DNA of 42,213 nucleotides, taken from the NCBI GenBank assembly GCA_963700155.1, contig OY969472.1, positions 132,058-174,270 of the forward strand, given 5' to 3'. The position numbers and the translations under genes were made by a program. The DNA comes from an uncultured bacterium. Its GTDB lineage: Bacteria; Patescibacteriota; Dojkabacteria; J137. Numbering within the stretch: position 1 is the stretch's first letter; each line of letters begins with the position of its first letter. Below are positions 1 to 42,213 of this stretch, one piece after another. Below the pieces are notes generated by a model that saw nothing but the letters and a program-made list of their open reading frames with translations, ran no database searches and had not been told where the DNA came from.

Positions 1-14
1 TGCAGCTTTTAATC

Positions 15-893
15 GTGATTCCATCTTTATTAATTACTTTAACAAATGGTGCTGCACAAAATAATTATTTGAATACAAATAATTACATGATGGGATATAA
101 CATGGGGTACAACTATAGTTATAATGCTTATAACACAAGTAATAGCGTGTTTTCATTACTATTCCTATGTATTTTCTGCTTCAGTTTTATACCATACATT
201 GTAGTAAATCTATGGTACATGTATGAAAACACGCAAGCAGGAATTCAAAATCGGGAAACTAAACCCATTTGGAAAAATAATTTAACAGATACTTTAAAAA
301 AATCAGGGAAATACTTTTTAGTTAGTCTTTTTTATGGGTTTATTGCTCTAATAGTAATTCTTTTGCTTTTAGGGATATTCTGTGTTGGGATGGTTGCACT
401 TACTGCAGTTGGATATTCAAGTCTTCAAGCATCAAGCTTACAAAATAATATTGCATTCTTTTTAACTTCAGGAGTAGGAATAGCGCTTTTATGTTCATTA
501 CTTTTTGTAGGAATAGCTTTGTATGTAATATTCTATTTAGCTTTTACTCCAGCAGTACTACGATTGATTGGAAGCAATACATTTGCTGAAGGTTTAAAAG
601 TCCGCGAATCATGGAGAATTGGTTGGAAATATAAATGGAGATTCATTTATCTATTATGTCTTATGTTTATATTTGCATTTATTTTTGGAATATTTAGTGC
701 ATTAGGTGGAGTTGTAACAGATTTTTTAGGTCAAGGTTCCACTTTATTAAATTTCATTTTCCAGACTCTTTATCAAATTGTTGTAGCAGCAATAACTACG
801 TACTTTGCTTATTTTGTTTATACAAGACTGATAGGTCAATTATTTAGAAATATTGTTCAGGATGAAGAAAGTCTTAAATTTATAAAACTTTAA
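15..893 (+). CDS. hypothetical multi-pass membrane protein with N/Y-rich N-terminal low-complexity segment
   Basis: Long ORF. The frame stays open back to the left window edge, so the true start may be upstream or at an internal ATG (MMGYN...). Several 20-25 aa hydrophobic helices. No catalytic motif recognised. Confidence 0.55.
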   Translation: MIPSLLITLTNGAAQNNYLNTNNYMMGYNMGYNYSYNAYNTSNSVFSLLFLCIFCFSFIPYIVVNLWYMYENTQAGIQNRETKPIWKNNLTDTLKKSGKYFLVSLFYGFIALIVILLLLGIFCVGMVALTAVGYSSLQASSLQNNIAFFLTSGVGIALLCSLLFVGIALYVIFYLAFTPAVLRLIGSNTFAEGLKVRESWRIGWKYKWRFIYLLCLMFIFAFIFGIFSALGGVVTDFLGQGSTLLNFIFQTLYQIVVAAITTYFAYFVYTRLIGQLFRNIVQDEESLKFIKL

Positions 894-1420
894 GATTCAC
901 CTAGAAAAGCAATTAGATCATTCATGTAGATTTTTAGCATATTAATTAGTTCTTCATTTTGAGAGCCATTTATTATATCCTCCGAAGTTGCTCTATTACC
1001 TTCTAAATCTGGCATTTGTTGTTTTAAACGTTTCGACTTACGAACTTTTTCAGAAATCTTTATAAAAGCTTTAATCCGTTTTACAGCCCTTTTAATAATT
1101 GATCTATATCCTGTTCTATCATTTAAATATATGGATGTAAAAGGTGGAGCGATCATTAAGTAATCACCTAAAGTTTTATATCCTGAAGCCCAGATAAAAT
1201 CTAGAATTTCTTCGGATTTACTACTCAGCTGGCATATAATAATTAACTCATCTTTAGTAAAAACTGTATCAATAATTTTATTACCTCTACTAGCAGATCT
1301 AATGATTTGACCTTCTTGTGAAATATATACCTTCCCTAATTGACTTACATATACACTTTCGCAATTATTTATATTATTTGTCATAATTATTTTGTAAAAA
1401 CTAATTTTAAATATTAGCAT
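890..1420 (-). CDS. hypothetical protein
   Basis: 176-aa ORF, soluble-looking, basic helix-rich C-terminal half. The likely real start is the internal Met (MTNNINN, about nt 1384). No motif recognised. Confidence 0.45.
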   Translation of the reverse strand: MLIFKISFYKIIMTNNINNCESVYVSQLGKVYISQEGQIIRSASRGNKIIDTVFTKDELIIICQLSSKSEEILDFIWASGYKTLGDYLMIAPPFTSIYLNDRTGYRSIIKRAVKRIKAFIKISEKVRKSKRLKQQMPDLEGNRATSEDIINGSQNEELINMLKIYMNDLIAFLGES

Positions 1421-1426
1421 AAGAGA

Positions 1427-1963
1427 ATGAATAAGAATTTGGGGATATTATCTTTTATAGTTGTAACAGTTGGTATTATCATTTGTTTCTTAGTTGATTC
1501 TTCGATTCTAGATAAACAAAATTATGTTTTCAGCGAATTTGGAGTAATGAAAAAAACTTCTTTGATTTTTAATCTCACTCTGATTATCGGAGGGTTTATC
1601 AATCTACTTTACTCTGAATATTTAAGGAAAAATCTAAAATTAAAAATTAGTAATTATATTTCAATTTTATTATATATTTCCTCTATTTCGCTTATTGGAG
1701 TTGGATTGATCCCTTTCAATTTAAATGGAGTAATTCATTATATTCTTGCAGGAGTTCTATTTTTTATTATGCCATTAGCTTACTTCTTTGTTGGAAGAAT
1801 TCTAAAGGATAAAACTATTCAAATATTATGTTTACTGAATATTATCTTAGTATTAATAAGTTTCAATTTTATAAAGCCAGATATTGTCTCAGAGGTAATA
1901 TTCGCACTATTTATACTAATTACATTAGTATTTCTTTGGATAAAAGCTTTAGAAACTAACTAG
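1427..1963 (+). CDS. hypothetical integral membrane protein (about 6 TM)
   Basis: 178-aa ORF made almost entirely of hydrophobic helices. Confidence 0.6.
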   Translation: MNKNLGILSFIVVTVGIIICFLVDSSILDKQNYVFSEFGVMKKTSLIFNLTLIIGGFINLLYSEYLRKNLKLKISNYISILLYISSISLIGVGLIPFNLNGVIHYILAGVLFFIMPLAYFFVGRILKDKTIQILCLLNIILVLISFNFIKPDIVSEVIFALFILITLVFLWIKALETN

Positions 1964-1975
1964 TAAATAATGTTA

Positions 1976-2275
1976 TTAAGCTTCTTTATTGTCAATTTGT
2001 TTTAATCGTATACTAAACTTACCTTCTTTATCAGCTTCAACAATTACCATTGTATTACCTGTAATTGCATAGTAAACAATTTCACCACCAGTTTTTCTAA
2101 ACGGCTTTAAAGATAGCATACCTCCCATAAGAGATAAAGATATGGGAGTATTATCACCATATTTAAACCTGATCTCAGCATCTAACCACTTCTCAGGTCC
2201 TTCTGGTATTGAAGCACTGGCTGCAGATTCTGCATACGCCCTTTCTTCAATTTCATCATAATAATTTGTACTCAT
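1976..2275 (-). CDS. hypothetical small protein
   Basis: 99-aa ORF with native AT-rich composition. No motif recognised. Confidence 0.45.
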   Translation of the reverse strand: MSTNYYDEIEERAYAESAASASIPEGPEKWLDAEIRFKYGDNTPISLSLMGGMLSLKPFRKTGGEIVYYAITGNTMVIVEADKEGKFSIRLKQIDNKEA

Positions 2276-2405
2276 TTAATTTTTATAACTAATTACTGAT
2301 GAATTTTACTACAATCATCAACAGTTGGAAACACTTTTTAAATTATCTATAAAATCTTATTATGATCCTATCTTCCTATAAACACTTAAATAGATTAAAA
2401 AGTAA

Positions 2406-2414
2406 TGATATAAT
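2406..2414 (+). promoter_or_regulatory. extended -10 promoter (TGATATAAT) for tRNA-Gln
   Basis: Perfect TGnTATAAT match 17 nt upstream of the tRNA 5' end. Confidence 0.5.
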
Positions 2415-2430
2415 TATACGCCTTTATTGC

Positions 2431-2501
2431 TGCCGGTTCGTCTAATGGTAGGACAGCGGCCTTTGGAGCCGCTAATTAGGGTTCGAGTCCCCGACCGGCA
2501 A
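2431..2501 (+). tRNA. tRNA-Gln (anticodon UUG)
   Basis: Hand-folded cloverleaf. Acceptor TGCCGGT/ACCGGCA. D arm GTCT-AATGGTA-GGAC. Anticodon stem GCGGC/GCCGC with loop CTTTGGA. T loop TTCGAGT, with one A-C mismatch in the T stem. No encoded CCA. Confidence 0.85.
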
Positions 2502-2563
2502 ATTTTTATACCTTCTAAAGTCTTTTCATAACATACTCAACTATACTTAAAGTAGTATTTTTA

Positions 2564-2572
2564 TGGTATAAT
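2564..2572 (+). promoter_or_regulatory. extended -10 promoter (TGGTATAAT) of the sortase operon; implies a leaderless or near-leaderless mRNA
   Basis: TGnTATAAT ends 8 nt before the ATG at 2581. No Shine-Dalgarno sequence in between. Confidence 0.5.
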
Positions 2573-2580
2573 GGGTATAT

Positions 2581-3213
2581 ATGAAAAATGCGTTAAATAC
2601 TTTTGCAAACATAAATATTTATATAGGTATAGCTTTACTTGTTATACCTGTCATTTTCCTTTTATTTACAGGTGTTAATAATAACAGCTATACAACTGTA
2701 TCTGCAAATAATACAAATCAAGAAATACTTTCAGAAGAAGTTATTGATCCAAGCTATAAAGCCGATTCTACAAGGATTTCAACAACTGAACAAATACTTG
2801 TTCCAACAAAGAATGCTGTAACATATGGAAATAAAATCCAAGTTAAGTCTGTTGGGATAGATGCTTTAATTTATGAATGTGCAACTTCTGTTTGTGGTTT
2901 AACTAAAGGAGTTTGGAGACTTCCTGATTTTGGTACTCCGATAAATGATAATTCGCCAATTGTTTTAGCTGCCCACAGGTGGGGTCCAGATAATTTATCT
3001 ACAGCCGATAGGATAAAAAATCTTTTCTATAATGCTGACAAGATATTTGAAGGTGACATGATTGAATTAACTTGGAATAATAAGGTATATAAATACAAAG
3101 TTACATATAAAGAAGAAAACAGTTATATTACAAAAAATTCAGATTTAATACTGGTTACTTGTAAATATTACAATTCAGATATAAGAATTATTGTGTACGC
3201 AAAGAAAATTTAA
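2581..3213 (+). CDS. sortase family transpeptidase (membrane-anchored)
   Basis: N-terminal TM anchor (INIYIGIALLVIPVIFLLF). His context VLAAHRWG. Catalytic Cys in LILVTCKYY (TLxTC-like). Downstream Arg in IRIIVYAKK. Size about 210 aa. Confidence 0.8.
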   Translation: MKNALNTFANINIYIGIALLVIPVIFLLFTGVNNNSYTTVSANNTNQEILSEEVIDPSYKADSTRISTTEQILVPTKNAVTYGNKIQVKSVGIDALIYECATSVCGLTKGVWRLPDFGTPINDNSPIVLAAHRWGPDNLSTADRIKNLFYNADKIFEGDMIELTWNNKVYKYKVTYKEENSYITKNSDLILVTCKYYNSDIRIIVYAKKI

Positions 3214-3237
3214 TTAAAATATTATTTTAAATATAAA

Positions 3238-4263
3238 ATGAGTTTTTTAGGAAAAGCAAGAAATGTAGCTATAGGAGCAGCAGCTTTAGCAACTGTAGGC
3301 CTAAATTTTGATCGAAATCAAAGAGTCGAGAATATTAAAGATTTTGAAAAGAAAATTACAGATTTAAATTTGGATTTTTACAAATTTCAATCAGACAATT
3401 TTGATTCAAGAATGTATTTTTCAAGATCTGTATATACTGATATAGTTACTGCCTTAAGTTTTGCTGAAGGTGATAAATTACCCTACATTCAATTAAGTGG
3501 TGACGATGAGATACCGACCCATTCTCAGGAAGCATATTCCCAGTATCAGTACACGCATCCGTTTGGACCATCCTATCAACTTAACCAAGAACGAATTATT
3601 TCAACTTATAAACTCATTCTAGATCAACTAGATGGAACCAAAAATTTATTAAAGCACTTTGAACAAACTAACATTATACCAGAAGATGCTAATACTTGGG
3701 GTTGGATTGTAGATTCACTTGATTTTTCACTCAATTACTTAAGTCAAGCCAACACTTATCTAACAGATGCAATAAATGGGAATAGGCTCCTTACAAGAGA
3801 TGAGTTACTTAATTTAAAAGAAGCACTCTATGAAGTACACAGGGGGATGGAATCTTTTCATAATTTTTTCCAAGATGCAATAGATAAAGTAACAAATGAA
3901 AGAACAGGTCAAATCATATCAGCAATATCATTTGCAGTAACATTATTTCTGAGTGGTTATCTTATGAAATTTATTAGAAGAAATAAAGATGAGCCTGAAA
4001 TTGAAGGTGAAAAACCAAAGAGAGTTGATGCCAACTACCCTATTCCCTTATTAACTAATGAAGGCGAAGTTGTATATGTTAGGTTAATACATAAAACCGA
4101 TAATGAGCTTTATTTTCAGACACCAGATATGAAGGTTATTATTCAACCAATTGATGATGAAACTGAAGTAAAGAGGAAAATGATTCCTGATAGTGCTGAG
4201 TCAGATGAATTAGATTTAGGCTATTTTCATGAAGAGAGAGATCAAGCTAAATTTGAAGGCTAA
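3238..4263 (+). CDS. uncharacterised two-TM membrane protein, paralogue 1 of 3
   Basis: Shares with the next two ORFs an N-terminal GKARNVAIGAAALATVGL segment, GD(K/E)LP(Y/F)I, NxNRLLTRxEL, a second TM (ISAISFAVTLFLSGYLM) and a C-terminal EKPKR...PIPLLT.EGE.VYVR...PIDDE.EVKRK domain. Confidence 0.75.
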   Translation: MSFLGKARNVAIGAAALATVGLNFDRNQRVENIKDFEKKITDLNLDFYKFQSDNFDSRMYFSRSVYTDIVTALSFAEGDKLPYIQLSGDDEIPTHSQEAYSQYQYTHPFGPSYQLNQERIISTYKLILDQLDGTKNLLKHFEQTNIIPEDANTWGWIVDSLDFSLNYLSQANTYLTDAINGNRLLTRDELLNLKEALYEVHRGMESFHNFFQDAIDKVTNERTGQIISAISFAVTLFLSGYLMKFIRRNKDEPEIEGEKPKRVDANYPIPLLTNEGEVVYVRLIHKTDNELYFQTPDMKVIIQPIDDETEVKRKMIPDSAESDELDLGYFHEERDQAKFEG

Positions 4264-4279
4264 ATTTTAGATTTTAAAT

Positions 4280-4338
4280 AAACTTATGAAAAATATATTA
4301 GGAAAAGCAAGAAATGTAGCTATTGCAGCCGGTGCTGC
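4280..4338 (+). repeat. conserved 59-nt 5' block (copy A) shared by paralogues 2 and 3
   Basis: 4280-4338 versus 5335-5393 differ at only 2 positions (4308 c/t, 4322 a/g). The rest of the two genes is strongly diverged. 26 nt (4298-4323) are also identical to 3247-3272 in paralogue 1. Confidence 0.85.
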
Positions 4339-5317
4339 AGCTACAGTTGGATTGGGATATAAATATATGAAAGATACAAACTCTTTATTAGAAACTGAAA
4401 ATTCAATTCATGTATTTGAATCAGATTTATACAAAGACACAAATCTAAAGCAATATATATTTACTGCAGCAGAACAAGATATAGATTTTAGTGAAATCAC
4501 AACTAATGACATTGCACTCCAATATGCCCAAGGGGATGAACTTCCTTTCATAGAAGCAACTAATCAATCAATAGCGTACCAACTTACTGAGAAACAGATA
4601 ATTAACACTTATCCTTACATTCTGATTAGATTTGAGAGTTTCTTTAAAAACTTTGCAGATATTTTCATGAGAATGGGCTTTGAAATGAACAATACTGAAG
4701 CACATGATTTCGTAGTTCCTAATGATTCTAGGGAATTAGGTAATCTAATAGCGAATGGTGTTAATCAAGTCTCACCAGTATATTATACAACCATAAAAAG
4801 AATAATCAATAATGCAATAAATGAAAATAGATTATTAACAAGAACTGAGCTTGATTTAATTAATAAAGAGCTTGCTGTAATACATCATTTTACTCAGTAT
4901 GTTATTAATACTCTAAATCAAATATTAATAAATACTCAAGACGAAGATTCTACTGCTATTATAATTGCAGCTATAACATCATTAACCTTGCTTCTTACAA
5001 AATTTTTTATCAAATCAAGTAATAATAATGAAGAAACAGGGGGAAATGAAGATACTGAAGACGAGAAACCAAAAAGAGATGATGTTAAATTTCCTATTCC
5101 TTTGCTAACTACTGAGTCTGAAATAGTTTATGTCCGAGAATTAACTAGAGATGACAAAGCTATTTATTATCAAGGATCGGATTTAAAAATTCATATAGTA
5201 CCCATTGATGATGAAGTTGAAATTAAAAGAAAATTAACTGAAGAAGATGATCTCCCATATGACCAAAATTATGATTATTATACTGATAATTCTATACAGG
5301 CTAATTTAGAAGCTTAA
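4286..5317 (+). CDS. uncharacterised two-TM membrane protein, paralogue 2 of 3
   Basis: Same architecture and motifs as 3238-4263. Confidence 0.75.
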   Translation: MKNILGKARNVAIAAGAAATVGLGYKYMKDTNSLLETENSIHVFESDLYKDTNLKQYIFTAAEQDIDFSEITTNDIALQYAQGDELPFIEATNQSIAYQLTEKQIINTYPYILIRFESFFKNFADIFMRMGFEMNNTEAHDFVVPNDSRELGNLIANGVNQVSPVYYTTIKRIINNAINENRLLTRTELDLINKELAVIHHFTQYVINTLNQILINTQDEDSTAIIIAAITSLTLLLTKFFIKSSNNNEETGGNEDTEDEKPKRDDVKFPIPLLTTESEIVYVRELTRDDKAIYYQGSDLKIHIVPIDDEVEIKRKLTEEDDLPYDQNYDYYTDNSIQANLEA

Positions 5318-5334
5318 TTTAAATTTTAAAATAT

Positions 5335-5393
5335 AAACTTATGAAAAATATATTAGGAAAAGTAAGAAATGTAGCTGTTGCAGCCGGTGCTGC
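5335..5393 (+). repeat. conserved 59-nt 5' block (copy B)
   Basis: See copy A. Confidence 0.85.
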
Positions 5394-6300
5394 TACCGCT
5401 ATTGGCATGGAAGTACAAAATTTACAAAAAGTATCAGATCTAGAAGATGTTAGAGACAGAATTGCCAATGTTGGACTAATGCAATTATTTCAAGATAGAA
5501 CTGATTACTTTGATGACCAGAACTTCTATGCAGTTGATATAGCTCTAAACTATTACAATGAAGGGGAATTGCCATATATAAATGATCATTATGGTCAAGT
5601 CGACCAGCAGTTCACTATAGAAGATATTATAAATGCCTATAAAATTATAGATACGAGAATAGTTGATATAACTAATACTTTAGTTAAAATTTTTAATCCA
5701 ATGGAATCAGAATGGTTAAAAATTTATTGGAACAATAATTTTTTATTCGGTAGAGAAGATTATAGAGGTACACCAATAGGTATTCGTGAAATCACTTATC
5801 AATTTCAAACTATTAGAGAAAGTTTGCAGAAAGCAATTTCAGAAGATAGATTGTTAAGTGAATCAGAGTTAAGAACTATAAGAAATCAATTAGCCAAACA
5901 AAATATACTATTCGCTAGAGCTGTAGAGAATTTAGATAAGTATATAAAGGAAAATCCAGCTCACCAAGATGTAGATATATTAAAATTTGCACTTGCTTCA
6001 CTGACATTACTATTATCAAAGTATGCATTTCTTTTAAGAAAAAAAGTAAACGAAAAACTGAAGAACCGACAGATAAAAGGTATAAAGACGAAAGTACTTA
6101 ATACTGAAGGCGAAATGGTCGATGCTCATTTAATAAAAATTGAAGGAGATAATTTTTACTTTATGACTGATGATGGAGATTTAGTTATTGAGAAAAGAAA
6201 AATGCAAATGGCTCAATTAGCTGAAGAAGAAATTCCTGCTGAGAATATGGAAGAAAGTCCAATAATTAATGAGATGGAACAAGGGACATTAGAATCTTAA
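5341..6300 (+). CDS. uncharacterised two-TM membrane protein, paralogue 3 of 3 (most divergent)
   Basis: Same N-terminal segment, EDRLLSESEL motif and second TM (ILKFALASLTLLLSKYAFLL). The C-terminal domain is divergent (VLNTEGEMVDAHLIKIEGDNFYF). Confidence 0.7.
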   Translation: MKNILGKVRNVAVAAGAATAIGMEVQNLQKVSDLEDVRDRIANVGLMQLFQDRTDYFDDQNFYAVDIALNYYNEGELPYINDHYGQVDQQFTIEDIINAYKIIDTRIVDITNTLVKIFNPMESEWLKIYWNNNFLFGREDYRGTPIGIREITYQFQTIRESLQKAISEDRLLSESELRTIRNQLAKQNILFARAVENLDKYIKENPAHQDVDILKFALASLTLLLSKYAFLLRKKVNEKLKNRQIKGIKTKVLNTEGEMVDAHLIKIEGDNFYFMTDDGDLVIEKRKMQMAQLAEEEIPAENMEESPIINEMEQGTLES

Positions 6301-6326
6301 TATACCTTGATAGTATACGAGATTAA

Positions 6327-6335
6327 TGATATAAT
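6327..6335 (+). promoter_or_regulatory. extended -10 promoter (TGATATAAT) for the 82-aa ORF
   Basis: Perfect TGnTATAAT 28 nt upstream of the ATG at 6364. Confidence 0.5.
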
Positions 6336-6363
6336 AGTAATATATTAATTTAATATTATAAAA

Positions 6364-6612
6364 ATGTTAAAGAAATTAATAAAACAAACTATCGGATACT
6401 CCTTACTTTTTGGAGTAGTTTCTTTAGTTAGTCCAGTTGCAGTAGCAGCTAGTGACGCAACAAAAATAAACCTTTATGGAATTAATACTGGTATTATTCC
6501 AACAGAAGCAGCAATTACAGATGTTGAAGTTGTAGCAATTGTTGCAAGTATAGTAGTTGGAGGTATATTAATTGCAAACGGTAAATTATTAAAAAGAGTT
6601 TTAAAGAAATAA
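6364..6612 (+). CDS. small exported protein with a sorting-signal-like C-terminus (IPTEA motif + TM + basic tail); candidate sortase substrate
   Basis: Signal peptide MLKKLIKQTIGYSLLFGVVSLVSPVAVAA|SD. Then GIIPTEAA, a hydrophobic stretch VEVVAIVASIVVGGILIA and the basic tail KLLKRVLKK. Has its own promoter and a strong terminator. Confidence 0.6.
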   Translation: MLKKLIKQTIGYSLLFGVVSLVSPVAVAASDATKINLYGINTGIIPTEAAITDVEVVAIVASIVVGGILIANGKLLKRVLKK

Positions 6613-6630
6613 TTAATAGTATAGATTTTG

Positions 6631-6676
6631 AAAGGCGGGTGATTTATTATAAATAAATCACCCGCCTTTATTATTT
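6631..6676 (+). terminator. rho-independent terminator
   Basis: 17-bp perfect stem AAAGGCGGGTGATTTAT / ATAAATCACCCGCCTTT (6631-6647 / 6653-6669) followed by a T-rich tail. Confidence 0.8.
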
Positions 6677-6713
6677 AATAAATTCAGGTATAGATACTAA
6701 TTAAATATTCTAA

Positions 6714-7916
6714 ATGAAACAAAAAGCTGTAACTTTTATCCCAGGAATTTCTCGAGTAATCTCCAATATTACCCCTATATTGATTCTTTTCGTCTTTACA
6801 AAATTTGAAGATGCAACAGAAATTGGAGCTTTAAATTACTTTATATCATTAATAGTATTAATCGGAATATTTACAGATTTTGGACTTACTGAATCAATAC
6901 AAAGGTTTCTTTCACACTATGATTCGAAAAAATTAATATTCCCAACTATTGCCCTTGAGTTTATTTTAACGATAGTCGGAGGGTTAATATTTGTTGCAGC
7001 AGACTTGATTTCAAAAGGACAGTTAAGCTACAACCACACTTTAGTCTTGTTCTTTATATTAATATTTTCTGCAAGTAATGTAATAATTCTGGTATTTAAT
7101 GGGCTGCAGGATAACTTAAGAACAAGTCAGTATTTTCTTGGTGCCGCAATATTATTTATATTGACAACCTTTATTCTCTATTTTACCGGAACAAATGCAG
7201 TAGATTCATTTTTATATGGGAGGTTAGTATCATGGATAGTATTCACTTTTCTCCCAATTCTTGATCTTTATAAAAAACAATTTTTTGAGTTTAGTATAAA
7301 ACTTCCTAAAAGATTTGTGACATTTGCTGTGAACAACTTTATGATTATTTTTTCATATAGTGTTTATAATCAATGGGATTCAATATTAATAACAAAAACA
7401 CTTGGTGAATATCAAAATGGTATCTATAAGCCTATAGCACTTTTGGCTAGTGCTCCATATGTCATAAGTGTAGCATTGAATACTAAACTCCTACCTGAAT
7501 ATAGTAAGTTACATAAAGAGGATAAAATAAAAGAGATCAGAAAAAGTTTTCTATATTTTACAAAACTTCTATTTGCAGGAAGTACTATTTTAGTTTTAAT
7601 TAGTATTCCATTAGCGAAGTTAGGACTATCAATAGTTTATAACAATGAAATAGCAGAAAATGGATATTTTTATTTTAGTCCAATTCTATTGGCTATATTG
7701 ATTTACGTATGTGCTATCCCAGCAGTTTCAATGCTTCAAGCCATCGGAAGAGAACATGTAATTAGGAACGCAGCTTTGATTCAAAGTATTGGATTTGTTG
7801 TCCTTTCTACTCTACTGTTACCTCAATTCGGGTTGATAATATTACCTTTAATTTTAATCGGAATAAATATAATCTTCTTTGCAGTAAATTTTGTTAATGC
7901 ATTTAAGGTTAAATAA
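6714..7916 (+). CDS. polysaccharide/oligosaccharide flippase (MOP/Wzx-like) membrane protein
   Basis: 400 aa with about 12 predicted TM helices. Sits next to glycosyltransferase genes. Call is based on topology and context, not on a strict motif. Confidence 0.55.
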   Translation: MKQKAVTFIPGISRVISNITPILILFVFTKFEDATEIGALNYFISLIVLIGIFTDFGLTESIQRFLSHYDSKKLIFPTIALEFILTIVGGLIFVAADLISKGQLSYNHTLVLFFILIFSASNVIILVFNGLQDNLRTSQYFLGAAILFILTTFILYFTGTNAVDSFLYGRLVSWIVFTFLPILDLYKKQFFEFSIKLPKRFVTFAVNNFMIIFSYSVYNQWDSILITKTLGEYQNGIYKPIALLASAPYVISVALNTKLLPEYSKLHKEDKIKEIRKSFLYFTKLLFAGSTILVLISIPLAKLGLSIVYNNEIAENGYFYFSPILLAILIYVCAIPAVSMLQAIGREHVIRNAALIQSIGFVVLSTLLLPQFGLIILPLILIGINIIFFAVNFVNAFKVK

Positions 7917-7918
7917 TC

Positions 7919-9985
7919 TCACTTTCCAAGGAGTATAAAGTTTCCAGTTTTATAAAATGTTCCATATCCTGAATTTTGGAGATATTCAACAGATTTAGGT
8001 AATTCTTTTATACTGTAATCATTATTAAGCGGTAACGAATAAGTATTATTAAGCCAATTAGTATTATTAGCTTTCAAAGTTTCTTCTAATCTAGATGAGT
8101 ACAAAAAACATATATTATTTTTATTTGAGTTCTTCAATTCATCAATATTAATTAAACTATTCCAAGTCAAAGAAGATGGAGTATTTATAAAATTATATAA
8201 TGATTGTCTTGACTCTGGTGAAATATATTGAGCTGCAGCAGTTTGATTTTTAGTAAGACCAGCAACCATAATCTGTGAATAAGGATCTGAAATTATAGTG
8301 CAAGAATTAGAAAAATTACTATTTAAATAATTGACTAATTTTGAATCCTCAAATGTAACTGCAGAGACCGTACCATCTCGTTGGCTATAAAACTCTGAAT
8401 ATGTATTGTAATTAACTGCAAAATTAAAGATATAAATAACGATTATCATTATACTGACTAATCCATAGAGCTTTATACTCATTCTTGTATCAATTAAATA
8501 ATTTACTACAAGAATTGAAGAAAAAATCCCTAACCCAATTAGAAATTTATTAGCGTATGTTGGTCCGAGTACATATATTGAAATTCCTATAAATAAGTAG
8601 ACTAATGCATACATTCCGAATCTTAATCTGTTTTTATCCTTTAAAAAGTACCAAATTGAAAATAAAACAAAAACCAAAGGAATTCCTAAAGTATTGTAGA
8701 TAAATAGTAAATTATCTGGGAAAGATAAGTTAGTTGCACTTCCTATTGACTGAATATCAGATGCTTGAAAATTCTGTTCAATAGAAAAGCCTCTTGAAGA
8801 TAATAAAATTACGACTAAAAGCGGAATTAATGAATATAAGAAGTATCTATTGAATTTATTGTCATTTATAATCGCATCAAGATATTTATTTTTATAAAGA
8901 AAATAAATGATTAATAAAATTGAAAGATATGCTCCAATTATAAAATGAATCAATAAAAGCATAATTATTCCAAGGATCAAATGGATAAATTTGAATTTCT
9001 TTAGTAAAAATAATGAAATAAAAATATAAAATGCTAAAGTCTGAGGAATAAAGAAAACAAAATCGTATGCTCCATTAACAAAAACAAAAATTGAAATTAA
9101 AGCTGCAAAAATTGATAAGCTTCTTCGTTTTAAAAAAGTAATAAAAAATTTGTATAAAAGAGAAATTCCAAGTATTCCCCAAACAAAATCTAGAACATAG
9201 AAAACTCTAACAAGATTATTTCCAGCATAACTTCCAAAAACTCCTAGAATAGAATGATAAAAAGTCGTATATCCTGCTTTTAGAAACAAATTAGAGCACT
9301 GATTAGGAATTATGCACAATATATCACCGTTTACCATCCCATTCACCGCTGCCTGGTGTTGAAGGTAGTCTAAGGCCAAAATAGAGCCATTTTGACGTAT
9401 TAGAAGCAATATAATTACATATAAAATCGAACCAATTACGATTGGGAATAAATGCTTTTTGGCGTTTTTTATTTCTGAGACTGGAGAATAGAAAACATAA
9501 TATAAAACAAGAATATTAGAAACCAAGACTACAAAAATAAAAAACGCCCTTGATAACACTTGAAAGTCTGAAATCCCAAGATTTGAACCAAAATATATCA
9601 GAAAATATGCTGCAGGATAAATAAATAACCCTAAAATTGAATAAATGCTTATAAATTGTTTTCTAAAAACAACTTTTGAAATTAGGTTAGGAAGAACTAA
9701 AACAGCTGAAATTGAGAAGAAAATCCATAAATCACTATTTTCAAGAGCAGTATAACCTCCTATTAGAAATAAGATCAGAAAATGTACAAAGAATATAATA
9801 TAAGCAATTGTGAATATTTTCTTGCTAACCGAAAGCGTTTTAAATTTTTTATAAAAAATTGTAGTCGAGAAAAATTTATAAAACGAACTCTGAGTAAATT
9901 TTTGTTCCAGGCTCTGTATCAAACCAAGAGATCTGAATTTAACAAACATATTTATAAATTTTTCTTCAATAATATCTTCAATCAA
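7919..9985 (-). CDS. large polytopic membrane protein with C-terminal extracytoplasmic domain (GT-C glycosyltransferase / polymerase-like)
   Basis: 688 aa. More than 12 hydrophobic helices, then about 170 aa of soluble C-terminus. Context is a glycan locus. Confidence 0.45.
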   Translation of the reverse strand: MIEDIIEEKFINMFVKFRSLGLIQSLEQKFTQSSFYKFFSTTIFYKKFKTLSVSKKIFTIAYIIFFVHFLILFLIGGYTALENSDLWIFFSISAVLVLPNLISKVVFRKQFISIYSILGLFIYPAAYFLIYFGSNLGISDFQVLSRAFFIFVVLVSNILVLYYVFYSPVSEIKNAKKHLFPIVIGSILYVIILLLIRQNGSILALDYLQHQAAVNGMVNGDILCIIPNQCSNLFLKAGYTTFYHSILGVFGSYAGNNLVRVFYVLDFVWGILGISLLYKFFITFLKRRSLSIFAALISIFVFVNGAYDFVFFIPQTLAFYIFISLFLLKKFKFIHLILGIIMLLLIHFIIGAYLSILLIIYFLYKNKYLDAIINDNKFNRYFLYSLIPLLVVILLSSRGFSIEQNFQASDIQSIGSATNLSFPDNLLFIYNTLGIPLVFVLFSIWYFLKDKNRLRFGMYALVYLFIGISIYVLGPTYANKFLIGLGIFSSILVVNYLIDTRMSIKLYGLVSIMIIVIYIFNFAVNYNTYSEFYSQRDGTVSAVTFEDSKLVNYLNSNFSNSCTIISDPYSQIMVAGLTKNQTAAAQYISPESRQSLYNFINTPSSLTWNSLINIDELKNSNKNNICFLYSSRLEETLKANNTNWLNNTYSLPLNNDYSIKELPKSVEYLQNSGYGTFYKTGNFILLGK

Positions 9986-10042
9986 ATCCCTAATTTAACA
10001 AACATTACTAGAATTTTATACTATTTCAGAAGCTTCTCAACT

Positions 10043-10663
10043 TTAATTGCTCTCTATTTTCATATTTATATCAAAATTCATGCTTGAGGAGTATACCTGC
10101 TTAATTATTAACGATTTTCTATTCCCAAAATCCGAGATAGTATAATTTGAGTCTTTATAAATTGTTATTGAACAATCAATATCTTTTATTACAACTGAAT
10201 CATCATTGTATATGATTTCAGATTCTCTAGAATAGTCAAGTTGTATTTGGTAATTAAAGTTTTTTGTAAGACTGTAATTTGTATTTATATCATCGTTTAA
10301 ATTGATACCATTTGCACCTTCTCTTCTTAGTTCTAATTCTCTAGAATTATTTCCAGACTGAACTTTTTGATAATATGTCTCATTCATCCAAGCCAAATTA
10401 AAACCTATTACTGAATTATTAAAACTATCAATTTGTTGAAAAGGTCTAATTGTCTGTGATGATTTATCGTCAATAATATCTGCTTCCGGTCTAAGCACAA
10501 AATATTGTCCATTCTTTAATGCAACTACCAACGAAGTTTGGTTAAATTCAACATCTAAAGGAATATATGTTAACGATTTATAAGCTTGGAAAAAGCTAAT
10601 AATTAAGGAAATTAAAACTATTCCAATTACAAAAAATTTTGAATTTAAGAATTTTGTGTTCAT
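10043..10663 (-). CDS. hypothetical exported/membrane-anchored protein
   Basis: Single N-terminal TM (FFVIGIVLISLIISFF) followed by a soluble domain. Start lies 1 nt after the stop of the upstream GT4 gene, which suggests translational coupling. Confidence 0.55.
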   Translation of the reverse strand: MNTKFLNSKFFVIGIVLISLIISFFQAYKSLTYIPLDVEFNQTSLVVALKNGQYFVLRPEADIIDDKSSQTIRPFQQIDSFNNSVIGFNLAWMNETYYQKVQSGNNSRELELRREGANGINLNDDINTNYSLTKNFNYQIQLDYSRESEIIYNDDSVVIKDIDCSITIYKDSNYTISDFGNRKSLIIKQVYSSSMNFDINMKIESN

Positions 10664-10664
10664 T

Positions 10665-11873
10665 TTAATCTAAATTAAAATGTAATTTAGGGCTAATTTG
10701 CAGTTTACCTTTCTTTAATTCAACAAACTGCATATTGTATTTATATTCTTCTATAAAGTCTAAATATTTTTTAAATACTTTTTGATCTGAAAAATGATTG
10801 AATGCATTTGTTTTAATCTGATTATTTAGTGAGTATTTTTTATCATTACTAAACTGATTCATTGCTATTTCAATTTTGAAAATTAGATCTTCTACATCTT
10901 TTCTTCCAAAACTTAAATAATATGTCCCTAATTTCTTAGCAACTTCAATATTACTTGGAGCATCTGAAAGAACTGGAATACTTCCTAATGAAGCTGCTTC
11001 AACAATTCCTAATGATAATCCTTCATTTATTGAAGAATTTATATAAATTGCAGAATTACTTAAAATCGTAAATAACTCAGATTGAGGTAAAAATTTTGGA
11101 ATGAATTCAATATTTATAGGTAATTGCTTTATTTCAGAAAATATACTATGCCCTTCACCAATGAATAAAAATCTCCAATCTGGATAACTTTTTGCAAGGA
11201 ATAAGAATGCTTGAGCAGTTGTATTAGGATCTTTAACAGGAATAAATTTAGTAGAAAATACTACAATCTTTTCTCTTCTGAATGATTTAAATTTTTTAAT
11301 AAAATCAGTATCAAAGCCATTATTTATTACAACTATATTGTCTGGATTTAACTTGAAATTGTATACAATATATTCTTTATTAGTTCTTGAAACTGCAATG
11401 ATATTTTTTGCATTTTTTAATACTTTACTAAAAAGTCTCTTATCAAGCTGTGCACCAATAAATTCAATTATCTTATTATTAAAGTAATTAGAAGTTGTTG
11501 TATGAGATACAACAATATAATCTCTTTTTAAAATCTTTGTGATTATTAATGCTTGAATACTGCTGAATAAATGTCTGTCATGAACAAAAATTATTGCATT
11601 TGGGTTATTTTTTATAATTTTATAAGTTTTGATAAAGAATTTTATTGTGAATAAAGGATAAGTTCCTCCAAATATAGCAAAACTCTTTATACTTAAACCT
11701 TCAAATCCGTTTAATTTATAATGTGAATTACTTCCATTTCCATGGATAGCTAAACAATTATAACCACTTTTTGATAATGTTTTTAACAATTTATAGGCGA
11801 TGTTTTCAAGCCCTCCAACTTTTGGGTAAAAGAAATGCGAGATTGAAATTATGTCGTATTGATTTTTATTCAT
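10665..11873 (-). CDS. glycosyltransferase family 4 (GT-B fold)
   Basis: N-terminal FFYPKVGGLEN. C-terminal EGLSLGIVEAASLGSIPVLSD (E-x7-E type motif typical of GT4). Confidence 0.75.
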   Translation of the reverse strand: MNKNQYDIISISHFFYPKVGGLENIAYKLLKTLSKSGYNCLAIHGNGSNSHYKLNGFEGLSIKSFAIFGGTYPLFTIKFFIKTYKIIKNNPNAIIFVHDRHLFSSIQALIITKILKRDYIVVSHTTTSNYFNNKIIEFIGAQLDKRLFSKVLKNAKNIIAVSRTNKEYIVYNFKLNPDNIVVINNGFDTDFIKKFKSFRREKIVVFSTKFIPVKDPNTTAQAFLFLAKSYPDWRFLFIGEGHSIFSEIKQLPINIEFIPKFLPQSELFTILSNSAIYINSSINEGLSLGIVEAASLGSIPVLSDAPSNIEVAKKLGTYYLSFGRKDVEDLIFKIEIAMNQFSNDKKYSLNNQIKTNAFNHFSDQKVFKKYLDFIEEYKYNMQFVELKKGKLQISPKLHFNLD

Positions 11874-11891
11874 ATTTTGTTAAATAAAGAT

Positions 11892-11918
11892 AAAGCGGCG
11901 GCTTTCAGCCGCCGCTTT
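11892..11918 (-). terminator. GC-rich hairpin / rho-independent terminator
   Basis: AAAGCGGCGGC-TTTCA-GCCGCCGCTTT. On the minus strand it is followed by TTTATCTTTATTT. It lies only 18 nt upstream of the GT4 start codon. Confidence 0.65.
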
Positions 11919-11963
11919 ATTTAAAATACTCAACCTACTAATAACAATTATTTATTATCACTA

Positions 11964-12006
11964 GGTCGAGCCGGAGAGGCTCTTTCGAGACACTCTCCGG
12001 TCGACC
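11964..12006 (-). terminator. long GC-rich hairpin immediately 3' of the island-1 gene
   Basis: GGTCGAGCCGGAGAG ... CTCTCCGGTCGACC (one bulge). Begins 10 nt after the stop codon. No U-tract. Confidence 0.5.
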
Positions 12007-12015
12007 CTGCTCATG

Positions 12016-12588
12016 TTACGGAGCCCATACCGGCAGCAAGCTGCCGACTTCGAGGACCACATTGTGGTAATTCGAATCGGGCACGAAAAGATCCGCCCAG
12101 GCACCCTCGCCGGTCCGCGCGTTGTACCGCGACATGATAGCAACCTTGTCCCAGCTCATGTACTGAAGCTGGGAAGCAAAGCATCCAAGACTCGGTAGTG
12201 AACCATCGTCCGATTGGAGAACCCAGATGGAACCAGGCGGGAACGCCGGCATTGCCATCGTGCTCGGCGGCAGGATGGTAATGACTTCACGCCAAGGAAT
12301 TTCTGCGCCATTGATGATCACTGCCGCGCTCGGATTCGCCTGGTAAAAGGCCAAACCGTGAGGCAGCGCCATGCCGCGCTCATTGACGACGCCGTTGAAA
12401 GCTTCCGCAAACCGGCAACCCGTAGAATCGCTAAAGTAGGACATCCACAAGGGGATATCCTCTTCCAGCAAGGGCGTGTTCGGATCGGGAACATCTGTCG
12501 CCGCCTCGTCCTGCGCGAGGACGGTGTGACCAACCACGAACAAGAAAACGACAACCAGTAGCAAAGCAAAAAATCCAAACTTCTTCAT
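12016..12588 (-). CDS. secreted hypothetical protein encoded on GC-rich island 1
   Basis: Signal peptide MKKFGFFALLLVVVFLFVVGHTVLA|QDE. Canonical SD AGGAGG (12596-12601) 7 nt from the ATG. Line 12061-12120 has 37/60 G+C. Several same-region and antisense ORFs are GC artefacts. Confidence 0.7.
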   Translation of the reverse strand: MKKFGFFALLLVVVFLFVVGHTVLAQDEAATDVPDPNTPLLEEDIPLWMSYFSDSTGCRFAEAFNGVVNERGMALPHGLAFYQANPSAAVIINGAEIPWREVITILPPSTMAMPAFPPGSIWVLQSDDGSLPSLGCFASQLQYMSWDKVAIMSRYNARTGEGAWADLFVPDSNYHNVVLEVGSLLPVWAP

Positions 12589-12762
12589 GACCTATCCTCC
12601 TCTCGTTTCCGAGATATAAGCCCCTGGTCTTGGGGTTGCGGCCAGAGGCCGCATTTTCGTTTTAAAAGTCGCTTTGCGTTTTCGCCAGGGTAGCAACCTT
12701 TCATCCCTCTGCTGTCCAACCGAAATGGTCAGATTCCCCAGCAGCGCACAAAACAGAAACGA

Positions 12763-12771
12763 TTTATATCA
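12763..12771 (-). promoter_or_regulatory. candidate extended -10 promoter (TGATATAAA) driving the island-1 gene
   Basis: Minus-strand TGATATAAA at the AT-rich/GC-rich boundary, about 175 nt upstream of the ATG. Confidence 0.35.
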
Positions 12772-13064
12772 AAAACTTATCAAATTCACTTCTTAACCTA
12801 GAACTAGTATTTCATTATGAGTAAATAAATCATTCCCGTTTTGCACGCCACTGAGTATTCGCAGAAAGTAAAGATTGCTTTCCGTAATATAAAAGCAGGG
12901 TCATTAGTAATCTTTCACAGCTTTCGCATATGAATTTTCAGATTACTAACAACATTAATCCTATAAATAGGATTGCTGTTGTTAAAGAACCAGTAAAAAC
13001 TATATATAATAGATATTTACTATAATAAGTATATATTATGGGGATATATTTGTCAATAATAAGA

Positions 13065-14075
13065 CTAGTTTTCATCTAATCCAAAATTTGGAAGAAAATC
13101 TAAAATATTTAGTCTTGTTGGAATAGAAATATCTTGATTCCCAACATTAAATATCGGTGGGAACAGATACGATATTCCATCGTCACCTTTAATAACTTGA
13201 CGTACTTCCACATAAAAAAGATTAAAAATAGCTCTATTTAAAAATTCAATTTTATCTTTTTCTGATAAATCATGTGTTAAAACATAAGTATATAAATATT
13301 GAATACTTTTTTTGAGGATTTCCTTAATTTGATCAGGATCATTTGTAACAGATTCAATATCATTAAAACCAAAATCTTCAAGATGTAATATACCAAAGAT
13401 AGAAATATCATTTGGGTCAATATTCTTGCTTTCTAATACTTTTCTGACAATTAAATGTTTAAATGCAGTTAATAAAGTTCTTTCATAAACTCCAAAATCA
13501 GATTTAACCTCTATTTTTAAATTACAATCATTAACTGACTCCTCATACAGTACTGCTAAAGCTCTCCCAATTTCAGCAAATATATCTTGACCAAACAACA
13601 CAATAGATAATGGAACAGCTCCCATTGCAAAATATTTTAAAAATTGACGTCTTGTAAATTGAGTTTTTTTTATTTTCAGAAAAGAAAGAGCACCCAACAA
13701 TGCTGAGCCAGTTACTAATCCACCTTTAATTAATTTCTCATGATTAGGATCATCTTGAGTTGTTGAAAGCTCTACTGGATCAGCTGCTAAAACTATTGAA
13801 TTATCTGGCAAATTTCCGACAAAGTAAGTAAATGAATCACTAATATTTGGATCTATATAAAAAGATTCTCCAGAACTTAAAAGATTGGCTGATATACCAT
13901 CCATTGAAATCACTGGAACTCTACCAGGATAACTATGTATATTTTTATTAATTGCATCTAAAGTAGTTTTATTTGCCCTTTGATCCATAATAGAAGTTGG
14001 ATGAGACCATGCAATAAACTTTACTCCAGAAACCAGATTGCATGTATCAGAAATCTTAATAGTATTGTTATCCAC
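13065..14075 (-). CDS. hypothetical membrane protein (two central hydrophobic helices)
   Basis: 336-aa ORF with a GTG start in the track, so the start is uncertain. Central GGLVTGSALLGALSFL and YFAMGAVPLSIVLFG helices. Confidence 0.5.
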   Translation of the reverse strand: MDNNTIKISDTCNLVSGVKFIAWSHPTSIMDQRANKTTLDAINKNIHSYPGRVPVISMDGISANLLSSGESFYIDPNISDSFTYFVGNLPDNSIVLAADPVELSTTQDDPNHEKLIKGGLVTGSALLGALSFLKIKKTQFTRRQFLKYFAMGAVPLSIVLFGQDIFAEIGRALAVLYEESVNDCNLKIEVKSDFGVYERTLLTAFKHLIVRKVLESKNIDPNDISIFGILHLEDFGFNDIESVTNDPDQIKEILKKSIQYLYTYVLTHDLSEKDKIEFLNRAIFNLFYVEVRQVIKGDDGISYLFPPIFNVGNQDISIPTRLNILDFLPNFGLDEN

Positions 14076-14136
14076 AAAGGAAAAATGTTAAAATTACTGC
14101 GTAAATATAACACAGTTAAGCTATATAGAAAAATCT

Positions 14137-14895
14137 ATGAAATCAATATTAGAAAATTTAGTAAATAAAATAGAAAGTAAACCATTAAGAGATTATCTGC
14201 CGTTAAGAATAATAATTACATTATTAGTACTTACAGGGAATATTGGCAGTATTATGAATCAGAAGCTACTTGGTGAGGTTATAAATGATGATTCCTCGTA
14301 TATTTTACAAAATAAAATCAGGATTGTAGATTTGGATCTGTTCACAAACAAAATGATTCAATCCAGCATTCAGAATATTAATATTGACGATCAAGATAAA
14401 ATCACCTTTCTAATTACTGGTAATACAGATACTAGTTTCCAACTGGTTAGAGATAAGATTGATGAGATAGAATTTCATTTAAATAATATAAAAAATAATA
14501 GTAATTTTAGTGAAGATTCTGAAACATATAGATTAATAGAAGAATCTCTTAACAAGTTCAACGAAATAACTTCATTAATGAACGAATTCAAAAACAAAGA
14601 AATTATGACTCAAGATGATTTAACCAATTTCCAGGTAGTAAAAGATGACCTTATTAATTTATTACGAGCTCTTTTTAACTCTCTTGATAATTATATTTAT
14701 TATTTATCAAATATATATAATATTCTAAATACAGGAATTTCAAATATTATTGGAATACTTGAAACATATTATATATTGCTTTATCTCTGGTCAGTATATT
14801 CTGTCAAAAATAAAGACGGTAAAATAGAAGTACTTTACGAAGTAGATTCAAAAGTTTTTGAGAATAATTTTACAAATTATTTAACTGAGTCCTAA
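14137..14895 (+). CDS. hypothetical membrane protein (N- and C-terminal TM, helical middle)
   Basis: 252-aa ORF. TM helices at LRIIITLLVLTGNIGSI and ILETYYILLYLWSVY. Confidence 0.5.
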   Translation: MKSILENLVNKIESKPLRDYLPLRIIITLLVLTGNIGSIMNQKLLGEVINDDSSYILQNKIRIVDLDLFTNKMIQSSIQNINIDDQDKITFLITGNTDTSFQLVRDKIDEIEFHLNNIKNNSNFSEDSETYRLIEESLNKFNEITSLMNEFKNKEIMTQDDLTNFQVVKDDLINLLRALFNSLDNYIYYLSNIYNILNTGISNIIGILETYYILLYLWSVYSVKNKDGKIEVLYEVDSKVFENNFTNYLTES

Positions 14896-14897
14896 TA

Positions 14898-15902
14898 TTA
14901 TTCCTGAATAGTTATAGAAACTTTTCCAGACATAAACTCTACTTTCTTCACCTGTACTTGAATATTACTTTCAGCATCACTTGTACTCTGTATTATATTA
15001 TCGACACTCAACTGGTCATTCAAATTATTCCAAAGATCTGGTGGAATCAATGAATCTAGGAGTGGGCTTCCAGTAGTTAAATTTTCAATCGTAAATTTTG
15101 TTCCATCTTCATTAGTTTTTATATCTGCACTAACTGTTATCCCTTCTAAAAGTGATGCATCTATAGGAAGATTCTTTATTTCAGTAGAGTTTTGAACTTC
15201 AGGAGATTGAAGTACTTTTCCTATATCAATTTGTATATGTGCAATCCCTGGCTCAAATTTTAATGCAATAGCTGTAGGATCTACACCTTTTGCATCTTTT
15301 AAAATCGAAGCTAACAATTCATCTTCAGTAAAAGTGACTGTATATAATGGATGATCTGCATTTGTACTCTGAGAATCTATTGCATCCATTCTTTTTTGAT
15401 CAAACAAAGTTGGGAAATCTTCTGTATTTGTAATTTGCTTATCACTTACGGTAGTCAATGTTGAATCTGGGGCTCTCTGAACTGTAGTTGCAAGGCTTTG
15501 CACTAACTGCATTCTAAACACATAAATTCCAATACAACTCAAAACACATAATACACATAAAACCAATAATCCTATAAGAATACAACTTCTTAATTTATGA
15601 GATTCCTTTGGCGCAGAAGTATTACTTGCTGGTGGATTTTCAACTTTAGATTGCTTAGGATGTGGTACAGATTTAGTCTTATCTGATTCCTGAGCAACCT
15701 GTCCATTATTATTAGAATCCGGATCTATTGCATCTTGATGAGCTTTTACATCAATATTCTCTCCTACATCTTTTGGAACATGGTTCCCTTCAACTACTTT
15801 AACTCCTTTCATATGATTTGAATCATCCTCAACTGATGTTGTATCATTTTTATCTTCTTCAGCCATAATTATAATGATTATAAATATTAATAAATAATAC
15901 AC
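14898..15902 (-). CDS. type-II membrane-anchored extracytoplasmic protein, last gene of the TasA-like/SipW cluster
   Basis: Low-complexity acidic/polar N-terminus, single TM (CILIGLLVLCVLCVLSCIGIYVF), about 190-aa external domain. The more plausible start is the Met at 15866 (MAEEDKN). Confidence 0.6.
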   Translation of the reverse strand: MYYLLIFIIIIIMAEEDKNDTTSVEDDSNHMKGVKVVEGNHVPKDVGENIDVKAHQDAIDPDSNNNGQVAQESDKTKSVPHPKQSKVENPPASNTSAPKESHKLRSCILIGLLVLCVLCVLSCIGIYVFRMQLVQSLATTVQRAPDSTLTTVSDKQITNTEDFPTLFDQKRMDAIDSQSTNADHPLYTVTFTEDELLASILKDAKGVDPTAIALKFEPGIAHIQIDIGKVLQSPEVQNSTEIKNLPIDASLLEGITVSADIKTNEDGTKFTIENLTTGSPLLDSLIPPDLWNNLNDQLSVDNIIQSTSDAESNIQVQVKKVEFMSGKVSITIQE

Positions 15903-15935
15903 GGAAGAAAAAAAAGTCGCAACAATCTGAAGTTT

Positions 15936-16502
15936 CTATAAATTTAAATGGATAGATTCTTCTTTATAGTTTCTTTCCTGTCTCTTATCTTTAAGTATTT
16001 TGGAAATATTCAACATTTCTAAGAATATGATTAATAAAGCAGGGATAAGAATTATAAAAATAAATCCCAATTTAGTTTTTGCAAAACCAATAATATAACC
16101 AACATAAGGTATATGAAAAGTTACTTTACCTAAAACATCCAACTTGTTCGCAGTCCAAGGATCTTTTCCTGTATTTGCGTCCCCTTTTGTTTCATAAAAA
16201 GTATCTCCATTATCATTCTTAATATCTGCGATACGGTGAGTTACATTAATATTTTTTGGAGCAATTTCACCAAGATTGGATTTATATGTAATGATATCTC
16301 CGACTTGATATGAATCTTGTTGAGAAACAAAAACCATACTACCCTGAGGAATCTCAGGTTCCATAGATCCTGTTTCTACTACAAAAATTTGAGCACTTTT
16401 TGGAATACCTAATACGGATAATAAAGTTAAAACTGAAATTACTAAAATTATTGAAACTAAAATAACTGAAAATACTTTCAAGATTTTTTTTAAATTTTTC
16501 AT
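15936..16502 (-). CDS. sipW: signal peptidase I, SipW/archaeal type
   Basis: N-terminal TM. Catalytic Ser context VETGSMEPEIPQGSMVFV. His context VTHRIADI. C-terminal TM. About 188 aa. Confidence 0.8.
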   Translation of the reverse strand: MKNLKKILKVFSVILVSIILVISVLTLLSVLGIPKSAQIFVVETGSMEPEIPQGSMVFVSQQDSYQVGDIITYKSNLGEIAPKNINVTHRIADIKNDNGDTFYETKGDANTGKDPWTANKLDVLGKVTFHIPYVGYIIGFAKTKLGFIFIILIPALLIIFLEMLNISKILKDKRQERNYKEESIHLNL

Positions 16503-16528
16503 TTTATAAATAATAAGTTATTGAATCT

Positions 16529-16555
16529 GAGGGCCCCGATGGAATCGGGGCTCTC
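16529..16555 (-). other. GC-rich intercistronic hairpin between the TasA-like gene and sipW
   Basis: GAGGGCCCCGAT-GGA-ATCGGGGCTCTC (12-bp stem with one G-U). No clear U-tract. Confidence 0.6.
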
Positions 16556-16579
16556 AATGTACATTAGTTTCAACCCTAT

Positions 16580-17191
16580 TTAGTCTTCTGTGTAAGAAGT
16601 AGGAAATGAAACTGGGGATGAAGTGGGAACTTCATTTGTCCCTATTGCATAAAATACTCCAGTCCATGTACATGTTTCATTAGCTTGATTATTATTTGCA
16701 TGATAATCAAGTCCTGCTCTTATTCTTACAGCAGCTACATCATCTGGATTCATACTTGGGTCGAATACTCTATGATGCCCTGTAATTTCTTCTTTCTGAT
16801 TAAAACCTTTTATAGCATTAATGTTCCATTTATATACATTGTACATAAATTCGTCTCCATCCTTTGGACCAGTCTTGATCTGAATATTAGTCTTAACACA
16901 AGCATCACCAACAACATCTGTAACATAAAAATACAGCCTTACATTATTATTCGAGTTGTTTGTTACCAAATATCTCTGCCAATCTGTCCATTGTCCAGGC
17001 ATTAAACCATCTGCAATTATTGGAAGTGGCGTCTGTTCAGAACCATCTCCATTAAGCTGAATATCTATTGCTCCTGTAGAAATTGAATTTCCCGGAATTG
17101 TTGCTGAATCGCTAAATACAGCAAATGCAATCTCACCAATACTAGCTACTAATGCCACTATTACTAAAACACTAGCTAAAATTCTTCGCAT
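16580..17191 (-). CDS. TasA/camelysin-family protein with SipW-dependent-type signal peptide
   Basis: N-terminus MRRILASVLVIVALVASIGEIAFAVFSDSATIPGNSISTGAIDIQL matches the (A)xAxF(S/T)D...GN.(I/F).(T/A)G pattern of SipW-cognate signal peptides. Immediately upstream of sipW. Confidence 0.8.
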   Translation of the reverse strand: MRRILASVLVIVALVASIGEIAFAVFSDSATIPGNSISTGAIDIQLNGDGSEQTPLPIIADGLMPGQWTDWQRYLVTNNSNNNVRLYFYVTDVVGDACVKTNIQIKTGPKDGDEFMYNVYKWNINAIKGFNQKEEITGHHRVFDPSMNPDDVAAVRIRAGLDYHANNNQANETCTWTGVFYAIGTNEVPTSSPVSFPTSYTED

Positions 17192-17420
17192 TTCATCAAT
17201 GTTAACAATTAAAATATTACTTGAATGACTAATTGTTCAACCTCCTTCCCGTAATAAATTAAAAAGTAATATATTGAAGATACGGTTGTTATGTAAAAAG
17301 TTGCCAAAAGTTGGTGTAAATTTAAAGTAAAGTTTAGAGATAGAAGAATAATTCTTTACAAGAATTTAATAGAAGAATTATATAAAATTAATATAAATAT
17401 ACGATGAAAACATCTTGAAT

Positions 17421-18029
17421 TTATTCTGAAGAGTCTTTTTCAATCTGAGTTAATGTTCTTCCTGTTTTAGCAGAATTATCTTCGTTAGGAAATGCCTTGC
17501 CCTCAAACTCATCTTTATCTTTTATCATTAGCCAGGATTTTTCACCTGCTCTTTTAAATCTTACTAGAGCATATTTCCCTTTGAGTTTTTTACCTTGAAG
17601 AAATAATTTTACCGCTCCTTTTTTTAAAGCTTTATTTATTTCTGTTTGAATTTCACTTCTATCTTTTACTTCCTTTGTTCCATCAGGAAGTTCAGGAATG
17701 TAATATGTACCTTCGTCCCAAACCATCACAGTTCCAGCGCCATAATTCCCTTCTGGAATAGTTCCTTCGAAATCTTTGTAGTCATAAGGATGATCTTCGA
17801 CCATTACTGCTAAATGACGTTCATTGGATTTGTTGGGCGGTCCCTTTGGGACCGCCCAACTTTTCAAAACCCCATCTACTTCGATTCTAAAATCATAGTG
17901 TAGCTGTTTTGCTTGATGCTTTTGTACAACAAATCTTAATGGACCTGTCGTTTTCACCGGCTCTGGTTCACCTTTAGGTTCATTAGTTTTTTTAAAATTT
18001 CGTTTTTTATTATATTTTCCTAATGGCAT
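17421..18029 (-). CDS. stand-alone LigD-type 3'-phosphoesterase (PE) domain protein
   Basis: LRFVVQKHQAKQLHYDFRIEVDGVLKSWAVPKGPP is the hallmark N-terminal motif of the DNA ligase D phosphoesterase domain. No ligase, polymerase or Ku gene adjacent. Confidence 0.8.
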   Translation of the reverse strand: MPLGKYNKKRNFKKTNEPKGEPEPVKTTGPLRFVVQKHQAKQLHYDFRIEVDGVLKSWAVPKGPPNKSNERHLAVMVEDHPYDYKDFEGTIPEGNYGAGTVMVWDEGTYYIPELPDGTKEVKDRSEIQTEINKALKKGAVKLFLQGKKLKGKYALVRFKRAGEKSWLMIKDKDEFEGKAFPNEDNSAKTGRTLTQIEKDSSE

Positions 18030-18062
18030 ATGTTTTTCATTATTAATAAAAAATTAATAAAT

Positions 18063-21000
18063 TTAGAAAGTGTCTTGCCAATGAGAAGCTAAGATACTCA
18101 GATCAGATAAATCAACAACTCCATCGTAATTTGCATCTGCAGTACTTTTATGTTGATTCCAATATGTTGCAAGAATACTAAAATCAGATAGATCAACTTT
18201 TCTATCACTATTAAAATCACCAAAAGGTTTAAATGTTACTGTAAATGTAGAAACATTCAGTGCATTGCTGACAAAAGAATTACTGTCAGTTAGAGTAATA
18301 GTGCAGTTAGAATATGTACCAAGATTTAATTCATGAAATGTAATAGTTTTGTTACCTGCTCCACTTACACTAGTGGTTGAACTACTGCATGAACCGCCGT
18401 AAGTTAAAGTTCCAGCCTTGCTTGCACTGAAAGTATAATTTGGAGTTGTATCTGTTGTAATTGATGGTACTGCAGTAACTTGAGTTAATGTTGGAGCTGT
18501 AATTATTGTAAACGGTGTTACATTAAGTGAATTACTTTCGTTCATAGTTACATCAACTACAACAATTTTGCAATTAGAATGAGTGCTAACAGATAAAGTA
18601 TTAAATGTTATTGTGTTATTTCCTGTAGATGCTGAAGTTGTGTTACTTGAACAGTCACCATCGTAAACTATTAATCCTCCGAGAGTCGTGTTGAATGTGT
18701 AATTAGGAGTTGTATCGATTGTTGGAGTAGTAACTGGTGTTACCTCGGTTAAAAAAGGTGGGTCAGTAATTGTAAAAGGCGAAATATCCAAAATATTGCT
18801 CACATGCGAGCTACTGTCTGTCAAAGTTATTGTACAATTTGAATAAGTACCGTTAGATAATTCATCAAAAGTTATTGTGTTATTTCCAGCTACTGCTGAA
18901 GAGGTAGAGCTCGAACAAGTTCCACCATATGCGATAGTCCCTGCTGAGGTCGTACTAAAGGTGTAACTAGGTGTTGTGTCAGATCCTGGTGTTGGGACTG
19001 GTGTTACTTCTGTCAATATTGGATTTGGTGGACCAAAAGGCTGTAAATAAATCATAACTCTCCCTCTGTTCAAATCGGTTACATATAAATTATTGTCACT
19101 ATCAAATGTAGCTCCTAATGCCATTGAGTAATAATCAGATAAAAAAGTGTCTGGTGTGGGATTAGAAGCTAAAGGATCATAATATACAGCAGGGAACCTG
19201 CCAAATCCTGCAGGAGACCCACCTGGAACATAATATGCATTATATCCAACAACCATTCTATTATAAGCATCAAAGGCAGGTTCCCACGTTGCTACACTAT
19301 CAATAATTTTTGAAGGAGCTGTTGCATAAATAATTGAAGAATTATTAGTTGGAAATGTTCCAGCATTATATTCCAATAGTCGAAAATTACCCTGTATCTC
19401 TAAAGAGTGATCTGAAAGATAAAAATTTCCATAGTTATCTAAAGACAATGATCCAGGATAACAAAGTGTTGTAGTCCCTTTACTTCCACCTCGATTACAA
19501 CTTGTTCCCGTAGAATTTATTTGTCCTAAAATTACATCAATTGTTGGACTTGCCCCCAGAGGATCTCGTATTCTAAATACTCTGCTTTCTGAAGCTACTG
19601 ATACCCACATATAACTTGCATCTGGTGCCGGAACCAACCCGGAGAATGAATGGAAAGCATCGGTATAACTTATCTGTCCTCCTCCTAAAAGATTAATTGG
19701 TAAGTAAATTTGATGAGAAGGTAAATCTCCACTATTAAGAGGAAGATCATAAACATCAATGTGATATAAATCATCTCCGGCTGTATTTACAAGTGTGTAT
19801 AAATGATTAGAATTATCTTTTTTTAAACCAAAACAACATTGTGGTTCGAGGGTATTGAAATCTGGTGCACCTACATATCCATCAGCTGGTTTTCCATCAC
19901 TAAGATCGCTTACACCATCTGGAGTATTCCAAAAGAGTATCCTTCCTGAATCTGCAGAAATAACTTGATTATCTGTTACTACAACACCAGACACAGAAGC
20001 CATACTATTTTCATCTACATAATTTCCATAACTTGTAGGAGTATATAATCTATGAGAATACGTTGTATTATCATCTCCTTTATTAAAAATTAATACATCA
20101 TTATTTGATACTCCTGTCCCTGTTGCTGCATAAAGATTACCATTTGAATCTACGCCAATTGAACCACTAACATCACCTAATAAATTCCCATCATTATAAT
20201 CTCCAACACGTCTAATTAATGTACCTGATCCACTAGTATCCCAAAGTTCAATTACCGAATGTCCTTGATTTGTAATCCAAATCCTTCCTGGCTCAGTATC
20301 ATCAAAATCAAGTCCCGAAGGGAAAAGGAATCCACTACCAAAAACTATTCCAGAAGCTCCATTTGTAGACGGGTTTGAATATTTCATAACTCTGTAATTG
20401 TCAACAAAATGTTCAGCTACAAACACATCTCCACTTGTTGTTACTCTTACAGTATTTGGGTCATGCATCTTATTTAAGCCGGTTCCGGAAGTTTTAGTTG
20501 TAAATCCTGTTTGGCCAAGAACTAATGAAGCCGTTTTACTTTTAGTACATGAACTTCCGGAACCGGAAGAACACGGAAATTTTAAAACTCTATTATTTGC
20601 ACTATCCACAATCCAAAGATTCCCATTTGAATCTACATCTACACCAGCAGTCCAATTATTAGATTCTCCCCAGCTAAAACACAAACTTGAATTGCTTGGA
20701 GTTGCTAAACCTTTATTACATAAAGATGTTGTAAAGTTCATTCCTCCTTGTGTTCCATCTCCTTGACCCCATACTTCGTCAGCTGTAGTATCAGTATTAA
20801 AAGGATCGTAATACTCTAAAACTCTATTATTAGCAAAATCTGCAACAAATAAATTATTTGATGAATCTACTGCCATACTTGCTCCTGAACCACCTTCAGA
20901 AACTGACAGAATTGATGCATCTTCACCACAGAGAGTTGAAGCTGATGCGGTAGGAAAAGTTGGATAATTTTGAAATCCAGAATCTCCATTACATCCTGAA

Positions 21001-21377
21001 GATGTAAAATCTGGTTGTCCTAAAACGATCGATGGTACACAATTCAATGGGTCAGTATTTGAAGACAAACAATCTTCAAGGTCATAACCTAAAATTCTAT
21101 TATTTCCAGCATCATATATATACATTTTATTATCACTCGGATTATTTCGATTAATAAAAACACCATGAGGCAAAGCTAATGCGGTTGAAGTTGTAGAATA
21201 AGCTGAGATTGTATTAAAATCAGGCTTGCCGATAACCAAATCAGCAATTGTATCATCAGTTTCTCCCCGAATTAAAGATGCATGAACAGTAGTTATATAG
21301 CTAAGCTGAGAAAAACTACTCAAAGTAAGTACCATAATTAATAGACCCACAAATAAGATGGTAAGTTTTTTTGCCAT
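18063..21377 (-). CDS. large secreted NHL-repeat (beta-propeller) protein with three Ig-like tandem repeats and a C-terminal dockerin-like module
   Basis: Signal peptide MAKKLTILFVGLLIMVLTLSSF. Repeated ..NNR(I/V)L(E/K)(Y/F).. NHL-type blades. Three modules of about 87 aa beginning LT(E/Q)VT. C-terminal DFNSDRKVDLSDFSILA...DANYDGVVDLSDLSILA (duplicated Ca-binding dockerin-type segment). Confidence 0.75.
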   Translation of the reverse strand: MAKKLTILFVGLLIMVLTLSSFSQLSYITTVHASLIRGETDDTIADLVIGKPDFNTISAYSTTSTALALPHGVFINRNNPSDNKMYIYDAGNNRILGYDLEDCLSSNTDPLNCVPSIVLGQPDFTSSGCNGDSGFQNYPTFPTASASTLCGEDASILSVSEGGSGASMAVDSSNNLFVADFANNRVLEYYDPFNTDTTADEVWGQGDGTQGGMNFTTSLCNKGLATPSNSSLCFSWGESNNWTAGVDVDSNGNLWIVDSANNRVLKFPCSSGSGSSCTKSKTASLVLGQTGFTTKTSGTGLNKMHDPNTVRVTTSGDVFVAEHFVDNYRVMKYSNPSTNGASGIVFGSGFLFPSGLDFDDTEPGRIWITNQGHSVIELWDTSGSGTLIRRVGDYNDGNLLGDVSGSIGVDSNGNLYAATGTGVSNNDVLIFNKGDDNTTYSHRLYTPTSYGNYVDENSMASVSGVVVTDNQVISADSGRILFWNTPDGVSDLSDGKPADGYVGAPDFNTLEPQCCFGLKKDNSNHLYTLVNTAGDDLYHIDVYDLPLNSGDLPSHQIYLPINLLGGGQISYTDAFHSFSGLVPAPDASYMWVSVASESRVFRIRDPLGASPTIDVILGQINSTGTSCNRGGSKGTTTLCYPGSLSLDNYGNFYLSDHSLEIQGNFRLLEYNAGTFPTNNSSIIYATAPSKIIDSVATWEPAFDAYNRMVVGYNAYYVPGGSPAGFGRFPAVYYDPLASNPTPDTFLSDYYSMALGATFDSDNNLYVTDLNRGRVMIYLQPFGPPNPILTEVTPVPTPGSDTTPSYTFSTTSAGTIAYGGTCSSSTSSAVAGNNTITFDELSNGTYSNCTITLTDSSSHVSNILDISPFTITDPPFLTEVTPVTTPTIDTTPNYTFNTTLGGLIVYDGDCSSNTTSASTGNNTITFNTLSVSTHSNCKIVVVDVTMNESNSLNVTPFTIITAPTLTQVTAVPSITTDTTPNYTFSASKAGTLTYGGSCSSSTTSVSGAGNKTITFHELNLGTYSNCTITLTDSNSFVSNALNVSTFTVTFKPFGDFNSDRKVDLSDFSILATYWNQHKSTADANYDGVVDLSDLSILASHWQDTF
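18225..19016 (-). repeat. three tandem coding repeats of about 260 bp (Ig-like modules) inside the 1104-aa gene
   Basis: Protein modules LTEVTPVPTPGSDTTPSYTF..., LTEVTPVTTPTIDTTPNYTF... and LTQVTAVPSITTDTTPNYTF.... Boundaries read at about 19016, 18752 and 18488. Confidence 0.8.
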
Positions 21378-21482
21378 ATTCCTAGTATAAATTAATTACT
21401 CTTGAAAATAAACATTGAAATGTATATTTAAATTCATCTTTAATCATAATTATTTCCCATATTTAAAAAACTAAAGTTAATA

Positions 21483-21511
21483 TTGACTAAAAATTTAAAA
21501 TACATTACTAT
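21483..21511 (+). promoter_or_regulatory. candidate sigma70-type promoter for the MFS gene
   Basis: TTGACT (21483-21488), 17-nt spacer, TACTAT (21506-21511). Confidence 0.35.
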
Positions 21512-21566
21512 GGGAGTTTGTTGTACTTCCTTTTACGATATTTCTTTAATTAATTGAAAAATAATT

Positions 21567-22751
21567 ATGATTAAAAAATATGGATTAAATAGGAATTTAT
21601 TGATCGTATCATTAATTGCAGTAGTAAATATGCTCGGATATGGGATTATTATTCCTATTCTTTATTCATATTCACAAAAATTCGGTTTAAATGATTTTCA
21701 GAACGGCCTTCTTTTTGCAATTTATTCAATTTGTCAATTTATTTCTACTCCTATTATTGGTAGATTATCTGACAGAATAGGAAGAAGACCGTTATTAATA
21801 ATTTCAATTACTGGGACTGCTCTTTCTTTTTTTATAATGGCTTTTGCACCAAGCGCAATATTTCTATTTATTGCGAGAGCATTAGACGGATTAACAGCAG
21901 GGAATATTCCAGTTGCATTTGCTGTAATTTCGGATTCTACTAAACCTAAAGAGAGAGCTAAAGCATTTGGAATTATTGGAGCAGCATTTAATTTTGGATT
22001 TGTTTTTGGTCCAGCGACAGCAGCTTTAACTGTAGGATTAGGTCAGTCAGTTCCGTTTATTATTGCAGGAGTAGTTACTGTTATAGCAGTTTTATTAACA
22101 ATTGTATTTCTACCTGAGACTAATAAAAATAAAGGTAAAGTTGTAAAAGAAAAACTATTTGATTTAAAAAAACTTTGGAACACTTTATTTGATGAGCAGG
22201 TTGGTTCAATATTTCTTATTTCATTTATTTTCTGGCTTGCATTCTCATGTGCAATTATTTATGGTTTTCAGCCATTTACAAAAAATATTTTACAAATCTC
22301 CGAATCTCAGAATGCCTTGCTTTTTACACTTTTCGGTGTAGTTGGGCTTATTGCGCAGTCTTTTCTTGTCGCAAGGATTTCAAAAAAATTTGGGATAAAG
22401 AAATCATTTATATCTGGAATACTATTTACTGCAGTATCATTTATAATTATGTACTTTTCTCAATCATTAATAATCTTTGTTCTAGCAGCAGGAATTTTAG
22501 CGTTAACTAATAGTATTGTTCAAACACTTATTCCTACAATTCTTTCAGAAGAAGCAGATGAAAAATCTCAAGGTTCAATAATGGGACTTAACACTTCTTA
22601 TCAAAGTATAGGAATGTTTATCGGCCCAATATTAGGAGGTATTGTTGCGACAGTTTCAATTCCTTTACCATTTCTTGTTGGGAGTTTATTAGTTCTATTT
22701 TGTGCATATTTCTCATATAAAGCTTTTAGTAAAAAAGCAAAGCTTGTTTAA
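21567..22751 (+). CDS. MFS transporter (drug:H+ antiporter-like)
   Basis: 12 TM. Loop 2-3 motif GRLSDRIGRRPLL. ARALDGLTAGN motif. Confidence 0.8.
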   Translation: MIKKYGLNRNLLIVSLIAVVNMLGYGIIIPILYSYSQKFGLNDFQNGLLFAIYSICQFISTPIIGRLSDRIGRRPLLIISITGTALSFFIMAFAPSAIFLFIARALDGLTAGNIPVAFAVISDSTKPKERAKAFGIIGAAFNFGFVFGPATAALTVGLGQSVPFIIAGVVTVIAVLLTIVFLPETNKNKGKVVKEKLFDLKKLWNTLFDEQVGSIFLISFIFWLAFSCAIIYGFQPFTKNILQISESQNALLFTLFGVVGLIAQSFLVARISKKFGIKKSFISGILFTAVSFIIMYFSQSLIIFVLAAGILALTNSIVQTLIPTILSEEADEKSQGSIMGLNTSYQSIGMFIGPILGGIVATVSIPLPFLVGSLLVLFCAYFSYKAFSKKAKLV

Positions 22752-22910
22752 TTCCTCAATATAACTGATTCATTTCTTTATAATATTTGTTTATGTTATT
22801 TTATATATATGGGTATTGTATATTTCATACTCATTGTACTTTATAGAGTTGTTTAACCTATTACTCTGATCATTTAAAGTGTCAGAGTTGATTTTTTGTT
22901 AAACAGCACA

Positions 22911-22939
22911 TTGACAAGGAAGAAAGCTAGCTTGAAAAT
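22911..22939 (+). promoter_or_regulatory. candidate promoter for the island-2 gene
   Basis: TTGACA (22911-22916), 17-nt spacer, GAAAAT (22934-22939). SD AAGGA at 22961-22965. Confidence 0.35.
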
Positions 22940-22972
22940 CATTCAGTCGCATCTAGAAGAAAGGAAAAGAAA

Positions 22973-23818
22973 GTGAAGAAAGTAGTTCTCCTCATGATCT
23001 TGTTCTTCGCCGTAACTTCGTGCACACCGGGTGCTGTCAAAGCACAAAGCGAAACCAATCCCTGCACTGCATTTACACGGGTGAAGTTTCAGAATAATTC
23101 TGGTGGACTTATGGGAATCGTCACAATGTATGATGATGACAAGTTCACAGGAATTCTAGATTATAGTCTAAGCCGGCAGGATGAATTCACAGTAGTGGGC
23201 TGCAGTGGTGATGCAATTCTAGTAGTCAACCTGTATACTACAGGCTGGGTTGAAACCAAATATGCAGTAGTGACTGGGAATCCTCAACCCACTCCAGTTC
23301 CTCCGACTCCAATGGCTCAACCAGATCCTTGTGATACGGCAGGAACAGTAGATATCATTGGTACCAACGATCCATATGGTCTTTTCTATGGCTATACTGA
23401 TTCGTCACTTGAAGAAATTGAACTTCAAACCAAAAACGAGTTTTTGTACGTCGTTATTGGCTGCACGGAAAAAGCTGTGCAGGTCGCTTTTCCTGGTGAA
23501 GCTCCATTCTGGGTTGCAGAAGAATCAATAATTGCAGGAAGTAATTGGATCCTTCCGGAAGATATAAACTCCTGCGATTATGTCGGTGAATCTGTAATCC
23601 TAGCAGGTTATGATGACTCAGGGTTAATTTCTGTTTATCAGTATGATTCGCTTGTAGATAGTACTCAGCAATTTGAGAATATATACAAGTACGATGTCAT
23701 CGGTTGTTCTTCTGAAAATCCCAAAGCATTGCAAGTAACAAAGCCGGGGTTTCCGGAAGTTTGGATATCTACAGATGATGTTAAGGGGGCGACCAACTGG
23801 TCGCACCCACAGAGCTAA
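22973..23818 (+). CDS. putative lipoprotein with three SH3-like internal repeats, encoded on GC-elevated island 2
   Basis: GTG start 7 nt after AAGGA. Lipobox-like MILFFAVTSC. Three repeats built around (V/I)(V/I)GC(S/T)...(A/L)(I/V)(L/Q)V...W(V/I). P-rich linkers. Line 23281-23340 has 33/60 G+C. Confidence 0.65.
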   Translation: MKKVVLLMILFFAVTSCTPGAVKAQSETNPCTAFTRVKFQNNSGGLMGIVTMYDDDKFTGILDYSLSRQDEFTVVGCSGDAILVVNLYTTGWVETKYAVVTGNPQPTPVPPTPMAQPDPCDTAGTVDIIGTNDPYGLFYGYTDSSLEEIELQTKNEFLYVVIGCTEKAVQVAFPGEAPFWVAEESIIAGSNWILPEDINSCDYVGESVILAGYDDSGLISVYQYDSLVDSTQQFENIYKYDVIGCSSENPKALQVTKPGFPEVWISTDDVKGATNWSHPQS

Positions 23819-23833
23819 GGCTTTCTTCCGTAA

Positions 23834-23858
23834 GTAGGGGCTGCTTCGCAGCCCCTAC
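23834..23858. terminator. GC-rich hairpin between convergent genes
   Basis: GTAGGGGCTGC-TTC-GCAGCCCCTAC (11-bp stem). No U-tract on either strand, so terminator function is inferred from position only. Confidence 0.5.
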
Positions 23859-23889
23859 AAAAGCTTTAATTTCTGTATATTAATTCAAG

Positions 23890-24909
23890 TTAATTTTTTA
23901 TATTTTCTTCATTTTTATTATTTACTTCGTCTTTACTTAAATTTTGAATTTTCTCCTTTTTATTTGAAGAATTACGTTTAACCAAAAGGAATACTATTGT
24001 TAGTAACAGTACTAGCAATAAACAGCAGCAAAGTAAAACTAAACATGGTAAAAATGAGTACCCAAAAGATCCAATAAGTGGTGAAAAAATTGGCATAGTT
24101 GATAAATCACTCTCTGGATTATCTAAAAGTTGTTGAAGATCATCTGGAATATTATCTACAGGACTTGTGTCACTTGACTGAGGATTATCTGTGGTTGGTG
24201 TTGAATTGTCTGATGGATTATTCTGATTATTAGGATTTGTTTCATTTGTATCATTTGTCGAAGGATTATCTTGAGTTGGCTGTTCAGATGACGGAACTGT
24301 ATAAATGACATCTAAAACTGGTTCTCTGTTAATATCACCATTTTCTCTAGAATAAAAAGTCTTTAGAAATGATTCACTAGAATCGTAAACCATATATAAT
24401 CCATAATTTGATTGTCCATCAATCCAATTCTGAGTAATACCGGTAACATCAAACCCATATATATCATAATCACATGTTACCACTGTTAATGCTGAATCAA
24501 TATCGGTTGAAGATGGAGCACTTTTCCAAGTTATTGTACTTTCACTCCAATCGTTAGTAACTTGTTTAACAGTAACAGAAATTGGATCCCCATCGCATTG
24601 TTTGGAAAATACTGATAACCATGAACTTGTAATTATTGCGTTCGAAGGGATTCCACTAATATCAAATCTCACAAAAGAATATCTATCAAATCCGTTAAGT
24701 GTTGAATGACCTACCTCAATTATATTGTAGGAGCCATAATTAGTATTTGGAGTTCCGGAGTATACTTCAGCATCTGCAACTGGATATAAAGATACAGTTT
24801 CATCAGCTTTAACTTTATTTGAAAACTGAATACTTACAAAACTAAATAAGATAAATACTATCAAGAAACAGAACAAATACGTAGGTATATTAAACCGTTT
24901 TTTGAACAT
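23890..24909 (-). CDS. cell-surface protein with DNRLRE/CBM96-like N-terminal beta-sandwich, P/T/N/S-rich linker and Cys-rich C-terminal TM anchor
   Basis: VSLYPVADAEVYSGTPNTNYGS...RYSFVRFDISGIPSNAIITSSWLSVF...NDWSESTITWKSAPS fits the DNRLRE-domain pattern. C-terminal LPCLVLLCCCLLLVLLLTIVFLLVKRN. Confidence 0.6.
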   Translation of the reverse strand: MFKKRFNIPTYLFCFLIVFILFSFVSIQFSNKVKADETVSLYPVADAEVYSGTPNTNYGSYNIIEVGHSTLNGFDRYSFVRFDISGIPSNAIITSSWLSVFSKQCDGDPISVTVKQVTNDWSESTITWKSAPSSTDIDSALTVVTCDYDIYGFDVTGITQNWIDGQSNYGLYMVYDSSESFLKTFYSRENGDINREPVLDVIYTVPSSEQPTQDNPSTNDTNETNPNNQNNPSDNSTPTTDNPQSSDTSPVDNIPDDLQQLLDNPESDLSTMPIFSPLIGSFGYSFLPCLVLLCCCLLLVLLLTIVFLLVKRNSSNKKEKIQNLSKDEVNNKNEENIKN

Positions 24910-25125
24910 ATGAATATTTTAAAGGATAAATTTACTATTATAGTATCACTTATTTATTTACGTTAGAAGTAAATTGAAAAATATTAATAAACAATTTGAA
25001 GATAAGTGATAGGAATCCAATTTAACAGTTATTTTAATAAACATTTACATTTTTCTAACAAAAATAGTTTTTATAAATGATAAATTAGATAGTTTTATAT
25101 ATATTCTATTTATTAGTTAGAAAAA

Positions 25126-25509
25126 ATGCTGAATTTAAATTCAATAATGATTGGAACGGATGATCTCAATAAAATGGGTGAATTTTATACTAAACTATTC
25201 GATAAAGAGCCTGATATGAAAGATGAGACCTATTGGGGATGGCAGGTCGGTTCATGTTTTCTAACTATAGGTGAACATTCAGAAGTTAAAGGAGAATCGA
25301 AAGAACCTCAAAGGATTTTACTTAATATTGAATCAAAAGAAGTTAAAGAAGAATTTGAAAGAATAAAAGATATTCCTGGATTAAGAATTATAAAAGAACC
25401 GTATGAAATGGAAGGCTGGGAAGGTGGATGGATTGCAACCTTAGCAGATCCGGATGGCAACTATTTTCAACTTATGACACCTTGGGATGAATCTGAAAAG
25501 AAAGATTAG
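25126..25509 (+). CDS. VOC (glyoxalase/bleomycin-resistance fold) family protein
   Basis: 127 aa. The N-terminal beta-alpha-beta start (LNSIMIGTDDLNKMGEFYTKLF) and C-terminal ADPDGNYFQLM are typical of the fold. Confidence 0.65.
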   Translation: MLNLNSIMIGTDDLNKMGEFYTKLFDKEPDMKDETYWGWQVGSCFLTIGEHSEVKGESKEPQRILLNIESKEVKEEFERIKDIPGLRIIKEPYEMEGWEGGWIATLADPDGNYFQLMTPWDESEKKD

Positions 25510-26339
25510 TTTATATCTCTCTTTTTAAAGATATAAGCTCCAATAACAGTAAAAAATATTCCAACAATTAGAATTAATAAAGCTTCGGGTTTTAGAACTC
25601 TATCAGTTGATATTGCTACTAAATCCAGATAATGATTTGGACTTAAATATTTTAAGAAAGAAGCTTGATCTGAAAGACCAGACAAGGTATTAAACAAATA
25701 ACCAACAATTACATATAACGACCCTAAAGCTATTGCCCTGCCGCTTGCAAATTTTGAACCAATTAGCTCAGAAAGTCCAATAAAGAAAAATTCGAGTATT
25801 GTTAAAGCAACAAAAACTAAAATAAAGAATCCTAAATCTAAATTAGTCTCTTTAGTTAAAAAGTTTATTGCCAATAATGTTGATGCCAAAAGTATCAAAT
25901 TAGAAATTAAAACATTAATTAAGACTGCAAATAATTTAGCAGAATAAATTTGCAAGCGGCTTAATGGCTTGGATAACAAGAACAATATATTTCTATTCCC
26001 AATTTCTCCAGATAATGAATTAGCTGACATAAAAATAAAAAATATACATCCTGAAAGCACAATGTAAATCATAATTTGATTCCCAAAATACCCATAAATG
26101 GAGGTTAATGATTCTATTCCTTTTCCAAAAACTTCTAATAGTTCTTTAGGGAATGATGCATAAAGTTGAGTTAGCTGATCTGAATTCTGCCTTATAGGTT
26201 CAAAGAACCCCATAAACAAAAAGCTTAAAGCAATCCAAGTTATTGTGAAATATAAACTCGTTTTAAAATTTTTTAATGTTTCAAATTTTAACAAAGAAAA
26301 ATATCTCATATTAATAATAGTCCGCGAAGGCCTCCTCAA
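25506..26339 (-). CDS. ABC-2 type transporter permease
   Basis: Six hydrophobic helices. Directly follows the ATPase gene. The likely start is the internal Met at 26309 (MRYFSLLKF), which removes the 29-nt overlap. Confidence 0.7.
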   Translation of the reverse strand: MRRPSRTIINMRYFSLLKFETLKNFKTSLYFTITWIALSFLFMGFFEPIRQNSDQLTQLYASFPKELLEVFGKGIESLTSIYGYFGNQIMIYIVLSGCIFFIFMSANSLSGEIGNRNILFLLSKPLSRLQIYSAKLFAVLINVLISNLILLASTLLAINFLTKETNLDLGFFILVFVALTILEFFFIGLSELIGSKFASGRAIALGSLYVIVGYLFNTLSGLSDQASFLKYLSPNHYLDLVAISTDRVLKPEALLILIVGIFFTVIGAYIFKKRDIN

Positions 26340-27192
26340 GAGTCGGCCTTTCTAAATAAAAATTATAATTATTTTCTTTCTCCAGAAATTGTAAGACTTC
26401 TTTCGGGTCTTCTACATAAAGAATAATATCTCCAATTGTATATTCACTCTTCTTTACACTTTTCAAATTCTTGACTTTTTGATAGAAATCTTTAGTTGAA
26501 TTTTCTATTCTAAATCTCTTCAAAGATTTCTTTAAAATATCAGTAGTTTTTCCACTGAAAATTATCTTACCTTCTTTTATCATGATTACTCTGTCGCATA
26601 TATTTTCAACTTCAGCTAAATTGTGTGAAGATAAAAATACAGCTCCGTTGGAGTCTTTAACCTGACGAATTAAATCAAGCACTTCCTTCTGAATTAACGG
26701 GTCGAGTCCAGATGTAGGCTCGTCTAAGATTAATAAATCCGGCTTATGAATTAAAGATTGAATAATACCAACCTTTCTTTTATTCCCAAGCGAAAGCTTT
26801 TTTATTTTCATATCTAAATCAAGCTTAAAATTTGTTGCTAATACATCGATATTATCATTTTCAGTCTCATATAAAGCTTTCGCGTAGGTTAGCAACTGTC
26901 TAGCTGTTAATGAATCATATAATCCACCTTCTGAAGGAAGAGAGCCTATTTTTTCTGAAATTTTAATATAATCACTTTCAGCTTTTATTTCATGTCCAAA
27001 TAAATAATAAGATCCATGATCAGGATGAATAAGATGAGTAATCATATTCAATGTTGTAGTTTTTCCTGCTCCATTAGGACCAATAAAACCAACAATTTCA
27101 TTAGGAAAGATTTCAATATTAATATCAATCGCACCTCTTCCTTCTCCATAATCTTTGGTAAGGTTGTCTGTTTGTAGTAATGCTTGAGTCAT
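26311..27192 (-). CDS. ABC transporter ATP-binding protein
   Basis: Walker A GPNGAGKTT, signature LSLGNKRKV, Walker B LLILDEPTSGLD, H-loop SSHNL. Confidence 0.9.
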   Translation of the reverse strand: MTQALLQTDNLTKDYGEGRGAIDINIEIFPNEIVGFIGPNGAGKTTTLNMITHLIHPDHGSYYLFGHEIKAESDYIKISEKIGSLPSEGGLYDSLTARQLLTYAKALYETENDNIDVLATNFKLDLDMKIKKLSLGNKRKVGIIQSLIHKPDLLILDEPTSGLDPLIQKEVLDLIRQVKDSNGAVFLSSHNLAEVENICDRVIMIKEGKIIFSGKTTDILKKSLKRFRIENSTKDFYQKVKNLKSVKKSEYTIGDIILYVEDPKEVLQFLEKENNYNFYLERPTLEEAFADYY

Positions 27193-27397
27193 GAGGATAT
27201 TATATCTCTAGAAATAATTTTTTGATATAACTTACAAAAGTTTAGATTTAAAGTAAAATTATTATTAAGATTCTTGTTCTGGTAATCCACCTTCATATGG
27301 ATTAAGATTAGAACTCAGTTCTGGTGACCTTGTGAGGATTAGTGTAAATCTTTCTAGAGCTTATAAATAATAATTTTCAGTTATAGTACAAATAAAT

Positions 27398-28066
27398 TTA
27401 TGATTCTTTCTGATTTGGATTTACATACATAACTTCAATCATTTTCTGCTCTGCTTCTTCTAAACCTTTTACGACATAATTTTTTAAGACATCCATACTA
27501 CATTGCATTAGGTCTGATCTAAAATATTCCACTGTCTCCGGTGCAAAGTCTCCCCCAGGTTCTACATATGCATGTGAACGAAGCACTGAATATCGATTTC
27601 CCTTACTTATTAAATTCTCCCAAGATATAGTAAAAAAAGTCGAAAAATAGTGATGTTTACAAAGTTCTAGGTATCTAATTAAGATTTCTTCAGTAAGCTC
27701 AGCTTTTTCATCATAGTTATTGAATCCTTGTTCCCTTGCCTTTACTTCTTTGATTGTGTCTTTAATATTATTTAGTTCTTCATCTGTTAATGAATAAAAA
27801 ACCAAATATCTCAGTTGAAATTCTTGGAATGATTCTGAATTAGGATTTGAATCTAACATTCCTTTATATTCTGCAGTTCTACGATCTTGTCCCATATTTA
27901 TATAACGATCGACTATTTCTTCGGTTGTCCAAAGATTAGCTACAGCAGCTATATATTCTTCACCATGAAGTGTTCTTAATTTTGTAACTAATTCATCTAC
28001 TTGTAATTGAAGTTCTACTTTTGAGAGTGGTTGAAATACTGAGTCATCTAATTGCCCATCTGCCAT
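27398..28066 (-). CDS. hypothetical protein
   Basis: 222-aa acidic helical ORF, divergent from the HExxH gene. No motif recognised. Confidence 0.5.
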   Translation of the reverse strand: MADGQLDDSVFQPLSKVELQLQVDELVTKLRTLHGEEYIAAVANLWTTEEIVDRYINMGQDRRTAEYKGMLDSNPNSESFQEFQLRYLVFYSLTDEELNNIKDTIKEVKAREQGFNNYDEKAELTEEILIRYLELCKHHYFSTFFTISWENLISKGNRYSVLRSHAYVEPGGDFAPETVEYFRSDLMQCSMDVLKNYVVKGLEEAEQKMIEVMYVNPNQKES

Positions 28067-28173
28067 AATTAAGTAAATAAGAAGTATATAACTAATATAA
28101 CTTTTTTATGAGGGAATTAGAAGTAATTTTTGACCCTACGATGATGGATGTCGAACTTTAGTGAATATTTAAG

Positions 28174-28179
28174 TATAAT
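28174..28179 (+). promoter_or_regulatory. -10 box (TATAAT) 6 nt upstream of the ATG; implies a leaderless mRNA
   Basis: aagTATAATctatgcATG. No SD. Confidence 0.4.
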
Positions 28180-28185
28180 CTATGC

Positions 28186-28887
28186 ATGACTCCTAAAGTA
28201 AAATTCGATTTAAACAAAGAACTTGATATTCAAATGACTTACAACTTTCTAGGCTGGAGCATCGGAGGAGTAAATTTTGATGAGAGTATTTTCGGTACCA
28301 ATCCGGGACTAAGAGATGTAGATACAAACAATATTTATGAGATAGATAAATATTTTTCTAAGGAATACACCAAACAAAAAGATATTCTTAATAGAGCTGT
28401 CCATATAGCAAATTCAATATGGGAACCAATTGAATCTGAATTTTTACATAAAATTTTAGAGGTTTTTAAGGGCTATGAATTTCCTGCGGGGAAATATATA
28501 TGCTACTTGTCTATTACTGACTGTAATCCTAGATTTTTAGAGGATAAAACTTTTCAAATGTACTACAAAGCAATGGTACCAACGCGGACCATCTCACATG
28601 AATTAACTCATTTTCTTTTTTATGATTATACTTTAAATAAGCATGCTAATATCTTTGCGGGACTTAATCCTAATAAGGGGATCTACTGGTCTTTGGCAGA
28701 ACTATTCAATAATGTGATTCTTTCTCAGGATGAGTTTGTAAAATTGCTCAATAATTATGGCGATGGTGCATATCCTAATCACGAGAAACACTTTAAGCCA
28801 TTAGTAGATTTATGGGATAAAAGTATGGATATAGATGTTTTTATTCCTAAAGCTTTTAAGTACTTGAAAGAGAATTTAGAAAAATGA
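28186..28887 (+). CDS. hypothetical protein with HExxH motif (putative zinc metallopeptidase-like)
   Basis: TISHELTHFLFYD contains HELTH. No other signature recognised. Confidence 0.5.
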   Translation: MTPKVKFDLNKELDIQMTYNFLGWSIGGVNFDESIFGTNPGLRDVDTNNIYEIDKYFSKEYTKQKDILNRAVHIANSIWEPIESEFLHKILEVFKGYEFPAGKYICYLSITDCNPRFLEDKTFQMYYKAMVPTRTISHELTHFLFYDYTLNKHANIFAGLNPNKGIYWSLAELFNNVILSQDEFVKLLNNYGDGAYPNHEKHFKPLVDLWDKSMDIDVFIPKAFKYLKENLEK

Positions 28888-28956
28888 CCCTACCGGGAAT
28901 CGAACCCGAATTTACAGATTGAGAATCTGCTGTCCTAACCGTTAGACGATAGGGCC
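28885..28956 (-). tRNA. tRNA-Glu (anticodon CUC)
   Basis: Hand-folded 72-nt cloverleaf. Acceptor GGCCCTA/TAGGGTC. D arm GTCT-AACGGTTA-GGAC. Anticodon stem GCAGA/TCTGT with loop TTCTCAA. T arm TCGGG-TTCGATT-CCCGG. Its 3' end overlaps the TGA stop of the convergent CDS by 3 nt. Confidence 0.9.
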
Positions 28957-28984
28957 AATATATTAAAATATATTCTATCATTTA

Positions 28985-29072
28985 AACCCTTGGACCGTTA
29001 TCCCGATATATCGGGACTAAGATTTTCTAAGCTCGTTTTACTCGCTAAGAATCTCTTGAGGACGATAGGGCC
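28985..29072 (-). pseudogene. degenerate tRNA-Glu-like element (tRNA pseudogene or tRNA-derived structured RNA)
   Basis: The first 12 nt (GGCCCTATCGTC, 29072-29061) are identical to the tRNA-Glu 5' end (28956-28945). The AGATTCT of the anticodon arm is retained. The 3' AGGGTT can pair with the 5' GGCCCT. No D arm. The T-like hairpin is TCCCGA-TATA-TCGGGA. Confidence 0.35.
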
Positions 29073-29102
29073 GTAACGTAGATTTTTAAGTAGTTTTTAT
29101 AT

Positions 29103-29130
29103 GGCGGGAGGCGAAGCCTCCCGCCTTTTT
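29103..29130. terminator. GC-rich hairpin with T-run just 3' of nusA
   Basis: GGCGGGAGGC-GAA-GCCTCCCGCC followed by TTTTT on the plus strand and preceded by AAAAA on the minus-sense strand. Lies 11 nt beyond the nusA stop. Confidence 0.6.
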
Positions 29131-29140
29131 GTATCATTTC

Positions 29141-30367
29141 TTATTCCTCAGCTTCTTCTTCTCCTTCAACATCTTCACTTTCAACTTCAGGCTCACTCTC
29201 TACCTCTGTTTCTTCTTTTGCTTCAATATTCTCTTCTTCTGCATTTGCTTCTGATAAACTATTTTCTTGCTCACTTTCATTAGTCTTTTCTTCTTTAGGT
29301 TCATTTTCTTTCCCATTCTCACTTTTTATATCAATTTTCCAACCGGTTAACTTGTTTGCTAATCTAGCATTCTGTCCTTCTTTTCCAATTGCTAATGAAT
29401 ATTGTTCATCAGGGACAACAATTGTTGCAACTTGTTCTTTCTTACTTTCAATAATAATCTTAATAGATTCTGCTGGTCTAATTGAATTCATCAAGAATCT
29501 TTCAATATCTTCATCCCAAAGAATAATATCAATTTTTTCTTCATGATCACCTGATCTTAATTCATTTGAAATCGCATTAATTCTTACACCTTTTTGACCA
29601 ACGCATGAACCAATTGGGTCGACTCCTGTTGCATTTGATCTGACTGCAACTTTTGATCTTGAACCTGGTTCTCTTGCTATACTAACTATTTCTACAGATC
29701 CTGATTCTATCTCTGGAACTTCAATCTTGAACAACTCTTTTAAGAAGTTATTATCAGCTCTTGAAACCAACATATATCTTCCTCTTGTATCTTCCTCAAT
29801 TCCTTTTAAAAGAACTTTCAAAGTCCCTCCTAATTTATAGAATTCACTTGGAATTCTTTCAGATTTAGGCATAATTGCTCTTGCTTTACTAACTTCGCAA
29901 AGAATATCACCTTCTGGAAGAATTCTCTGAACAATAACACTAATTATTGTCCCTACTTTATTTTCAAATTGCTTTAATACAGCTTCTTTTTCAGATTCTC
30001 TTAATTTCTGTAATATTACTTGTCTCGCTGATTGTGCTGCAATTCTACCGAAATCTCCTTCTGCTGTTACATCAACTTTTACAGTTCCTCCTAATTTTAC
30101 TTTCGGATTAATCTTTTTTGCATCAGCTAAACTAATTTCAGTATCCTCATCAGGTTTGCCTGAAACAACTGTTTTGATGGCAAATACAGCAATCTGACCT
30201 ACTTCTGGATCAATATCAACTTCAAGATTATCTTTTTCTTCAAGACCTTTTTCTTCTCTATAACTTATTTTTATTCCTTCTTTTATTGCTTCAAGAATTT
30301 CATCAGCATTAATTTTTCTTTCTGCAGCAATTTGTCTTATTGCTGACATTATATCTGTCTGAGGCAT
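29141..30367 (-). CDS. nusA: transcription termination/antitermination factor NusA (with acidic C-terminal tail)
   Basis: N-terminal IRQIAAERKINADEILEAIKEGIK. S1 region (GTIISVIVQRI). Two KH regions (GSRSKVAVRS...DPIGSCVGQKGVRI; AIGKEGQNARLANKLTGWKIDI). Confidence 0.9.
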   Translation of the reverse strand: MPQTDIMSAIRQIAAERKINADEILEAIKEGIKISYREEKGLEEKDNLEVDIDPEVGQIAVFAIKTVVSGKPDEDTEISLADAKKINPKVKLGGTVKVDVTAEGDFGRIAAQSARQVILQKLRESEKEAVLKQFENKVGTIISVIVQRILPEGDILCEVSKARAIMPKSERIPSEFYKLGGTLKVLLKGIEEDTRGRYMLVSRADNNFLKELFKIEVPEIESGSVEIVSIAREPGSRSKVAVRSNATGVDPIGSCVGQKGVRINAISNELRSGDHEEKIDIILWDEDIERFLMNSIRPAESIKIIIESKKEQVATIVVPDEQYSLAIGKEGQNARLANKLTGWKIDIKSENGKENEPKEEKTNESEQENSLSEANAEEENIEAKEETEVESEPEVESEDVEGEEEAEE

Positions 30368-30400
30368 AAGTTTGTGATTAATAGTTAATTATAAAAAAAA

Positions 30401-30547
30401 GCTGAGAGCAGTGTCTGCCAAACAAGGTAGACTAAAAGCTGACAGCTTTACTAGGCACAATTATATCATATTCTGAACAGTCGGGTAAGTGCCTGCGGCA
30501 CTTACCCGACTTAAGAACTCAATCGTCCTAAACTCCTAGCTCTCAGC
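30401..30547 (-). promoter_or_regulatory. structured, relatively GC-rich nusA upstream region (candidate leader/attenuator or small RNA)
   Basis: 9-bp distal pairing GCTGAGAGC (30401-30409) / GCTCTCAGC (30539-30547). 14-bp perfect hairpin at 30480-30510. Hairpin AAAGCTGACAGCTTT at 30435-30449. Minus-sense GCTCTCAGC is followed by T8 (30393-30400). Minus-strand TGATATAAT at 30460-30468. Confidence 0.45.
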
Positions 30548-30583
30548 AACTTTCTATTGTAAAATCAAACTGATAATTTTAAT

Positions 30584-31126
30584 TTGAATTTAATGAATGA
30601 AGATCATACTTTGATTAATCCTACTCCTGAAGACTTTTCTGAAAGTGATTTGCAGAAAAGCGATGAAGAGAATCTTTATACTAAAGATCAGTTAGAAATG
30701 GAGTTATATTCTCCTTCTGATAAAATTCAAAAATGGGTCGCAATTTCAAAGATGAATTTAAAAAAAAGAAATGAACTTTTAGAAATTTCTATGCTTTGGA
30801 AGTCTCCTGCATTACCTTTTGCAATAACTTCACTTGTTCTAGATTTATTAATTCTAATTATCGGAGGTATTATTGCATTTAACAATATTCCACCAAAAAT
30901 ACCTTTATTTTATAATTCAGCTGATAAAAAATGGGAACAAACAGATAAATCAATAATATTTATCTTCCCAATCTTTTTATTTATTATTGAAGCTATAACA
31001 ATAAACTTTGTTATCAAAATCTTTAGATATGATCGAAGATTAAGTATGGTATCTTTTTGGATATTAACTCTTTTAAATATTTTAATATTTATAATTATTG
31101 CTCAGTTTTACTCATTATTAACTTAA
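30584..31126 (+). CDS. hypothetical membrane protein (3 TM)
   Basis: The track start is TTG. The ATG at 30593 is more likely. Acidic N-terminus followed by three hydrophobic helices. Confidence 0.55.
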   Translation: MNLMNEDHTLINPTPEDFSESDLQKSDEENLYTKDQLEMELYSPSDKIQKWVAISKMNLKKRNELLEISMLWKSPALPFAITSLVLDLLILIIGGIIAFNNIPPKIPLFYNSADKKWEQTDKSIIFIFPIFLFIIEAITINFVIKIFRYDRRLSMVSFWILTLLNILIFIIIAQFYSLLT

Positions 31127-31135
31127 ATAGAAAGC

Positions 31136-32377
31136 ATGAATATCTTTAGCAATCATTACTTAATCGAAAATTTATCTAATCTTTTTTCTGCAGGACTATT
31201 AGCTTTTATTATTGCATTCCTTTTTACACCAATTGCTGGGAAAATTGCTTATGCTATAGGAGCAGTGGATCTTCCTGCAACTTTAAGAAATAAAACCGAA
31301 AGAGGTTTTAAAACCAGACTTCAGGAAGTTGCTGTTCCAAGATTAGGTGGATTAGCTATGGTTATTGCTATAATCATAGTATTACTTGCTACAAACAGTT
31401 TTGGAGTTTTACCAAAAGGAATAGTGCTTGGAGGAGCAATAATTATTATATTAGGATTCCTTGATGATACTTTTGAATTAGACGGAAGAATACAAATTCT
31501 TTTTCAAATTGCAGCAGCAGCTGTAGTTGTAATATCTGGAATTTCTATAACAAATATTCACTTTCTTGGGACACAAATTAATTTTAACTTATTCTCTGCT
31601 GTAATAGATTTTTTAGGATTCACTTATAATTTTATATTTCCAGCTGACTTAATTACTTTGCTTTGGATTGTAGGATTAATAAATGTTATAAACTGGGTCG
31701 GCGGTATTGATGGATTGAATGGATCCATAAGCAGTCTTGCAGCATTTACTCTTTTATTGTTTGCAATTTCAAGTGGGAATATCCCTTTGGCAATAATAAT
31801 ATCAATTCATTTAGGCAGCATTTTGGGAGTCTTACCATACAATTACAATCCAGCAAGAATTTATTATGGTATGGGAGATTACATAAATGGTTATATGTTG
31901 GCAGTTTTTGCAATTTTGGGAAGTACTAGATGGACTGCAACTCTTGTTCTTTTAGGTTTACCAATTGTTGATGGATTACTTGTATTTTTTATGCGGTTTA
32001 GATCTCATCCAGAATTAAGGAAAAGTCCTTGGAAGATTCTAGGAGTGAGTGATACTAATCATTTACATCATAGATTATTAGCAGCAGGATATTCAAAAAA
32101 GGCTGTTATGTTAGTTGAAGTTTCTATAATGACAGTACTTTGTACAATAGCAATTGTCTTTGGAGATATTAGAACTGATGTTACAGCATTTGTGATTGCA
32201 ACAGCTGTAATCTTCATAACATTTAGTGCAATATTTGTTCTTAAACAACGTAATGAAAAGAATCAAAAGTTAGATCTTCTAGGAAAATTAGAGGAAGAAG
32301 AGGAATTACCTAAAAAAGAGGCAGTTGTTACTACAATCAATGAAGAAGATGAATCTGATAAAAAGTTTATCTACTAA
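31136..32377 (+). CDS. polyprenyl-phosphate N-acetylhexosamine-1-phosphate transferase (MraY/WecA/TagO family)
   Basis: VPRLGGLAMVIA, GFLDDTFEL (DDxxD-type) and NVINWVGGIDGLNG motifs. 10-11 TM. Confidence 0.8.
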   Translation: MNIFSNHYLIENLSNLFSAGLLAFIIAFLFTPIAGKIAYAIGAVDLPATLRNKTERGFKTRLQEVAVPRLGGLAMVIAIIIVLLATNSFGVLPKGIVLGGAIIIILGFLDDTFELDGRIQILFQIAAAAVVVISGISITNIHFLGTQINFNLFSAVIDFLGFTYNFIFPADLITLLWIVGLINVINWVGGIDGLNGSISSLAAFTLLLFAISSGNIPLAIIISIHLGSILGVLPYNYNPARIYYGMGDYINGYMLAVFAILGSTRWTATLVLLGLPIVDGLLVFFMRFRSHPELRKSPWKILGVSDTNHLHHRLLAAGYSKKAVMLVEVSIMTVLCTIAIVFGDIRTDVTAFVIATAVIFITFSAIFVLKQRNEKNQKLDLLGKLEEEEELPKKEAVVTTINEEDESDKKFIY

Positions 32378-32432
32378 AAGTATTGAAGATTTCCAGGATT
32401 AATATATAATTAAATAAACAAGTAATAATTTT

Positions 32433-32438
32433 TATAAT
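32433..32438 (+). promoter_or_regulatory. -10 box (TATAAT) 7 nt upstream of the lemA ATG; implies a leaderless mRNA
   Basis: tttTATAATaaataatATG. No SD. Confidence 0.4.
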
Positions 32439-32445
32439 AAATAAT

Positions 32446-33024
32446 ATGGCATTAGGAGTATTAGGAATAATTGTCATCTGCATCGTACTGGTCGTTATTG
32501 CAGGAGCTGCGTTATATGTTTTAGGAGTATATAACTCTTTAAGAACACAGAATGTTCTTGTTGATGAAGGCTGGAGCGGAATTGATGTTTTGCTAAAAAA
32601 AAGATTCGATTTGATTCCGAATATTGTTGAGACAGTAAAAGGATATGCAAAACATGAGACAGGAATTTTTGAAAAAGTTGCAGAATTAAGATCGGGAATG
32701 ATGAATGCAAAAACACCTGAGGAAGTAGGAAAATATGAAGGTGAATTAAGAGGAACTCTTAAGACTTTATTTGCAGTTGCTGAAAACTATCCTGAATTAA
32801 AAGCTAATGAGAACTTTATGGGATTGCAAAAAAGTTTGCAACAAATTGAAGATGAACTAGAAAGTGCAAGAAGATACTACAATGGTGCAGTTAGAGATTT
32901 GAATGCAAAGATTGTTGTATTTCCAAACAGCGTTATTGCAAATATGTTTGGAATAAAAGCTAGACAATTCTTTGAAGTTGCTGATGCTGCTGAAAGAGAA
33001 AATGTAAAAGTTCAATTCAATTGA
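32446..33024 (+). CDS. lemA: LemA family protein
   Basis: N-terminal TM, then YNSLRTQNVLVDEGWSGIDVLLKKRFDLIPNIVETVKGYAKHE and RRYYNGAVRDLN, the characteristic LemA pattern. Confidence 0.85.
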   Translation: MALGVLGIIVICIVLVVIAGAALYVLGVYNSLRTQNVLVDEGWSGIDVLLKKRFDLIPNIVETVKGYAKHETGIFEKVAELRSGMMNAKTPEEVGKYEGELRGTLKTLFAVAENYPELKANENFMGLQKSLQQIEDELESARRYYNGAVRDLNAKIVVFPNSVIANMFGIKARQFFEVADAAERENVKVQFN

Positions 33025-33051
33025 CTTACTACTAAAAATTTTGCTATAAAT

Positions 33052-33076
33052 AGGCCGTTAATGAAATTAACGGCCT
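33052..33076. other. 11-bp hairpin between lemA and the 82-aa ORF (possible terminator)
   Basis: AGGCCGTTAAT-GAA-ATTAACGGCCT. It abuts the ATG at 33077. No plus-strand U-tract. Confidence 0.45.
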
Positions 33077-33325
33077 ATGAAAACACCAAACTTCGATATT
33101 AACAGAAAATTTGGAGTAAAAACTTCCGAAATTCCAGATTATGATCCAGAAAATTTTAATGGATGGTTTGAAATTATTTCACTATTTCAAAAAAAGGTTA
33201 GGTATGGGATAGCAATGGATCTTATATTAGAAGATTCTTTATATTTTTTTAAAGAAGAAAAACTAACTCAAATAATATTAAGTAAAAGAACATTAGAAGA
33301 GATACAAACTTATTCAAGCTATTGA
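33077..33325 (+). CDS. hypothetical small protein
   Basis: 82-aa ORF with native composition. No motif recognised. The start codon touches the hairpin. Confidence 0.4.
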   Translation: MKTPNFDINRKFGVKTSEIPDYDPENFNGWFEIISLFQKKVRYGIAMDLILEDSLYFFKEEKLTQIILSKRTLEEIQTYSSY

Positions 33326-33371
33326 GATTGTACAGCCCAGACTATTTAACGATGAAAGCTTAGAGGCATAA

Positions 33372-34241
33372 TTATTGATTTTTATATCTTGAGTTTTCCT
33401 TACAATCCTCACAACAGCCACCTTCAAATTTTTTATCGCATTCTTCACAACAGATAAATTGTTTATTACATTTTGCATTGCAGCAGTTTATATACCTTGC
33501 AACTTTTTTGCCGCAGTGGTGGCATTCACTTATAATTTCTGGATTAACAAAATTAACAGGAACATTAATTCTGTTATCAAAAACATACATTTCGCCTTCA
33601 AAATTTTTTCCTCCAGCAAGTTCAGAATATCTGTGAATGCCACCATGTAACTGCTTCACATCTTCTATTCCCCGATCTATTAAGAATGCTGAAAGTTTCT
33701 CACACCTTATTCCTCCTGTGCAATATGTAACAATTTTTTTATTTTTAAATAATTCTTTATTTTTTTCATACCATTCAGGAAAATCTCTAAAGTTTTTTAT
33801 TTCAGGTACAATTGCATTTTTAAATTTCCCAATTCTTCCTTCATATTCATTTCTACCATCCAATATTACGAACTCTGCTCCATTTTCATACAGTTCTTTT
33901 AATTCTTTTGGCTCAATATATTCTGCTGATTTATTTAAATCTACTTTGGTTTTGAAACTTACAATTTCATCACGAATAACCACTCTTAATTTAGGAAAAG
34001 GATTTTCAGTAGCCTCAGAAACCTTCCACTCTATCTTTCCAATTTCTGGATATTCTTCAGTTGCTTTCATATATTCATCTACTTTTTCTGGTTGACCTGC
34101 TAAAGTACCATTCAAACCTTCTTTAGATATCAAAATCCTACCTTTTAATTCAAACTTTGAACAAAACTGATGCTGAAAATCCCTAAATGCTTTAGGATCT
34201 GAAATATTTATAAATTTGTAATATAGAAGTACTTTAAACAT
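33372..34241 (-). CDS. trhO: rhodanese-domain tRNA uridine(34) hydroxylase TrhO (UPF0176/YceA family) with Cys-rich C-terminus
   Basis: Starts MFKVLLYYKF..., then ILISKEGLNGTLAG. Rhodanese active-site loop YCTGGIRCEK. C-terminal CxxC clusters. Minus-strand TGATATAAT at 34250-34258 ends 8 nt from the ATG. Confidence 0.8.
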   Translation of the reverse strand: MFKVLLYYKFINISDPKAFRDFQHQFCSKFELKGRILISKEGLNGTLAGQPEKVDEYMKATEEYPEIGKIEWKVSEATENPFPKLRVVIRDEIVSFKTKVDLNKSAEYIEPKELKELYENGAEFVILDGRNEYEGRIGKFKNAIVPEIKNFRDFPEWYEKNKELFKNKKIVTYCTGGIRCEKLSAFLIDRGIEDVKQLHGGIHRYSELAGGKNFEGEMYVFDNRINVPVNFVNPEIISECHHCGKKVARYINCCNAKCNKQFICCEECDKKFEGGCCEDCKENSRYKNQ

Positions 34242-34353
34242 AACTGAAAATTATATCATGAAGATTTTGAAATTTTTCTTCACTACCTGAGGAACGGGTG
34301 TTTAAAAGTTGAATTTTTAGTTTGCCCAAAACTTGACCAATTCTGTACCAAAA

Positions 34354-34383
34354 GTTGCCCAAATTGATTCCAATTTGGGCAAC
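34354..34383 (-). terminator. rho-independent terminator downstream of the island-3 gene
   Basis: 13-bp perfect stem GTTGCCCAAATTG / CAATTTGGGCAAC. On the minus strand it is followed by TTTTGG. Confidence 0.65.
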
Positions 34384-34456
34384 TTAAAAAAAATAAAAAA
34401 AGACTCACGAGAATCTGAATTGAAAAATTTAAGCTTATATTGAAATAATTAGGCAG

Positions 34457-35031
34457 AATAGAAGCAATAGCGTTTGAGTTCAATGTATCTTCCATCCTGC
34501 TTAGGAATAAGATCAAAGGAGATTGCCGGCGATGTCAATCCAAGCCAGAGATCTCTTGCTATACTTTTCCCTGCATACAGAGTTTGGCACGCAGGTAATT
34601 TCTAAATCTCGACCTTTAATGTTGATGGGCAGCTTGACTACTCCTGATTCTACAATCTCGATAGCCCTTTTCAAAGCAGCTACGTTGATTGTGCCAGTCA
34701 TAATCAGACCGCTTAAAACCTTACTATTCATTATAACGAACTCATTTTCTGGGTTCTGACGCAAAAGGCTCACGAACCGCCGTGAGTAATCATGCGCCAT
34801 TTCTTCGGTGACTTCATCAGAGACCCAACCACCATTACAGGTGGCAATCATCGTCTCCTGGAAAAAACAGACCATTCCGGGTTCTTGATACAGCAGAACT
34901 AAATCACGAACTGACGAGCCGGACATTATTTTATTTCTCCTATGTGGAAAATAAACGAAATGGGATTGTTCCCCACCAAATTACAAATTTATATAAACTG
35001 ATGGGGAACAATCCCTGCTATTGCTTCTATT
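34457..35031 (-). mobile_element. 575-bp single-gene cassette bounded by perfect 15-bp inverted repeats (putative; mobility unproven)
   Basis: AATAGAAGCAATAGC (34457-34471) and its exact reverse complement GCTATTGCTTCTATT (35017-35031) bracket the GC-elevated ORF and its leader. No transposase present. Confidence 0.35.
34513..34926 (-). CDS. hypothetical cytoplasmic protein encoded on GC-elevated island 3
   Basis: 137-aa ORF. SD AGGAG (34937-34941) 10 nt from the ATG. Line 34801-34860 has 30/60 G+C. No signal peptide or recognised motif. Confidence 0.65.
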   Translation of the reverse strand: MSGSSVRDLVLLYQEPGMVCFFQETMIATCNGGWVSDEVTEEMAHDYSRRFVSLLRQNPENEFVIMNSKVLSGLIMTGTINVAALKRAIEIVESGVVKLPINIKGRDLEITCVPNSVCREKYSKRSLAWIDIAGNLL

Positions 35032-35084
35032 TTTAAAGAACATTAGGTATGAGCTAATCGCATCATTACCTTTATTCTATCAGT

Positions 35085-35093
35085 ATTATATCA
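35085..35093 (-). promoter_or_regulatory. extended -10 promoter (TGATATAAT) upstream of the island-3 cassette
   Basis: Perfect minus-strand TGnTATAAT 54 nt outside the right inverted repeat. Confidence 0.45.
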
Positions 35094-35160
35094 TCAATAT
35101 ATACATATTGTCATCTGATACTGGCAACAATATTATAGCAAATTCATAAAATCTGAAAAA

Positions 35161-36936
35161 TTATTTTGTTGGTACCCCTAGGTAATCTTTTATATCATTG
35201 AAAGTATCAAGCCACATAGGTCTTGCATTATAGTAAGAAAGTAAATCACCTGCTGGAATTTGAGGTCTTTCAAGTCTTAATAGCATAATAAAAGTATGTT
35301 GATCTGAAGCATCGAATCCAACATAAGTCGCATTAATATCATTAGAATAACCAGTAGAATTAGCAATTAAAGCAGTTCCTGATTTTACTGCAATATCATA
35401 TTTATTTAGATCCCAATAATACCATTCATCAAGGGCATCAGAATAATATTTTCTCATCATATCTGTAACTTCATTCGCTGTTTTTTTACTAACAGTTCTT
35501 CCAACAACAACAGGATTATAGTCTTTAACAGTTCCATCTGACTCTTCCACCTTAGTAACTATCATAGGCTTCATTCTGATACCCCCCATTGCGATTGAAG
35601 CAGCTGCCTCGGTTGCCTGGACTGTATTTAATAAATATCCATGACCATATGAGAAAGCAGCAACATCACCAATTGTCCAATTTTCATAATCTTTCAGTGG
35701 TCCATAAGATTCTCCACTCAAATCAATTCCGCTAGGAACCCCTATACCAAATTTAGCTAAATAATCATAAAAATCTTTTCTATCTAACTTAAGAGCAACA
35801 TGATAAAAACATATATTATCTGAAAGAACAAAACATTTCCATAAAGGCATTGGCGGCTGGGGCTTTTTATCCCAGGTGCAAATTGGTTGAAGATCGTTAC
35901 TGATTTTTTCACATCCTTGATGCCCATTCGGTAAGATTATTGTATCCGGAGTCACAACTCCAAGTTCAATTGCTGCACTGGAAGTAAATATTTTTCCAAC
36001 TGATCCGATTTCATAAGGAGATGTAATACCTAAATCACCATATGCATTAGGATCTTTTTCTGACCTAGTATTTGGATCATAATCAGGGTAATTTGCTAAT
36101 GCAATTATTCTTCCAGTCTTAGGATCCATAACTACGATACTTCCTGATTTAGCTTGATATTTTTCTACTCCATTTTTCAAATCTTTTTGAATAATCTTTT
36201 GAATTTGTTCATCAATTGATGTATAGATATTGCTTCCATTTTTTGGTTCAATAGTTGGCAATAGTTCATTGGTTACAGCCTGTCCTCTAGCATCATTTTC
36301 TTGGATAACATAACCTTTTACAGGGTTAAGCATATCATTATAATTTCCTTCAAGACCTCCAACTCCTATAACCTGATCTTTATAAGTATTTGTTAATCCT
36401 AAAACATGAGCAGCTAAATTACCCTCTGGATAAATTCTTTTTGAAGTAAATTCTGCATCTACTCCTTTAATATTAAAATCAGGATATTTATCTGATTTTA
36501 AGTTCTGAATTTCCTGCCATTGTCCTATTGTGATCTCTTTTGCTATTGGAATTCTTTGAACACCATCTTGAATATATTTATTTATTGTTTTTGTAAGATC
36601 ATCTTGCTTAACTTTTATTATTGAAGCGATTTTTGAAATAAATTCATCTCTTGTTTGAAGCTTTTGTTGTTCAAAAAATTCAAGATCAGGAAGCCAAATA
36701 TATACGTTAACTCTTGGTTCTGAATAAGCCAAAGTACTTCCGTCATCTGAATAAATAGAACCTCTAACTGAATCAATTTCTGAACTTTGAACTCTACTAT
36801 TAGCAATTTGAGTAAACTTTGACCCTTCTACAACGTTCCATCTGACAAGAAAAAATAGTAAGAGTAATGTAAAGAGGATTACTATGAAATGAATTATTTT
36901 AATCTTCCCGAAAATTTCAGGTTTTGAAAGTTTCAT
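35161..36936 (-). CDS. ftsI: class B penicillin-binding protein (FtsI/PBP2-type transpeptidase)
   Basis: N-terminal TM. SxxK (SVGK in EIGSVGKIF), SxN (SDN) and KSG (KSGTA) motifs. Position after ftsL in the dcw block. Confidence 0.85.
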   Translation of the reverse strand: MKLSKPEIFGKIKIIHFIVILFTLLLLFFLVRWNVVEGSKFTQIANSRVQSSEIDSVRGSIYSDDGSTLAYSEPRVNVYIWLPDLEFFEQQKLQTRDEFISKIASIIKVKQDDLTKTINKYIQDGVQRIPIAKEITIGQWQEIQNLKSDKYPDFNIKGVDAEFTSKRIYPEGNLAAHVLGLTNTYKDQVIGVGGLEGNYNDMLNPVKGYVIQENDARGQAVTNELLPTIEPKNGSNIYTSIDEQIQKIIQKDLKNGVEKYQAKSGSIVVMDPKTGRIIALANYPDYDPNTRSEKDPNAYGDLGITSPYEIGSVGKIFTSSAAIELGVVTPDTIILPNGHQGCEKISNDLQPICTWDKKPQPPMPLWKCFVLSDNICFYHVALKLDRKDFYDYLAKFGIGVPSGIDLSGESYGPLKDYENWTIGDVAAFSYGHGYLLNTVQATEAAASIAMGGIRMKPMIVTKVEESDGTVKDYNPVVVGRTVSKKTANEVTDMMRKYYSDALDEWYYWDLNKYDIAVKSGTALIANSTGYSNDINATYVGFDASDQHTFIMLLRLERPQIPAGDLLSYYNARPMWLDTFNDIKDYLGVPTK

Positions 36937-36937
36937 C

Positions 36938-37267
36938 TTAGTTTACTTTTACAGCTAAGCCGTCAAAGTTTGCATCATCAACAAAAGTGGTTGTCTTTTG
37001 TACTAAATCATATTTCTTAATTACTGTTTTTGTAGAAGCATAAGTTTTAGCTTTATCAATTTCAGATTCTAAATATTTGTTTTCTTGTCTTACTGTATCT
37101 TTTTGACTTCTTGTTAAATCGATTTCCTGGGTTTTTGTTCCGTATCTTGAAGTAATTATAATCTGTACAGCAAAAAAAGCCATCAAAAGAAAGATGTTAA
37201 TCATAAATAATTTCTTATTTATGCTTTTAAAATTTATATTTTTTGTATCAAAATTTCCTGCTTTCAT
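36938..37267 (-). CDS. ftsL: cell division protein FtsL-like (single TM + coiled coil)
   Basis: 109 aa. TM at MINIFLLMAFFAVQIIITS followed by a helical region. Located between rsmH and ftsI, with a 4-nt overlap with rsmH. Confidence 0.6.
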   Translation of the reverse strand: MKAGNFDTKNINFKSINKKLFMINIFLLMAFFAVQIIITSRYGTKTQEIDLTRSQKDTVRQENKYLESEIDKAKTYASTKTVIKKYDLVQKTTTFVDDANFDGLAVKVN

Positions 37268-38244
37268 TTATTAATTATTATTTTTTTAATACCAAATAAT
37301 TTTGCACTTCTAGAATTAATATTGTTCCTTAATTCATCAACAGTCGGTGTAAAAAATTTATTATCAAATTTTTTAGTTAAATAACTCGCTTCACCAGCTT
37401 TAACTTCTTTATCAAAAAACTCTTCGGCCAATTTTGATTCACCTGAATGAAAAGTGATTATTAAAAACTTCCCATTTATTTTTAAACTTTCAAAACCAGA
37501 ATTTAATATATCACTTAAGTTAATCATCTCTTGATTAACTGCGATTCTTAAAGCTTGAAATACTTTTGAATATATTGAATTTTTATTCTTAGTATTTTTA
37601 AATACTTTGTCGATAATTTCTGTTAAATCACTAACAGTTTTAAAGAGTTTCTGATTCCTTTTTCTTATAATCTCAGATACTAATTGCTCGTTTAGCTTAC
37701 CGTAAATATCAGAGTATTCTTTAAACATAACACTTAGTTCTTTCTTATTAAGAGCATTCAGTAAATCAGATGCTTTAACTCCTAGATTTTCATCAAATCT
37801 CATGTCAAGATCATTATTTTGACCTTCATATGACAATCCCTCTATATTCTCTAACTGATCTGTTGACCAACCTAAATCAACTAATATGCCATCGAGGTTA
37901 TTTTTATGCTCTTCTAATAAATACTGATTTAATTTAGTGAAGTTATCATTAACAATAGTTACTTTATTGCGGCCATTCCCTAAAGAAAATTTTGAAACGT
38001 TCTTGATTTTTTCTAATTCGTTTTTATCAGAATCTTCTTTATATCCCAAGTTTTTTATTTCATTTTCAAAATTTTCAATTGCAGATTTATCAAGATCAAA
38101 AACATAAAGAAAACCACTATTCAAATTTTCTAATATTTTCAGGGAATGGCCGCCACTTCCTAAAGTCAAATCGGCATAAATCCCATTGGTATTAATTTGT
38201 AAAAGATCGATTGCTTCGTTTAAAAAAACTGTTATATGTTTCAT
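37264..38244 (-). CDS. rsmH: 16S rRNA (cytosine1402-N4)-methyltransferase RsmH
   Basis: HITVFLNEAIDLL, SAM motif DLTLGSGGHS, DLGWSTDQL. Position after mraZ. Confidence 0.9.
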   Translation of the reverse strand: MKHITVFLNEAIDLLQINTNGIYADLTLGSGGHSLKILENLNSGFLYVFDLDKSAIENFENEIKNLGYKEDSDKNELEKIKNVSKFSLGNGRNKVTIVNDNFTKLNQYLLEEHKNNLDGILVDLGWSTDQLENIEGLSYEGQNNDLDMRFDENLGVKASDLLNALNKKELSVMFKEYSDIYGKLNEQLVSEIIRKRNQKLFKTVSDLTEIIDKVFKNTKNKNSIYSKVFQALRIAVNQEMINLSDILNSGFESLKINGKFLIITFHSGESKLAEEFFDKEVKAGEASYLTKKFDNKFFTPTVDELRNNINSRSAKLFGIKKIIINK

Positions 38245-38282
38245 AAAAACTCTTTAGTGTTTATTATTATTTGGAATTAAGG

Positions 38283-38708
38283 TTAGGAGCCAGACAATCT
38301 TTCGGCGATATCAGAAACATTTTCACCTAAACTATCTAGTTTATCCTGCCATTTTTGCTCATTCCAAATTTCAATCCATTCTCCAACCCCCAAAAAAACT
38401 ATTCCTTGTTCAATACCTGCAAAGTTCTTTAAAGATTCGGGCAGGACGAACCTGCCCTGGGAGTCATATTCAACTTCAACTGCTCCTCCAATAATAAATC
38501 TTTTTGTATCCCGTACACCTAAAGAGAGTAAAGGTTTTTTATTTATTTCTTCTACCAACGAGTCCCATCTTTGACTATCTACTAAGATTAAACATCTTTC
38601 ATAACCTCTTGTAACAATGACTTTACCATTTAAAAAATCTCTTAATTTTTTTGGAATTGACAACCTATTCTTTTCTCCTAATTGCGTATAAAACTCACCT
38701 ATTAACAT
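38283..38708 (-). CDS. mraZ: transcriptional regulator MraZ
   Basis: MLIGEFYTQLGEKNRLSIPKKLR and a second half-domain with DSQGRFVLPESL (duplicated SpoVT/AbrB-like units). 141 aa. Confidence 0.9.
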   Translation of the reverse strand: MLIGEFYTQLGEKNRLSIPKKLRDFLNGKVIVTRGYERCLILVDSQRWDSLVEEINKKPLLSLGVRDTKRFIIGGAVEVEYDSQGRFVLPESLKNFAGIEQGIVFLGVGEWIEIWNEQKWQDKLDSLGENVSDIAERLSGS

Positions 38709-38842
38709 GTGAAAGTAGCTAAAGCAGATAAAATTCTATTTAAGTTAAATAGCATCAGCAAAAATAGTTAAAAGTGCATTTTTACTAATCTTTGAAATCT
38801 TGTAAATAATGAACATATTATTTACTTAATTTTTTATAATTT

Positions 38843-38871
38843 CTTCCACTTTTCACCACTTTCTACCATTT
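38843..38871 (-). promoter_or_regulatory. MraZ operator: three direct A(A/G)TGG(T/A) boxes with exact 10-nt periodicity
   Basis: The minus-sense sequence reads AAATGGTAGAAAGTGGTGAAAAGTGGAAGAA, with TGG at 10-nt intervals, immediately downstream of the -10 box. Confidence 0.6.
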
Positions 38872-38900
38872 ATATTAAGTTCTTATAAATCTGATGTCAA
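38872..38900 (-). promoter_or_regulatory. dcw (mraZ) promoter
   Basis: Minus strand: TTGACA (38900-38895), 17-nt spacer, TAATAT (38877-38872). Confidence 0.55.
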
Positions 38901-38950
38901 GAGAAAAAATAGAAAATTTTATAAAATTTATACATTATTGGGGGATTTAT

Positions 38951-40927
38951 CTAATCTATTTTCCAGTCAGCAATATTTCTAAATCTATCTTCCATGTTTG
39001 AAACATTCATCAAATTTATTTTCTCAATCGAAGAGTGAGTATAGTAAATAAATTGAGGATGATAAAGGAATATTGCTGGAGCATCTGCAGCTATTAAATC
39101 TTGAACTTCATAATAATCTTTTTTACGATCTTCTTTTGCTGAAACTGGGTCAAAACTTCTAGCTTGTTCTAAAAGCTTATCAACTTTAGGTAATGTTACC
39201 AAACTGCTCTCACCTGCTTTACGATTCTCTCTTGGTTTTACAGTTTCCACACTACCAATATAAGACGAAATGTTTAATTTTGGATATTCAGTCTGACTAC
39301 TGTCAAATAACTCAAATCTATCAGGATCAATAAAGGTATTTACTCCGTAAAGAACCATATCAAATAACCTTGGAGCAAGTATTTGATTGCTTAACTCATC
39401 TAAACTCCAACCGCTAGGAGCATCTTCAGAGCTATCTTGACCAGGCTGTTGCCTTCTATCTATAATTACATTTACTCCTATTTCTTCTAAATCTTTTTTA
39501 ATGGTTCTAGCAACACTTTCTCTGTCATAAGTATCTACAAAATAAAGGGAGAATGATAGCTCATTACCTTTTTTATCGGTTCTATATTTATTTCCATCTT
39601 TCAAAGTCCATCCTGCTGAGTCCAGTAACTTTTTAGCAGTTTTAATGTTATATCTATACCATTTAGTATCTGGATTAAAATAATATGATTTCGAATTTAT
39701 CGGACCTATAGCCTCTTCACCAACATCTTGAAGTGCATTTTGAATAATTTCATCTCGGTTTATTGCTGATGAAATTGCTTGTCTAACTTTAACATCACCA
39801 AAAAAACTTGGTCCTATATAATTCCCCTTTGGATCTTTTCGAAGGTTGAAATAAAGTGCCCAATACTGGCTATATAAAACCGGGCTTAGATTTTCTTTTA
39901 TTTGTGAATAATCATTAAGCTGGGATAAATATTCTATAGAATTAGAGGCTAAAGAATGGACTTCACCATTCTGTAAAGCTTCTACAGCCTCGCTTAGTGT
40001 TTTATAATATTTGAAAACAATGTTAGTTATCTGCGGCTTAGTACCTAAGTAATAATCAGTGTTGTATTGTACTGAAACTGTATAATCATCTGCACCAGTA
40101 AATTTATACATACCAGTTCCAACTGGAGACCTATACAACTCAGGAGTAGATGTATTAAATGTGGCAGCATTAATATCTTGTATTTTATGCGCTGGTAAAA
40201 TTTTAACGCTAATAAGCTCTAGAAAGTTAGAAAAAATCGGTTTGTTTTTTACTTCATCACAAGAATTTTCTTTTCCGGTAACTTTTGTACATACTCTTAC
40301 TGAGTATTTGTCAATTTTATCCCACCGTAACTGTTTGAAGGTGTTTACATAAGTGTTAGTAGATTCAGGTAAAGATGCGATTAAATTAAAAGTTGCAATA
40401 ACATCATCTGCTGTAAAATCGACTCCATCCTGCCATTTTACATTAGTTCTAAGATCAAATTGATAATCAGCTCCAGCTTGTATTAATACAACCTTTTTTG
40501 CTAAAACTTCAGTAACTTTTGTATCCCATTTCCCCTTAGAACCTTGCACAAATTCATATCGTACAAGCGGTTCGTAAATCAATTCTGTTAAATCTTTCTC
40601 AAGCTGAATATTTGTAGGAATTAGTGGATTTACTTTATTTATTTTTTGAATTTTTCCTGAACTATCTGTGCCCATTACAACTGCTTCAAGCAAAGTGTTA
40701 TTTTCTGCACTAACAACATTCTTTCCACTAGTAGTAAACAAAAAGAAAATTCCACCTAAAGCAACAATTATTGCAAGAATGAAATGTGAATAAGGAATTG
40801 CGTAGTTATATAAATTTAGACCAATTACCTTGAGTGAACTTCTACCTAATAAAATATCAGGATAATTCCAGAAAGAATCTCTAATACCATAAAGTATTTT
40901 TTCAATTAATTCGAAAATCTTAAGCAT
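38951..40927 (-). CDS. ABC transporter substrate-binding protein, family 5 (peptide/nickel type), membrane-anchored
   Basis: N-terminal TM anchor. VKWQDGVDFTADDVIATF-type family-5 motif. About 650 aa. No cognate permease genes in the window. Confidence 0.7.
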   Translation of the reverse strand: MLKIFELIEKILYGIRDSFWNYPDILLGRSSLKVIGLNLYNYAIPYSHFILAIIVALGGIFFLFTTSGKNVVSAENNTLLEAVVMGTDSSGKIQKINKVNPLIPTNIQLEKDLTELIYEPLVRYEFVQGSKGKWDTKVTEVLAKKVVLIQAGADYQFDLRTNVKWQDGVDFTADDVIATFNLIASLPESTNTYVNTFKQLRWDKIDKYSVRVCTKVTGKENSCDEVKNKPIFSNFLELISVKILPAHKIQDINAATFNTSTPELYRSPVGTGMYKFTGADDYTVSVQYNTDYYLGTKPQITNIVFKYYKTLSEAVEALQNGEVHSLASNSIEYLSQLNDYSQIKENLSPVLYSQYWALYFNLRKDPKGNYIGPSFFGDVKVRQAISSAINRDEIIQNALQDVGEEAIGPINSKSYYFNPDTKWYRYNIKTAKKLLDSAGWTLKDGNKYRTDKKGNELSFSLYFVDTYDRESVARTIKKDLEEIGVNVIIDRRQQPGQDSSEDAPSGWSLDELSNQILAPRLFDMVLYGVNTFIDPDRFELFDSSQTEYPKLNISSYIGSVETVKPRENRKAGESSLVTLPKVDKLLEQARSFDPVSAKEDRKKDYYEVQDLIAADAPAIFLYHPQFIYYTHSSIEKINLMNVSNMEDRFRNIADWKID

Positions 40928-41153
40928 TTAAGACAGCTATTGCTATAGCTAATATTGCAAAAATAATTCCTAAGACAATGGTGGAATTATAAAGAATCGC
41001 TTCCATTCCTCTTTTCGATCTATAAAACTCTCCACCACTAAAACCTCCGAATACTGTACCTAAACCCCCACTTCTATTCTGCATTAAAATTGAGATCGTT
41101 AATAAAACCGAATCAATGATTAAAGCGTATTTCAAAATATCTACTAGTGACAT
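40920..41153 (-). CDS. secG: preprotein translocase subunit SecG
   Basis: 77 aa, two TM helices with the Gly-rich loop QNRSGGLGTVFGG. Confidence 0.8.
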   Translation of the reverse strand: MSLVDILKYALIIDSVLLTISILMQNRSGGLGTVFGGFSGGEFYRSKRGMEAILYNSTIVLGIIFAILAIAIAVLNA

Positions 41154-41198
41154 TGTGCTAAATATTAAATTTAATGACTAAATTTTAACAGAAAAAAC

Positions 41199-41627
41199 TT
41201 AATATGACGAATAAGATGAAGACCTTTTCCTTTTCTTATTAAGCATTTTTATTCCTACTGCTAACCCGGCTGCAACAATTCCAACAATCAGCAATGCAAC
41301 ACTCTTATCTACTAAACTTACAGGTTCAATAACTGGTATTTTAGGATCGAAAATATATCCTTTGATATCAACAAAACTGAACATATAATAGCCTAAAAAG
41401 AAGAACAAGAAAGCTAAACCTGAACCAATAACAAATTCCGAAACTTCAGTAATTGGGATTTTAAAGAAAAGTAATATATGCGGAATTGTATACATTAAAC
41501 CAGCAAAAATACTAGCATATACTAACCTTTCATAAAATGAGCCTCCTATGCTCAAAATAGAATTAAAAAGCTCTTCTACAAAGAAAAATATCAAAATATT
41601 AACTATAAATGTGTGGAGGTTTTTCAT
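41199..41627 (-). CDS. hypothetical membrane protein (4 TM, basic/Ser-rich tail)
   Basis: 142-aa ORF. 4-nt overlap with the ftsX stop. Confidence 0.55.
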   Translation of the reverse strand: MKNLHTFIVNILIFFFVEELFNSILSIGGSFYERLVYASIFAGLMYTIPHILLFFKIPITEVSEFVIGSGLAFLFFFLGYYMFSFVDIKGYIFDPKIPVIEPVSLVDKSVALLIVGIVAAGLAVGIKMLNKKRKRSSSYSSY

Positions 41628-42213
41628 CTAATATATCTTTTAATTGAAATAAAGCTTATTAATGATCCTAATAAGAAACCAAATAAACTAATTAGAGCAA
41701 TTATTCCAACCCAGCCCAATGTACTAATCTGCGGCCACGGCAACATACTAAAGTTTTCGAACACAAACCTAGATATTGCTGAAGTATTGTTCAGAACGAA
41801 TACTACAAATAATGTTCCAACTATCATTAAACTTGAGAACAAAGCACCGATAAATCCATAAAACCCTCCCTCAAGTATATATGGAGCTCTTATAAAGAAT
41901 AGACTTCCACCAACAAGTTGCATAACTCCTATTTCTTCCATCTGATTATATAATCTGAACTCTACTGTCATAAATGTAAAGAAGAATATAACAATAAAAA
42001 GCAATGTAATTACAACAATTCCTGCAATCCTCAAAGAAAGTAGCACTTGCCTTAATTGATCTAGATTTTCATCGTCGACCCTTAGTGTAATTGGTGGTTT
42101 TGTTGGATCCTCTGAATACTTATATGTAACAGGATAAGATGCAGGAGTTTCTGAAGTAGCAGCTACACTTTTAGAATCTTTTGATGATGTCGTAGATTTA
42201 CTTGTTTTTGTTG
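41624..42213 (-). CDS. ftsX: FtsX-like permease (5'-partial; continues beyond the right window edge)
   Basis: The C-terminal three-TM FtsX-type domain contains MQLVGGSLFFIRAPYILEGGFYGFIGALFS. I re-translated 42047-42211 and the frame stays open (..TKTSKSTTSSKDSKSVAATSETPASYPVTYKYSEDPTKPPITLRVDDENLDQLRQV..), so the GTG at 42046 in the track is not the true start. Confidence 0.7.
   Translation of the reverse strand, partial: TKTSKSTTSSKDSKSVAATSETPASYPVTYKYSEDPTKPPITLRVDDENLDQLRQVLLSLRIAGIVVITLLFIVIFFFTFMTVEFRLYNQMEEIGVMQLVGGSLFFIRAPYILEGGFYGFIGALFSSLMIVGTLFVVFVLNNTSAISRFVFENFSMLPWPQISTLGWVGIIALISLFGFLLGSLISFISIKRYIR

Follow-up and report, generated by a model that had tools for sequence, protein, structure and literature searches.

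The closest described systems for the locus studied here are the Gram-positive cassettes in which a sortase, class C-like or housekeeping, is encoded together with a dedicated substrate carrying an LPXTG-type signal. The enzyme of these cassettes is a membrane-anchored Cys transpeptidase with catalytic His, Cys and Arg residues, and the protein of the adjacent gene begins with a signal peptide and ends in a TG-terminated pentapeptide, a hydrophobic stretch and basic residues at the extreme C-terminus. Counterparts of these elements occur in DNA of an uncultured bacterium with a small, low-GC genome of the Patescibacteria type, of which we analysed a window of 42,213 nucleotides (GCA_963700155.1, OY969472.1:132058-174270). 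The locus differs from the Gram-positive cassettes in that its substrate comprises only 82 aa, the motif GINTG has neither the Leu nor the Pro of LPXTG-type signals, the sortase remains below the Pfam and NCBIfam cut-offs, and the genes for enzyme and substrate are separated by an insertion of three unrelated genes. Five ORFs were confirmed on the plus strand at the positions of the initial annotation, namely the sortase (2581-3213, 210 aa), the paralogues P1 (3238-4263, 341 aa), P2 (4286-5317, 343 aa) and P3 (5341-6300, 319 aa, the most divergent copy), and the mini protein (6364-6612, 82 aa). They are spaced by 24, 22, 23 and 63 nt, with no other ORF of at least 50 aa overlapping 3238-6300. 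On balance, the locus as a whole is probably best explained as a conserved sortase cassette carrying a lineage-restricted trio of orphan membrane or envelope genes, which would be co-transcribed with the sortase and whose products would not be its substrates.

The proposal that the first gene encodes a membrane-anchored sortase was borne out by several lines of evidence. A strong N-terminal anchor (KD19 2.69) precedes the catalytic residues H132 (AAHRWG), C194 (LVTC) and R202, which were invariant in all 14 aligned family members, the 13 relatives being 35-62% identical to the window enzyme. The His, TC and Arg positions aligned with those of a solved class C sortase. PF04203 was matched by 13 of the 14 sequences (best E 3.4e-18), and the family profile retrieved 30 solved sortases, the class C enzymes among them at E 3e-8. 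The window enzyme alone gave no Pfam match at E up to 1, and its NCBIfam sortase matches (E 1e-6 to 3e-7) stayed under the cut-offs, as for TIGR01076 with 28.6 bits against 39.35. No class-specific NCBIfam cut-off was reached, with class C scoring best (30.5 bits against 160) and classes D and E lower, so that no class is assignable to it from sequence. Upstream of the gene, an extended -10-like element, TGgTATAAT (2564-2572, plus strand), can be read 8 nt 5' of the ATG, from which transcription would be leaderless or nearly so; the element was not reported by a two-hexamer promoter scan.

The last gene was likewise correctly described as encoding a mini sorting-signal protein. Hydropathy revealed a signal-peptide-like segment (KD 1.96, residues 10-28) and a transmembrane (TM) segment (KD 2.31, residues 54-72), followed by the C-terminus KLLKRVLKK, which forms part of NGKLLKRVLKK. 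The pattern of signal peptide, TM and basic tail was kept in 10 members of the mini-protein family. GINTG, within a YGI-NTG motif, lies 12 residues before the TM, and the relatives show at the corresponding position GIDTG, IPPTG, PPKTG, CANTG, IPDTS, VPVLG, VPYLG or VDTG. The protein is thus a putative dedicated sortase substrate, whose passenger would be about 13 residues long after signal-peptide and sortase cleavage. The conserved unit would then predict display or attachment of a very short peptide, not of a protein, by these bacteria, which, if true, would extend the known range of sortase functions. We found no literature on a sortase/mini-substrate cassette, beyond the general remark that sortases occur almost throughout the Microgenomates. 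The mini gene is preceded by the best promoter match of the region (6307-6345, plus strand; 11/12 with an extended -10), consisting of TTGATA, a 17-nt spacer and TG-TATAAT, followed by the conserved sequence AGTAATATAT. A strong intrinsic terminator with an 18-bp perfect GC-rich stem (7 GC pairs) and a T-rich tail was detected by terminator and repeat scans at 6631-6669 on the plus strand. The Wzx-type polysaccharide flippase gene (Polysacc_synt, PF01943, E 3.4e-13) follows at 6714-7916 on the same strand.

Comparison with related Patescibacteria located the boundaries of the unit. In seven loci (L001, L036, L002, L005, L006, L008 and L019) the sortase gene is directly followed by the mini gene. 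The two loci with sortases 54-57% identical to that of the window (L001 and L036) have the order sortase, spacer of 65-68 nt, mini gene, flippase, and their flippase is 57% identical to that of the window. The window segment 6307-6345 is near-identical in DNA to the spacers of both, including TGATATAATAGTAATATAT. These alignments indicate that the conserved unit consists of the sortase and the mini-substrate, to which the same flippase is added in the closest relatives. As sortase and mini gene adjoin in the relatives, the closest of which also share the promoter and the flippase, the trio is recognizable as a lineage-specific insertion of 3.1 kb that fits precisely between the stop codon of the sortase gene and the promoter of the mini gene. 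The locus is accordingly a conserved cell-surface cassette of Patescibacteria, a sortase with its putative substrate under its own conserved promoter and terminator, into which three anciently duplicated orphan genes are inserted in this lineage only. The sortase pathway as such would not need them.

This arrangement bears directly on the initial annotation, in which P1-P3 formed a sortase-linked surface-variation or host-contact module, whose variable ectodomains would touch a partner or host cell, aided by the sortase or by the processed mini peptide, for instance as acceptor or scaffold. The proposed functional linkage to the sortase was not supported: conserved synteny, whose lack the initial annotation itself had counted as refuting, was not found, since the relatives with available context all have adjacent sortase and mini genes and no trio, and the link looks like an accident of insertion. 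On the other hand, the trio closely follows the sortase gene in the same orientation, no terminator-like site was detected on the plus strand between 3214 and 6630, and the surrounding genes are devoted to the cell surface; such packing would also agree with a genuine functional connection that arose in this lineage. In our judgement the module remains an improbable reading, to which the divergence pattern and topology discussed below are also relevant. Orthologues of P1-P3 may exist in unsampled close relatives, because sampling of the lineage is poor: its best sortase relative shares 62% identity and comes from a contig of 793 bp. The gaps of 22-24 nt together with the lack of a terminator make it most likely that P1-P3 owe their transcription to read-through from the promoter of the sortase gene. 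The description of the block as one operon is an oversimplification because the 82-aa gene carries its own conserved promoter.

A lineage-specific insertion might also represent phage or mobile-element cargo, such as a protein for defence or superinfection exclusion, integrated close to the tRNA-Gln gene, which lies 740 nt upstream of the variable region containing the trio. The adjacent ORFs of 176 and 99 aa are orphans as well, which speaks for such cargo. However, GC (0.29-0.32), GC3 (0.16-0.20) and codon fit of P1-P3 are indistinguishable from those of neighbouring genes, and a foreign origin was rejected on these grounds. Integrase and transposase genes are absent, and no flanking direct or inverted repeats suggesting a mobile element were found around the trio. 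The sortase gene sits between the tRNA and the trio, and searches of IMG/VR, PHROGs (best E 0.013) and PADLOC (best E 0.1) yielded no locus and no family match, the latter two only short stretches. Synonymous sites of the duplicates are saturated (dS 1.2-1.8); the duplications are therefore old and the genes old residents. We consider mobile cargo the least probable of all the explanations weighed here.

P1-P3 are indeed paralogues of an undescribed family, as had been suggested: their pairwise similarity is far beyond chance and no outside relative was retrieved. P2 and P3 are 36% and 28% identical to P1, with 54 invariant columns in the three-sequence alignment. Pairwise E values ranged from 1e-14 to 7.5e-32 (P2 against P1 7.5e-32 in a search of 5.8 billion sequences, P3 against P2 1e-15, P3 against P1 2e-14), the matches with P3 being collinear and of full length. 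At the DNA level, the first 78 nt of P3 are 87% identical to the start of P2 (repeat family D1). A dN/dS comparison per domain, proposed with the initial annotation, was uninformative because dS was saturated or undefined. Word-indexed phmmer against the 5.8 billion proteins and profile hmmsearch against 1.84 billion representatives returned only the three proteins themselves, and no further locus was found in GTDB genomes or JGI metagenome contigs. Hmmsearch with --max on 2614 ORFs of 39 fetched loci and the window gave no match; one near-match was rejected as noise between a TM and a signal peptide. Searches of Pfam and NCBIfam at E up to 1 led to noise only, and a sequence profile search of the PDB at E up to 10 was empty. 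A Pfam match of P1 to Sigma70_r1_2 (E 0.02), in which PLLTNEGEVV resembles PLLTxEEE, was rejected as chance, because it did not reach the cut-off, had no counterpart in P2 or P3 and fell on a predicted beta-strand. The absence of the family outside this genome also speaks against the surface-variation module. We thus have an old three-copy family without a relative among some 15 billion predicted proteins, inside an otherwise conserved operon-like cassette. If the reading of P1-P3 as a lineage-restricted addition to this cassette is right, it would be a further example of ultra-small bacteria with reduced genomes creating and keeping lineage-specific envelope genes.

The architecture claimed for the paralogues could be retained only in part. 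The motifs NxNRLLTRxEL and PIPLLT...PIDDE.EVKRK are shared by P1 and P2, but P3 has DRLLSESEL and neither PIP nor PIDDE. Similarly, a variable middle and a conserved tail were seen in the P1-P2 pair (30% against 49% identity), which agrees with the surface-variation module, but the contrast vanishes in the pairs with P3 (24-26% against 26-36%). Of the two TM segments claimed, the second was found (KD 1.62-2.21, marginal in P1 and P3 with 1.62-1.68, and with lysines inside the hydrophobic stretch of P3), whereas the N-terminal Ala/Gly segment of 14 residues (KD19 1.05-1.18) falls below the usual TM cut-off of 1.6, so that a two-TM protein is not established. With 86-99 residues after the TM and no conserved TG before it, P1-P3 do not qualify as sorting-signal proteins, and from sequence they are predicted not to be sortase substrates. 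The sequence NERTG that precedes the TM in P1 was dismissed as a sorting motif because it is absent from P2 and P3.

As to the topology of P1-P3, the Lys/Arg residues flanking the second TM number 5 against 2, 2 against 0 and 9 against 2 on the C-terminal and N-terminal side, respectively, favouring a C-terminal side in the cytoplasm; no clear bias was seen at the flanks of the first segment. We favour, a little short of an even chance, a hairpin with the N-terminus inside, the helical domain outside, and barrel and tail inside, for which the bias at the TM is an argument as it is for the surface-variation module. Export of the 200-aa N-terminal domain is the critical point, as the domain could not cross the membrane without an export signal. 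In all three copies the n-region is basic and leads into 14 uncharged residues, a conserved pattern typical of export signals or signal anchors. The segment nevertheless differs from the signal peptides of the mini protein and of a 190-aa protein (12016-12588), which are rich in Leu, Phe and Val, and the resulting doubt about export weakens the surface-variation module as well. Were the Ala/Gly N-terminus no export signal, the helical domain would be a cytoplasmic, membrane-tethered scaffold, with the TM placing the barrel outside or the protein being merely peripheral. The subthreshold N-terminal segment, the acidic, Cys-free and bundle-like helical domain (the proteins as a whole are acidic and Cys-free) and the marginal TM segments of P1 and P3 would agree with such a non-hairpin arrangement. 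Since both the Lys/Arg enrichment behind the TM and the export-like N-terminus occur in three of three copies, we regard it as unlikely, albeit the least unlikely of the alternatives.

AlphaFold modelling of P1 and P2 with the three-sequence alignment gave the same secondary-structure pattern for both, and statements on the fold are weak because pLDDT reached only 45 and 42.5. With this low confidence, the predicted order is a basic N-terminus, a weak Ala/Gly helix, a helical domain of about 200 aa, the TM, an SH3/Tudor-like barrel and a disordered acidic tail. In the models, the conserved NRLLTxxEL is placed at a helix-turn-helix corner and may most simply be a structural capping motif. Foldseek detected nothing in PDB and BFVD at E up to 0.001; SH3/Tudor mini-barrels were the only high-probability local matches and generic helical bundles the only global ones, all at E above 0.05 and to be taken as hints only. 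Adhesin-like repeats or folds, as might be expected for a surface-variation module, were not found with Pfam or Foldseek. The predicted order resembles that of chemoreceptors and sensor kinases (TM, four-helix bundle, TM, cytoplasmic output), but no HAMP, kinase, methyl-accepting or other output domain was detected by Pfam. The cytoplasmic part would instead consist of an SH3-like barrel of about 40 residues and the disordered acidic tail, and the global fold matches are merely to generic bundles.

The topology of Wzz and other polysaccharide co-polymerases (PCP), two hydrophobic segments flanking a helical domain, offers another comparison. P1-P3 share a hydrophobic segment, a helical domain of about 200 aa and a TM, and their genes adjoin the Wzx-type flippase gene, near which a 688-aa polytopic membrane protein and a GT4 enzyme are encoded. 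They might therefore be chain-length regulators for this flippase and glycosyltransferase locus. Against this analogy, neither Wzz (PF02706) nor another model of Pfam or NCBIfam was matched at E up to 1, the hydrophobicity of the first segment is too low, and the proline-rich motif before the second TM is absent. Moreover, the genes are present in three copies, their products have an additional tail of about 90 aa, predicted as beta-barrel and acidic tail, that is foreign to PCP-1 proteins, and in three related loci (L001, L036 and L019) the same flippase is found with no such gene. A role as co-polymerase is thus very improbable.

Under the preferred explanation, P1-P3 would most likely be lineage-restricted membrane or envelope proteins, their shared cytoplasmic barrel and tail docking a common partner and their diverged helical domains facing outside; a surface or host-contact role is no more than a possibility. 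More speculatively, and in our view slightly less probable even than the surface-variation module, they might be lineage-born hairpin receptors of episymbiotic Patescibacteria, coupled to the sortase by newly evolved co-transcription. Their ectodomains would then recognise host or phage surfaces, or serve as acceptors or scaffolds for the sortase-released peptide, with barrel and acidic tail coupling to one cytoplasmic partner. The rest of the neighbourhood likewise consists of genes for the cell surface, encoding besides the flippase glycosyltransferases as well as NHL/dockerin and CBM96 proteins.

The whole locus is a sortase cassette with a lineage-specific orphan insertion. On the plus strand, a sortase ORF (2581-3213, 210 aa) is followed by three tandem paralogous orphan genes, P1 (3238-4263, 341 aa), P2 (4286-5317, 343 aa) and P3 (5341-6300, 319 aa), and by the gene of an 82-aa putative sortase substrate, the mini protein (6364-6612), with spacings of 24, 22, 23 and 63 nt. 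A tRNA-Gln (2431-2501) lies upstream of the sortase, and a GC-rich hairpin (perfect, 18 bp) with a subsequent T-rich tail (6631-6669) downstream of the mini gene. The window has a GC content of about 30% and encodes a bacterial NusA, a class B PBP, MraY and an SBP_bac_5 protein. Relatives of the sortase occur in Patescibacteria MAGs that carry the labels Dojkabacteria, Collierbacteria, Woesebacteria and "Saccharibacteria". The source contig measures 1.14 Mb, and the source lineage within the CPR/Patescibacteria is sparsely sampled.

The sortase from the window itself gave no Pfam match and 28.6 bits for TIGR01076 (cut-off 39.35), and reached none of the class-specific sortase cut-offs. Its 13 relatives (35-62% identity) all match PF04203, His132, Cys194 and Arg202 are invariant in the family alignment, and a search of solved structures with the family profile retrieved 30 sortases, the best being a class C enzyme (E 3.3e-8), which confirmed the initial annotation of this gene. 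As sortases have been reported as near-ubiquitous in Microgenomates (PMC6744442), their presence is ordinary. An extended -10-like element (TGgTATAAT, 2564-2572) is located 8 nt before the sortase ATG, none of the five genes has a visible Shine-Dalgarno sequence, and the sortase mRNA may be leaderless.

The last gene had been proposed to encode a mini sorting-signal protein, in agreement with the family found beside the sortases of related loci. The members of that family all contain YGI, have a pentapeptide that mostly closes with TG, and share a TM helix with a conserved Gly and a terminal NGK..K. This unnamed family comprises 8 proteins among 5.8 billion, with genes at 6364-6612 in the window and, in the related loci, at 8702-8995 (L001), 866-1156 (L036), 5240-5548 (L002) and 6747-7025 (L019). 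The pentapeptide is GINTG in the window, GIDTG in L001 and L036, IPPTG in L002, PPKTG in L008, CANTG in L019, IPDTS in L005, VPVLG in L006 and VPYLG in P0024 and P0025. In the window, the candidate substrate peptide is KINLYGINTGIIPTE, and signal-peptide plus sortase cleavage would leave SDATKINLYGINT, a passenger of some 13 residues. A K-x-L-NLYGIDT unit is tandemly duplicated in the mini proteins of L001 and L036, more distant family members carry Cys pairs around YGIC, and distant Microgenomates loci encode larger nearby proteins ending in ICTPVYG..C..VDTG followed by a TM helix and a basic tail. The cassette resembles a Gram-positive sortase with its dedicated substrate, but differs in the tiny substrate with its presumably peptide-sized passenger and in the degenerate pentapeptide; a sortase dedicated to such a passenger may merit separate study. 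The best promoter match of the region (11/12; TTGATA, 17 nt, TG-TATAAT; 6307-6335) lies in the gap that separates P3 from the mini gene, and the mini gene showed the best codon-usage fit of 23 window genes tested, on only 82 codons. As this promoter is also conserved, high and tightly specified expression of the mini gene is suggested from sequence.

Comparison with related loci did not bear out the proposed linkage of the trio to the sortase, as relatives lack the trio and the sortase directly adjoins the mini gene in seven loci. Downstream of the sortase, L001 (57% sortase identity) and L036 (54%) carry, after a spacer of 65-68 nt, the gene for a mini protein of 96-97 aa and then that of a Polysacc_synt flippase with 57% identity to the product of window 6714-7916, and a mini protein also comes directly after the sortase in L002, L005, L006, L008 and L019. 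The conserved unit is the sortase and mini-substrate cassette, plus the flippase in the closest relatives. Window 6307-6345 can be aligned nearly base by base to the sortase-mini spacers of L001 (8640-8700) and L036 (808-865), and TGATATAATAGTAATATAT is common to the mini promoter DNA of all three, while identity of the flanking proteins is only 45-57%. Since the mini promoter DNA matches the spacers of the relatives, P1-P3 represent an insertion of about 3.1 kb, lying downstream of the sortase stop codon and upstream of the promoter that belongs to the mini gene, and parsimony across the seven loci assigns it to the lineage of the window. An orphan three-gene array has been inserted into a conserved sortase cassette. 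That the insertion is cargo of a mobile element is very unlikely; no repeats were found flanking the P1-P3 block, and its GC, GC3 and codon usage are like those of neighbouring genes. A functional link to the sortase was also considered and is unlikely. Transcripts started at the sortase promoter would most likely run on through the trio, given the extended -10 at 2564-2572 and no terminator-like site in the cassette upstream of 6631. P1-P3 are probably not sortase substrates themselves, because 86-99 residues follow the TM helix and no conserved motif precedes it. Upstream, a DUF4013 gene is present in both L001 and the window, and the segment from there to the sortase varies between genomes, with a 176-aa orphan, a DUF998 membrane protein, a 99-aa orphan and the tRNA-Gln in the window (890-2275) versus a 98-aa ORF and an OGG glycosylase in L001 (6296-7727). 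This interval is a second variable spot adjoining the cassette.

A chance origin of three ORFs of 320-340 codons at 30% GC can be ruled out. Their proposed paralogy was substantiated by alignment, with P1 sharing 36% and 28% identity with the other two copies and 54 invariant columns along the full length, and by searches, in which P2 retrieved P1 at E 7.5e-32 (5.8 billion sequences) and P3 matched P2 (E 1e-15) and P1 (E 2e-14), both collinearly. Synonymous sites are saturated among the copies (dS 1.2-1.8 or undefined), which indicates ancient duplications and renders dN/dS not interpretable. While the rest of these genes is saturated, the 5' ends of P2 and P3 (78 nt; 4278-4355 and 5333-5410, each including 8 nt upstream) show 87% DNA identity and a dS of 0.29, which suggests gene conversion or a constraint on the 5' region. 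The initial annotation did not recognize the family, and neither did we: P1-P3 retrieved only themselves in a word-indexed search of 5.8 billion proteins and when their profile was run exhaustively with hmmsearch against 1.84 billion cluster representatives. GTDB species genomes, JGI metagenome contigs and IMG/VR, scanned by pattern and tblastn, gave no relatives, only noise came from Pfam, NCBIfam, PHROGs, PADLOC and PDB sequence profiles, and a maximally sensitive hmmsearch of all ORFs in 39 fetched related loci found none. By any search run, the trio belongs to no known family. Orphan membrane proteins are frequent in CPR genomes.

The expected two-TM layout held for the second helix (KD19 hydropathy 1.62-2.21, usual TM cut-off 1.6), with K/R excess on its C-side in all three copies (5 vs 2, 2 vs 0, 9 vs 2). 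It is questionable for the N-terminal segment, where the conserved M(K)xxLGKxRNVAxAAGAAxxxG contains an uncharged stretch of 14 residues only (KD19 1.05-1.18) and the flanks show no clear K/R bias. Similarly, NRLLTRxEL, PIPLLT and PIDDE.EVKRK are common to P1 and P2, whereas P3 carries DRLLSESEL and lacks PIP and PIDDE. The postulated contrast between variable middle and conserved tail was found for P1-P2 (30% vs 49% identity) but hardly for pairs with P3 (24-26% vs 26-36%), so that "variable outside, conserved inside" rests on one pair. AlphaFold models of P1 and P2 were of low confidence (pLDDT 45.1 and 42.5), but agree in the order of elements: an N-terminal helix, a small mixed region, three long helices (~110-217), the TM helix (~220-247), four short strands (~270-305) and a disordered acidic tail. 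NRLLT-x-x-E lies in the modelled turn that joins the second long helix to the third and looks like a structural motif similar to a hydrophobic staple with capping box. Foldseek of the models against PDB and BFVD gave no match at E up to 0.001, and local matches of high probability were limited to SH3/Tudor-like mini-barrels, seen for the tail, and to generic helical bundles. A faint match of P1 269-289 (window 4042-4104) to Sigma70 region 1.2 (E 0.02), whose PLLTxEEE resembles PLLTNEGEVV of P1, was judged chance.

P1-P3 are most likely membrane or envelope proteins. A hairpin with the helical domain outside and barrel and tail inside comes close to an even call. The reverse topology, a single-pass protein with cytoplasmic helical domain, would fit the weak N-terminal segment and is doubtful, and the remaining probability falls to peripheral or soluble proteins. 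A Wzz-like co-polymerase was weighed as well and is very unlikely; the trio layout is loosely similar to PCP/Wzz proteins, and also to four-helix-bundle sensors, but profiles support neither. The diverged helical domain could possibly face host or phage.

Elsewhere in the window, an island of 51-59% GC (11950-12750) in the ~30% GC genome looks like a recent horizontal acquisition; its 190-aa ORF (12016-12588, minus strand) starts with a classic signal peptide (MKKFGFFALLLVVVFLFVVGHTVLAQ) and has no Pfam or Rfam match. Also on the minus strand, a 1104-aa protein (18063-21377) combines NHL repeats with a type I dockerin domain at its C-terminus, and a 339-aa protein (23890-24909) has a CBM96 domain. 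In this small CPR genome, the two represent equipment for the surface or for carbohydrate binding, and the dockerin implies a cohesin partner somewhere.

Follow-up and report, generated by a model that had tools for sequence, protein, structure and literature searches.

What brought a GC-rich gene, bracketed by a perfect inverted repeat, to the end of the cell-division block of an AT-rich Patescibacteria genome, and does the repeat have any part in its arrival or its expression? Patescibacteria genomes are small and streamlined, and to our knowledge little is known of gene gain in this group. The window analysed here, a stretch of 42,213 nt, is an AT-rich (31% GC) part of such a genome, and the nearest relatives in the databases carry the labels Candidatus Dojkabacteria or Saccharibacteria. 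Its cell-division (dcw) block runs on the minus strand through mraZ (38283-38708), mraW (37264-38244), ftsL (36938-37267) and ftsI (35161-36936). At the end of this block an ORF of 137 aa (34513-34926, minus strand) is located between ftsI and trhO (33372-34241, minus strand). Profile searches of the window ORFs found no phage genes around it.

The composition of the ORF sets it apart from its surroundings. Its GC content was 0.452 and its GC3 0.486, against ~0.31 and ~0.19 in the native genes, as the earlier note on this DNA had observed in calling the ORF GC-elevated. The codon-adaptation index, built from the other genes of the window, was 0.41 for the ORF and 0.63-0.79 for those genes. The codon usage is foreign and un-ameliorated. 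The frame holds 137 open codons with GC1 exceeding GC2, and is preceded by a strong Shine-Dalgarno (SD) sequence, AGGAG at 34941-34937, 10 nt ahead of the ATG; it is likely a real gene. The predicted protein has a mass of ~15.3 kDa and a pI of 5.4, and neither a signal peptide nor a membrane segment was evident when its sequence was inspected by eye. No match to the protein was found in Pfam, NCBIfam, PHROGs, PADLOC or the PDB sequences, and a 5.8-billion-cluster search recovered the protein itself alone. When 1.84 billion representatives were searched with phmmer, three proteins matched, all of them long and built of repeats (Big_3, ankyrin-like and unknown), each covering a different short piece of the query; these were regarded as artefacts of score inflation by the repeats of unrelated families and were not accepted as homologues. 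The single-sequence AlphaFold2 model was unreliable (pLDDT 43.6), and a Foldseek search of the PDB with this model gave nothing below E = 0.5. Within these collections, the searches show the protein to be an orphan. A homing-endonuclease gene was considered as well and dropped, there being no Pfam match for the 137-aa protein.

The gene order of related genomes indicated how the ORF came to its position. The order mraZ-mraW-ftsL-ftsI-trhO, in which trhO immediately follows ftsI, is found in five distinct relatives, and their TrhO proteins are 40-70% identical to that of the window. The ftsI-trhO spacer is 138 nt long in L011 (and L012), 81 nt in L013 (and L014 and L015), 61 nt in L016, 32 nt in L150 and 100 nt in L002. 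The corresponding spacer in the window measures 919 nt compared with this range of 32-138 nt, an excess of ~780-890 nt, and none of 13 related loci has a GC-anomalous ORF after ftsI. A comparison of this interval had been proposed in the earlier note as a check, and it revealed an empty site in all five relatives; together with the anomalous composition, this bears out the suggestion made there that the unit is foreign cargo. On the evidence of these aligned gene orders, the unit is shown to be a lineage-specific insertion. Its junctions are real. In the Logan k=31 assembly of run ERR11571143, one contig is identical to the window from 31928 to 34983, crossing trhO, the left repeat arm and the whole ORF, and a second runs from 34954 through the leader hairpin, the right arm and ftsI to beyond the window end. 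Both arms are crossed unbroken by these independent contigs, with no branch at either; a graph branch lies at 34954-34983.

The downstream limit of the extra DNA is marked by the native trhO promoter. L016 is the most syntenic relative, the lemA and glycosyltransferase-4 neighbours being also common to both loci. In L016 the end of the spacer reads GATGATATAAT, placed 7 nt ahead of the trhO ATG; in the window, CATGATATAAT stands 8 nt ahead of that codon (34258-34250). The trhO promoter is conserved and leaderless in L016, whose ftsI-trhO spacer contains no spare promoter-terminator pair. Since a promoter like that of L016 stands next to trhO in the window (34242-34274, minus strand; TGATATAAT at 34258-34250, 8 nt before the ATG, giving a predicted leaderless mRNA), the native trhO promoter has been retained, with the whole of the extra DNA on its upstream side. 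With the TrhO proteins of the nearest relatives at most 70% identical, the insertion can be neither dated nor delimited to the base.

The excess of ~780-890 nt is larger than the 575-nt unit bounded by the repeat, and it includes two promoter-like sites and two terminator-like hairpins. The promoter-like site nearest to the gene (35085-35114, minus strand) reads ATGACA-18 nt-TATAAT with a TG / extended -10 element, TGATATAAT, and agrees with the consensus at 11 of 12 positions; this consensus-level match predicts a transcription start at ~35078. The TGATATAAT element is present five times in the window. A second promoter-like site (35132-35159, minus strand; TTTTCA-16 nt-TATAAT with TG) lies further upstream, directly past the ftsI stop codon. 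In the predicted RNA, the start at ~35078 is followed by a small 5' stem-loop and then by a leader hairpin (34962-35015, minus strand) whose 14-bp perfect stem is extendable to 22 bp at 86%. This hairpin is separated from the right repeat arm by 1 nt and is followed by AUUUCGUUUAUUUU on the minus strand. The folding z-score of the leader was -8.35, and the hairpin looks like a terminator or an attenuator; no counterpart was found in the relatives. The proximal leader (34927-34961, minus strand) contains the SD, which the fold places either in a weak local hairpin or in pairing with the 3' end of the ORF. Past the ORF, the first terminator-like element (34386-34415, minus strand) consists of a 5-bp hairpin, GAUUCUCGUGAGUC, that forms in the predicted fold and is followed by U7-A-U8. 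The second (34352-34385, minus strand) has a 15-bp perfect stem with a 4-nt loop, followed by UUUUGG.

A promoter just outside one repeat arm and a strong terminator just outside the other had been part of the earlier description, and both were recovered, as the promoter-like site at 35114-35085 and the perfect 15-bp-stem hairpin at 34352-34385. The use that the cell makes of the promoter and terminators we infer from these motifs only. The interpretation attached to them, a promoterless and terminatorless cargo dropped into an expression slot, did not hold: with a spacer of only 32-138 nt the relatives offer no such slot, and the extra DNA itself includes a promoter-like site and terminators. 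The inserted block appears to carry its own signals or to have acquired them later. The promoter-like region upstream of the inserted gene has the native AT-rich composition and resembles the trhO promoter at 19 of 25 positions; a local duplication of the trhO promoter could be an alternative origin of this region. An acquired islet with signals of its own, and not a cassette in a pre-existing slot, is in our judgement the probable account of the locus.

Accordingly arranged, the events would be as follows. A piece of foreign DNA of ~0.8-0.9 kb would have been acquired horizontally into the ftsI-trhO spacer, upstream of the trhO promoter, which was kept. The islet would comprise, in order, a promoter-like site, a structured leader, the SD, the 137-aa orphan gene and two tandem terminator-like hairpins, and would work as a self-contained transcription unit, much as a phage 'moron' does, in the cellular chromosome of a Dojkabacteria-like member of the Patescibacteria. 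Morons are transcription units of their own that horizontal transfer has placed between two genes (PMC3594210). The islet resembles them as a single ORF of deviant composition, with promoter- and terminator-like signals, between genes that are adjacent in relatives. It differs in its host, since it resides on the chromosome of a Patescibacteria cell, where the dcw block ends, and flanking inverted repeats are not a defining moron feature. Because of the chromosomal dcw-trhO context without phage genes, and because the islet has neither a PHROG match nor a phage DNA match, it may work like a moron and is not one in the strict sense.

The inverted repeat that drew attention to the locus is a perfect 15-bp pair. 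Its left arm, AATAGAAGCAATAGC, occupies 34457-34471; the right arm, at 35017-35031, is the exact reverse complement, and 545 nt separate the two. The 575-nt unit that they enclose is made up of the leader hairpin, the SD and the 137-aa ORF, just as had been described. The left arm falls in the predicted 3' UTR, 41 nt past the ORF stop codon, and the GC content begins to rise at its inner edge; the right arm falls in the predicted 5' UTR, ~47 nt past the predicted start. The repeat is an isolated perfect run, beyond which only 2 of 10 positions match outward and 1 of 10 inward.

A 15-mer recurring in this way had been called very unlikely by chance, which overstated the case. When the window was shuffled under an order-2 Markov model, 26% of the shuffles contained a perfect inverted pair of at least 15 bp within 1 kb (mean 0.38), and the window itself has four other such pairs, at 9868/9951, 20479/20552, 21439/21559 (17 nt) and 25740/25946, of which 20479/20552 and 25740/25946 are within ordinary coding sequence. 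On the other side, when the longest perfect complement between the 250-nt flanks was compared over 41 genes, the 137-aa ORF ranked first with 15 nt, and its shuffled flanks gave a complement of at least 15 nt in none of 2000 trials. The runner-up, of 14 nt, surrounds ftsL and has its two arms within coding sequence. This test was used instead of RNAduplex on the 150-nt flanks of all genes, which was uninformative as long interior loops inflate the energies. For the window as a whole, a level of roughly 1-5% makes the repeat suggestive and not decisive. Its placement is notable, both arms being non-coding and bracketing a foreign gene.

These figures bear directly on the simplest rival explanation, in which the islet is real and the 15-mer pair is a functionless coincidence, a background inverted match of AT-rich sequence in two long spacers. 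The frequency of such pairs in shuffles and in the window itself, including coding sequence, the perfect 14-nt pair around ftsL and the lack of any imperfect extension on either side of the repeat all favour it. Against it are the first rank among 41 genes with its 0/2000 shuffles, the position of both non-coding arms inside the predicted transcription unit, and the fit of the arms to their surroundings, the left one standing at the onset of the GC rise and the right one abutting the leader hairpin. We consider coincidence a serious possibility, while not the expected outcome.

Mobility offers another origin for the arms: they may be the relic terminal inverted repeats of a non-autonomous element that carried a passenger gene, was moved in trans and delivered the gene. 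Elements of this kind, mobile insertion cassettes (MICs) and MITEs with passenger genes such as MIC231 and its relatives, are known (PMC6542083, PMC4337579, PMC5444012). Like them, the islet has inverted repeats around a non-transposase passenger gene with no transposase inside; its perfect 15-bp ends bound an insertion absent from all the relatives, and the composition shifts from the inner border of the left arm onward. However, a target-site duplication, a defining feature of such elements, is lacking: the flanks are AATTAGGCAG and TTTAAAGAAC, and no direct repeat of 2-12 bp adjoins either arm, in agreement with the earlier reading of the flanks. The islet repeats are also short (15 bp) and isolated, and the inserted DNA, at ~780-890 nt, extends past the 575 nt they enclose, leaving the promoter-like site and the terminators outside the supposed element.

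Searches for other traces of mobility were negative. No transposase, integrase, invertase, or serine or tyrosine recombinase domain was detected by Pfam in the ORFs of the 42-kb window. No further exact copy of the 15-mer occurred in the window and none in 178 kb of related loci. IMG/VR gave at least 118 matches to it, and among the 96 matches listed all were single and at chance level. The search for further inverted pairs of the 15-mer, recommended in the earlier note, accordingly yielded none in the window, the related loci or the IMG/VR matches listed. The stem pattern of the leader hairpin was absent from IMG/VR; in JGI metagenomes it had 14 matches, which were unrelated palindromes sharing an 11-mer stem, most of them from genomes far richer in GC (locus GC 0.41-0.73), and in none was the 15-mer nearby, so that no hairpin-plus-repeat end was found there. 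No DNA match of the unit was found in phage or plasmid collections. This absence of a second copy or inverted pair in the searched sets counts for coincidence and against relic terminal repeats, as do, against the latter, the missing transposase domain and the contigs that cross both arms without a branch. The terminal-repeat idea of the earlier note is unsupported, and we regard relic ends as unlikely. Two further types of element were rejected, a retron, since no reverse transcriptase was found, and IS200/IS605-type ends, since there is only one subterminal hairpin.

The same domain search and contigs apply to the idea that the arms are the recombination sites of an inverton, in which an invertase flips the 545-nt segment and the gene can be read from an outside promoter in only one of the two orientations, giving phase variation. 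The geometry is right: the arms flank a gene-sized segment, and beyond them lie a promoter-like site on one side and terminators on the other. However, the Pfam search of the 42-kb window detected no serine or tyrosine recombinase, and both the source assembly and the k=31 assembly show one orientation without a branch at the arms; neither an inverted nor an excised form was apparent in the ERR11571143 contigs, a weak argument because contigs drop rare variants. An inverton is in our view very improbable.

An unrecognised cassette system had also been suggested. As in integron gene cassettes, a small ORF of foreign composition stands beside an imperfect palindrome. Unlike in those cassettes, the hairpin lies upstream of the ORF, and no attC-like core was found in it: the leader palindrome at 34962-35015 has GGGATTGTTCCCCA stems without the RYYYAAC / GTTRRRY cores. 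There is no intI, attI or cassette array, no integrase is encoded in the 42 kb, and the ORF has its own promoter-like site. A cassette reading is, like that of terminal repeats, unsupported. A broader variant would make the arms the functional ends of an unseen low-copy Patescibacteria cassette vehicle; alternatively, they would be a clamp devoted to closing the mRNA and moving together with mobile orphan genes. We consider this decidedly unlikely. If the cassette vehicle did exist, it would deliver single orphan genes into intergenic spacers without target duplication, and the GC-rich orphan islets of this genome would be its products.

The third suggestion of the earlier note was pairing of the 5' and 3' ends of an mRNA, and folding models of the predicted transcript bear on it. 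Both arms lie between the predicted start (~35078) and the terminator-like hairpins. Folding of the predicted RNA of 734 nt gave the pairs of this 15-bp closing stem probabilities of 0.78-1.0; the duplex energy was -20.5 kcal/mol, and the stem is 1 nt from the leader hairpin. The whole unit folded far better than its shuffles (z = -8.0) and its interior alone was only mildly structured (z = -2.55); the closing stem and leader hairpin together explain the excess. The modelled folds point to a structured mRNA. The alternative of a structured RNA gene in place of a protein gene was rejected on this interior z-score and on an Rfam search that gave only sub-threshold, hairpin-like noise. A separate complementarity connects the SD region with the last codons and 3' UTR of the ORF (-17.2 kcal/mol, where shuffles averaged -9.1; P ~0.01). 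It was given little weight because, of the window's 39 other genes, two score about as well.

Pairing between the 5' and 3' UTRs of one mRNA has bacterial precedents in icaR of S. aureus (PMC3868564) and hbs of B. subtilis (PMC5737220). The islet is similar to these in having complementary leader and trailer stretches in a single predicted monocistronic mRNA, with a second complementarity at the SD region. It is dissimilar in that its 15-bp stem leaves the SD uncovered and in that it has no homologues to show conservation. The arms are also set back from the predicted ends of the RNA, by ~47 nt and 70-100 nt, and any perfect 15-mer pair would fold in silico. A closing stem, or clamp, in the RNA is nevertheless the most coherent functional reading of the repeat, because the arms are in the predicted transcript, the stem stacks on the leader hairpin and the icaR and hbs precedents exist. 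It fits the anatomy of the unit, and we hold it as possible, short of likely. If the arms act at all, they would act as RNA, their pairing closing the mRNA into one large domain stacked beside the strong leader hairpin, with consequences for mRNA stability, processing or translation. Both the pairing and any effect on expression we infer from folding models only. Taken whole, an acquired, moron-like one-gene islet whose repeat arms act as RNA is a tentative proposal to which we give somewhat less than an even chance; the insertion, foreign composition, orphan status and anatomy within it are established by the comparisons above.

As it stands, the locus is a clean example of orphan-gene acquisition, an ordinary event in an unusual host and not a new system. 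If the flanking repeat were functional, it would mark either a delivery vehicle or a way of building mRNAs that allows these organisms to express foreign genes. Two other GC-rich islets in the window are relevant here, since neither has a comparable flanking repeat, a point in favour of coincidence. Single-ORF insertion seems to be common in this genome without need of such repeats, which makes the repeat less likely to be insertion machinery. In one of these islets, the 281-aa ORF has only an ordinary 10-bp flank pair, GGAAGAAAGC / GCTTTCTTCC.

In all, three single-gene islets of foreign composition occur within 42 kb, and two of them encode proteins without relatives in billions of sequences. 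The islet at 12016-12588 (GC 0.56, GC3 0.67) encodes an orphan that looks secreted, and the product of the islet at 22973-23818 (GC 0.44) looks like a lipoprotein. Because the GC3 values differ between the islets, their composition suggests that they were acquired separately.

The extended -10 motif TGATATAAT occurred five times in the window versus 1.9 expected, at 2406, 6327, 30460, 34250-34258 and 35085. The distance from this motif to the trhO ATG was 8 nt in the window and 7 nt in L016, a related locus with adjacent ftsI and trhO. On sequence grounds, this short spacing implies a putatively leaderless trhO mRNA and a promoter type conserved in the lineage. Between the inserted gene (the 137-aa orphan ORF at 34513-34926, minus strand) and trhO, TTGCCCAAA was present in three copies within 34314-34390: two at 34321-34331 and 34355-34363, and a third in inverted orientation at 34373-34381. 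Two alternative partners could therefore pair with the strong hairpin's first arm, making this stretch a possible alternative-structure element.

Upstream of the inserted gene, a 20-codon ORF (MFFKNRSNSRDCSPSVYINL, 35043-34981, minus strand) spanned the right arm of the 15-bp inverted repeat as well as the leader hairpin's 5' arm. A 7-codon mini-ORF ended at its start, the stop and start codons overlapping as UAAUG. Its translation, if it takes place, would melt both the structure formed by the right repeat arm and the leader hairpin. An ORF of 20 codons is not rare in AT-rich sequence, and a clear SD of its own was not found for this ORF. Within the same leader hairpin, the two contigs covering the locus in the independent Logan assembly of run ERR11571143 overlapped by exactly 30 nt (k-1) at 34954-34983, a pattern that points to a branched assembly graph and not to a gap in coverage. 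A second sequence in the sample may therefore carry the same 30-mer and diverge at 34984 or 34953.

Four further perfect inverted pairs of 15-17 bp, with arms less than 1 kb apart, were found in the window (9868/9951, 20479/20552, 21439-21455/21559-21575 and 25740/25946), where 0.38 are expected. Half of them lay within coding sequence, in the genes for an NHL-repeat/dockerin protein and an ABC-2 permease, and the 17-bp pair at 21439-21455/21559-21575 was located in the spacer upstream of an MFS transporter gene, its right arm extending to the start codon. A perfect 14-nt inverted pair, TATAAATTTGTAAT at 34209-34222 and ATTACAAATTTATA at 34980-34993, had one arm within the first trhO codons and its partner in the leader hairpin loop; this pair is AT-rich and at chance level, with about 1.2 expected per window.

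By composition, two more islets were recognized. The second foreign-composition islet (11957-12760) contained a minus-strand ORF (12016-12588) of strongly foreign composition (GC 0.56, GC3 0.67, adaptation index 0.31), whose 190-aa product has an N-terminus resembling a signal peptide. This protein had no Pfam match, and a search of 5.8 billion clusters returned only the protein itself. GC-rich hairpins flanked the islet on both sides; a strong flanking inverted repeat was not found there. The third, GC-elevated islet (22900-23860) carried a plus-strand ORF (22973-23818; GC 0.44, GC3 0.37) encoding a lipoprotein-like protein of 281 aa (N-terminus VKKVVLLMILFFAVTSC) without a match in the Pfam search. 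A perfect 10-bp pair, GGAAGAAAGC / GCTTTCTTCC, enclosed this ORF at distances of 47 nt upstream of the start and 2 nt downstream of the stop, and was followed by a GC-rich hairpin (23834-23858).

The window also encoded, at 17421-18029 on the minus strand, a LigD 3'-phosphoesterase domain protein (PF13298, E = 1.6e-43), a component of end-joining repair present here in a small Patescibacteria genome, and one that could bear on how foreign DNA is captured at breaks with no target duplication. In the related locus L150 (a Logan contig of SRR30597359), TrhO was 65% identical and the ftsI-trhO spacer measured 32 nt. The L150 contig has exactly the length of the window, 42,213 bases, which we took as coincidence.
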